From contig OZ024744.1 in assembly GCA_964016885.1 (NCBI GenBank), forward strand, positions 97,278,001 through 97,342,000: a DNA stretch of 64,000 nt, given 5' to 3'. Both the position numbers and the translations under genes were made by a program. Under the pieces are notes generated by a model, which was not told the DNA's origin, searched no databases, and worked only from the letters and a program-made list of their open reading frames with translations. Every line of letters begins with the position of its first letter. Within the stretch, counting starts at the first letter, position 1. This DNA is from Eledone cirrhosa (Eukaryota). Shown here one piece after another: positions 1 through 64,000 of this stretch.

Positions 1-719
1 AAAATTGCTGGCCGTGTGCCTATCATAGAAGTCATTGATAGTATATTTTTAGCTGTGTAAGAAACATTTTTTAGCTGTTTGTCTTTAGCTGTATATCTAT
101 CAAGTGAAGGTGCATCTCTTAGTGAATTAAGCAATTGGATTCACAATTATATGGTCATAAGTTCTATTTTTAGTGCGGACTAAGCTTTATGTCACTGAAA
201 AATGCACTATCTATCACGCAGATTGAGTTCATTTAGTTAAAAATATATACCAGCAGCAGCTTTAGATTAGCCTGGCGATTGACTGGCATCCCATCCAGAC
301 GAGAAATTTTGTCGTTTAAAACCTATAAAATAGGAGCAAAGCTCTGCGTGTCCAGCAACCCGCAGAAGCATACAAAAATGATCGTAAATCATTACACGGT
401 ACTCGAACTTTGTATATTCTGAATTCAATACCAACTGGAGGTCAATTTTCGTTTTGATCCGAGGTTCAGTAAAATAATCAACAGCTCTCAAATATACATG
501 TAATCGATTGTATTTCTCAAAAGTGTTATCTTAGGCCAGTGTAAATTTGGTCATGTCAGGATTGTAGCTATACTCACCACGATTGGTTAATTATGGGTTG
601 GTAAAGTTATTTAATCCATAGTTGAGGTGGAAGTTGATCCACCCTTTTAACACCTCTTGTTTTGTTTTGTTGTTGTTTTTTTTTTTTATGTGTGTGTGGT
701 GCTTGGGTTCCACTTACTC

Positions 720-1115
720 TCCTCACCGGATCAGGGTCTTCTGGGGGGAGCCGCCCACTCGATTATAAAGCAGGTTGTACTGGGTGACATGGTACCAGTA
801 GCCAACAGAAGTCTGACCAAACAAGGGTATGGTGAGGCAACCAGTTTAGTCACTGACCACTCGACTGTGAAGCAGGTTGTTCTGGGTTACATGGTACCAG
901 TAACAAACAGAAGTCTAGCCTGACCGCATCAGGGTATGGTGGGGGAACCAGTTCAGTCACTGACCACTCGATCATGACGCAGGTTGTTCTGGGTTACATG
1001 GTTCAACTAGCAGGCAAAAGTATGACTTGACCACACCAGGGTATGGTGGGGAAACCAGTTCAGTCACTGACCACTCGACCATGAAGCAGGTTGTACTGCG
1101 TTAGATGGTACAACA
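720..1115 (-). repeat. Tandem array (~4 x 102-107 bp) of a sequence homologous to the RTE 5' leader
   Basis: GCAGGTTGT(A/T)CTG recurs at 770, 872, 979 and 1086. The unit aligns with the leader at 8370-8470, 22175-22260 and 58015-58100 (CAGGTTGTACTGGGTTACATG.TACCAGTAG; CAGTTTAGTC). Confidence 0.75.
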
Positions 1116-1129
1116 TTTTCTCAATACTA

Positions 1130-1645
1130 ACTGACCTAGAAAGAAGTTGAGGCACAAGGACAGCAATTTGGGAGGAGGGATATTAATTGATTATATCGAC
1201 CCTAGTACCTAATTGGTACTTTACTTTATCGATCCCGGAAGGATGAAAAGCAAAGTTAAACCGGAACGAACACTGAACACTATTCTATCCGACATGAGTT
1301 CAAATCCTGCCGAGGTTAACTTTGCCTTTCATCCTTACAGGCTCGATATAATATTACCAGTAATGTACTGAGGTTAATTGCTGGCCTTGTGCCAAAAGTA
1401 GAAACTATTTTATCCGACATTCTAACAAATCAGCCAATCCGCTACCTTAAAGCAAGAAAAATAATAATTGTTTCTACTTTAGGCACAAGGCCAGCAATTA
1501 CCCCAGTGTATTACTGGTGCTTTATTTTGTCGACCCTGTAAGGATGAAAGGCAAAGTCAACCTCGGCGGGAATTGAACTCAGATCGTAAAGGGACGTAAC
1601 TATGCTGGAAAGCATGGCGTCCGACCCTCTACCGATACTGCCAAT
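1130..1645. mobile_element. Cluster of three tRNA-derived SINE copies or fragments (~1130-1290 minus, ~1295-1410 plus, ~1468-1645 minus)
   Basis: Shared core GAGTTCAAATCC.GCCGAGGTTAACTTTGCCTTTCATCCTTAC..GGTCGATAAAATAAAGTACCAG with a B-box-like GAGTTCAAATCC. The core resembles the Meta-SINE domain as I recall it. Confidence 0.8.
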
Positions 1646-1662
1646 ATGACTGCATTTAGAAT

Positions 1663-2462
1663 ACACCACCACCACAATCACCACCACCACTACTACCACC
1701 ACCACCACAATTACCACCACCGACAACAACACAGCTACCACCATAATCACCACCACCACCACCACTACTACCGTCACCATCACAATTACCACCACCGACA
1801 ACAACACAGCTACCACCACAATCACCACCACCACCACTACTACCACCACCACCACAATTACCACCACCGACAACAACACAGCTACCACCATAATCACCAC
1901 CACCACCACCACTACTACCGTCACCATCACAATTACCACCACCGACAACAACACAGCTACCACCACAATCACCACCACCACCACCACCACCACTACTACC
2001 GTCACCATCACAATTACCACCACCGACAACAACACAGCTACCACCATAATCACCACCACCACCACTACTACCACCACCACCACAATTACCACCACCGACA
2101 ACAACACAGCTACCACCACAATCACCACCACCACCACCACCACTACTACCACCACCACCACAATTACCACCAACAACAACACAACTACCACCATCACCAC
2201 CACCACCGCAACCACCACCACCACCACCACAACTACCACCACGGCCACAACCAACACCACCACAACAACAACAATACCCCACAACCACCATCATTACTAC
2301 CACGTCACAACTACCCCACCACCAGAACTACCCCACCGCCACAACTACCCCAGCGCCACAATCACCACCATTACTACCACCACCACCACCACCACAACCA
2401 CCTTTACTACCACCATCACCGCCACAACCATCCTCACAACTACCCCACCACCACTACTACCT
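1663..2462 (+). repeat. CAC-rich minisatellite, ~57-66-bp unit, decaying at the 3' end
   Basis: CACAATTACCACCACCGACAACAACACAGCTACCACCA recurs about 7 times with variable (CAC)n spacers. Confidence 0.9.
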
Positions 2463-2464
2463 TC

Positions 2465-3780
2465 AGCCAGGCCTCCAGGTGAATAAGAACTCGGACGAGG
2501 TAAAGAGCAGTGTGGTTACTCTCACCCAGATATGGACCGAGAATAAGCTATTGCTGAATGGTCGGGCGCATTTGGCGAACGAGTCATCTATTGTCCGTCA
2601 TCTATTACCGCCAGATTGTCGTGCCTTGTTCTGGTTCACGCCTCGTCCAATTGGAGCGCCTGCTCTTCAACTTCTTGTGGAAGGGACAGGTTCTATTGGT
2701 GAGACGGACCATCTACTGCAAGAAACCCCAACGCGGAGGGTTGACCATGCCGTGGGTGATGATACACAAATATGTTCTGAAGCTACGGCTTCTCCAAATA
2801 TTCCTAAACGGTGCACACACAGATGTGGTCGCCGTTTGTCAGAGAAGACTTTCTACAACTCGTCTCTTTGACTGAGCTGCAACTAGTTGGTCAAACGAAG
2901 AGTGTGGCCTGAAATGTTGCCAGGTGATCTCAGCCCTCTATAAGTGGGACAATGCGTTTAGTGAAAATTCCACTCTAGAGTTTTATAGAGGACTTGTGAT
3001 GGACATGTGTGATGACGTTCTCTGGGCGTCTACAAAAGAGAGGAATGTCCCTGTGATTAAATCTTTCACTCGTGTCTACCACATCTTTCTTTCACTACAA
3101 CCACGAGGTCGCGTAAATCTTGGTGGTTGATTTTCTCTAAAGTCTTGGTTCGCAGCCGGGTGTGTATTACATGCGGTGCAGCTGTTCGATACACGCCTAC
3201 AAATCAACAAAGCAAATAACGGTTCTGTCGCCCTGCGTACATCTCGAAGAGATTCAACTGTTGGCACTTCCGTAATTGTATGGCTTGTCTATAACAGAAG
3301 CACAACCAGACTAAAGACTTGGAATATGTCCACGATTCCCTATATGAGCGTCCACCAGAAGAGTCAACATAGACAGCTCTCGTCGATTCTAAGAGTGATC
3401 CCCAGGCCATCAAGGTTCATTTTCTACACCAACCGTCATTCAAATGCAAGCATTGTTTCTCGGTCGTTGATTGCTCAGCTGGTAGAGTGACGTGATTGCT
3501 CAGCTGGTAACTTTCTAGATGCCAGACGCTCAACCTTGGTCTGAGCTTAATTCATGATTGCAATTTGGTTAATGAGACGAGCTGTAGGAAGATGTGTCTC
3601 GCAAAAGGCACTCACACCGGTTTGTCTTCGTTTTCCTCGTTGCCGACATCATTTCAAGGATCAAAGAATTTCTGAAAAAGAATCAGTCTCAATGCGTACC
3701 AGCACATTATAGGCAACGGTATACCGAAACGAAAGGCTGTTTGCTTCAGATACCACTGAGGGGATGTAGGTTTTAGCCAT
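2465..3780 (+). mobile_element. Degraded Tx1/L1-clade LINE fragment (3' part of ORF2)
   Basis: Frameshifted peptides NGRAHLAN and LERLLFNFLWKG...RGGLTMPW are homologous to the element at 62.5-64 kb. The right boundary is approximate. Confidence 0.75.
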
Positions 3781-4373
3781 TTCAACTAAATCTTTCAGAG
3801 ACTAGTCCCACCGTTCGTTACCTCTTCTCAGTTCTTTTTCACCTGGAAGCCCGGTTTAAACTAGATTCCGACTACTTTAACGCGACCCTCAGTTCAGTTA
3901 TACAAATTGAATTAACAAACCTGTCTTTAAGATATTTGATGCAAGTATATAAAAAGCCAGTGAAAAGGTGAGAAAAATATTGAATCTGAAATTTTACAAT
4001 TCCGTAGGTGTGTAAATTTCTGTTTTGATTTTAAAGCTTAAACCATCTTTTTTTACCTTCTTGAAATCGATTTTTAGAGATTTCATTAACGGATGAATTC
4101 TGATTCACGAGGATAGACGAGATATTTACCATAACTGCGTCTACATGGCTGCTAAACCGGCTGGAAATAGCAGCGAAAATATTTAAAATCCAATTTACTA
4201 TCTTAAAAAAAGAAAGGATCGATCAGTTAATGTTGCCCTAGATCAGAGGTTCTCAAAGTGGGCGCTACCCCCCACCCCCATCCCCGGGGTGGGGTGGGGG
4301 TATTGAGGAGGTCCAGGGGACGATGTGGAGGCCTAAGGGATGTGAGGTGGGGTGGCGACATTAGAGATGATAT

Positions 4374-7300
4374 CTCTTGGTTGTCCATCGTGAACGATGA
4401 TGACATCTTCTTTATTTATTTCCCCTCTGCCGTGGGCACGAAGGTGGCTGTGGAGGCTTGCAAGTCCGGGGACAGTGGGGGCAGCGGAAGAGACCGGAGT
4501 CGCTTGGGGCAGCTGTTGATGCCTTTCTCCTCATTTCACGGGCTTCAGTGACCTCTGCCCGTCTCTTCTCTTCAAAAGAGTCCTTGGCGCGTCTGGTAAG
4601 GGCTCGCCACTCAGTCCTGTCCTGAGCATGGGACTCGAGTTGTTTTGGGCCGATTCCAGTGTTGTTGATGCTGGACTTCACGCAGTCTTTGAACCTCTTG
4701 AGAGGCCTGCCCCGCTTTCGTTTCCCCGAACAGAGTTCCCCATACATCAGTTGCTTCATAGCCTGTGATCGTCCATCCGGATGACATGTCCCACCCATCG
4801 AAGTTGGCTCTTCAGTATCATAGCTTCAACACTGGTTGTCTTAGCCATGTCAAGAACTTCGAGGTTGGAGACCTTGACCTACCATTTGATGTTCATGATT
4901 GACCGCAGACTGCACATGTGGCACCTTTCCAGCTGCTTCAGGTGCCTTCTGTACAGGGTTCATGTCTCACATCCATAGAGGAGGCTGGTGAGAACAACAG
5001 CCCTGTACACCCTGAGCTTGGTGGACTGCCTGATGTTGTGCTAGTTCAGGATGCATGTCCTCAGGTGGCCAAGGGCTTGACTGGGCTTGCAGATCCTGGC
5101 ATTTATCTCCTTGTCGAGGCTTCCATCGCTGCTGATGACACTGCCGAGGTACTTGAAGTCGTCCACCGTCTTTAGCTGGGTGCCTCCGATGGAGATGGAA
5201 GGAGGCTGGGTGACGGAGGCAGGTGCAGGCTGACACAGGACCTCAGTCTTTCCAAGGCTAATTGTGAGACTGAAGAGGCAGGAGGCCTCCACGAACTTGT
5301 TGTTGATGAGTTGGAGGTCAGACAACTATGGGCCATGAGGGTACAGTCGTCAGCAAAAGGTGCCTCCAGGATGATCCTCTACACGGTCCTTGTCTTGGCC
5401 GTCAGGCGCCGCAGGTCAAACAGGGAGCCGTCCAGTCTGTATCGCAGATACACTCCGTGCTCGAGGTCCCTGGCGGCATGATTGAGCACGCAGGTGAAGA
5501 GGATTGAAGAGGATGGGAGCTAGCACGCATCCTTGCTTGACGCCGATGGTGATTTCGAGCGGCTCCGATGCCTCTCTGCCCTATCGCACCTGCCCGGTCA
5601 TGTCGTCATGGAATTGCCGTATCAGGTTCACAAACTTTGTCGGGCATCCAAACTTCGACAGGATCGACCAGAGGGCCTCCCTGTTGACAGTGTCAAAGGC
5701 CCTCCCTGTTGACAGTGTCAAAAGCCTTCGTCAAGTCTATGAAGATGGCAAAGAGGTCCATGTTCTGCTCGACACACTTCTCCTGTACCTGGCGCACAGA
5801 GAAGATCATGTCGATCGTGCTGCAGTTTGGGCGAAACCCACACTGGGCCTCAGACAGGTTTTCCTCCGAGATATTGGCGATGAGGCGGTTGAGCATGACC
5901 CGAGCCAGAACCTTCCCAGCGATGGGGAGGAGAGAGATGCCCCGATAGTTGCCACAGTCAGTTTTGCCGCCTTTGTTCTTAAAAAGCGAGACAACTGTGG
6001 CATCCCTGAAGTCTTTAGTTATCTCTTCTTCCTCCCATATGCTGACGAGGAGGGTGTGGAAGGCCCCCAGGGCAGCTGGACCGGCCGACTTGAAGATCTC
6101 GGCAGGAATCCCGTCCTTCCCAGGGGCCTTTCCTGAGCTGGTCTGGTTGATTGCCTTCGTGACTTCATCCAACGTGGGGGGGGGGGGGTCGAAGCTGCCG
6201 ACTACGGGCTTCTGTAGACCTGGTCGAGGGCGGCAGGGTCGACAGTGGAGGTCTTGTTGAACAGGTTGCTGAAATGCTCTCTCCACCTCGAGTTGATGCT
6301 GCTCTTCTTCTTCAGCAGGAACGAGCCGTCAGCAGACAGCAGCGGTGTGGTGACAGGCTTGGGGGGTCCGTAGATGTCCCCGATGGCGCTGAAGAACATC
6401 TTAGAGTTCTTTGTGTCAGCGTATCTCTCGACTTCTTCGGCCTTCTTTTCCCACCACTTGTCCTGCATTCTGCGTAGCGCTGATTGGGCCTGCCTCTTGA
6501 GGTGCTTGAAGCGGTCGCGCTTCGAGGTGGAGTAGCTGTCATTCTGCTGAAAGCCCTCCTCTTCTCGTCCTGAAGTTGTCTGATGCGCTCATCGTTTTCA
6601 TCAAACCAGTCCTGGTGGACTCTCTTCCTCGGCCCGATGGTTGCCTTGGCTGACTCTGTCACCAGCGACCTGAACTGGTCCCACTGTTGAGCTGGGGGTC
6701 CGGTCAGTGGTACATGGGAAGTCAGCCAGCCGTCCAGGTCTTCTGAGAACGCATCACGATGCTCTGGCTGCTTGAGTCGTGCTACGTCGAAAGCTGGCCT
6801 ATGGACTTTCGGAGTCTTGCGATGCGTTGGGGTGCTGTACAGTGACAGGATGGTCCTGACAAGGCGATGGACAGTCCAACACTCTGAACAGCGCATGGCC
6901 CTGGTGATCTGACGTCATGGATGTCCCTCCTGCGGCATATGACAAAATCAATCAGATCCCACTGAATCTGGGAAGCATCCATGTGGTCTTAAACTTGTCT
7001 GCCTGGCGGAACAGTGTGCTTGTGATGGTGAGGTTGTTCTCGGCGCAGAAACTCAACAGTATGAGGACGTTAGAATTCAGCTTCCCTGTGCCGTGAGGTC
7101 CCAGCACGCCTCTCCAATTGCTGCTGTCAGACCCGACTCTTGCGTTGAAGTCCTCCAGTAGGATGAGTTTATCGCTTGGGGGGACGCCCTTCACGAGTGC
7201 GTTGAGTACCCCGTAGAAAGCGTCCATTACTTCATCGCTGCTGGTGAGAGTGGGGTCGTACGCGCAGATGACTGTGACATGCCGAGATGGGTCGAGGGGG

Positions 7301-8475
7301 AAGCGGAGCTTCATCAGCCGCTCACTCACAGGTGTTGGGAGGTCTGGTAGCTGCTTGCAGAGAGAAGTCCTGATGGCCAGGCCAAGCCCGTGGATTCTGT
7401 CCTTTGCATTGCCCTTCCAGAAGAAGGTGTAGCCTCCTTTCAGTTCTGCTACTGATCCTTCTTCGGCGAGTCTGGTCTCGCTGAGGGCGGCTATATCGAT
7501 CCGGTAGCGAGCTAATTCCCTCGCTATGAGGGTAGTTCTCTCTGGCCTCAAGGAGATTTCCCTATCTATGAGGTTGCGCACATTCCATGCGCCAAGAATC
7601 AAGTTCTTCTTTCTATTATGTTGGTTTCGACCGCTTGGAAGGGTAAAACCGCCAGCCGCGGTAGACTGGCCGGCTTTGCGAGGGATGAGCATTTGGTTAG
7701 GGCTCCTTTCATCACCCTCCCCTCGTGCGAGGTTGAGCAGTGCTCCCCTGAAAAGGGCTGCTCAGTCGCCCGGTGGAACGCCTGATCTCCTCTGTTATCC
7801 CAGGGTGAGGAGGAGAACGACTTGCGCATCCAAGCCAGCCATGTGTGGGTTTGAGACTGGCAACTCCCAGAGGTTACCTCTACCTGTTACCTCCGCCTCT
7901 CGCCCATCGCCGCAGGGCTTTGGGAGTGCACACTAAAGAAGAAACCTGTGCGGGAAAGGTTTATAGTGGGAGGGCCAGTGCACAGTGGCGGTCCCACTCA
8001 CTCGGCCGCAGAAGCCAGAGTCCGGTGGTACGGAGGACCGTCACAACCAGGGACTTCATTGGCTGCAGTGGATGGCCACGACGTCTGTAGTGCCTTGCCG
8101 TGCCCTAGCGCTCCACACCGCTTGCTGTCGCCGCCTTCGTGACTGCTGGGACGATGTTGTCCTCCTCCACTCACTCCGCTGTGTCCAGTCTTCGCATGCA
8201 GGGCTAGGCATCCCTATCTAACTCACCGGGGGGGGGGGGGGTCCAGACCCGTCCGGCTATCTCTACCAGGGTGTGGCCACTGTCGCATGCTACAGCTTCT
8301 TGGGGCCACAGGTGAGAGCTGAGTGTCAGGTGGGACCCAATGCAGGGTGTCCAAAATCACCTCCTCATCAAGTAAACTTGGTGGGGTTGCCGGTTTAGTC
8401 GCCGACGACCCGACCATGCGACAGGTTGTACTGGTTTACATGTTAGCAGTAGCACTCAAGAGTGACCTGACAAAC
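4374..8475 (-). mobile_element. Full-length RTE-clade LINE (APE endonuclease + RT), frameshifted
   Basis: EN motifs GAWNVRNL, ALSETR, EDFNARVG. RT motifs GNYRGISLL, QCGFR, FIDLTKAFDTV, GVKQGCVLAP, YLGS. The perfect 11-bp TSD AGAGATGATAT lies at 4363-4373 and 8476-8486. Confidence 0.95.
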
Positions 8476-8603
8476 AGAGATGATATAATAGTATATTAAA
8501 TATCAAATGATACATATTATATATACAGTATATATAGTAAGATAAAAAATATGTAATATTTATCTATACATAGTATATATTATATTATTTATTATATAAT
8601 ATT

Positions 8604-8704
<101 letters not shown>

Positions 8705-8819
8705 GGGGGGGGCGAGACCGAGAGGTATGTATGTAAAAGGTAAACAGGAATAACAACACAATCGGCACAGTATATGGAAGGGATATATTAGGTTAACGCT
8801 TGGTATGGCAGGAAGAGGG

Positions 8820-8855
8820 CCTTAACGTTTCGAACACTAGTCCTTCATCAGAAGA
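8820..8855 (-). ncRNA. Minimal type I hammerhead ribozyme motif (Penelope pLTR type)
   Basis: Minus strand reads CTT CTGATGA A GGAC TAGT GTTC GAAAC GTT AAG, giving the core, a 4-bp stem II, a palindromic AACGTT stem III and a short stem I. Confidence 0.6.
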
Positions 8856-8892
8856 AAGAATGAGAAATAAATTAGATTGACGGGACAGGCGC

Positions 8893-8932
<40 letters not shown>

Positions 8933-9124
8933 TGTGTATGTGCGTGTGTGTATGTATATGTATGAGTGTACGTATGCATACTTACATATTATTTACAATT
9001 TGCGTGTAGGCAGGTCTCTCTGGAATTAGGGTGGGGCTGGCGCTGAGGGTATTGCGTAGCCGTGAGGGGGGGGGGTGATTTGAGAACCCCTCTACCCTAC
9101 ATAAACTGCGCCCGACAAAAAAGG

Positions 9125-9320
9125 ATGGTATGGACAGGGCTTGGCAGTATCGGTAGAGCGTCAGACACCATGCTTTGCAGCATAGAGTTATGGTCCTTTA
9201 CGTTCTGAGTTCAAATGTCACCGAGGTTAACTTTACCTTTCATCCTTACGAGGTCAATAAAATAAAGTACCAGTAATGCACTGGGATAATTGCTGGCCTT
9301 GTGCCAACAGTAGAAACAAT
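9125..9320 (+). mobile_element. tRNA-derived SINE (Meta-like core)
   Basis: TGGCAGTATCGGTAGAGCG (A-box), GAGTTCAAAT (B-box), and the same core as the 1.3-kb copies. Confidence 0.85.
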
Positions 9321-9462
9321 TATATATCTACCTTAGTCAGAACTAACTAAAGATTAAACAGTAACAAAAACAACTGCATTCCTATCAATAAAATGCAGTC
9401 ATTTCTGAAAGGCTTAAACGTTTATATAATCCCATTGTACATCATGTGACCAATTACCAATA

Positions 9463-9610
9463 GGCGCATGGCTTAATGGTTAGAGCATTGGGCTTGCCAG
9501 CGAAACGTTGTGAGTTCAATTCTCGGACCGGGTGATGTGTTGTTTCCTTGAGCAAGACACTTTATTTCACATTGCTCCAGTTTACTCAGCTGTAGAAATG
9601 AGTTATGATA
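9463..9610 (+). mobile_element. tRNA-derived CORE-like SINE
   Basis: TGGCTTAATGGTTAGAGC...GTGAGTTCAATTC, followed by CCTTGAGCAAGACACTTTATTTCACATTGCTCCAGTTTACTCAGCTG. Confidence 0.75.
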
Positions 9611-9944
9611 GGACTGGAATCCCTATCATTAAATTACCCAAGACACCTACAACGAGATATACCTTGGAGGAGGCCAGCTAAACCTGCATAGGTGGGAGCT
9701 GTGACACACACACACTCACACACGATTACCGTATATACACCGAGAAAAAAAAACCAAAAGTTTTTTTTTTGTGTTTTTTTTATTTCGTTTATCATTTTAT
9801 GTCTGAGAAAAGGGCAAAAAATATTTACATAGAATTTAAAGTTGGTGAAATTCGTCAAAATATTGACCCCGAATATAAACGAATCCCCTTCTACCATCAT
9901 TTTTGTTTTTGTTTTTGTCTTTTTTTAATTTTCGGTCACAGACT

Positions 9945-10566
9945 CCTCGATTTATATTCGAGTATATATGCCGGCCTCCCACGCATATCTCTCGTTGTAC
10001 GTAAGAGGAGAGTAAGATTTTCTGGCCACTGCCATCGTGCCACCTATGAGGCTGTGTCCTCATTAGTGCTTTAGAAACCACAAGCAGTCACTAATAACCG
10101 GTGGCACAAGCTCTCCTATCCTGAGTTGATGGTCACTGCCATCGTGTCACCTATGAGGCTGTGTCCCCATTAGTGCTTTGGAAACCACAGTCACTAATAA
10201 CAGAGGATACAAGCTCTCCTATCCTGATTTGCTGGTCACTGCCATCGTGCCACCTACGAGGCTGTGTCCCCATTAGTGCTTTGGAAACCACAAGCAGTCA
10301 CTAATAACAAGGGGTCACAAGCTCTACTATCCTGATTTGCTGACCAATGCCATCATGCCACCTATGAGGCTGTGTCCCCTTTAGTGCTTTAGAAACCACA
10401 ATCAGTTACTAATAACAGAGGACACAAGCTCTCCTATCCCGACGTCATCTCCAGAGATTCTGGTATTGAAATCCAGGACTTGGCAACAGCAATAAACGAC
10501 AGACCCACGTGGAGATCAATTGTTGAGTTAATTTCGGTTGAGGCCGCCGGATAATGATGATGATGA
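9945..10566 (+). mobile_element. 3' fragment of an RTE/RTE-X-like LINE with ~4 internal tandem duplications of ~105-110 bp
   Basis: Peptide IYAGLPRISLVVRKRRVRFSGHCHR. The unit CACTGCCATCGTGCCACCTATGAGGCTGTGTCC is repeated, and there is a (GAT)n tail at ~10550-10566. Confidence 0.75.
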
Positions 10567-10625
10567 TATCCAAGTATATACGGTATCTCGTCGAATCTCG
10601 GATAACATTAGTAAATACTCCAAAT

Positions 10626-11611
10626 CAGTGGTTCTTAAACCTTTTAATATATTCCCATATCCCTTTCGTTCCTATATACCCCCATATGTCCTTATATTCG
10701 TCAGTCTGTTAAAATCATTATCACCATTCCTCCAAGGGAATCTCCATAGGTTTTGATGATAAGTGTTCCAGATGTTCAATCAACAGAGCAGCTTGCTCTT
10801 GAGATTAACGTTCAAGTAGCTGAGCATTCCACCGACATGTGTATCCTTGATGTAATTCTCAGGGAGATTCAGTGTGGCTCAAAATGTATGACAGGTATGG
10901 GCAACCTTTTTCGAGAAGCGGGCCGCATGAGATATGGTTCATCATCAGGCGGGCCGCAAGCGCTAATTTATATTCGTGCCCACATTTTAAAAAAAAAAGG
11001 GCGGTAACTCAGGTTGTTTTGATTTGTTTCTTCGGAATTCGTACACGTTGTTTTCCTCGATCGTAAAAATGATAGAAAAATAAATTACGACTGAAAAGTT
11101 GGAGTAAAAAAATCAGAAAGATTTCACTGAGGTGACTTAGGCGAGCCATTCAGAAAACTTCGTGGAGCGCAGGTTGCCCATCACTGTTGTATGATAAGAC
11201 TGTCACTTTCAATTACAGGTGTATTCTATCTGACAGACTTCCAAACAAATTCCGTCTATCCAATTCCACTCAGAAGGCATGGATTGACTTGAAGCTGTGG
11301 TAAATGACACTTGCCCAAGATCCAAGGCATGGGGATCGAACCCAACGCCTAATGATTATGAAGCGAACTTCTTGATTGATCATTCGGCCATGCTGCGCTA
11401 TCACCAGTCTAATTTGGTACTAGTGTGACTTTAAAAAATATCAATAGCTTGGTTTTGGATTACATATGGAAAACAAACAGAGCAGAAAAGAAAATTGCGA
11501 CTTGCTCATATATATTTATAGAAAACAAACAGTACAAGCCACATATCCCACTCTCAGTCATTGATTCACCTACCCACCAATAATATAGATACCCATTGTT
11601 AAGAACCCCTG
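10626..11611. mobile_element. hAT-like MITE containing nested SINE sequence and a second MITE
   Basis: TIRs CAGTGGTTCTTAA (10626) and TTAAGAACCCCTG (ending 11611). The TSD is not clearly preserved. Confidence 0.5.
10892..11186. mobile_element. hAT MITE
   Basis: TIRs CAGGTATGGGCAACCT and AGGTTGCCCATCACTG. Flanks ATGTATGA and TTGTATGA match at 7/8 positions (8-bp TSD). Confidence 0.75.
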
Positions 11612-13039
11612 CTGTAGAGAAAAACCATCTACCTAGTTTTAAATTATGTCAATTTCTTTAAGCTGTTCAATATACTATTTCTGATATAGTAGATTTACTT
11701 CATAGCGAGATATCGATCGTTAACTCAGTGCTGTTTTATGTAGTAAATCCAACGTTTAAAAGAATTGTACTCATAACATATAGCTTCTTTATGAAGCAGA
11801 GTAGTGTTGTTTTATTTTTGTTTCATATTTTTTTACAATGTAAACTTATGTTCAAAGTGTAAAATAAATAATGAACATTTGTTCTGTTGTCGCTGGTAAT
11901 TGATCAATATACTTTTACTTCGCTTGAAAGTAGCGAACTCTATTAGCAAAATTATTCTCTAAAGACCTTTTGATTTGCTTCGTTAACTAAAACATATTAG
12001 TAGCCATCAGCATAATTTAACATGGGAAATCCCTAAACGAATCTGTATTTTGTACAATTATCTCCAGTTCATATAATTTTTATATTTCGCTCCTGATGTA
12101 ATAATACTCTAGTTTTTTTTCGTCTGGTCTCATATATCCTTGGGTGGCAGACTTAATCCATCGTTATGTGTTAACACCTTGGTGGAATGGCCTTTAAGGG
12201 AGTTCATTGTGTTTTAATTCTTCGGAGCAGATTTCCAGTTATAGGACAATTCCCTAAAGCCAGTCTCAGAAGCTTTAAAAACATAAAGTATCATGAGCAT
12301 TGACCTGCTTTTTTCATCTGTGTAGCATCTGTGTAGCGTTTAGTTGAACGAGCTTGAGAGATTAGATGAATGTTTGTTCCAAATCTAAAAAAATATTATC
12401 AAGGCGTCTTTATTGCATATGGTCAGAAGAGATTCGGGAACCTTATTAGATCTCTATTGATTTTCTCCCGATATACGTACGTCAACAGATAGAGCCCAAA
12501 CTTTAAAGTGCCTGGTGATAGCAACATTCAGTGCATAATTTGGGATAAATAATTTAGGAATGTAGTTTTCCTTCACTCTGAAGCTATGGATTGGTGGATA
12601 GTTTAATGTCGGTACACAGGAATACGTTCAATAATTCATACAACGTTTTCTGATGATGTTTTGCAAGTGATTGCTTGTCTTGAACGCTCATGGTCTTTAA
12701 CCGAAAAAAACATTCAAGTGCGTGTGCTGTACAAACGCTTGTGTTCCTCCTAAAGAATGCTCACCAAAAGAATGGTGAAATATATCCAGATCTCAGCAGC
12801 AGACTTGCCGTGCTATGTTCAAAGTTTCATGCAAGCAGGTTGCCTGAATTTATCAGCCATCGTATGAATCCAGCCGTTCTAACACGTCGTCACAAACCTG
12901 ATAGCCATATTGTAAAATGTATATATGTGTGTGTGTGCATGTATGTATGCATACCTGTATGCATTTATGTATGTATGTATGCATTTATGTATGTATGTAT
13001 ATATGTATGTGTTTTTGTGGAGTGAAAGACTTCTAGTCT

Positions 13040-13355
13040 TCATTAAGACATCTCTCTTGTAGAAGGTCACTCTGATATAAAACCTTCGACTTCGTTTGCC
13101 TCCAATGATGTAGACCAGTTCTTCTTTGGGGGCAAGTGGATTCGATGTTCAGAGAGTGGCATTGGCCTTGAGCAAAGCCTTTCTTCACTTAAAAAAGCTT
13201 CAAGCATAGACATCGCTTGTTATATGACATTTTTTGCGATCCATAGTATTGCTGGCCAGAGGCAAGTTCCTAGCAGCACTAAAAGGTCAGGTTGGTGATG
13301 TTCATGCTTAATTATCAAGCTATGGCATTACTCGAAATCGAGTTGCGGTGATCAT
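13040..13355 (+). mobile_element. Non-autonomous RTE derivative fragment (5'UTR part + 3' end)
   Basis: GATGTAGACCAGTTCTTCTTT...CAGAGAGTGGCATTGGC...CACTTAAAAAAGCTTCAAGCATAGACATCG matches 22500-22610. It ends TACTCG....GAGTTGCGG..ATCAT + (TGTA)n. Confidence 0.6.
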
Positions 13356-13959
13356 GTATGTATATGTATGTATGTATTTATGCATTCTCTTAATTTTGAG
13401 TTTATTTTTAACTAGCCACCTTCCTGGTGGCAAAGTTCTAAAGAAAAGGAAATTGTCGTTGTCCCTTGTTTAAGGGTTCGTCCTTTGAATCGTAAGAATG
13501 TTTTATATTTTTTGAGGGTTCCAAATATTGCGTCCTCGGGTAGCTCATGAATTAAGAAGAGACATTCTTTCTCCACAAATCTAAGCTCAGTAATACCAGG
13601 CGGAATGGTATATAACCTGGAGCTCCAATAATGATGGATATAAAGCTGAAGGTGTATCTTGGATACTGGCTCTGAAAACTTCTAATAAATGGTCCGTAAA
13701 CATCCTCCTTCTCTTTCATTTTTCTTACCACATTGATATAAAGTGGGTAGCTGACCTCTACAACAGATCATGTTTTTAATGTGTGGTCCCAAATACCAAT
13801 ATCAGGTCGGTTATGCTTTCATTTGGTAGCAGCTTTTAATTTTAGGTTCCTTTGCGCCATTGGTACAATATAGACAGTCAATCGACTTTCGTCAAATCGG
13901 ACCGAGGAAACAATGTTCCTTGGTCTTTCCAATTGCTAATACTATATATCGGTCGCAAC

Positions 13960-14090
13960 TCCAGGTAGAAGGAGGAACGTGAAATAAAGTGTCTTGATCA
14001 AGGACATAACGCATCACCCGGTCCAGGAACCGAACTCACAACCTCTCGATTGCGAATCCAATTCTCTAATCACTCAGCCACACGCCTTCA
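13960..14090 (-). mobile_element. CORE-like SINE
   Basis: Reverse-complement homologue of 9463-9610 (GTGAAATAAAGTGTCTTG.TCAAGGA). Confidence 0.7.
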
Positions 14091-14591
14091 CAATATATTC
14101 CCCCCTATTTGATTTGATTTTCCTTTTCCGTAATGCATTCCAGATCATTCTAGCTATCACATCATATTTCATGGGGAGGGAGTAAAAAAAAAAGAGTAAC
14201 TATTTCACAATAAAGTGGTTAACATCTTCAATCTTTGTTTTTCACAGCCTACATTTATTGTCAACTGATGACTTTTGTGCAGTAGGTACTTCGTGGGATT
14301 TATTCGTTGATTGCATGGAGATATCCATCAAGGTGGGATGTCATAATCTTGTCTGATCTCCATGTTAGCTTTTAGTATGGTTTATCTTTCCTATAGTCTG
14401 TGCTCTTTGTCTCAAGTACACATGTGCAACCTTCTCAGTGAATTAGTCCGTTTTGTTGTGTTATTTTATTTTATTTTATTTTATTTTTTTTGTTCGAGCA
14501 TTCAGTAAAGTCTTTCAGTGTTCCTGTGAGATAGATGTGTATCAGGTTTTATTCCACATCTCTCTTCTAGAACAGTGGCAACCGTAACAAT

Positions 14592-14780
14592 GGTGGATTG
14601 GCAGTATCGGTAGCGAGTCGGACGCCATACTTTGCAGCATAGAGTTACGCCCCTTTACGATTTGAGTTCAAATCCCGCCGAAGTTAACTTTGCTTTTCAT
14701 CCTTACGGGGGTCGATAAAATAAAGTACCAGTAATGCACTGGGATAATTGCTGGCCTTGTGCCAAAAGTAGAAACGATTA
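14592..14780 (+). mobile_element. tRNA-derived SINE (Meta-like core)
   Basis: Full copy with A and B boxes and the core GCTTTTCATCCTTACGGGGGTCGATAAAATAAAGTACCAG. Confidence 0.85.
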
Positions 14781-17270
14781 TTACTTTCATAAATCTGGGC
14801 TAGGTGGCTGCTGATCTTTTTCTTCTTTTGAAGATGTTGCTTCAGTGTTACTTCCCGGGTCTCAATATAATGTTAATATGGATTTTAAGCCGCGATCATC
14901 CTCCTTGTGTGAGAAATATATCCACATAACCATTGATGTTTCCAATAACACTGATCAACTTGTGGGTCCTAACATCAATCTCGCTCAGTTCAGCAAGCCA
15001 ATTGTTAGTTAGCTTTAGGTTGGGCACAGCAAAAGTATAATGGGCAATGTGTTTGTTGTACGCTGAGAGTTCTGATGATCATATTCTCTTTACTCATCTG
15101 AGATATTCATTCCTAGACATCTCCTTATCTAATGGTCCATCATATCTGACATTCTAATCCTGTCCAAGATACCTCTAACTGTCCCCTAATTGTAGAAGTT
15201 GTACCATCAAGCTGTTTATTTTAGGATTTCAAAGGTGGACACACATTTTCCATGTTGGAGTCACCTAATTTCATTCCAATGTCTAGAAAATTGGGTAAAG
15301 AGGTCCGATTTTTTGTGGTTGATATTTGGCCCAGGTCATCGACAAAGAAAAGACGAGATATATTCCTGGATATATTTCTATGCCCACTATATTTTTTGAG
15401 CATGTATGATTGTGGGTTTAATGAGAGGACGAAGAGCACTAACAAGCTATCACCTTAAAAATTCCCTTTTTGGTAGGGAATGCTATCAGACAATTTGCTC
15501 CTTATCCCTCTGAAGAAGCAAGGTGTTAGTCAGGTGTTTGCTAACAGCAGTTATGAGATTTCATAATCGTAAAACCTTAATAATCCATCCATGTAGTGTA
15601 CTATCAAAAGCCTTCTGGTAATCCCGCCACACTACGGGCAAGTTATTGTGATTCTTTACTATTTTTTCTTGGAATATTTCGTTAATTAGTAGCTCCCCTC
15701 CTTCTTTCTACCAGCTTGCTAAATGATCCTTCAAGAACAGTTTGAGGTATCCAGTGTATAATTTGGGCATGAGGTTCTGGCAGGCGATTGGGCGATAAGT
15801 TTTAGGTTTTAGCAAAGTGGGTGGCTATTTCTTTTTTCGGAGAAGGGGGTAAGAAGAGTAGTGGCAGTTGATAACCACTGGAGCAGTTCTTGTGTGCCCA
15901 TGATACTTTCTCCATACAACCGTACAAGATCTCACCGATAAAAGAGGAAAATCTGCAGGGAGTAACCTGTAATGTGGTCTAGGAATTTCGTGTTTGATAT
16001 TTTCTGAGGATCTGTTTCCATTATTGAGCTGTCTATCTCATATTGGTTTTGTTGAACATGTTGGCGTGGTCCTGCTCTAGTTCTTTTACTTTTAGCCATA
16101 CAACTTGATCAGGTTGATCTGTCGGCGTTTATTTTACAGAGATTGAGCCTTTCACATTGAAGCTAGGATATACTGATCTGAGATCTCCAGCAAATAATCT
16201 ATTTAGCGTTCGCTGTTTAGACTCTATAGATTTATACTTTAATTTTTTAGCTGTAATTGTGAGTTGTTGTTTCATCAAGTTTAGTTTGGAATTTAGTGTT
16301 TTAAATTATGTATCTTCAAATGGCCTCTAGTTTTTTTGTTTTGTTTTTAGCCCCCCCCCCCCCCCCCCCGACGTTGTGGGAAACTATTCTTTATGTTACA
16401 TTCCATAACTACAACGATCTGTGTAATACTTCTTAAGTTAGGTGCCCATACAGGCTCAGGCTTTCTGTTTGTATCTCGATTATGTGGCTTCAGCTCTTTG
16501 TGATACTCTAGCAATGTCATAGCTGAGACATATATAAAAAGGTTAACGGTTTCGTTGTTATTCTCATACCTCTGGACTTTGTGGCCTTCAGATAATTGAC
16601 TGTTATTCGGTTAATTGCCTCCAATTCTAATTTACTGCGTCCTATGCTTATACTGGTGTTGCAGGGAATGTCATTCAAATTAAGGTTGTGGACCTGTTGA
16701 AACATATCATCCCAGATCACTTGAAAGGTGCTCACAAGTCTTTGGTCTTCTGTTTGTACAGTAGAGTTATTTATTTCAGTTAAATTGTTTGTATGTTGTT
16801 TACTACTAAATGTAGCTGATTATTCTGTCTGTGCAACAGTGGTAGTGAGACAACAGACTTCAGTGACTGTCTTTCTGGTGGCAGCCTGCTTTGAATCAGA
16901 TAGTTCCATTACATATATCAATGTATATCTAATGATTCGTTTTGCTTGTTCATTTAAATGTTTTAGGGAAAATTCTAATTTTGGGTTGTTTGGAGTTCAA
17001 CAAATTTTTTTAAGCCTTTACATAAAACCGAACTTTTGGGGTGACATTGTATATATACTTCATATAAACCTCTGTTAAGATTGTATACAATGACTGTAGT
17101 CACGATTCTGTCTAAGGACACTTTTATACGTTTAACCATGGTGGTTATGTCTATTGAATGGTTTTTGTTTTTTTAGTTTTCAAAACAGAAGACGATCTTT
17201 AAAAGTTTCGACAAAGTTTTGTCAGATTTAAATTTAATGTTGTGTCACAACTTGTGAAATCTTTCCTTTC

Positions 17271-17348
17271 AGATTGTACCAGCGCATCAGCCCCGCCATC
17301 ACCCGAGGTAACGCTGCGAATATGCTGGGTTGCGTCAAAAATTATTAG
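17271..17348 (+). pseudogene. C-terminal fragment of a CRE-like RLE retrotransposon ORF
   Basis: Translates to RLYQRISPAITRGNAANMLGCVKNY*, matching the QR(L/I)S.A(I/L)QRGNA motif that ends CRE-clade ORFs. Confidence 0.6.
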
Positions 17349-17430
17349 AGAAGTTTCCCAGCGTTCCTCGCGATACTGTTATCTTTTACTCTGGTAGCGG
17401 TTCGGTTGTCCAACCATTTTGACTGCCATT

Positions 17431-20400
17431 TGTTGTATATGGACCTTGATGTATGTATTACCTGCTTGTGTATTGTATGTGGTCCTAGATGTATGTATTA
17501 CCTGCTTGTGTGTTGTATGTGATCCTAGATGTATGTATTACCTGCTTGTGTGTTGTATGTGGTCCTAGATGTATGTATTACCTGCTTGTGTGTTGTATGT
17601 GGTCCTTGATGTATGTATTACCTGCTTGTGTGTTGTATATGGTCCTTGATGTATGTATTACCTGCTTGTGTGTTGTATGTGGACCTAGATGTATGTATTA
17701 CCTGCTTGTGTAATGTATGTGGTCCTAGATGTATGTATTACCTGCTTGTGTGTTGTATATGGTCCTTGATGTATGTATTACCTGCTTGTGTGTTGTATGT
17801 GGACCTAGATGTATGTATTACCTGCTTGTGTAATGTATGTGGTCCTAGATGTATGTATTACCTGCTTGTGTGTTGTATGTGGACCTAGATGTATGTATTA
17901 CCTGCTTGTGTAATGTATGTGGTCCTAGATGTATGTATTACCTGCTTGTGTGTTGTATGTGGTCCTAGATGTATGTACTACCTGCTTGTGTGTTGTATGT
18001 GGTCCTAGATGTATGTATTACCTGCTTGTGTATTGTATGTGGTCCTTGATGTATGTATTACCTGCTTGTGTGTTGTATGTGATCCTACATCTATGTATTA
18101 CCTGCTTGTGTGTTGTATGTGGTCCTAGATGTATGTATTACCTGCTTGTGTGTTGTATGTGATCCTAGATGTATGTATTACCTGCTTGTGTGTTGTATGT
18201 GGACCTAGATGTATGTATTACCTGCTTGTGTGTTGTATGTGGTCCTAGATGTATGTATTACCTGCTTGTGTGTTGTATGTGGTCCTAGATGTATGTATTA
18301 CCTGCTTGTGTGTTGTATGTGGTCCTAGATGTATGTATTACCTGCTTGTGTGTTGTATGTGGTCCTAGATGTGTGTATTACCTGCTTGTGTGTTGTATGT
18401 GATCCTAGATGTATGTATTACCTGCTTGTGTATTGTATGTGGTCCTAGATGTATGTATTACCTGCTGGTGTGTTGTATGTGGTCCTAGATGTGTATATTA
18501 CCTGCTTGTGTGTTGTATGTGGTCCTAGATGTATGTATTACCTGATTGTGTGTTGTATGTGGACCTAGATGTATGTATTACCTGCTTATGTGTTGTATGT
18601 GGTCCTAGATGTATGTATTACCTGCTTATGTGTTGTATGTGGTCCTAGATGTATGTATTACCTGCTTGTGTGTTGTATGTGGTCCTAGATGTATGTATTA
18701 CCTGATTGTGTGTTGTATATGGTCCTTGATGTATGTATTACCTGCTTGTGTGTTGTATGTGGTCCTAGATGTATGTATTACCTGATTATGTGTTGTATGT
18801 GGTCCTTGATATATGTATTACCTGCTTGTGTGTTGTATATGGTCCTTGATGTATGTATTACCTGCTTGTGTGTTGTATGTGGTCCTAGATGTATGTATTA
18901 CCTGCTTGTGTGTTGTATGTGGTCCTAGATGTAAGTATTACCTGCTTGTGTGTTGTATATGGTCCTTGATGTATGTATTACCTGCTTGTGTGTTGTATGT
19001 AGTCCTAGATGTATGTACTACCTGCTTGTGTGTTGTATGTGGTCCTAGATTTATGTATTACCTGCTTGTGTGTTGTATGTGGTCCTAGATGTATGTATTA
19101 CCTGCTTGTGTATTGTATGTGGTCCTAGATGTATGTATTACCTGCTTGTGTGTTGTATATGGTCCTCGATGTATGTATTACCTGCTTGTGTGTTGTATGT
19201 GGTCCTAGATGTATGTACTACCTGCTTGTGTATTGTATGTGGTCCTAGATGTATGTATTACCTACTTGTGTGTTGTATATGGTCCTTGATGTATGTATTA
19301 CCTGCTTGTGTGTTGTATGTGGTCCTAGATGTATGTATTACCTGCTTGTGTGTTGTATGTGGTCCTAGATGTATGTACTACCTGCTTGTGTGTTGTATGT
19401 GGTCCTAGATGTATGTATTACCTGCTTGTGTGTTGTATGTGGTCCTAGATGTATGTATTACCTGATTGTGTGTTGTATGTGATCCTAGATGTATGTATTA
19501 CCTGCTTGTGTGTTGTATGTGGTCCTAGATGTATGTATTACCTGCTTGTGTGTTGTATATGGTCCTTGATGTATGTATTACCTGCTTGTGTGTTGTATGT
19601 GATCCTAGATGTATGTATTACCTGCTTGTGTGTTGTATGTGATCCTAGATGTAAGTATTACCTGCTTGTGTGTTGTATGTGGTCCTAGATTATGTATTAA
19701 CTGCTTGTGTGTTGTATGTGGTCCTAGATGTATGTATTACCTGCTTGTGTGTTGTATGTGGTCCTAGATGTATGTATTACCTGCTTCTGTGTTGTATGTG
19801 GTCCTAGATGTATGTATTACCTGATTGTGTGTTGTATGTGGTCCTAGATTATGTATTAACTGCTTGTGTGTTGTATGTGGTCCTAGATGTATGTATTACC
19901 TGCTTGTGTGTTGTATGTGGTCCTAGATGTATGTATTACCTGCTTGTGTGTTGTATGTGGTCCTAGATGTATGTATTACCTGATTGTGTGTTGTATGTGA
20001 TCCTAGATGTATGTATTACCTGCTTGTGTGTTGTATGTGGTCCTAGATATATGTATTACCTGATTGTGTGTTGTATGTGGTCCTAGATTATGTATTACCT
20101 ACTTGTGTGTTTATGTGGACCTAGATGTATGTATTACCTGCTTGTGTGTTGTATGTGGTCCTAGATGTATGTATTACCTGCTTGTGTGTTGTATATGGTC
20201 CTTGATGTATGTATTACCTGCTTGTGTGTTGTATGTGATCCTAGATGTATGTATTACCTGCTTGTGTGTTGTATGTGATCCTACATCTATGTACTACCTA
20301 CTTGTGTATTGTATATGGTCCTAGATGTGTGTATTACCTGCTTGTGTGTTGTATGTGGTCCTACATCTATGTACTACCTACTTGTGTATTGTATATGGTC

Positions 20401-21746
20401 CTAGATGTGTGTATTACCTGCTTGTGTGTTGTATGTGGTCCTAGATGTATGTATTACCTGCTTGTGTGTTGTATGTGGTCCTAGATGTAAGTATTACCTG
20501 CTTGTGTGTTGTATATGGTCCTTGATGTATGTATTACCTGCTTGTGTGTTGTATGTGGTCCTAGATGTATGTACTACCTGCTTGTGTGTTGTATGTGGTC
20601 CTAGATTTATGTATTACCTGCTTGTGTGTTGTATGTGGTCCTAGATGTATGTATTACCTGCTTGTGTATTGTATGTGGTCCTAGATGTATGTATTACCTG
20701 CTTGTGTGTTGTATATGGTCCTCGATGTATGTATTACCTGCTTGTGTGTTGTATGTGGTCCTAGATGTATGTACTACCTGCTTGTGTATTGTATGTGGTC
20801 CTAGATGTATGTATTACCTGCTTGTGTGTTGTATGTGGTCCTTGATGTATGTATTACCTGCTTGTGTGTTGTATGTGATCCTAGATGTATGTATTACCTG
20901 CTTGTGTGTTGTATGTGGTCCTAGATGTATGTATTACCTGCTTGTGTGTTGTATGTGGTCCTTGATGTATGTATTACCTGCTTGTGTGTTGTATGTGATC
21001 CTAGATGTATGTATTACCTGCTTGTGTGTTGTATGTGGTCCTAGATGTATGTATTACCTGCTTGTGTGTTGTATGTGGTCCTAGATTATGTATTACCTAC
21101 TTGTGTGTTTATGTGGACCTAGATGCATGTATTACCTGCTTGTGTGTTGTATGTGGTCCTAGATGTATGTATTACCTGCTTGTGTGTTGTATATGGTCCT
21201 TGATGTATGTATTACCTGCTTGTGTGTTGTATGTGATCCTAGATGTATGTATTACCTGCTTGTGTGTTGTATGTGATCCTACGTCTATGTACTACCTACT
21301 TGTGTATTGTATATGGTCCTAGATGTGTGTATTACCTGCTTGTGTGTTGTATGTGATCCTACATCTATGTACTACCTACTTGTGTATTGTATATGGTCCT
21401 AGATGTGTGTATTACCTGCTTGTGTGTTGTATGTGGTCCTAGATGTATGTATTACCTGCTTGTGTGTTGTATGTGGTCCTAGATGTATGTATTACCTACT
21501 TGTGTGTTTATGTGGACCTAGATGTATGTATTACCTGCTTGTGTGTTGTATGTGGTCCTAGATGTATGTATTACCTGCTTGTGTGTTGTATATGGTCCTT
21601 GATGTATGTATTACCTGCTTGTGTGTTGTATGTGATCCTAGATGTATGTATTACCTGCTTGTGTGTTGTATGTGGTCCTAGATGTAAGTATTACCTGCTT
21701 GTGTGTTGTATGTGATCCTAGAATTATGTATTACCTGCTTGTGTGT
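17431..21746 (+). repeat. 40-bp satellite, ~108 copies
   Basis: Unit GTATGTATTACCTGCTTGTGTGTTGTATGTGGTCCTAGAT with point variants. Confidence 0.98.
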
Positions 21747-22174
21747 TTTATCTTTCTTTTTTCCTTTCCATTTTCTTTCTTTTTTTTCTCTTTTATTTGT
21801 AACATTATGTTGACGGTTATACCTTAATAAAATTATCAGTATATATATATATATTTATATGGTAGAGTACTAACATTGGTACTACATCCAGTAATTTAAA
21901 TGTCCACATGTACCTATGTATGTGGGTATATGTATGTATATAACGTATGAATACATACATATATATGTATATAGGTATGTATATTATGTATGTATGTATG
22001 CAAGTATGTATGCATATACATATGCATGTATGTATATATATACATATGTATGTATATATGTATGTGTGTACGTATGTCTGCAAGTATGTATGTACATATA
22101 CATGTATGTATGTATATATACATATATATGTATATATGTATATAAGTATGTATGTATATATGTATGTATGTACC

Positions 22175-25100
22175 TGTCAGGTCACTCTCGGGTGCTACTG
22201 GTAACATGTAACCCTGTACAACCTGTCTCATGGTCGGGTCGGCGGCGACTAAACTGGCAACCTCACCAAGCTAGCTTGGTGGGGTTGCCAGTTTAGTCGC
22301 CGCCGAGGGTGATATTTGGACACCCTGCGGGATGAAATACCAGACCCGACAAAAGGCGGAGGAACTCAGCAGAGTCAACGGCCATCCAAATAGTATTTTT
22401 TTTTTTTACCTGGGAGTGAAAGGCCCCCAGTTGTTGTCAAAACACCTTTCTAAGAGAGGGAAATTCTGAAAAAAAAACCTGCGGCTTCGGAAGCATCCGA
22501 TGATGTTGACCAGTTCTCCTTTTCGGGTAGTGTTTTAGATGCTCAGAGAGTGGGATTGGCCAAGTGCAAGGCCTTTTCACACTTAAAAAACCTTCAAAGC
22601 ACAGGCATCGTTTGTTCAGGATCTGTTACAGGTTCGTGTGGATGGACGTAGCCTAAAAGTGTATCAAACTCAATGGCAGTAAGGTCTCTGGAACTTATTG
22701 TGAAGGGGTATGGCCCGGCAGGTGTCCCATGGCACTGCAGCGTGGGCCCCGTCGTCATCCTACAACTGCAAAGAGGTTCAAACCTCTGAATATTGGATGC
22801 TGGAATGTAAGAACTTTACTTGATTCGCAGTCCAGTGAAACTCGCCCAGAAAGAAGATCTGCTTTGGTGTCGCGGGAACTCGATCGCTATAGCATGGACA
22901 TCGTTGCTCTTTCAGAAACGAGATTGGCAGGTGAGGGTCAATTCACAGAACAGAAGGGAGGATATACCTTCTATTGGAGTGGTGGAGCAGAGGGTTGTAG
23001 GAGAGAGGCAGGGGTCGCATTTGCTGTCAGAAATAGAATCTTCTCAAAGCTGGAAAATCTTCCTTGTGGATTCAATGATTGGATAATGTCCATGAGAGTC
23101 CCTCTGATTCAAAACCGCTTTGTGACTCTGGTCAATGTATACACTCCTACTATGTGTGCCAGTGATGATGAAAAACTAAGTTTCTACATGTCTTTGAGAG
23201 AGGACATCCATGGTATACCTTATGCAGACAAGATTATCATCCTTGGTGATTTTAATGCACGTGTTGGTAATGACTGGGAAGCTTGGAGTGTGATGGGCAA
23301 GCATGGAGTAGGTAAGTGCAATAACAATGGCCTACTTCTGTTGCAGATGTGCACTGAGATGGATCTTGTTGGGAACACGCTCTTTCAGCAAAAAGACAAA
23401 TATAAGACAAATTGGATGCATCCAGGTTCCAAGAAGTGGCACCTTATTGACTTTGTTTTAACGAGAAAACGTTGTATCAGGGATATCACATTGGCTCGTA
23501 TATTGCGAGGCGCAGAATGTTGGACTGATCATCATCTGGTGCGCGCCAAATTTCAATTTGTTGTGAAGCCCAAAGTATGAGGGAAGAAGGTTGCACTTCC
23601 AAAACAACTAAATGTGGCTCGTCTGAAAACAGAAACTCAGAGCTGAGCTGTCGAAGTCCCTTGAGTCCATGGAATGTGAAAACTCGTGGGAATCATTGAA
23701 GAAAACCGTCTATGTTGTTAGTGCTGGAGTTTTGGGTCATACCAATAGAAAGCATAAAGACTGGTTCGATGAAAATGGTGTAGTGATCCAGAACTTCCTT
23801 GAAGAGAAACAAAAAGTGCTGACATCATTGTTGTGTGAGACACGTTCTGACAGGAGTGACCGGACCTTCAGGCAGATCAAGGCACATGTGCAACATCCAT
23901 TGAGAGCCATGCAGGATACCTAGTGGAGTCAAAAGGCTGATGAAATCCAGAAGGCCTCAGATAAACATGATACAAATCTCCTATACAGTCTGCTCAGGGA
24001 GGTATATGATCCGACCGGTTCACAAATATCACCACTTCGTTCCAGGGACGGCAAGGAATTGCTCAGAAATCCGAAGGAAATCCTGATCAGGTGGCATGAC
24101 CACTTTGATGAGCTTCTCAACAGACCATCAGAAATTGATGATGAGTTCATCCGGTCGATTCCATCCAGACCTACAAAGCTGGCAATGGCTGATCCTCCTT
24201 CATTTGATGAAGTGGCGAAGGCCATTGCCAAATTAAACAGCGGCAAGTCACCAGGAATGGATGGACTGAGTGCCGAGATTTTCAAGTGTGCTGGTGATAA
24301 CTTCTTAAACCGCCTCACTGATCTCTTTGTGAATGTTTGGAATGAAGATGTGCCACAGGATTGAAAAGATGGATTGATGGTGGTATTTTACAAAGGAAAG
24401 GGAGCCAAAGATGACTGTGGCAACTACAGAGGTATTTCACTGCTATCTGTGGCTGGGAAGATCTTGTGCAGGATATTGTTGGACAGATTGATACAGCACA
24501 TTGCTGTTGAGGTACTTCCTGAGTCCCAATGTGGCTTTAGGAATGGCAGAGGCACTGTTGACATGATCTTCTCGGCCAGACAACTTCAAGAGAAATGCAT
24601 TGAGCAGCGCATGGATTTATACCAAGTTTTTGCCGATCTGACTAAAGCATTTGACACCGTTAATCGGAAGGCTTTGTGGGTTATTTTGGAGAGATTGGGC
24701 TGTGCTGAAAAGTTTGTGAACATTCTGAAACTCTTCCACGATGACATGCAGGCATGGGTGAATGTTGGAGGTAAACTGTCTGAGTCAATCTCAGTTGAAA
24801 AGGGTGTCAAGCAGGGTGATATATCTGCACCAACTTTGTTTGCCTTGTATTTCGCAATGGTGTTCTTCATGGCCTTCAAGGATTGTCAACATGGTATCTA
24901 TCTGAGATATCGCACTTCCGGCAAGCTGCTTAACCTTAGGCGTCTCACTGCCAACACTAAGGTACTGAGTACCTTGATCAGAAAATGTTTATATGCAGTT
25001 GATTGTGATCTCTTTGCAGCCCCCCCCCCCCCCCCGAGTGACATGCAATACCTTATGGATTCTTTTTCCAATGCGTGCAGTGCTTTGGGACTGACAATCA

Positions 25101-26100
25101 GTCTGAAGAAGACTGTCGTCATGTACCAACCTGCTCCGGATAAAGTTTTCAATGAACCCTCCGCTGAAGGCTGCTGACAGATTTGTGTATTTGGGGATTA
25201 CTCTGAGTGTGACCTGCTCTCTGAATGCAGAAGTTGGTCTATGACCGTCTTTGGTGCAAGCGAGGAATCACAATTCGGACCAAGGTGAGAGTGTATGCTG
25301 TATGTGTACTGTCAGCTTTGCTGTATGCATGTGAGACATGGGCTGCCTATAAACGGCATATCCACAGACTGGGACAGTTTCACCAACAGTGTCTCAGAAA
25401 GATGCTCGGTATCAAGTGACAGATGCATGTGAGTGATGTTGAGGTCCATGAGAGAAGTGAGTGTCGGAGCATTGAGAGTATCATCCACCAACGGCGTTTG
25501 CGATGGACCGGACACCTCTGCAGAATGGAGGATGATCGAATCCCAAAACAACTCTTGTATGGCGAGCTTTGTGAGGGTAAGAGACCACCTCACAAGCCAA
25601 AGCTCCGATTCAAGGATTGTGTAAAGGTCTCATTGAAAAAAACTGGTTTGATGATGGCTGACTGGGAGATAGAAGCTCTTGAAACAGAGACTTGGCGTGG
25701 AATGATGAATGGTGGGGTCCATAATTTTGAGGACAGACGCATAGAGCACGAGAAGATCAAACGGGATGTGCGTAAGCAATGCCCTGGTATGTCTCTTGAA
25801 ACGATCGGTGTCTCCATTGAATTAACGTGCCCTGAGTGTGGACAAATTTGCTTGAGCAAATCTGGTCTCAGGAGCCACAGTCGCAGCCATGTTCAAAGAG
25901 AACCAGTGAACTATGATCTCCCCGGTGTAGTGAGGGTTCACGGGCAACCTGATGCAGGACCTCAAGTCAGGGAGATCCATAGTTGACGTCAGTGTGTGAA
26001 GGAGTGCAAGTCTCTAGCAGGCTTGTAAAGCCATATCCGAGCGTCCCACATCTGAATCTGACAAGTGATTGCAATACTCTTGGCAGAGTTTGCAGCCATT
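22175..26100 (+). mobile_element. Near full-length RTE-clade LINE with stops and frameshifts
   Basis: EN ORF 22729-23580 (GCWNVRTL, LSETR, GDFNAR, TDH). RT 24059-25177 (NYRGISLL, ADLTKAFDTV, GVKQG). C-terminal C2H2 CPECGQICLSKSGLRSHSRSH. Flanked by (TGTA)n-rich sequence. Confidence 0.93.
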
Positions 26101-26192
26101 ACGTATGTATGCAAGTATGTATGTATGATACATGTATGTATGTATGTATACATATATATGTATATATATTTATGTATGTATATATGTATGTA

Positions 26193-26228
<36 letters not shown>

Positions 26229-26545
26229 TGTACGTATGTATGCAAATATGTATGTACATATACATGTATGTATGTATGTATATATATACATATGTATGTA
26301 TATATGTATATATGTATGTATATATGTATGTGTGTATATATGTATGAATGAATGTATATATGTATGTATGTATTTTTCAATTCATGTAATTAATATCTTC
26401 ACATTATAAACCTTGAATTACCGAGAGTACTTAGTTGAATAGTGGTCAAACTAGTCTAGTAGGTAGTAACATCTTATTTATCTTTCTAACTCTCAATTTT
26501 TGTCTCTCATTACCTCTCTCACTCTTTCACCCCCACCCCACCCCA

Positions 26546-26900
<355 letters not shown>

Positions 26901-28164
26901 ATATTAATAAATAGAAACTATATTTATAAAACCATAATTATTTTATTTTATATATTTCAAGGGTAACCAAGGCAAAATATGGTGCGCTTTCATCAGATAA
27001 AATACAGATTTGTTTTATAAATAAATATTGAAATACTCGAAAAATAGACAACCTTAACGGTTGAAGTTCCCTGGATAGTGGAGGTAATATTGTATTGAGG
27101 GTCATACAAAGTTATGAGTGAGTATGAAAATGAGTGTCAGAAAAATTGAAAAATCAAAGGTTTATTTAAATTAAACTGTTGGAAGAAAGGAGATGTAAAA
27201 GGGAGAGGGAAAAATATTGAGAGGGAAAGGGAAAAAATATTGAGAGGGAGAGAAAATAAAATATTGAAAGGGAAGGAGGAAGAATAATGAAAGGGAGAGA
27301 GAAGAAATGAGAAAGAGAAAAAGAGAAGAAAAGACATAGTGATAGTGAAGAGAAGCGAAGCGAACGAAGAAATAATTTTTACATGGATGAATACTCAGAA
27401 CGTAAATATAACGTCCATTATGCTATGCTTATAATATTTATAAGATAAGTTAAAAAATTAAATTAAGGATAAAAAAATATTGTTAGAATTTAATTAAAAA
27501 TTTTAGTTAAAAATTTAATTAAAATTTAATTAAAATAAGATATATTGCAAAAAGAAGTATTTAAAATATATTAAGATGTATTAATAATATATGGGTTTAG
27601 ATGGGTATGTTATGTTATAGATTATAAATTATTTAAATGTATAGTATTTTGGAAAAAATCTAGTATAGTTTATTTGATTAAAGTAAGTTTGGCAAAATTA
27701 TATTTAACCAGAATTTATTAATAGTTGTAAGTCAAATCTTAAACATTCAAATAATTCCAAAAATTACGAAAATTTACGAGAGTTTACAAAGGAATAAGTA
27801 CTTAATTAGAAGTATATATTAAAACCATTTAAAATTTCAGACTATAAATTAAGACTATAAAAAATTGAGATTATAAAAACAATAAGGAAGTTTAAAGGAA
27901 GTTAAAAGGGATTTTTTAAAAAACTCAAATGACTCCAAGGATAGATAAAAATCTCTTAAAAAAGTTATAAAAAGTTATAAAAATTCATCTTAAAATATAA
28001 TTAAAACATAACACATACATTATTCCACATATATAAATAATATAAATATTTGGATATATATGAAAATACATAAATATTAAAAATGTTTAAAATATTGGAA
28101 GATATATAAATATTAGAAAATATGAAAATATTAGTTTTTCCGTATCTTTCAAAAGGATCTTTCA

Positions 28165-28219
<55 letters not shown>

Positions 28220-28304
28220 GGAGGTGAGTTTTATTGTAGCACAATAAAGCAATGCAAATATCGGATAAGTAGCACTCTACAGTTTGTAGGACTGGAGTAT
28301 AAAT

Positions 28305-28400
28305 AATATAAGATCAAAAGATGGTTAAAAGAGTTGCAAGTATTGAAATGCGCATAATAAAATACTTGGAACTCTTTTAACCATCTTTTGATCTTATATA
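28305..28400. repeat. Foldback hairpin
   Basis: TATATAAGATCAAAAGATGGTTAAAAGAGTT.CAAGTATT ... AATACTTG.AACTCTTTTAACCATCTTTTGATCTTATATA. Confidence 0.8.
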
Positions 28401-28988
28401 TATATATTATCTGCTCCTACGGTCGAGCTGAATTCATAATCACATATTCACGGCTGTTATTTCTAGCGCCATGGATATGAGCCAGAATGCTGAGAAGGTC
28501 GTGTGCAAAAGCACATGTATTAGGCTTGCGACAGATCAGTCTTAAGATACTATCTTAGGAGAAGTGATTTTAATTTCTGGGTGCCTACCGTTGATCACAG
28601 AAAATTGATTACTCCGCTAATAATTATTTTATAAATAGTTGTTCCGTAATTAATTAATTATTTCATTAGTATAACATCCCTTGTGAAACAGGTTTATGTT
28701 TTGAAGTTCTGCCCGATCTGCTGAAAAGGTTTGAATTTTGAAATTTAAACTCGTCTAGGCACCAGGCAGTTGCCATTTTACGTCTGTAAGTATAGATTTA
28801 ATATTTAAAATTCTCTAGATCGATACAGACGGACTATATGTACTTGAATTAAAGTATTTCTATCTGGCTAAAAAAAATTATTGTCATTTTGCAAAAAAAA
28901 AACAAAAAAACACAGTAGTGTTGATCATATATTTTTTTTATTTTTAATTTCTAAATTGTAATATATATATATATATATATATTGAATA

Positions 28989-29692
28989 GATAACAAGGAC
29001 GATTGGTTACTCCTTCATTACATTTATTGGTAGGTGACGCGCGTTTCGCCACTGATCAGCTCAAGGTTCGATCTGTATCGATCTTACCCGACTCAATAAT
29101 CTGCAGCTCGACAGACCCCTTAAAATGCTAGTAGAAAATGAATACATGCTATATGGTAAAGTCAGAAGTTCATATGTTGGTCAGTAAGGCTTGTTTTGAT
29201 TGGTGGAATAGATCATGGGGATGTTTTCGCCTGTAGTGTATGTGGGGGTGGATGTGATGATAAGATGGTGGTGACGGTCGCAGGCTATGATGGGGTGTGT
29301 GTGGGGGGGATTGTCGGTAGACAGATTGGCGTGTATTTGTGGCTGATTATTGTGTGTGGTGTGGGTGTGGTGTTGTTTATGGTAATGGTGTTTATGGTGG
29401 TGTGGTGTATGTGTCGGTGGAGTCAAATACAATGAGGAGATACATACCTAGGTACACTTAACCTGACAAAGACGTTTTATACATACACATGCGTATATAG
29501 ACACTGACATATATACACATACACACACATACACACGCATACACACACACATACATACACACACACATATAGAGCTGCGGATTATTGAGTCGAGTAAGAT
29601 CGATACAGATCGAACCTTGAGCTGATCAGTGGCGAAACGCACGTCACCTACCAATAAATGTAATGAAGTAGTAACCAATCGTCCTTGTTATC
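28989..29692. mobile_element. Element with ~120-bp inverted terminal arms, probably a Penelope-like pLTR inversion
   Basis: 28989-29109 is the reverse complement of 29572-29692. Each arm carries GCGAAACG(C/T)GCGTC-type sequence, and a third copy lies at ~31302-31420. Confidence 0.6.
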
Positions 29693-29796
29693 TTTTCACT
29701 ATAATACACTCTGTCTAACTCTACACCTCGACACAGAAGTGAACCTAAACATCGAGTGCTCACCCGGGTGAACCTACAGTAACTCCAAGTTACACT

Positions 29797-29844
<48 letters not shown>

Positions 29845-29875
29845 ATATATATATATATTATTATTATTATTATTA

Positions 29876-30249
29876 TCTATATATCTAAAACAGAGAATGT
29901 CTGTCTGTCTGACTGTCAGCTCCTTAAAACTCGAGAACTACCCAACCGATTGTTTTCAAACTTTACACATGTAATACTTATGGTCCTGTGAGTGTTTTGA
30001 GCAAAGAATATTTCAAATTTTCAATGCCCTAGGAACCGCATTAGGCGATTTAACGATCTCTCTCTATAATTCTTAGTCTTTCTTTTTAGATAGATACATA
30101 GATATAAAGTTGCACCCTTATAATATCTGTCTGTATATATATAACGTCATAATGTCGTGATGCAGACAGCCGGCTGTCTGATTTACGACATTATTATGTT
30201 ATATGTGTGTGTGTGTGTATGTGTATATATATGTATATATATATATATA

Positions 30250-30329
<80 letters not shown>

Positions 30330-31094
30330 TGTAACGTTTTTCGAAATATTTACTTCTGCGTTCACAGATTGATTTTTTAGTTTCAGAAGATCCCGTTAAG
30401 GGTGAAAGCAACGTTTCTTTGCTTAAACTTTAATCTGTTATTTTAATATATATATATATAAACTATAATAAAGTAAGGAGCACGGGACTGCGTACGGTTT
30501 ATAATTTGTTATCCCATTAGTAAAATAAGTTGGATTACTTTGAATAAATAATGAATGAATATTACATAATTTATCTACTAAATTTCGTGGCTGTTCATTA
30601 AATATATTTTATTATTTATTTAAGGATTCACTTCTTTAAAATTTTCAAATGTCAACACTTCCAGTGGCGACCGCTTATATAAACATACTAATTTTCTGTC
30701 ACTAATTTTTTCCTAATGCAGTTTATATATAATATCGTCTTTTTTAATGCATCATGGATTACTTTACTGATTATATAAGACAGTGTAACACAGACTTCGT
30801 TCAATTTCTGTGTATATTGTCAATTACGATTTTATTTGACGTATCATATCTACATGTATATATACTTGCGTATAATATCAATATACACACTACACATGCT
30901 AGCAGAAAACTAACCGAAGGGTGATTTTTCTGCTAGTATATATAATTATATATTCGTGTACAGATATTTTTGCATACACAATAACAAAATATAAACAAAC
31001 GTATTTATTTCACAGGGCTCGATAAAGATAAATATATATCAAATATATAAGAACCCTCGAGCAAATCCCGAGCAACGCCGGGCCATTCTGCTAG
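29876..31094 (+). mobile_element. Non-autonomous Helitron
   Basis: A|TCTATATATCTAAAA...GTCTGTCTGTC 5' end. The 3' end has hairpin CCCGAGCAACGCCGGG followed by CTAG|T. Inserted between A and T with no TSD. Confidence 0.85.
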
Positions 31095-31107
31095 TTTTTA
31101 TTATAAT

Positions 31108-31295
31108 AATGGTCGATTGGCAGTATCGGTAGAGGGTCGGACACCATGCTTTCTAGCATAGTTACCTCCCTTTACGTTCTGAGTTCAAATCCGGCCGAGG
31201 TTAACTTTGCCTTTCATCCTTACGAGGTCGATAAAATAAAGTACTAGTAATGCACTGGGTAATTGCTGTCCTTGTGCTAAAAGTAGAACCAATTA
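31108..31295 (+). mobile_element. tRNA-derived SINE (Meta-like core)
   Basis: Same family as the copies at 9125 and 14592. Confidence 0.85.
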
Positions 31296-31301
31296 TTATA
31301 A

Positions 31302-31900
31302 TACAAGGGCGAATTGTTAAGCCTTCATTACGTTTATTGATTGGTGACGCGCGTTTCGCTATTGATCAGCTCAAGGTTCGATCTGTATCGATCTGGTCCG
31401 ACTCTGGAATCAAAAGCTCGTCGGACCTCTGCTGTTGTAATGACAGAATAAACATGTAAAGCATAGAAATGTCTAACGTTTCGTGTTCATTTGGCGGTCA
31501 GTTTATGTTGTTTTGATTGGTTGTTTAGCTCTGAGGAATGTTTTGGCATTTGTGATAGGTGGGTTGGGATCAGCATAGTGATGAGGTGGTGGGGAATGAT
31601 GGTTGATGTGAGTTGGGGGTGTGGTGTTTTAGCTTGTCATAGACATTTCGGCGTGTACGGCGATATGTCTATGACGTACGGCGGAGGTGTTGTGTGTAGT
31701 GTGGATGTGGTAGGGCATGAAAGGGTGCAGTGTTGTACTAGGGGTAGGGGATTTCTGCTGGTCATCAGTTTGTCACGGAAGTGTGAGTGGTTAGTTAGGG
31801 TTAAACTGTGTTAGGGTGGGGCTTATTTGTAAACTGTTGAGACATCGTGAGAGGGAATTTGCGCTATAAAGAATTAATGAGGTGGTGAGAATGGTATGAG
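31302..31900 (-). mobile_element. Second copy of the 29-kb Penelope-like element
   Basis: GGTGACGCGCGTTTCGC.A.TGATCAGCTCAAGGTTCGATCTGTATCGATCT is shared, followed by a similar GT-rich body. Confidence 0.55.
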
Positions 31901-31919
31901 GTTAGTGTTTGAAAATCTT

Positions 31920-32380
31920 AATTATAATAAAGAAAGGAGTGCGGGACTGCATCCAGAATATAATTTTTGTTATCCCGTTTGTAAAATAAGTTGGATTACT
32001 TTGAATAAATAATGAATGAATATTACATAATTTATCTACTAAATTTCGTAGCTTTTGAGTAAATATATTTTATTGCTTATTTAAAGATTCACTTCTTTAA
32101 AATTTTCAAATGTCAACACTTCCGGTTAGCGATCGCTTAAATAAACATTCATATATTTCCGTCACAAATTTTCTCCTAATGCAGTTTATATATAATATCG
32201 TCTTTTTTTAATGTATCATGGATTACATTACTGAATACAGAAGACAGTGTAACAGAGTCTTCGTTCAATTTCTGTGTATATTGTCAATTACGATTTTATC
32301 TGATGTATCATATCTACATGTATATATACTTGCGTATAATATCAATATGCACACTATATATACTAACAGAAAACCACCCA
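31920..32380 (+). mobile_element. ~460-bp Helitron-associated module (also at 30465-30937 and 55020-55665)
   Basis: GTAAAATAAGTTGGATTACTTTG.ATAAATAATGAATGAATATTACATAATTTAT is shared by the three copies. They end in a CTAGCAGAAAACC...TTTTCTGCTAG palindrome, truncated in this copy. Confidence 0.7.
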
Positions 32381-35300
32381 AAGACTACATAAACGACTTA
32401 GATACATCATATGCCAGTACGAAATTTGACACCACGTGTACCATCTGAGTCTACCTCGACTGTTGTGGAAAACGCTATCGATAATAATAATCAAAAGTAT
32501 AAACAATTGAAAATTTCCCTCAACAAACTCTTCCAGAGAGATATTAATTCATGTATAAACATTTCTCTTGCTGAACGTAATAAAACAACAACACTAAATA
32601 AAATAAAACCAAATAATGAAATCTTACGTGCGATTGACGAAATAGAGGGCGAATATTTACGACAAATTAAAACCCCAACATTTTGGCAAATCAACGCCTG
32701 TTTATATGCCCTAGCAATGACAGTGAAGCGCTATCTTGGTGATAGCAGAGATATTATCAAGAACAAAACACCACAAAATATACCATCATACATAACTAAA
32801 ATAGAAAAAAAGATTCTGACCCACGAAAAACTATAGGATATGTGACAATGCTCTTTACATGCAAACAAAAACAAAAAAAAACTTCACTCCTCACCAACAA
32901 AGTGAAAAATAAAATAGAAACGATGTTTGGTAACAGTACAACCAGAACTCTTCAATATAAGCTGATTACCCTCAAACAAGAATTGAGAGCTGTCAGCGAG
33001 AAATGCGAAGAAGGTAGATGAAAGAAAAGTGCTTAATAAAAGATTCAGACGAAACCAAACATCAGTCTATAGAGATATGAAGGGCAAAGTAAAAAATGTC
33101 ACTGAGGCCCCATCCCAGAAAGACATAGATCCTTTCAGGACAAAAATATAGGGTGAAAAGAAGCATTTCAACCAAGATGCAGTGTGGCTAAAAGAAATCC
33201 AAAAGAACTATTGCTCCTACACTACAACACTGCAACAAAAACATACGAAATAAGTGACGTTACCCTTGAGACTGTGATAGGAGAACTACAAGATAAGAAA
33301 ACACCAGGAAGAGATGTGATTGTCGGCTTCTGGTACAAAACACTGATATTCTATCGGAGGTATCTTACTGACCTCTACCAACAAGTTCTTAAGAGAGATA
33401 CACTTATACCAGAATGGTTGACATTACCACAAACATTACTGGTCCCCAAGAACAAAGACACCCACTTGGCAAAAAACTACCGACTCATTGCATGCCAGAA
33501 CCTGATGTATAAGATGTATACAGCCTGCCTGAACCTATTTCTCCAAGATCACTGTGAAAATAATAACATCATCACAGGTGAACAAGCAGCTGGAAAGAAA
33601 AGGGTTTGGGGATGTGCTGAACAACTCCTAATCAACAAAACTGCGATGTCGGAGGTGCGACAACTTAGGAGGAATATGACTACAGTCTAGCTGGACTACA
33701 GGAAAGCTTTCGATTCTGTTCCCCACTCTTGGATGATAGAGGCCCTCCAACTTGTTAAAGTCCCAGATATTATTGTCAGAGCAATAGAGAGGCTGTCTTC
33801 TTCTTGGGCTACTATCCTAAGGTTAAAAACAGAGAGGGGGGATTCTATTTTCACTGATAAAATAAAATATCTCAGGGGTATATTTCAAGGAGACAGTCTC
33901 TCTGTCCTTATCCTTTCTGCTCAAGAAATGTGAAGAATATATCATTGGCTCACAGGAGGACTGAAATACGAACTTAATGTTTGTGGATGACTTAAAACTC
34001 TATGCGAAGAACATAAATGGGATGAAGAAAAATCTTGACCTGGTTACAACGTTCTCAAAGGATATAGGAATGCAGTTTGGCCAAGATAAATGTTCATGTA
34101 TGATTGCAAAGTGGGGAAAAACTACAACCCAATCTAGCAATATTTTTATCAGTGGCTTAACTGTTTCACAGATATCTGACGAGGACTGCTACGGATACCT
34201 GGGGATAGATGAGAACATATCCTATAATGGTATTTGTAATAAGGAACGCATAACCAGGGAGTATTACACCCGATTAAGAAGAATATGGTCATCGGAACTC
34301 TCTGCGTACTACAAAACAGTGGCTCATAATGTGTTTGCTGTGCCTGTCCTAACACCAACGTTTGAAATACTCGATTGGACGATGGACGAAATCCGAGCAA
34401 TTGATGTTAAAACTCGAAAAATTCTAAATATCGGAAATTTCCACATCAACAGTGACATAGACCGCCTTTACTTGAAACGTAAGCAAGGAAGCAGAGGCCT
34501 AACATCAGCCCAGACAGCATTTGAATGTCGCATCATATCCCTCCGACAACATTTACGATTCTCCAGACGTTCCTACGTGCAAGTCTGTCTGCATGAGACA
34601 GATAAGATCATGAGAGTTGGGAAGGAACTCCTTGAAAGATATTCGCTGTGTGATAATCAAAAACTGAAAAACTGCATGCTTATCAGCAAAAAAATCATGC
34701 ATGGATATGTTGCCAGGAAGCTCCAGAGTGAGAGTAATATAGATAAGCAAAGTAGTCTATCTTGGACCAACAACCGCTATATTGGCTCCCACTTTGAACG
34801 ATACGCTTTTACAATTCAAGAACAGGAAATCAACACGAAATACCTGATTCACAAAAGAAATAGGGATATAGGAAAAACAGCTAGATGTGACAACAAATGC
34901 AGACTCTGCTGAATTAACATCAAAGATGTCACCCATGTCATAAGCAGCTGTCTAAAGATGTCATCGCGGTACTATCTACCTATGAGACATGATGTAGTGC
35001 CCAAAACACTGTATAATGCAAACCGTAGAAAAGATAGCCCCGACAATAAAGATATTAAAAGCTACAGTAAAGTGGAATTCATATACGTACATATTATGGA
35101 AGAGTACCTTTGGAATATTCCAGTAAAAACCTCAATAAAATGCAAGCATAACAGACCAGATATAATGATATGGGACAGGGAAAAGAAGGCATACACAGTT
35201 GTGGAAGTTAGCTGCCCAGCAGATGCAAATATGATATTAAAGATTAGCGAAAAGGAGAATATCTATGCAGAACTAATGAAAAATCTACAGATATTCCACC

Positions 35301-35682
35301 CTGATTACACCTTCACATTTATGCCTGTGGTTATTGGGGCACTGGGATATGTTAGTAACTGCCTCAATACAAATCTTGAGAAGCTAGGCTTCACAGGAAC
35401 AGAAAGAACACAACTAGTTAGGAAATTACAAGTACAATCCATTAATGGAACAGTAAAAATATGTAAAACATTCCAAGACTTCTGCATCTAATAACTGCAT
35501 ATACACATCTACAGATACAAAGCATATACACATGCACACATATAACTCAAAACATCCACATCCACACATACACTAACGTCCATACCTGCACACACATGCG
35601 TGCATGCAGTCAGGCAGACATATCAACCTAGTCGATGTTGAGTAAATTCCAATGAGAGAGTCTTGTGTCTATGCTAGAAACC

Positions 35683-35686
<4 letters not shown>
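32380..35686 (+). mobile_element. R4/Dong-like non-LTR retrotransposon (RT + CCHC + restriction-like endonuclease), disrupted
   Basis: NYRLIAC, LDYRKAFDSVPH, GIFQGDSLS, FVDDLKLY, CRLC..H..C, RHD, and HNRPDIMIWD...EVSCP...EK (PD-(D/E)xK). The 3' end abuts (TC)n. Confidence 0.9.
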
Positions 35687-35775
<89 letters not shown>

Positions 35776-36312
35776 TCTTTCTTGGTAAAAATTTATAAAA
35801 TTATAAAACCAGAACATAAATACAACCTTTACTTCGTAACCAGACCTGCAAAGTAATTCTTGCTAATATCTACTTCAAATACAGTTAGATATCCGTTCCT
35901 AAATATCCACAAGAGGATATTTAGGAATACATTAGCCAGCGTGTCCTTTCCTTTTAAAAAGTGACTGAGTGTTTTTCTAGGGAGTTATTACATACAAAGG
36001 GTAATCAAATAATCAAATATTCATTATGATATGCCAGAAAGGTTTGGCTGCATGGTTACAGCTTGAATGAATGTTAAACGATATGCTCTCAAAATACAGA
36101 AATATTTTCCCCCATTACGTTTAAATATCGTTAGAGAACGACGGAAAACAGGAATCTGCAACAGATAGGCTCTAATAACACATATAAAAGGGTCGAACGT
36201 ACAACTTTAAGTAACACCACTTACAAATATTCTAGAAAATACACATCTTTATAAAAGAAAATAGTAATAAAAATGCCAGCAACACTACTATCATAAAAAC
36301 AGGAAATATCGT

Positions 36313-37208
36313 TATCTCTTCTTCTTCTTTGCCTTCTTCTTCTTCTTCTTCTTCTTCTTCTTCTTCTTCTTCTTCTTCTTCTTTGCCTTCTTCTTTGCCT
36401 TCTTCTTCTTCTTCTTCTTCTTCTTCTTCTTCTTCTTCTTCTTCTTCTTCTTCTTTGCCTTCTTCCTCTTCTTCTTTGCCTTCTTCTTCTTCTTCTTCTT
36501 CTTCTTCTTCTTCTTCTTCTTCTTCTTCTTCTTCTTCTTCTTCTTCTTCTTCTTCTTCTTCTTCTTCTTCTTCTTCTTCTTCTTCTTCTTTGCTTTCTTC
36601 TTCTTCTTCTTCTTCTTCTTCTTCTTCTTCTTCTTCTTCTTCTTCTTCTTTGCCTTCTTCTTCTTCTTCTTCTTCTTCTTCTTTGCCTTCTTCTTCTTCT
36701 TCTTCTTCTTCTTCTTCGCCTTCTTCTTCTTCTTCTTCTTCTTCTTCTTCTTCTTCTTCTTCTTCTTCTTCTTCTTCTTCTTCTTCTTTGCTTTCTTCTT
36801 CTTCTTCTTCTTTGCCTTCTTCTTCTTCTTCTTCTTCTTCTTCTTCTTCTTCTTCTTCTTCTTCTTCTTTGCCTTCTTCTTCTTCTTCTTCTTTGCTTTC
36901 TTCTTCTTCTTCTTCTTCTTCTTCTTCTTCTTCTTCTTCTTCTTCTTTGCCTTCTTCTTCTTCTTCTTCTTCTTCTTCTTCTTCTTCTTCTTCTTTGCCT
37001 TCTTCTTCTTCTTCTTCTTTGCTTTCTTCTTCTTCTTCTTCTTCTTCTTCTTCTTCTTCTTCTTCTTCTTCTTCTTCTTCTTCTTTGCCTTCTTCTTCTT
37101 CTTCTTTGCCTTCTTCTTCTTCTTCTTCTTTGCTTTCTTCTTCTTCTTCTTCTTCTTTGCTTTCTTCTTCTTCTTCTTCTTCTTCTTCTTCTTCTTCTTC
37201 TTCTTCTT
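36313..37208. repeat. ~900-bp (TTC)n/(GAA)n tract with TTTGCC and TTTGCT interruptions
   Basis: Visible directly in the sequence. It is contiguous with the RTE 3' end on the minus strand. Confidence 0.97.
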
Positions 37209-37505
37209 GAGAGTTCGTGGGGACAGAATCCTCAAGCATTCCTTCCACCAGGTCCTGTCAGAAGCAACCGTCTCCAACTGATCCTGTTGGATCCCCAGGC
37301 CAGACCTGCCAAGCTTATGGATCTTAACCAACCATCTTGCTCGCGGTCTACCCCTGGGTCTCCTGTCGGTTGGTTTTTGCCCGTAAAATCTGTCCAGTGA
37401 TTATTTCCTGAGATATTCTAACACCTGAGCTGTGATCTCTCCAATCGGAGAAGTAGCGGTTATACCTGGAGTGACTCTCTGATCCCCCGAGCTACGTCCA
37501 TAGTT
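37209..37505 (-). mobile_element. RTE 3'-end fragment
   Basis: Peptides PLLLRLERSQLR and LETVASDRTWW, followed by the GAA tail. Confidence 0.7.
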
Positions 37506-37621
37506 ATCTCATTTCTGAATATCACAGGTCCCTAGAACGCATGTAAGAATAAACACGTTACACGCATATATAAACTTTGTAAACATGACGCATATATATA
37601 TATATATATAAATATATATAC

Positions 37622-37708
<87 letters not shown>

Positions 37709-37903
37709 ACGAAGGAAATGTGATAAGGAACCAGGTGGACCATAACGCACCAAAGTACTCAATACTTAGGGTAGTAGAGTGGGTAATAGGAACCAGTAAG
37801 ACCCCGACGGCTGAACTCAAGCCGTTTCGACGGCTAATTCTGGACTCCAGAATTAGCCGTCGAAACGGCTTGAGTTCAGCCGTCGGGATCTTACTGGTTC
37901 CTA
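37709..37903. repeat. Short element ending in a ~57-bp-arm palindrome, embedded in (TA)n
   Basis: ATAGGAACCAGTAAGA.CCCGACGGCTGAACTCAAGCCGTTTCGACGGCTAATTCTGGA-C-TCCAGAATTAGCC...TTCCTAT. The head is homologous to 44361-44445. Confidence 0.85.
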
Positions 37904-38141
37904 TATATATATATATATACATATATACACACATATATATATATAAATATATATAGAGAGAGAGCAAACATCACGGGCGCTCTATCTCAAAATTATTTTT
38001 GAAAAGCATTAGAAATGCGCAACCGGTAAAAACTTAAAACTAAAACTGAATACTAACCAATACTTATTACTAATTTTTACTTATTCCTAATTAAACTATT
38101 TTTCACTGGGAAAAATTTGTCAGTATTTTCTTTTCCTTTTA

Positions 38142-38176
<35 letters not shown>

Positions 38177-39482
38177 AAAGTATATATTGAGTTAGAAACT
38201 CAAAATAGTCTCTTACAATTAAATAGTTCAACGAAAAATATTTTTCCGGGCCGTGTAATATAATTCAATATAATAAAGAGAGGTAAACACAGATATAAAT
38301 ATATGTGTGTTCAAATCATAAGGGATCAGATTCGCTAGGGTGAATAGGATACTAACTATGAACAATACGGTTTGCCAGACTCAATTTAAAAGAATAAATT
38401 AAGAAAAAGTACAAACCGAAATTGTGATAACTATCATTTGTACATCCATATATATAAGCGTTCTGCTATATAATTACCCTTTTATAAAACTAAATGATGT
38501 TATCCTCACACATATTTACTTGGCAATAATCCAGGGAACAGACTTACCATCCCCATACAGAACACACGGCATATAAAAACAAAAATATTTATCATGTCAA
38601 CTTCCTGTCAACTCTTCCAGATCTTGAATTTTTTTTTTTTTTTTTTTTTTTTTTTTCCAAAATGCAGGACAACGGTGGTGAATACGAAGACCCCGATATT
38701 ATAAAGATCGAGAGAAAAAATATATTAAAATGATTTCAAAAGTAAAAAGAGAGAGAACCTGATAGTAAATAACCATACAATAATCATTTCCCAGTTTATG
38801 AATTTATGAAGGTGGAGTGAGGTGTTTGTGTGTGTGTGTGGGGGGGGGGGGGGGGCGAATATTGATGACAGTATATGCCTAGTATTCCTCTTATCGATCT
38901 CCAAAGACATGAAAAGAAATAATAACAAGTCAGCACTAATTGAATTTGATTTTATAAAGTAGCAAGGCGGAACTAAATGCTAATTTCTAAGATAGGCACA
39001 AGGCTAAAACATTTGAGGGAGGGCATTGTCAATTTAATTGACTCTGTTACTCTAGTGATGTTATTTTATTGATCTCGAGGGAATGAAAGAAGAAATTGAC
39101 ATCGATGAATATAAAAGAGTCGTAACCAAACACCAAACCATACAGGCCACTTTCTACAACATCTTATATATTTCTACTAGTTCACTGCCTTTAAGCATAT
39201 AACAATAAATGTTATATATTACTTGGTTTCCTATTATTGTATATATTTCTGTTAGTATTAACATATTGAAGAACTGCATACTTTTAATTATCTAAAGATT
39301 TCCAGTAAAACATGATTTCTGAAGGGAAGTCAATTAATTACTCTTACCATTTTTTACTATGCGATATAATTTATTGTATTTTATTTCATTTAATATATAC
39401 ATTTCAGCTGTCATATATATTTTCAACATTACATTTTGTTTTCTAATTTAAAGTTTAAAAATTGTAGATTTTATATAAATTA

Positions 39483-40987
39483 CTAGCAGTGGTACCCAGC
39501 GTTCCACGGGATAAGGTATTTTGGAACGTGGGCCGCCAACAGACCTAATCGTGGAAAAAACTGCATGGCTGGACAATATGTAAAGAAAATAAACCGAATA
39601 ATCTGATGGCTGGATAATCTTTAAGATTTTCCTCGATAAAGCAGGAAAAATGCAGGTTTTCACTTAATGCGGGCCCTAGGGGATCAAGAAAATGAATTCT
39701 TTTTATGTACATAATATGCCTTGAAATTTCGGGAAAATCGGCTAGACGTAACGCCTAAAAAAAGCCCTAAAAAGCTGAATAAAAGAAGTTTTTCACCTAA
39801 TGCTGGCCCTAGGCCATAAAAAGTTGGATTTTCTTTGCTCATGGTATGAAGAAGAGACTGACTAATACATAGTTACAATTTCAAGGAAATCGGTCTGACG
39901 TAACGCCTCAAAATACCCCTAAAAAGGGATCAAAAAGTTGAATTTTTTATGTGTATAACACTCCCTGAAACATAACGCGGGCCACCAACAGACCTAATCG
40001 TGGGAAAACTGCATGCCTGGACAATATGTAAAGAAAATAAACCGAATACTCTGATGCAATTAGTATTAGGAAGGCTTCTCCTTCCACGTGGAGAAAATCG
40101 GCTTGGTGCTTTTGTACTTTAATAAAGTGGCATGAGTCAGCAGGACAGATGTCACCACTTATGTCAGAAGGATGTCTGCAATGCTTGAGCAAGGCATGAC
40201 GTGCAATCGGACCGCATGTGGAGCCTTCTCGAAGGAGACCACCGCACCTTAGTAAGTAAACGTAACTGGACAAACGTTTACCTAACTGTGGGTATAATTT
40301 AACAAATTTAAAGAGGAATGGTGCAATAAAATGGGCCCCGATGGGTGTGCTTATTCACTGGCAGCGCTAAACGAAAGGGTCGCCATCAGTTATTTCAAGG
40401 GCCCTTAAAAGGGCTTTGTAAGCCGTTCACTGACACCCCAGTAAGGAGGGATAACCATCAACAATTTCAAGTGGTGGCCATGTGAGCGTTCTCTTGTAGC
40501 CCTTAATAGTGACTTTGACTGCGTTCTCTGACAGTTGGAGGGTGTAACGGTTGCTTCCACTGGTAGCCTTTAGAATGAATCAGAATGCGTTCGCGGCCCA
40601 TTTAACAGCCATACGTTGACGCGCCGAGTGCGATGCAGACAGCTAGACATACAGACAGATATTATAAGGGCACGTTCTGGACGAAGAGGGAATTGTGGGA
40701 AGTGACGTAATGCAGACAGATATTATAAGGGCGCGACGTTATATATATGTATCTATCTAAAAAGAGAAAGACTAAGAATTATGGAGAGAGATCGCTAAAT
40801 CGCCTAATGCGGTCCCTAGCGCATTGAAAATTTGAAATTCTTTTTACTCAGAACACTCCCTGAAACATAAGTATTACATGTGTAAAGTTTGAAAACAGTT
40901 GGTTGGATGGTTCTCGAGTTTTAGGGATTCAAACTCACACACACACACACACACACAGACAGACATCCTCAGTTTTATATATAAAGA
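39483..40987 (-). mobile_element. Non-autonomous Helitron, same 5' family as 29876
   Basis: Minus-strand 5' TCTTTATATATAAAACTGAGGATGTCTGTCTG. The 3' end has hairpin CCCGTGGAACGCTGGG + CTAG|T. 40760-40987 is homologous to 29876-30090. Confidence 0.85.
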
Positions 40988-41514
40988 CTAGCAGAAAACC
41001 ACCCGGTGGGCGGTTTTCTGCTAGCAAATCTAGTGTATATACTGATATTGTTGAGATTTGAATGAGAAATGTTTTCGGCACCACATGTTCACCGTCTCTC
41101 GGTGTGTCTTTTATGCATGTATAAATATATAAGTTATCTATACGGTGTAATCTTTGAAATAAATATATGTTAAAACGAAAAAGGAGAAAATAAATAACTG
41201 GCGGTTAGAAAAAAATATTCCTATGAAATTTTAATCATACCATTAGGTGTGAATAAGGAAATATTTTTTTATTCACAAAACAAATGTTCAAAAGTTAAAC
41301 TTCAATTTTTTGAATTATTTCCAATTTTTTCATGAAATTGAACACTGGAAATTGGCTGCTGGAAATGGAAATTAAATCGTATTGAATTGTATTTAAATTT
41401 CTAACCTTATTTTATTATTTATATTTTTTCAATAAGAAATTAAAAAAACAACAAAAAAAATTGAAGAAAAAAATTGAACAAATCAAACGTAGGTTATGGA
41501 ACTGCGCAATCTGA

Positions 41515-41973
41515 TTAATAAATTACCTCATCATCAGTAACCTTCTTCAAATGGTCCTTATTATCAGTAGCCCTGTGTCCATCATCAAGGTAATATTTAA
41601 TTCGATCAAAAAAGTCAAAATTTTTGAAGTGAAGACCCGAATCTGCCAGCTCAAGCACAGGTAATGAGTCTGCATAACCAAACTTGAAAGTCAAGAAATG
41701 GTGACTGTCGCAAATAACGCCAACAGAGGCAGACTCATTAGAGCCAATAGAATTTTCCCCAAAATAATATGGGCCGAAGCCAAAAAAAATTTTGTTTGGC
41801 AGCTCTAATTGCGCCTTAATTTTATTCAAAAAATTGTATACTAACATATTCGAATACCAGGCACTATTGGAATCAACAATAGCAGCGTCCTGAGGGTCGT
41901 TACAAAACACAAATTCGCAAGAATTAGTGTTTAAGGCTTGGAAGGTGGTAAAAAAATCCACAAAATCTTCCAT
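41515..41973 (-). pseudogene. Truncated duplicate of the Ulp1-like ORF (lacks the catalytic Cys)
   Basis: Near-identical to the 43362 ORF up to DDGHRAT, then switches into the Q-rich repeat unit. Confidence 0.75.
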
Positions 41974-42624
41974 TCTTTTTTTTTTTTAAATTATTTTTAA
42001 TAATATTTAAATAACTGGCGGTTAGAAAAAAATATTCCTATGAAATTTTAATCATACCATTAGGTGTGAATAAGGAAATATTTTTTTATTGTCAAAACAA
42101 ATGTTCAAAAGTTAAACTTCAATTTTTTGAATTATTTCCAATTTTTTCATGAAATTGAACACTGGACATTGGCTGCTGGAAATGGAAATTCAATCGTATT
42201 TAATTGTATTTAAATTTCTAACCTTATTTTATTATTTATATTTATTCAATAAGAAATTTAAAAAAAACAACAAAAAAAAATTGAAGAAAAAAATTGAACA
42301 AATCAAACGTAGGTTATGGAACTGCGCAATCTGATTAATAAATTACCTCATCATCAGCAACCTTCTTCAAATGGTCCTTATTATCAGCAGCAACAACCAC
42401 AAATTCAATGGCAACCTTCTTCAAACCACAAATTCAATGGCAACCTTCTTCGCATGGTGTCAAGTCAGAACCGCCTCGAACTGGTTACTTCTGGCTTGTG
42501 CAAGGTGTCTCTATAGCAACCAGAGATTCCCTCGGCCTCAGTGACCAAAGTCAGTGGAGAGGGGAAGGTAATGTTTCTATAAAGGAAGGGGAAGGTAATA
42601 TTTCTGTAGCACGTGTTTTAGCGT

Positions 42625-43362
42625 CTATTCACTCTCTCTCTCTCTCCCTCTCTCCCTCCCGCTATCCCACTCTCGTAGTCTGTCTCTTTCTTTCACTCTC
42701 ACGCTCTCTCTATGCACGTGTTTCCACTGTCGGACAGACAGACAGAGAAATTGCTGGTTATATATTATAAGGAGATTAGAATTTAGAACCCATATCAAAG
42801 AATATAAAATTGCAAAAAGACCACAATCAGTTCCATTAGTCTGCTGCTGCACATTTAGAACCCTGAACCTAAAAACGAAATTTTGGGTCAAGGAAAAAGT
42901 TTTGAATCCATTCAGAATTCCAATTTTTTTCATTGTAGCCCTGTGTCCATCATCAAGGTAATATTTAATCCGATCAAAAAAGTCAAAATTTTTGAAGTAA
43001 AGACCCGAATCTGCCAGCTCAAGCACAGGTAATGAGTCTGCATAACCAAACTTGAAAGTCAAGAAATGGTGACTGTCGCAAATAACGCCAACAGAGGCAG
43101 ACTCATTAGAGCCAATAGAATTTCCAAAAAAATAATATGGGCCGAAGCCGAAAATAATTTTGTTTGGCAGCTCTAATTGCGCCTTAATTTTATTTAAAAA
43201 AATGTATACTAACATATTCGAATACCAGGCACTATTGGAATCAACAATAGCAGCATCCTGAGGGTCATTACAAAACACAAATTCGCGAGAATTAGTGTTT
43301 AAGGCTTGGAAGGTGGTAAAAAAATCCACAAAATCTTCCATTCTTTTTTTTTTTAAATTCAT
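42625..43362 (-). CDS. Ulp1/SENP-like (clan CE, C48) cysteine protease ORF, transposon-borne
   Basis: WYSNMLVYIFL (WLND.II..YL-like), SHHFLT (His), ADS (Asp) and QQQTNGTDCGLFAI (oxyanion Gln + Cys) occur in the correct order. Confidence 0.7.
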   Translation of the reverse strand: MNLKKKRMEDFVDFFTTFQALNTNSREFVFCNDPQDAAIVDSNSAWYSNMLVYIFLNKIKAQLELPNKIIFGFGPYYFFGNSIGSNESASVGVICDSHHFLTFKFGYADSLPVLELADSGLYFKNFDFFDRIKYYLDDGHRATMKKIGILNGFKTFSLTQNFVFRFRVLNVQQQTNGTDCGLFAILYSLIWVLNSNLLIIYNQQFLCLSVRQWKHVHRESVRVKERDRLREWDSGRERGRERESE

Positions 43363-44198
43363 TTTTAATAATATTTAAATAACTGGCGGTTAGAAAAAAA
43401 TATTCCTATGAAATTTTAATCATACCATTAGGTGTGAATAAGGAAATATTTTTTATTGTCAAAACAAATGTTCAAAAGTTAAACTTCAATTTTTTGAATT
43501 ATTTCCAATTTTTTCATGAAATTGAACACTGGACATTGGCTGCTGGAAATGGAAATTCAATCGTATTTAATTGTATTTAAATTTCTAACCTTATTTTATT
43601 ATTTATATTTATTCAATAAGAAATTTTAAAAAAACAACAAAAAAAAATTGAAGAAAAAAATTGAACAAATCAAACGTAGGTTATGGAACTGCGCAATCTG
43701 ATTAATAAATTACCTCATCAGCAGCAACCTTCTTCAAATGGTCCTTATTATCAGCAGCAACAACCACAAATTCAATGGCAACCTTCTTCAAACCACAAAT
43801 TCAATGGCAACCTTCTTCAAATGGTCCTTATTATCAGCAGCAACAACCACAAATTCAATGGCAACCTTCTTCGCATGGTGTCAAGTCAGAACCGCCTCGA
43901 ACTGGTTACTTCTGGCTTGTGCAAGGTGTCTCTATAGCAACCAGCGATTCCCTCGGCATCAGTGACCAAAGTCAGTGGAGAGGGGAAGGTAATGTTTCTA
44001 TAGCACGTGTTTTAGCGTCTATTCACTCTCTCTCTCTCTCCCTCTCTCTCTCCCTCTCTCCCTCCCGCTGTGCCCCTTTCGTAGTCTGTCTCTTTCTTTC
44101 ACCCTCACTCTCTCTCTACGCACGTGTTTCCACTGTCGGACAGACAGACAGAGAAATTGCTGGTTGTATATATAAGTAGATAAGAGTCCATCATATAT

Positions 44199-44303
<105 letters not shown>

Positions 44304-44324
44304 AGTCTTCAATTTTATTATTAT

Positions 44325-44360
<36 letters not shown>

Positions 44361-44362
<2 letters not shown>

Positions 44363-44492
44363 CGAAGGAGGTGTGGTAAGGAACCAGATGGACTATAACG
44401 TACCAGAGTACTCAATACCTAGGGTAGTCGAGTGGGAAACAGGAAAATGTTTAACCCCTCCTCTGAGCTTGGAGGAGGGGTTAAAGATTTTC
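44361..44492. repeat. Second foldback element with a shared head
   Basis: Head AACGAAGGA..TGTG.TAAGGAACCAG.TGGAC.ATAACG.ACCA.AGTACTCAATAC as at 37709, then hairpin AGGAAAAT.TTTAACCCCTCCTC...GAGGAGGGGTTAAA.ATTTTCCT. Confidence 0.75.
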
Positions 44493-44595
44493 CTATGTAT
44501 ATATATATGACTGAACACACACGTGCATTTTTCTCAAACATTTTCCCGTTTCTTCCTCTTCTCACTCTCCTGTAACTTTCTATATCTTCTTTTAC

Positions 44596-44645
44596 TTCTC
44601 ATTCTATCTTCTGATTAAGGACTGGCATCCGAATTGTTAAGAGAC
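44596..44645 (+). ncRNA. Degenerate hammerhead motif, same family as 8820-8855
   Basis: CTCATTCTATCTT CTGATTA A GGA CTGGCA TCC GAATT GTT AAG. The core is mutated, so it is likely inactive. Confidence 0.45.
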
Positions 44646-44813
44646 TTTTCTTACTACTATATAAAGCGTTAAACTAATATATATCTCCATTGTACTGTGT
44701 TGTTTGCTGTTTACGTTTCACACACACACACATATATATATGTATGTGTGTGTGTGTAAAACGTATACACACACACACATATATATATATGTATGTGTGT
44801 GTGTGTAAAACGT

Positions 44814-44906
<93 letters not shown>

Positions 44907-45198
44907 AAAACAAATAACGAAACGAAAATAAATTTCGTTTCGTTTGTAACTCACTTTTGTATGACTGACGCTTAAACAATTAAGTTAAAAATGTACATCT
45001 ACATATGCATACTGAAATACTAGTATGCATATGAATACACACACGTATACATATGTAGATGTACCAAGTCTTTCACTGGTTACTTTACTGTGAGTATCCA
45101 GCTATTCTGTATGTAAACACACAGACAAACCGGTTTTTAGAGTCATACTGGTTTTTGAGGAAACACCTTTCCTCTATTCTCCAGAAAGCCAGACAAGG

Positions 45199-45243
45199 AA
45201 TATTGAACTAGTTTCGTTGTTGTTACAACTCATCAGCAATATT
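45199..45243 (-). ncRNA. Type I hammerhead ribozyme, copy 1
   Basis: AATATTG CTGATGA GTTGT AACA ACAAC GAAA C TA G T T CAATATT: 7-bp stem I, 5-bp stem II, palindromic ACTAGT stem III, GUU cleavage triplet. Confidence 0.88.
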
Positions 45244-45665
45244 TACCTATCTACCGGCCTTTCTGGAGAATCGTAAAAGCACATATCGTTATATGCTTTT
45301 TCTATGAAAATTAGTAGTGGGCAGACTAATTTGCATAGAGTGTGAGTACGTACCGGTTCAACGGGAGACGATAAAAACAAATAACGAAACGAAATTAAAT
45401 TTCGTTTCGTTTGTAACTCACTTTTGTATGACTGACGCTTAAACAATTAAGTTAAAAATGTACATCTACATATGCATACTGAAATACTAGTATGCATATG
45501 AATACACACACGTATACATATGTAGATGTACCAAGTCTTTCACTGGTTACTTTACTGTGAGTATCCATCTATTCTGTATGTAAACACACAGACAAACCGG
45601 TTTTTAGAGTCATACTGGTTTTTGAGGAAACACCTTTCCTCTATTCTCCAGAAAGCCAGACAAGG

Positions 45666-45710
45666 AATATTGAACTAGTTTCGTTGTTGTTACAACTCAT
45701 CAGCAATATG
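45666..45710 (-). ncRNA. Type I hammerhead ribozyme, copy 2
   Basis: As copy 1, with one mismatch at the distal end of stem I. Confidence 0.87.
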
Positions 45711-46132
45711 TACCTATCTACCGGCCTTTCTGGAGAATCGTAAAAGCATATATCGTTATATGCTTTTTCTATGAAAATTAGTAGTGGGCAGACTAATTTG
45801 CATAGAGTGTGAGTACGTACCGGTTCAACGGGAGACGATAAAAACAAATAACGAAACGAAATTAAATTTCGTTTCGTTTGTAACTCACTTTTGTATGACT
45901 GACGCTTAAACAATTAAGTTAAAAATGTACATCTACATATGCATACTGAAATACTAGTATGCATATGAATACACACACGTATACATATGTAGATGTACCA
46001 AGTCTTTCACTGGTTACTTTACTGTGAGTATCCAGCTATTCTGTATGTAAACACACAGACAAACCGGTTTTTAGAGTCATACTGGTTTTTGAGGAAACAC
46101 CTTTCCTCTATTCTCCAGAAAGCCAGACAAGG

Positions 46133-46177
46133 AATATTGAACTAGTTTCGTTGTTGTTACAACTCATCAGCAATATT
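46133..46177 (-). ncRNA. Type I hammerhead ribozyme, copy 3
   Basis: Identical to copy 1. Confidence 0.88.
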
Positions 46178-46597
46178 TACCTATTACCGGCCTTTCTGGA
46201 GAATCGTAAAAGCACATATCGTTATATGCTTTTTCTATGAAAATTAGTAGTGGGCAGACTAATTTGCATAGAGTGTGAGTACGTACCGGTTCAACGGAGA
46301 CGATAAAAACAAATAACGAAACGAAATTAAATTTCGTTTCGTTTGTAACTCACTTTTGTATGACTGACGCTTAAACAATTAAGTTAAAAATGTACATCTA
46401 CATATGCATACTGAAATACTAGTATGCATATGAATACACACACGTATACATATGTAGATGTACCAAGTCTTTCACTGGTTACTTTACTGTGAGTATCCAG
46501 CTATTCTGTATGTAAACACACAGACAAACCGGTTTTTAGAGTCATACTGGTTTTTGAGGAAACACCTTTCCTCTATTCTCCAGAAAGCCAGACAAGG

Positions 46598-46642
46598 AAT
46601 ATTGAACTAGTTTCGTTGTTGTTACAACTCATCAGCAATATT
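46598..46642 (-). ncRNA. Type I hammerhead ribozyme, copy 4
   Basis: Identical to copy 1. Confidence 0.88.
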
Positions 46643-47108
46643 TACCTATCTACCGGCCTTTCTGGAGAATCGTAAAAGCACATATCGTTATATGCTTTTT
46701 CTATGAAAATTAGTAGTGGGCAGACTAATTTGCATAGAGTGTGAGTACGTACCGGTTCAACGGAGACGATAAAAAGAGACGATAAAAAGAGATTGACACT
46801 CCTATGATAAATCAACCGCCTTGAACTCCTTTCCTGCTCTTTACTTCTGCTACGGTTTTTTTGCTGAATCTACGTTCTGTACTCTTGTATATTTATTTTT
46901 TTCTCCCTTACCTCCCCTTATATTTCACCTTTTCCTATGTCCCCCCCCCCCCCATATATTCTTTTTGCCTTGCCCTTCACATACCTATGTGTATGTATAT
47001 TTGTGTGTATATATATATATATATATGTATGTATGTGTGTGTGCATATATATGTATATGTATATATTTGTATGTGTATATGTATGTATATGTAGATAGAC
47101 CAGGTTTT

Positions 47109-47168
47109 TTTCATTCTGAAGATTGAATGAAAAATTTTTTGCTTTTAAGAAACGACTGGTGAATGGAA
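47109..47168 (+). ncRNA. Degenerate hammerhead (paralogue of 51163-51222)
   Basis: TTTCATT CTGAAGA TTGAATGAAAAATTTTTTGCTTTTAA GAAA CG ACT GG TG AATGGAA. It has a GUG triplet and a stem III mismatch. Confidence 0.6.
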
Positions 47169-47301
47169 TAATTGCCTTATGTTGCTTATTACTTTATTAT
47201 TTTACTACTATATATATGTATATGTAAGGTTCATATGAATTATCTAAGACTGAGTTTTACACACACATGTATATGTGTGTATATATATATATATGTATGT
47301 A

Positions 47302-49751
47302 TAATCACCTATAGATCCGGGGAACACACAAGCCAGGTAGATTATATCCTTACCAGAAGACGTGACAGAGTGTCTGTTGTAAACACTAAATCCCTCCCCC
47401 ATGAAGAATGCACCTCCCAACATAGACTGATAATTAGCGACCTCATAGTCAGGACGAGACGTACTCGACAGCAGGAGAGGACTATCCTCAGGAGAAAAAT
47501 ATGGAAGCTAAAGGACCCCACAGCCAGGAATAAATTTCAAAGCATATTACTTGATGCTTTCGACAGTAAGGAAGAACATTTAGAGTCGGACAATATAGAG
47601 GGAGAGTGGGAATTTCTGAAAGCAAACCTGCTGTTGGCGACAGACGAAGTCTGTGGCTGGAGCAGGCCTGTAGGCAGGAGGAGAGTAACATGGTGGTGGA
47701 ACAGTAAGGTGGAGGGGTCAATTAAGGCCAAAAAGCAGGCTTGGAAAGTATGGCGGGATGGAGGAAGTAGAGAAGACTATCAAGTGGCCAGGAGGAAAGC
47801 TAGGAGACAAGTGTACTTAGCAAGAAGGGAAGCTGAGGAAAGAAAGTTCAAGCATGTTCTACAACGCGATGACCAAAAACGTGAGGTGTTCAGGATTGCT
47901 AGGCAATGCGTCAAGGAAAACCGTGATATTGTCGGGGAGAAGTGTGTACTAAACGACGATGGCACACTTGCCATCACCGACGCTGATAAGAAGGTAGCTT
48001 GGAAGTGTCACTATGAAAGGCTACTAAATGAGGAGAATAAATGGGAGAAAGACAGTCTCCTCCATATCGACCCAATAGAGGGACCAGCAGTGTTAGTCGA
48101 GGGGAGTATAATAAGTAAGGCAATCAAGGATATGAAGACGGGTAAGGCGGCTGGGCCTTCGGAAATAGTTGCTGAGATGCTGAAGGCATCTGGCACGGTG
48201 GGACACACCATGGTCACCCGCATAGTTAACCAAGTCGTACAGAATGGGGTTGTTCCGAAGGACTGGCATAGCAGCATCATCGTTAACTGTTATAAGGGTA
48301 AAGGAGACGCCCTAGATAGGAGTAACTATAGAGGCATTAAATTAATCGACCAGGTCATGAAGGTCACGGAAAAAGTAATAGCGCAACTAATCAGAGAGAG
48401 AATTGACCTAGATGAAATGCAGTTCGGGTTTGTGTCAGGCAAAAGTACCACAGACGCTCTTTTCATAGTACGACAACTACAGGAGAAGTACCTAGCTAAA
48501 GGTAAACCCCTCTACTTAGCTTTTGTCGACTTGGAGAAAGCCTTCGACAGAGTCCCCCGCTCCATTATCTGGTGGGCTCTTAGAAAGCTAGGCGTTGACG
48601 AATGGCTTGTGAGGGCTATACAAGCCATGTATAAAGAAACAGTCAGCAAGGTTAGAATTAACAACGAATATAGTGAAGAGTTTAGCGTAAAAGTTGGCGT
48701 CCATCAGGGCTCTGTTCTCAGCCCACTACTATTTATTATTGCCCTTCAGGCTATAACAGAGGAGTTCAAGACAGGCTGCCCATGGGAACTCCTATACGCA
48801 GACGACCTGACACTCATAGCAGAATCAATGGCCGAGCTAGAGAAGAAATTCCAAACACGGAAGCACGGCCTAGAGTCAAAAGGACTTAAAATTAACCTGG
48901 CTAAGACCAAAGTACTAGTTTGTAGGAAAGAAAACAAGGCGGCGGTCCCTTCTGGGAAATGGTCGTGCTCGGTGTGTAGGAAAGGCGTAGGTAGAAACTC
49001 CATTTTATGTCCTAAATGCAAAGTATGGGTGCATAAAAGATGTAGTGGGATCACAGGTAAGCTAACTAAGAACATAGATTTTACATGTGGCCGGTGCTCT
49101 GGTGCAATAAGTAGCAGCAAGTGCCCACAAAATACTAGCTCTTTCAATTGCGCAGAGGGTTCTATAGAAATAGTGGACAGCTTCCGTTACCTGGGCGATA
49201 AAATCAGCAGTGGGGGAGGGTGCTCTGAAAGTACTGTAGCTAGAGTCAGAACTGGTTGGAAAAAGTTCAGAGAGCTTATACCACTATTAGCTGCTAAAGG
49301 GTTCTCCCTAAAAATGAAAGGCAGGTTGTACGATGCCTGCATACGAACAGCAATGCTGCATGGCAGTGAGACCTGGGCATTGTGTGCAGAGGATATACGC
49401 AGACTAGAGAGGAACGAAGCTTGCATGCTCCGCTGGATGTGTAACAGTAATATACGTGAACGGCAAAGCATAAACGAACTAAGGAAAAAATTAGAGATAA
49501 GAGGGATCAGATGTTGTTTACTCGAGAGAAGGCTACGTTGGTATGGACACTTGATGCGCATGAAAGTCGATAGCTGTATAACAAAGTGCAGGGCAATAAA
49601 GATAGACGGTAGTCACGGAATAGGCAGACCTAGAAAAACCTGGGACGAGCTGATAAACTCCGACATCACACACTTACACCTCTCCAAGACAATGTCACTG
49701 GACCGAGACCTTTGGCGGTACTCAGTAACAGAGAAGACCCGCCTTACCTAA
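47302..49751 (+). CDS. RTE ORF (partial EN, RT, embedded PHD-type zinc finger)
   Basis: NYRGIKL, QFGF, FVDLEKAFDRV, GVHQGSVLSP, LYADDL, FRYLGD, RLRWYGH. The first ~43 aa of the tracked ORF (from 47172) are flanking sequence. Confidence 0.9.
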
Positions 49752-50150
49752 ATATATAGTAAAACCTACTCCAGCCAGTAGGCATCTCTAACAAAATACA
49801 CCCCGTCCCACCACCCCCACCCCCACCCCATCCACACCACCCCGTTCTATGTAAAGTTATGTTGGTGCCGCGCCATCGAGGCCGAAACAAATGAGATCGT
49901 GTAGGTGTCACGACAAAAAAACACACAGTCCACGCTGTAATGTGGCCGTGTAGGCAACACGGTAAAAACCTCCCAGACCCACACTGTAAATGTGGTTGGT
50001 GTTAGGAAGGGCATCCAACTGTAGAAAACCTGCCAGACAGTCCTATGCGAGCAAGACAATCACTCTTGCCTCAAGTGGGACTACCCCCGTCCAAACCCAT
50101 GCAAGCGTGGAACACGGACGTTAAACGTTGATGATGATGATGATGATGAT
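47302..50150 (+). mobile_element. 5'-truncated RTE-clade LINE with uninterrupted ORF
   Basis: Starts inside the EN C-terminus (TYRSG...QVDYIL...SQHR) and ends GGACGTTAAACGT(TGA)n. Confidence 0.93.
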
Positions 50151-51162
50151 GTATGTATGTGTGTGTGTCTGTTTGTATTTGGTTGTGCGGGTTTATGATA
50201 TGTACGTATTTGTATGTGTATAATTGTATAGCTATGTATGTATATGTATGTGTGTATGTATACATATATGTGTGTGTGTATGTTTATATTTATGTATATA
50301 TATATATGTGTGTGTGTGTATAATTACATATACATATGTGTGTGTATAATTGTATACGTGTGCGTGTTTGTGCATGTATGTGTATGTATGTGTTTATGTA
50401 TTTGTATATGTATATTTATGTGCGAGAGTGTGTGTATGTATTTACTATTTTGTACGTATGTATACGTGCATTTGTGTGTATTACTTACCACGCGTGTCTG
50501 TCCAGTTAGCTGCGTTCTGTATCGCTGTCAAAAATTGTTTATATATATATACATTTTTTTTTTCTTATATTTATTTGCGTGTGTGAATATGTAGAGGAGT
50601 GCATTTATGTATGTGTATGTATGTACGTGTGTATATATGTATGATTGTGTGCATGTATGTATGTATGTTTATGTATGTGTGTATGGCTATGTTTGTGTAT
50701 GTGTATGCTTGTACACATATATATGTATATATGTGTATATATATGTATATATGTATGTATATGTGTGTATGTATATGTATTTATATTTATGTTTCTATGT
50801 GTATGTGTGTATATATGTATTTGTATGTATGGATGTGTTGATATTTATGTGCGTATGTATATGTGTTTGTGTGTATTTATATACACATATATGTGTGTAT
50901 ATATCTGTGCGTGTGTGTATGTATGAGTGTATGTATGTGTATATATATGTGTATGTATATGTATGTATATATATCTATATATATGTATATATATCTATAT
51001 ATATATATGTGTGTGTGTAAGTATGCTTTTGTGTTTTTTTGTGTGTGTTTGCATGTGTAGTTTTATTTTATTTTTCCTTTCCTTCTTCCTTCTCCAGCCT
51101 CACTTTCATATAGATTGCATTTTTGTTTTTAAAATCCAAATTCAATAAACAGACCAGGATTT

Positions 51163-51222
51163 TTTCATTCTGAGGATTGAAAGCAAAATCTTTTGCTTTT
51201 AAGAAACCACTGGTAAATGGAA
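51163..51222 (+). ncRNA. Intact type I hammerhead ribozyme
   Basis: TTTCATT CTGAGGA TTGAAAGCAAAA TC TTTTGCTTTTAA GAAA CC ACT GG T A AATGGAA: 7-bp stem I, long stem II, 3-bp stem III, GUA cleavage after 51215. Confidence 0.82.
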
Positions 51223-52327
51223 TAATTGCCTTATGTTGTTTATTACATAACTATATATATATATTAAAATAACAGATTAAAGTTTATATATTTGATATAT
51301 ATTTATCCTTATCGAGCCCTCTTTGGATTTTAGTCTTCAAATTTATTATTATTACTATATATATATATACTAGCTGAGCTACTCGGTGATACCCGGGTAT
51401 TTTATGAAAGTTACAATATATTTGGCACACATTTCAAAATATTTTACCATTCAAATATGATTGCTGAATTTTAACCAAAGTAGGAATTATAGCAGAATAT
51501 TTATTGCTGTTTGGTCAAAGTAAATCATCTAGATAAAAATATTATTTTTTTCCAGTGGTGATTTTTTGAATACTGCTCCCTATTACAGTCAGCATAGTAC
51601 TCATAGATGAATCATTAGGTATGTTGTCAGTGAAAAGGGCATGACCAAAAAAATACATTTAGATTTTTATTTATTTATACTTTTCTTTCTTTTTTTTTCT
51701 TTTTTGCTCAATCTGACCCTCTGAAATTCAAACAACATGTAAAGACTATTTTAAAAACCATAAATAAAATAAGAAAATAAATTTACCATTGGTTTATGAT
51801 TGAATGAAGCATTTACTTACTCATTTCTGTAATTCGGGGAAAGTGTATTTAAATTTGTACACTGTAGCTTTCACCAATCTTTGCCTCTATGGCAGTAGGA
51901 TCTTGTTTGAGGGAGATTTGTTTTCTATTTCTATTAGCTATACCAACAGTTATAGTGGCTCACATGACATTCATAGATACATACACACACATGTATGTGT
52001 GTAAGACAGTTGTTTGTGATTTGAAATGGATTTTGCTAATATTTCTAGTAGATCGAGTTATCACATAGAACCATTCAGTTTTGCTTCATACATATATACA
52101 TACCTGAGAAAGTAAGGTGGGATTTGAAGGAAATTTGGCTGCTATTTCTACCCAACAAAGTCCTCACTTATACTACTTTATATAGCAGAGGTACCCGGGA
52201 ATGCCTGCACATTCTTCCAAAGTAACACCATGCAGTAAATTTGCGGCTTCAGAATTCTTTGCAAACTACATGACTAAGGAATTAGGATCTGTGTGTATTG
52301 TCATTGAATGAGGAATTACAACATTGC

Positions 52328-54615
52328 TCATTCAAAAGCCTCTGGATAAACAACATTCTTGGTTTTGCCCTGTGGTGCCACAATGAAGAGACAATCAGAG
52401 TTCCCAATCCTTGTTGTGCCAACATGCAGTTGACCATGTGAAAAAACAGGATCTGCCATATTCAACCCAACGACTTTCAATGATTGCCCTTGAGATTTAT
52501 TAATGGTCATGGCAAAACTGAGCCTGATCGGAAATTGAAGTCTTTGAAATTCAAATGGCAAATCAGTTGGCTTCAGAGGTATTCTGGGAATGAAACAATT
52601 GTCACCAGCAAATTTTCCTGATATGATTGCCACTTCTAGAACATTGGACATCATATTTTTGATGATGAGTCTTGTGCCATTACAAAGTTTTGCAGGATCC
52701 AGATTGCGAAGTAGCATAACCGATGCTCCAAGCTTCAGTATCAGGTTGTGTGGAGGAATTCCCGCTTGTTCAAGACTGTTCAAAATTCAGTTTACAACCT
52801 GGTCTTGAGAAGTGATTGTGTCAACTGATTTGTAGCATATTTTCTCTCCCGATAACATCTCCAGCAGCCTTCTGTTGATTTCTTTCACAGCAACATTTTT
52901 AGGTGCTAAGATTGCTCATTCACAGAGCCATTTCGGATCACATTGCCTGGTCTGAATGTTTGGAAACACTCTGGCAATCAGTTCTTGTTCTGTGTAAATG
53001 ATATGGCCAAATGACAACTGAATATGGTCATTGGAGTCCTTTTCAAGAAGTCCATTTCCCAATTTAAGAGGTTAGATGGCAAACTCACTGACACCTTCGT
53101 CACCAGTTAAGTGCACTCGCATGTTGGTTGTAAGGCTCAGCAGCTGAAAGTGGGGCCAGAGATAGGATGTTTTCAGACAGGCATTGACCTGATCAGCTCG
53201 AGTCCCTCGAAGAATTACAGGCAGAGTTTGTCTGAAATCACCAGCAAGAACCATTGTCGCTCCTCCCATTATGCAACTATTTTCTCTCAGATCCCTTATC
53301 GTCCGGTCCAAAGCTTCAATTTCTCCTTTATGGCTCATAGTAGCTTCATCCCAAATTATCATCTTGCATGTTTGCAGAAGCTTGCCCTTGGGTGAGTTCT
53401 TCTTGATGTTGCAAAAAGTCTGTTCATGCCGTGTGAGATCTATGGGCAGCTTAAACATGGAGTGTGCAGTTCTTCCACCATCCAGAAGTGTTGCTGCAAT
53501 GCCACTTGAAGCCACAGCAAGGGCAATATGTTGCTTTTGACGAACTTTTGCAAGCAGGAGGTTTATGAGGAATGTCTTGCCTGAGCCAGCAGGAGCATCG
53601 ATGAAGAAAAGTCCTCCCCTGTCATTTTGAATGTTTTCGATGATGTAGTAGGCGTATTTCTGGTCATCCATCAATCGAGGTTCATTTTCATTCACAAACT
53701 TACGCAATGCTTGAATGTCGTAGTTTGTCTCCTGAAGAATGTCTTGTGCTACATCCATTTCTTCATCTGCCTCTGGCATCCCGCAGTTAGCTAATGTGTT
53801 ATTCATTGTCTGAACTCGATGGGACAAGTCACAGAGAAATTGATTGTAAATCCTGGGGGTATATTCCATATACATATTGCCATGATGTCTTCGGGCTAGC
53901 TGTAGATAGTCGTCCGTGATATTGTTTTTGTACTCCTGCCAGAATAGATGAGTTTCATCAATTCCACATGTGGTGAGCATAATAGCAAATAATTGTCTTA
54001 TTTGACTGGCTACTTGAGTGATTGCTGCTTCTTCTAGGCACTTCTTCCACTATCATGCAGGAGTCCATGCTGTTTACATGCTTCTTGGTATGTGGCGCAC
54101 TTCCTTCCTCTGAAGCACCTAAGATCCTCAAATGACGTTGGTCCTCGAACAGTATGCAGAAGTAGCTGTAAATAAAAACATTCTCTGTTGTTGGGATTGA
54201 CATTGTAAACACGCCCAATAGCATCACTTGACTTGACTTCATGACCTTCCACTAAATTACCCTGCTTTCTTCGATTCCAGGTCTTGCAATTGGTTGAGGT
54301 GTAGTATGTTGGGACTTCAGCATATAGGAGAGATCGAGCAAATTCATCATTCTGGCAGACTTTAAAGAAAGCAGTTAGTGTAGTGTCATGTGATGCTTGT
54401 GACAACTGATGAGCAGTGATCTCAGTGAAGTACACTCTCTGTCCATATTCCAGATGGAGTGCGAGGTTGACCTTTGTTGAGTGGCGTTGGTGGATATCAA
54501 ATCCAAAGATTCGCCAAATAGCTTCATTGCTGGAGATGTATGGACCTGTTTGATACCGTTTGACCTCATCCAGCCCACCATCATTGAGTTCTTTGTCAGT
54601 AATAAAGGTAGCCAT
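52328..54615 (-). pseudogene. Helitron RepHel C-terminal half (PIF1-family SF1B helicase), frameshifted
   Basis: ISSNEAIWRIFGF, VRGPTSFEDLR, DAPAGSGKTF (Walker A), IIWDEATM, LAGDFRQTLPV, LCNGTRL, QFPIRLSFAMTINKSQGQSL. Confidence 0.95.
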
Positions 54616-55095
54616 GTCACATTATTACACACCACACTCTTTCCGAAATAGAAACAACTATAGAATGTATTGTTCACTCAGTAAAGTTGTTTTAAATGAT
54701 CTCTTTATATGAATGTATATTAGGTGTAATTAATTTTAGACATATGTAGAAAACATTGGGTATTCAGATTGTATTCTGAAATTATCATTTTTTATCCAAC
54801 TTCCCTCCAAAAAACGACAAACACTACAAAAAAAATATTTTCTGTGTTAATTCAAATAACAGCGGAAAATAATATATTCAAATAATATCTATTAAACATA
54901 CCGTTTTTTTTTTTGTCTGTTAAATACATACATATATACAACTTCTATAAAAGCATATAAAAGATTTCTTTAGACATATGTAGAAAATAAGCTTTGATGG
55001 TAACATATATGTGTGTGTAAATCTGCGGGATTGCATACAGTTTTTTTTTTTTTATCCCGTTTGTAAAATAAGTTGGATTACTTTGTATAAATAAT

Positions 55096-55278
55096 TGTTT
55101 CTACTTTAGGCACAAGGCCAGCAATTACCCAGTGCATTACTGGTACTTTATTTTATCGACCCCGTAAGGATGAAAGGCAAAGTCAACCTCGGCGGGATTT
55201 GAACTCAGGTGGTAAAGGGACGTAACTATGCTGGAAAGCATGGCGTCCGACCCTCCACCGATACTGCCAATCCACCGC
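55096..55278 (-). mobile_element. Young SINE (Meta-like core) with 15-bp TSD
   Basis: CTTTGTATAAATAAT at 55081-55095 and at 55279-55293. Confidence 0.9.
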
Positions 55279-56514
55279 CTTTGTATAAATAATGAATGAA
55301 TATTACATAATTTATGTACTAAATTTCGAGGTTGTTCATTAAATATATTTTGTTTATTTAAAGATTCTCTTCTTTAAAATTTCTGAAATGTCAACACTTC
55401 CGGTGGCAATCGCTTAAATAAACATACTAATTTTCCGCCACTAATTTTCTCTTAATGCAATTTATATATAATAGCGTCTTTTTTAATGTATCATGGATTA
55501 CGTTACTGATTAAATAAGTCTTCGTTCAATTTCTATGTATTATATATTGTCAATTACGATTTTATTTGATGTGTCATATCTACATGTATATATACCTGCG
55601 TATAATATCAATATACACACTACACATGCTAGAAGAAAACCACTCGAAGGGTGGTTTTTCTCTACAGAATAGCGAACAAAAAATAAATAAGAGATAAATA
55701 ACATTGGGAGAGTTAAGAAGTGTGTAAAAATAATAAATAAATAAAAGTTAATGAACGCTGGCTACTTTCCCTCCCTCTCTCCCATCCCATTACTCTCTCT
55801 CTCTCTTTTACTCTCTCACATCCCCCTCTCTCTACAGAATAGAGAACAAAAAATAAAGAAAAGATAAATAACGTTAAGGAAGCGGGAGAGTTAAAAAGTG
55901 TGTAAAAATAATAAATAAATAAAAGTTAACAACGCTTGCTGTTTTCCCTCTCTTTCATCGTCTTTCTCTCTCTCTTTCATCGTCTTTCTCTCTCTCTTTC
56001 ATCGTCTTTCTCTCTCATCCCCTTACTCTCTTTCTTTCTCTCTCTCTCTCCCATCTCCCACTCTCTCTCTTTCTCTCTCATCCCTTACTCTCTTTCTTTC
56101 TCTCTCATATCCCCTTACTCTCTCTCTCCCATCCACTCACTCTCTCTCTCTTTCTCTCTCATCCCCTTACTCTCTCTCCCATCTCCCACTCTCTCTCTCT
56201 TTCTCTCTCATCCCTTACTCTCTCTCTTTCTATCTCCCATCCCTCACTCTCTTATCTACAGACTGGAGAACATAAAAAAACAAAATGGATGATCCCTTTT
56301 GATATTCATTAGAAAATAAGATAAATTGAATTTAAATGAATTCGTTGCTTTGCAAAGTAAAACTTTTTCGACCGTTACCTGTCCGAGTGTATAGTGAATA
56401 TGTGCATGTAATTTTGAGGAGTTTGGTCCGGTAGTTTGCTAGTTTTAGGCGGACACACAGAATCGTAAACTTGCATTTATATATAGATATAGAAGATATA
56501 GATATATAGATATA

Positions 56515-58000
56515 TATATTCGATTCGTTTGCAACATATATATTTTTTTTTCTTCTTTTTTTAAAAAAGTAAATAGAGAACAAAAAAAAACAAAAAAAGC
56601 AAAAAAACGTGATAACGAAGAGGTAGTACAAATGTTATTATTATTAGTTTCACGCTTGAGAGTGGGGGGTGGGGACGACGTTTCGGGCATAAGCCCTTCA
56701 TCAGGAGAGAAGTGGGTAGGAAGAGAATTCCGAGGGTGTGTGGGGGAGTGGTGAAAAGACATTTTAAAAAAGGATTTTAAAAAAGAAGGGAGGGGGGGGG
56801 GGTCTTTTTTAGAGAGTAAAAAATTATTTAAAAATAAAAAGAAACAAGTGGAGTCCGGAGGCTGAGTGTGTGTATTTGAGGATACGCATGTGTGTGTGTG
56901 TGTGTGTTTATATGTGGTGTGGATGTATGGTGGCGTGGTTCGAAAATAATATAATTGTTTGTTGGTGTGTATGTTCCTAGGGTATTTCCACGGAGTGTGA
57001 GACCAGATGCTGGAGATTCCACGTGTGGTAGGATAGAGGGCTGGGGCGATGACCGGGGGGAGGGGGTAAAATCCTGGTGTGGTAGTGAGGAAGTGGAGAG
57101 ATGTGGGGTGCGCGCGCAACAGGAAGTGGTCAGAGGGTGAAGGCAGGGTGAAGAGATAGCAGTAGGCAGTAGAGGAGGATGGCGGGTAAAGAAAGGGTTT
57201 GTATGTGGTGTGGGCTGTGTGTCTGTGTGTGCGGAGGTACGGTGGACAGGGGAGAGGATGTGTAGGTGTGAAAGGTGGAGGGAGAAGGTGGTGGTGTAGG
57301 GGATTGGCGTGTATATTAGTGGAGGTGTTAGTGGGATGTGTGAGTGAGGGGGATGTTGGTGGAGCGGGGAGAGAGAGAGAGAGGGGGGGAGAAAAGGTGT
57401 TGGGGACGGAGGAGGGAGTGTAGTGTACCGGTGTGTGTGTGTGTGTGTGTGCGTGTTTGGATATGAGTGTGTGTGTGTGTGGTAGAGATGGTGTTAGTAT
57501 TACTGGTGGTGGGGAAGGGGTTGAATGCGGGTGTGGGAGTGGGGGTTAGTGGTGGTAGTGTGTGTGTGTGTGGAGTGGGTGGTATTTCGGTGTGTACGTA
57601 TGTGTGGGTGAGTGTATGTGTGATGGTGTGTGTGTGGTGAGGAGGCAGGTGGAGGGGGGGGGGTCGTTAGTAATATTAGTTGTGGGGTGGTCAGATGTGG
57701 ATGTGTGGGTGGGGGCTAGTGGTGGCAATAGGGTGTGTGAATAGTGTGAGTGCGTATATATATGTACAGGTGGGTGGGTGCATGTGGGGGGACTGGTGGT
57801 AGGGGGAGGGGGATGTTAGTATTGTTAGTTGGGGGAGGCCCGTGGTGGGGGTGTTAGTATTATTAGTTGTGGGTGGGGGAGGGCTGGGAGTGGAGGGGGA
57901 GGTGAAACGTGTTAGTGGTGTTAGTGGGGGGGGGGGAGAGGTGCGGGGTCGAATGCTAAAGGAAGAGGGGTATATATATATTCGATCGCTTGCAATATAT
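56515..58000 (-). mobile_element. Penelope-like pLTR or non-autonomous element
   Basis: C/A-rich minus strand ending in a hammerhead motif. It is bounded by the similar direct repeats ATATTCGATTCGTTTGCAA and ATATTCGATCGCTTGCAA. Confidence 0.5.
56677..56704 (-). ncRNA. Minimal hammerhead core
   Basis: CTGATGA A GGGC TTAT GCCC GAAAC GTC. The core and stem II are perfect, but stem I is nearly absent. Confidence 0.55.
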
Positions 58001-58014
58001 AATATCATATGTAT

Positions 58015-58612
58015 GTCGGGTCACTCTTGAGAGCTACTGGTAACATGTTACCCAGTACAACTTGTCGCATGGTCGGGTCGTCGGCGACTAAACCGGCAAC
58101 CCCACCAAGTTTACTTGGTGAGGAAGGTGATTTTGGACACTCTGCAGGACAAAAAACAATACCTAAAAAAGGGCGGAAGAACTCATAAGAGTCAACGGCC
58201 AAAGTGTGTAAATATGTATATACACATGTAAATATGTGTATATACATGGGTGCATGTGTATGTATATGCGCTGGTCATAGAAGCTGGACACCCGATCGCA
58301 CGGTTAAACCACTGAGAGTGAAGGACCCCCTAGACTTTGTCAGGGCATTCTTCTAGGAGAAGGCAACTCAGGAAACTGGGATAACTCCGATATAAAACCT
58401 TCAGCTCAACAGTTACCAACGATGTTGATCTTTTCTTCTTTTCGGGTTATAGCTACTGTCGCTCAGAGAGTGGGATTGGCTCAGTGCACAGTCTTTCCTC
58501 ACTTAAAAAAAAATTCGTCACGCACAGGCATTGCTCGATAAAATTAATTGGTAATTATTAATAATGGTATATCGTGTAATGGCCATACTCGATTACGAGG
58601 GGGCAGCCATCA
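58015..58612 (+). mobile_element. Non-autonomous bipartite RTE (5'UTR fused to 3' end)
   Basis: 58015-58540 is homologous to 22175-22610. It ends GCCATACTCG....GAG...GCAGCCAT, like the RTE end at 26070-26100. Confidence 0.75.
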
Positions 58613-58724
58613 TGCATATGTGTATGTATATAATAGAATTGATAAATTTTATATTTCCTGAAGAATTATGATTCTCTTCTTTATTGAATTATTAAAATTT
58701 CTACAATATATATATATATATATA

Positions 58725-58794
<70 letters not shown>

Positions 58795-59199
58795 GGGATA
58801 GTTAGATAGATTCAGTGCATCCTTTGATCTTATAAAATTAAAATAATATTCAGGGAGTCGTGACATTATTCACTCTCTCATGACAATATATGTCCTCTTT
58901 TTAAAACAATATTGCAATATTTGCTCATTGATTACAATATTAAAGATGCATTTTCTGCAAGATGTTATTTTGGCAGTGTTTCAAATTATAGTTATATTTG
59001 TGGATCAAATCATTTTCACATCTGTTTTGCACTACATCTTTACCGGAACGATAAAATATGGTAGAAATCATGTACTCTAATATGTCGTCTGCCTCGTGGT
59101 CTTGGCCGGCAGACTGTAAAAGATATTACTCCGAAGGACGAATTTGTTGCCTAAATCGTCATCTAAGTCACTGGTCTCAACTCAGAATTGTACGGTCGG

Positions 59200-60480
59200 T
59201 AAATTACTTTGACAACTGTATCAACGCCCGCTACCTTCCGTATCGAAAACCAGATTGGTTTTCAGTGAAACTACTGTTGGTTAGTACGGTGATATAATAG
59301 ACCACCCTAACAAAGATTAATCTCCTGAAAAACACGCAATTACAGCTAAGAAGAAAAATAGATAAAAAAAACAATAATATGGTGCCGCCCACCTCTTTTC
59401 GCTCAATGTTTAAATCACCGAAAGTAAAAAGATCCCTTAGCCCTTTTTCACAAGCACTTTACTATAAACAATAAGTATTTTTTTAACCGACATACAGCGA
59501 CAATCGTCTACTTTTGTGCTAAAACCTGAAAGTCCGAATCACCAACAAACCAAGAGCGCTCCAACACCGGGATACTCTTGCAGAAAGCCGGTATGAGTCC
59601 CTTTTGATCAGCAGTGCAATACACTCACAGCAGTATATGAAGCTGAGATAATCTCCATCAAACCGAATCAGCAGCAGGATGCCGAGATGCCTGTGGGTAT
59701 GTCGGAAAGTCACTTCAAAAGCCGCTTCCTAACCCATAAAACAACTTTTAGACACCCAGATAGACGAACAGCCACGAAGTTGGTAACTAATGTCTGGTTC
59801 CGCAATGATACCGGTGCAGACTTCTCAGTTAATTGAAAGATCCTGGAAAGATCCTGGAAAGATCCTGGAAAGATCCTGGAAAGATCCTGGATAGATCCTG
59901 GAAAGTCCTTGCCTTAGAGGTAAAAGGTCATGTAAATTAAATTGTGCACCAATGAGCGATGGAACATCTTTAAATGGCTACATACTCCTGAAATACAGCT
60001 TAATAATAGGGCTGACATTAACCACTGTCCACACACGCTTAAGCAGATCTGGTAACATTGGAAGAATGACTAACTAGACAACCACAAACAGCAGACTGAT
60101 ACTCCGACTTCATCTCCAAACTCACTATAAATATTATTTTTCTGAAACACCAAGAACGACTCAAAAGAGCAACCCCTCCTACAAAGATTTAATGTATATA
60201 ATATTTATCTAGCATTTAAGAACCCACTGTATCTTTTTGACTCACATAATAGATTTCCCAACCATAAGAGCGAACAAGTTATTTTATTTTGCCCAATATT
60301 AAATAAGAGTTATCTCCCATTATAAAACTCACAATCGAACCACCCCAAATTCTCTCCATCTCCAAAAGAGCTCACTAGTAAAACTTTAATCCTCAAAACC
60401 ATAACAAAGAAGGATAACTGACGGTGAAACGCGCGTATTCGGCATTTGAAATCTTTTATATTACAACTCGTCCCTCGGAC
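59200..60480 (+). mobile_element. Penelope-like element remnant (RT C-terminus, GIY-YIG endonuclease, 3' pLTR)
   Basis: YLPYRKPD, (C)PFDQQCNTLTAVYEAEI and VGMSESHFKSRFLTHKTTFRHPDRRTATKL..VW. GAAACGCGCGTA lies downstream at ~60426. Confidence 0.8.
59838..59903 (+). repeat. 11-bp tandem repeat (AAGATCCTGGA) x6
   Basis: Visible directly, inside the Penelope endonuclease region. Confidence 0.9.
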
Positions 60481-60524
60481 AGAGTCCTCTGCCAATATTG
60501 GATATTTTTCACGAAATTCACTAC

Positions 60525-60586
<62 letters not shown>

Positions 60587-60606
60587 CACACAAACGCACA
60601 TATATA

Positions 60607-60649
<43 letters not shown>

Positions 60650-60830
60650 TATTTGATAATATACTCTATGTTTATTTAAAAACATTTAAAAACATTTTGA
60701 AGACCATTTGCTATAAGTTTTAAAGTAGTGACTATGTCACTTACTTAGTCTTGGCAAAAACAAAGGGAAACAACCGACAGCTGTTTCTCGCTCGTTATCA
60801 AGATTGCATATCCCTTCGCTTCTGCCGAGA

Positions 60831-61143
60831 TTTATAGAAGCCGAATTCTTATAGAATTCCAGTGATGTTTAAGAGCTTATTAAACTGAGCAGTTGCTGGT
60901 CCAGCAAAAATTAGGAATTAGTATAAGTGCTCTGAAATAGCGATGTAAGTATGAATGTATGTATAGTATATTTGATAATATACTGTATGTTTATTTTAAA
61001 ACAATTTCTATACATACATTCATGCAAACATCGCTATTTCAGAGCACTGGTACTACTTCCTCATTTTTGCTGAACCTGCAGCCACTCTGTTTAATGAGAT
61101 TTTAAACATCACAGGAATTCTATAAGAATCCAACTTCAATAAA
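60831..61143. repeat. Diverged inverted repeat, ~135-bp arms
   Basis: TTCTTATAGAATTCC.GTGATGTTTAA...GTGCTCTGAAATAGCGATGT is mirrored at 61008-61143. Confidence 0.8.
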
Positions 61144-61147
61144 CCTC

Positions 61148-61271
61148 TTAACACGTTTGCTTCAAACATACAAACGAGATGTAATTTTTCATTGATATGC
61201 TACCAGTCGTACGTAGCATATCAATAGAAAATGACATCTCGTTTGTATGTTTGTCTGAAGAAAACGTGTAA
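61148..61271. repeat. Foldback hairpin
   Basis: CAAACATACAAACGAGATGT...ATTGATATGCTAC pairs with GTAGCATATCAAT...ACATCTCGTTTGTATGTTTG. Confidence 0.8.
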
Positions 61272-61464
61272 GGGAGTTATTATATAACTATCTACATCTT
61301 AGAAATACGTATAACGAATAAAACCGTCTCTCTTATTTATTGTAATAAAACTCTGGATGAACAAATACCGTGGAGTGCTTTACATCTGTTAAAGAATAAG
61401 TCGGCATTTTTAATCAACCAACTTTCTTCAATTGAATAATATAAGTATATTCAATAATATATAT

Positions 61465-61527
<63 letters not shown>

Positions 61528-61794
61528 GTATGTATCAAGAATTCCGGTAAGGGTTTTAAGTGCCTATTCAATCGCGAACAGACACATATATACTCACGAC
61601 GACATTTTATCCACTAGGATACCCAGCTAGAATGAAAGATTGGTACACCAGCAATGGGTTGGTATTGTCTTTATCGGCATAGGTGCAATTTGCAAAGATT
61701 CTGAACAAATCTACAGCGCTCTAATGACTCTGCCAAATCAACCGCTTGACACCGTTGTCAGGATTTTACATCTCTCCCCCTCTCTCTCTCTCTT

Positions 61795-61851
<57 letters not shown>

Positions 61852-61966
61852 GAAAAAATGGGGAGAAGAATACTGCAGGTTGCACATGGATAACATGTTA
61901 TAAAATGAGTCCCTCATCAGTGATTTGCCAACGATCATAGATATTTCATTATATATATATATATAT

Positions 61967-62308
61967 AAATGAAAGGATTACAAAGGAGAATACAGACTGT
62001 TAGAACATGTTTATATAAAAGCACCTACGTACGTTTCGCCCGAAAAGGGCTTCTCAAAGACATACAAATCTAGAGAGTGTTCAGTACAGAACCCAGAAGG
62101 GGTTTTAAGATGATAATCAACCATGTCTGTTTGAATCAAAAATGAACTTTGATGTGATTATCATCTTAAAACCCAATCTGGGTTCTGTACTGAACACTCT
62201 CTAGATTTGTATGCCCTTGAGAAGTCCTTTTCGGGCGAAACTTACGTAGGTGCTTATTATATAAACATGTTCTAACAGTCTATATTCTCCTTTGTAATCC
62301 TTTCATTT
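61967..62308. repeat. Long inverted repeat (~153-bp arms, 35-bp spacer) with a hammerhead-like motif in each arm
   Basis: 61967-62119 is the reverse complement of 62155-62308. Motif (C/T)TTGAGAAG(C/T)CCTTTTCGGGCGAAAC(G/T)TACGTAGGT. Confidence 0.85.
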
Positions 62309-62474
62309 GTAACCGCTCTGCTTATATTCTCGCCCACTAAATATTAACGCTTCCGATATTTAACCCTGTAGGCACAAGTATTGAGCACAAATGCACCAGC
62401 TTTTGGCAACTAACTATATGTATCGCTTATCCCTTTAAACCTCTACTCTCTCACAATACTAAACTATTCTATAT

Positions 62475-64000
62475 AGATAGATAGATTAGATAGATTTCTT
62501 TATTTGCCACAAGGGCGCACAAGAAAAGGGAACAATACAAAGACATGCCGGGGATTTTACAATCATACGTGTAAAAAATATAAAACAAACAATTACAACA
62601 ATCGAAATCCCCAATAGGGGGGAAGCACGACAAATGGGTTGTTTAATACCCCGTCGATAGAACAACCCTCAGCTCCAGGAGCGTGTTGTTCAAGTGCTCC
62701 TTTCTTCCTTTTGCTCTCTTCTTTAACCTACAGGCTTATAAAAAGAGAAGGCCCAATCACTCGAGCCATTTTCGCTTCATTCGCCCACCTTTACTGGGGT
62801 GCAGTGCCACTCTCTGCACTCTGATTCTCCTTCTAAAGTGATACTTAAAGAAGGGAATCAATTGTTGTCCGGAAAGAAAGGCATCTGTCCTCAGTCCTCT
62901 CAATCTCGTCCACCATATAACTTCTTTCACCATAGCCACTGTACAGAGGAAAACCGCCCCTCTTTCGTTTTTGAAAGAGGCTGGCGGTTTGATCCTTACT
63001 ATGGAATCGGCAGTCAACTGGATTTGTCCCATACGCGACAACAGTTGTTCTGCGTAGTTCCACAGGTCGCTTACGCCCGGGCAGTGTACAGTTGCGTGCA
63101 GGACTGTTTCAATGTCCTGCGCACATCTTGGACACGTCCTCTTGGAAGGATTCCTGCCGGGCATCCGTGCCTGTAGATCTTGTCACGAACCGGTAGAGCT
63201 CCTCGGTAGCACTGCCAGGCCAGGGACCTCTGGAAGTTGTCAATAGGTCCCAGGCGGAAAGTCCTACCAAACAGACTGGTGAGCTCATCGTCTTCGACGC
63301 CCAGAGTCTATCTGAGCACGTCGTCGCCCTTGTAACGTACAATACCTCTATAGAATGTCGAAGTGGAGTCTCCACTGATTGCTGTGCCCGCTTGCCAGAG
63401 GACTGTGAGCGCCTGAGCGCATTCAATGTGCCAGGCGCCCATCGTTTTCGGTCTTTTCTTGACCCAGGACTGCAGCTCCGTCAGCGAGACGAGCTGTGGG
63501 AAAGCCTGTCTCACAAACGGTGCCCACACTGGTTGGAGGTCGGTGAGGAATACCTGGAGATGCCGCAGCCTCAGCGCATGTTTGCGCATCACCCGCCACG
63601 GCATTCCCAGCCCTCCGTTGGAAGGGTGCTGACAGCAGACGGATCTCCTCACCAGCGGAGCCTGCTTCTTCCACAGAAACTGGAAGAGCATGCGTTCCAT
63701 CTTGGCGAGGTGTTCACGAGGACAAGGCACGACAGTCGAGCGGTAGTAGATGACGGACGCTATGAAAGTGTTCGTCACCTCCGCTCGACCTTTCAAGGAT
63801 AGTTTGCACTCTGCCCACTTCTGGGGAGTGTAAACACCTTGGCCGTGACCTCGTTCCAGTTTTTCTCCACCTGGAGGTCTGGACCGAACCAGACCCCGAG
63901 CAATTTCACCGGTCCCTGCGTCCAGCGTTCAACGACGCTGTCGGACGTCATCGGTTTGCCTCTCCACGTACCGAGTTGCAAACCGACAGACTTGTCCGGG
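62475..64000 (-). mobile_element. Tx1/L1-clade LINE 3' portion, running off the window
   Basis: VKLLGVWF, KGRAEV, FQFLWK...GGLGMP and the zinc knuckle CPRC....ETVLHATVHC. The 3' end has AATAAA followed by a (TCTA)n tail. Confidence 0.9.

Follow-up and report, generated by a model that had tools for sequence, protein, structure and literature searches.

A non-LTR retrozyme family of Eledone cirrhosa: a selected RNA fold, two fixed insertion ends and genomic evidence for priming by Penelope-like elements

Layout of the locus

The window, by which we mean the whole 64,000-nucleotide stretch of the Eledone cirrhosa genome that was analysed (contig OZ024744.1, positions 97,278,001 to 97,342,000), contains a compound insertion in a (TA)n tract. 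From left to right, the tract is followed by four tandem retrozyme monomers that start from the outer site, a 13-nt reiterated junction, a truncated Hydra-clade Penelope-like element (PLE) that runs to its inner site, and (TA)n once more (Table 1). The array spans 44904-46768 in units of 467, 467, 465 and 466 bp that differ from one another at 2-5 positions; the monomer length of 467 bp given by an earlier sequence-only reading is thus right for two units but not for the other two. No ORF of at least 150 aa was found across the array. The PLE-type tail of the monomer corresponds to 44904-44972, and the long-range helix of 45141-45148 with 44959-44966 closes a domain that holds the long stem and site B, the latter lying inside a 5-bp hairpin 15-20 nt 3' of that stem. 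Because the PLE 3' UTR resumes beyond the LINE that interrupts it, which we take to be of the RTE type, the LINE appears to be a later insertion, and the compound insertion would end on the right at 51252. Elsewhere, the window holds a 108-copy minisatellite with a 40-bp unit and a strong strand skew (17431-21751) and, on the minus strand at 52328-54621, ORF fragments of a PIF1-like helicase, a protein typical of Helitrons.

Table 1. Features of the compound insertion in window coordinates
Feature	Position	Strand	Remarks
(TA)n target tract	44836..44903	.	left end of insertion
Retrozyme array	44904..46775	-	monomers 44904-45370, 45371-45837, 45838-46302 and 46303-46768, plus 7 bp; RNA sense is minus
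Site A, putative outer RT start	44904..44904	-	monomer position 1; 12 nt 3' of hairpin 44916-44944 (RNA sense)
Site B, putative inner start	44973..44979	-	monomer positions 70 and 75, range 69-80
Tail hairpin	44916..44944	-	12-13 bp; counterpart in sister family
Long-range helix 45141-45148 / 44959-44966	44959..45148	-	pair probability >0.7; compensated in sister family, two states
AT-rich long stem	44993..45064	-	20 bp; inner hairpin 45023-45042
ACCGGU, 5' partner of predicted kissing pair	45129..45134	-	covariation with sister family
ACCGGU, 3' partner of predicted kissing pair	45352..45357	-	in small hairpin loop; closing stem covaries
Hairpin	45157..45174	-	7 bp; double changes at 2 pairs
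Clamp helix, extends hammerhead stem I	45176..45271	-	sister family: other sequence, still paired
Type I hammerhead	45199..45243	-	RF02275 match and covariation
Hairpin	45275..45300	-	11 bp
Hairpin carrying ATGCAAAT at 45336-45329	45302..45338	-	ATGCAAAT conserved in sister family
Junction	46763..46792	+	13-nt unit reiterated 2.3 times, then 2 nt common to PLE
5'-truncated Hydra-clade PLE, first part	46791..47300	+	last ~10 ORF codons and 3' UTR; hammerhead-like motif near 47117
LINE within PLE 3' UTR	47301..50150 (boundaries approximate)	+	RVT_1 E 5e-32; PLE UTR continues beyond
Remainder of Hydra PLE 3' UTR	50150..51252	+	second hammerhead-like motif near 51170; ends at PLE inner start site, then (TA)n

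The hammerhead and the retrozyme family

The hammerhead, found in one polarity only, consists on the minus strand of CUGAUGA (45236-45230), stem II (45229-45216), the stem III palindrome ACUAGU (45212-45207) and a GUU triplet, and its cut is predicted to fall between 45206 and 45205. The core is intact in all four units. The Rfam model RF02275 scores 38.6 bits in unit 1 and 41.5 in unit 2 (E 5e-8), under the gathering score of 52, and at the gathering threshold Rfam gave no matches within the window. Matches to miRNA families, obtained with an E-value threshold, were discarded, as they lie far under gathering and reflect the AT-rich stem. A palindromic stem III is described as a design that requires two copies for cleavage (PMC4209133, available in part), and the predicted energy of the palindrome duplex here is -8.2 kcal/mol. 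Only one of nine retrozyme dimers tested in vitro is reported to cleave in the available text of bioRxiv 2026.07.22.740005, which speaks against the presumption of activity.

Pattern counts in the 3.0-Gb genome gave 5,098 exact matches to the 36-nt core, 4,238 to stem-II variants and 13,882 to the core of a sister family (backwards control 0 in each case), with 767 for other relatives (backwards control 7), or about 24,000 matches in total. Nearly all of the 100 stem-II variants listed carry a compensatory U-A to A-U swap. Subfamilies are 88 to 100% identical, and identity to the sister family is 55-60% in global and 61-62% in local alignment. The sister family (L056:7579-9001, L057:1876-2500, L111-L140) has an expanding (TA)n tract in its long stem and units of about 430 to 540 bp in which the fold is kept. 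A further retrozyme family is likely represented at L047:6500-7400, where a unit of about 459 bp is tandemly repeated in (TA)n and combines a hammerhead-like core with a stem II of great length.

Metazoan non-LTR retrozymes, their self-paired folds, their circles and PLEs as candidate partners were described by Cervera and de la Pena (2020, PMC7229834, seen in part). All testable features of this class are present here: short tandem non-coding units of low GC, each with one type I hammerhead and without LTRs, thousands of dispersed copies, and a stable self-paired predicted fold. The weak palindromic helix III, the association with PLEs as proposed partners, and a size within the 51-972 bp given in the available text likewise agree. 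The element is a new family of this known class, and its hairpin-rich branched fold is in itself an expected, published property of non-LTR retrozymes rather than a novelty. What this family adds to the known fold is its insertion anatomy.

Predicted fold of the monomer

The sequence-only reading described the monomer on the plus strand as built largely of hairpins, and every stem that it listed is present in unit 1. Counted on that strand, there are 12 contiguous pairs at 44916-44944, 15 at 44993-45064 (20 if one C.A is allowed, which is a G-U on the minus strand), 12 at 45002-45033, 7 at 45157-45174, 13 at 45176-45271, 11 positions with one C.A (again G-U on minus) at 45275-45300, and 5+8 pairs at 45302-45338; the sequences of the long-range pair, AACCGGT at 45128 and ACCGGTT at 45352, were also found. 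Folding energy relative to shuffled sequence was one of two checks proposed beforehand, and its outcome was clear: the minus strand of unit 1 folds at -162.9 kcal/mol (z -10.4), with shuffles averaging -98 kcal/mol (sd 6.2) and 0 of 100 as good. The plus strand reaches -145.1 kcal/mol (z -9.9), circular folds give z -9.8 (60 shuffles each), and five sub-segments of the monomer are individually significant (z -3.5 to -7.7), while all 14 control windows of equal length from the 64 kb lie between z -2.3 and +1.4.

The best fold and the hammerhead are both on the minus strand, which is the relevant RNA, and the earlier plus-strand description is corrected in that respect. The competing inner hairpin proposed at 45002-45033 drops out as a by-product, being absent from the minus-strand fold; the base that perfects the outer stem 44993-45064 is present in 21 of 31 family copies (alignment columns 166/207). 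The long-range pair AACCGGT/ACCGGTT is also missing from the minus-strand minimum free energy (MFE) structure, but it crosses two other helices, which accounts for its absence and makes it a predicted kissing loop, and it is supported by covariation. In the monomer MFE the core CUG of the hammerhead pairs with stem III. The clamp around the ribozyme (45176-45271), which had been thought capable of stabilising or regulating it, persists as a helix in the sister family despite a different sequence, and this conservation of pairing supports a putative structural role.

Covariation and selection on the fold

Compensatory change among diverged copies, the second check proposed beforehand, is seen in hammerhead stems I and II, the long-range helix and the kissing pair. 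Within the family, 31 representatives of 77 distinct monomers, chosen as differing by more than 4 positions, were aligned with the window monomer alone as structure reference, and 98% of the cells pair. Changes on both sides occur in 5 of 129 pairs, a count reached by 6 of 500 shuffles, with slid controls up to 3; in these alignments the within-family covariation signal appears modest, in a young family. Variants common to copies are depleted in stems (24 in 258 paired columns against 47 in 209 unpaired), whereas private variants are not (36 paired against 30 unpaired; Fisher p=0.017 for shared versus private).

The sister family folds with the same order of helices as the window monomer. Across 13 sequences from both families, 12 of 38 chosen pairs are changed on both sides, with slid controls at or below 2; these changes represent few independent events, and helix 2 is partly misaligned. 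The long-range helix was compared between families by motif, since MAFFT misaligned that region. The kissing pair is ACCGGU/ACCGGU in this family. In the sister family, 22 loci, some of which overlap, have UCAGGC/GCCUGA and 4 have UCGGGC/GCCCGG; of the 12 remaining sister locus-variant rows, 3 are fully paired and 9 carry one mismatch. Three of its six pairs are thus altered on both sides in the sister family, and there is a further compensated state. The stem that closes the 45352-45357 loop covaries as well, reading CGU/ACG in 17 and CGC/GCG in 10 of the 31 monomers, and at about 40% divergence the hammerhead retains its core, its stems and its loop 2, with compensation. The RNA fold of the monomer is real and selected. 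The compensatory changes, together with folding far below that of shuffles, bear out the suggestion that selection has acted on a compact RNA structure rather than on ordinary satellite DNA.

Two further patterns were considered and set aside. A strand-specific G-U wobble bias was rejected, as shared stem changes give G-U 7 times and A-C 7 times on the ribozyme strand. An A-to-G excess in the template RNA was not established, at 21 against 16 across all private alleles; the count is 12 against 1 among private paired changes in the 31 monomers and 7 against 1 among alleles found on both arms. At L081/L088/L094, three clustered A>G changes in ribozyme sense (monomer positions 428-433) occur on both arms of a 20-unit insertion, possibly reflecting an edited template. 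Three low-depth contigs of run X5, covering window 44979-45177, carry A>G clusters on the plus strand (24 places A>G against 4 T>C), a pattern that resembles hyper-edited antisense RNA and, coming from a run of unrecorded kind without matched DNA, is only a hint.

Insertion anatomy

A total of 135 insertions were mapped and their ends tallied with BLAST. They were drawn from the best BLAST matches (among which site A is over-represented), the first exact matches on contig C1, 58 loci picked by their A end, and 2 loci hand-picked as possible exceptions; L236, a very short A+B locus, was excluded by the length filter. Of 220 mapped outer ends, 126 fall at monomer positions 1-3 (site A) and 94 at 69-80 (site B, mostly 70 and 75), and 214 have a TA-rich flank. 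Two-armed insertions are head-to-head arrays in (TA)n, with the RNA 3' ends facing outward. Where both ends were mapped (n=85), 83 insertions are A+B, none A+A and 2 B+B, the last being the hand-picked loci; the remaining 50 are one-armed, have arms too short for BLAST or other ends, or run beyond the fetched stretch. Genome-wide counts on the reverse strand gave 1,184 A ends and 892 B ends, the B pattern missing one subfamily, from which about 2,400 dispersed A-type ends (2 x 1,184) are estimated. The sister family starts at the two homologous sites.

The two arms of an insertion are closely alike. In all 48 rows (two of which merge neighbouring insertions) the difference between them is 1.8% or less, against up to 12% between subfamilies, and 16 private alleles are found on both arms, compared with 51 on one arm. 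Near-identity of the arms and private alleles common to both mean that each event drew on a single template or a single source locus. Inversion points show an even distribution along the monomer, and no strong stop was found at the cleavage site, with 9 of 178 cDNA ends within 296-308 where about 5 are expected. Arms reach up to 31 units. Some arrays are uniform (11 of 11 and 6 of 6 units identical), and others are heterogeneous, with up to 16 differences, or periodic, a pattern compatible with local duplication at a later stage or with linear multimers as templates. Microhomology overlaps are found at 54 of 89 junctions, a figure inflated by BLAST extension.

Penelope-like elements and fusions

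Elements with GIY-YIG endonucleases are numerous in this genome (10,595 candidates, of which 150 were scored). The right flank at 46792-46990, which has 1,272 candidate copies of up to 99% identity, begins in the last codons of an ORF with Hydra motifs. Its relatives show a C-terminal GIY-YIG domain without CCHH, a CxCx5C linker, RWK and DKT motifs, CxxC and CxH near the C terminus, and a (TA)n target; the Hydra-clade assignment is by such motifs, as set out in section 11 of PMC8557442. Pfam gave no match on the EN part. In Hydra PLEs the outer site lies 64-71 nt beyond the inner one, compared with a retrozyme tail of 69-75 nt, and two-armed loci are inner+outer in 6 of 6 cases resolved among 20 fetched, and in L230. 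Two Neptune-type families have inner and outer ends 62 and about 40 nt apart. The autonomous PLEs of this genome thus follow the same inner/outer rule as the retrozyme.

In the window, the array is fused head-to-head to the 5'-truncated Hydra-clade PLE, outer site to inner site. Among 46 insertions that are not cleanly two-armed, 4 have head-to-head PLE junctions, involving three PLE families. The fusion at L181/L234 is outer+inner with a 4-nt overlap, L257 is outer+outer and has a short stretch of inverted PLE sequence where the two elements meet, and L068 is likewise head-to-head, the PLE end having been mapped in the other three. Assignment of the other partners to Neptune-type PLEs is by motif, with which Nematis is also compatible. 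PLEs share TA tracts with the retrozyme at 21 of 58 flanks, and the PLE library makes up 4.7% of flank bases; since the two are neighbours, deletion between them could mimic fusions. Against chance, 4 of 46 gives p=0.02 with orientation counted and p=0.17 without. The best candidate partner at this locus is the Hydra-clade PLE, with Neptune-type PLEs as possible further partners.

None of 33 GIY-YIG loci or 13 odd-hammerhead loci contained a pseudo-LTR with homology to the monomer (150 of the 10,595 candidates scored). The 3' UTRs of Neptune-type PLEs (L046, L047, L051, L053, L055, L057) contain a hammerhead-like motif with UUGAAAA replacing CUGANGA and a palindromic stem III. Similarly, the Hydra 3' UTR (46791-51252) carries two hammerhead-like blocks that resemble each other and, leaving the LINE aside, are separated by about 1.1 kb, and its transcripts could release a circle between them.

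A proposed mechanism and its rivals

The fused Hydra PLE, the similar tail length and the other fusions together point to twin priming, driven by a PLE, on a single and probably circular RNA template. In the reading that we consider likely, the minus-strand RNA of this non-LTR retrozyme, for which self-cleavage as a double hammerhead is predicted, circularises, and copies of the element are written into (TA)n by a PLE reverse transcriptase-endonuclease; the insertions are genomic evidence, short of proof, for two-site priming by a PLE on such a template. Tandem arrays would be transcribed, two hammerheads would pair through the palindromic stem III and cut out monomers, and the monomers would be ligated into 467-nt circles. 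A dimer of the PLE protein would then nick both strands of (TA)n, with its subunits priming 70 nt apart on the same template, one of them at site A and one at site B. Each subunit would run round the template for a variable distance before microhomology joined the two cDNAs. Protection of the circle would fall to the conserved branched fold, which would also display the two U-rich start sites immediately 3' of long hairpins.

A more specific proposal, which we put forward tentatively and would not yet back against its competitors taken together, is that a single circular ribozyme RNA is held by the PLE dimer at two structurally defined sites about 70 nt apart, one for each nicked strand, and that copying rolls from both. 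The tail would then be the fixed spacing between the active sites, the retrozyme fold with its kissing loop would mimic a landing pad without sequence homology, and the fusions would name the partners (Hydra, probably Neptune).

An improbable, though not negligible, alternative keeps the same element and PLE machinery but makes the template an uncleaved, linear multimeric transcript, the hammerhead being mostly idle and the fold selected only for recognition by the reverse transcriptase. The existence of heterogeneous arrays agrees with this, as does the pairing of the core CUG with stem III in the monomer MFE, and in the available text of PMC11167929 an anole PLE inserts in vitro without a need for hammerhead cleavage. 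However, the hammerhead core, stems and loop 2 have been kept with compensation across about 40% divergence, the long-range helices close across the monomer in a circle-like manner, and arrays of up to 11 identical units occur.

It is very unlikely that a structured non-autonomous element has instead been moved by LINE twin priming, with the PLE fusions arising as deletion artefacts between neighbours in TA tracts, even though LINE reverse transcriptases are present, junctions show microhomology (54 of 89 overlapping), and the PLE fusions are few and spread over three families. LINE twin priming uses the RNA 3' end and a variable internal site rather than two fixed internal sites, and this pattern differs from that seen here. 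In contrast, starts fixed at an inner and an outer site, together with a single-ended tail, are a PLE signature (PMC8557442, available sections) and are also found in the PLEs of this genome. Least credible of all is a satellite or fold-back DNA in which the hairpins are DNA inverted repeats and unequal crossing-over builds the arrays out of a decayed pseudo-LTR: both strands fold well, some arrays have periodic variants and growth by this route is proposed in the available text of bioRxiv 2026.07.22.740005, but such an origin is contradicted by about 2,400 dispersed A-type ends at fixed positions, by multimeric arms of a single subtype and by the covariation of hammerhead and kissing pair, although secondary array growth may follow this route.

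Comparison with known systems

Non-LTR retrozymes have been linked to PLEs by co-occurrence and pseudo-LTR homology, with unequal crossing-over invoked for array growth (Li, Clavereau and Pollet 2026, 10.64898/2026.07.22.740005, text available in part). Relative to that work the parent pseudo-LTR was not found here among the loci searched, and, as far as the available parts of it and of PMC7229834 extend, fixed starts, two-armed insertions, the tail and fusions are described only for the present family. Within a limited coverage of the literature, no published report was found of the A+B rule, PLE fusions or the kissing pair in retrozymes.

Features given for PLEs are arms that are inverted and 5'-truncated, (TA)n targets and a tail confined to one end (Craig et al. 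2021, PMC8557442, partial text). The retrozyme resembles Hydra and Neptune PLEs of that account in its (TA)n targets, its tandem and inverted 5'-truncated arms and its single-ended tail, and it resembles non-autonomous Chlamys elements such as MRC1 in forming multicopy head-to-tail derivatives. Unlike PLEs, it has a monomer that lacks an ORF, its arms hold as many as 31 repeats of a circularly permuted unit, and its tail measures 69-75 nt against the 30-40 bp reported there; and whereas non-autonomous Chlamys elements are described in the same sections as resembling their partners at the 3' end, no such likeness is seen here. A short repeat of about 100-140 bp in TA tracts, at window 44359-44500 and 37706-37792 and in 38 of 295 loci (some overlapping), is possibly another non-autonomous PLE derivative.

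In the anole PLE Poseidon PAc, two internal RT start sites delimit the tail, and both strands are nicked in vitro (Frangieh et al. 2024, PMC11167929, partial text). The AT-rich targets, the two internal starts that define the tail, the nicking and extension of both strands and the predicted dimer all parallel the scheme proposed for the retrozyme, but the start sites in vitro are apparently alike on the two strands, whereas the ends here differ in 83 of 85 insertions. As far as their available text goes, the retrozyme and PLE papers leave open the identity of the enzyme that moves animal retrozymes and the way in which the tails and inverted arms of PLEs arise. To these questions the present family brings thousands of young insertions, a strict A+B rule, two mapped start sites, a fold supported by covariation and a named candidate partner, and the evidence suffices to design a direct in vitro test and a genome-wide census of fusions.

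Hammerhead viroids and satellite RNAs, also a subject of PMC7229834, are small, branched RNAs that bear hammerheads. The retrozyme RNA is likewise small, branched and equipped with a hammerhead and a predicted kissing interaction, but it is genome-encoded, has its hammerhead in one polarity and spreads through DNA copies, where a viroid or satellite RNA would have ribozymes in both polarities and no genomic DNA copy. One further element of the monomer lies on the minus strand at window 45329-45336, where ATGCAAAT, presumably the sequence known as the octamer motif, is conserved between the two families inside a hairpin. By analogy it is a possible snRNA-type promoter element, such as that cited for newt satellite 2 in the available part of PMC2220036.
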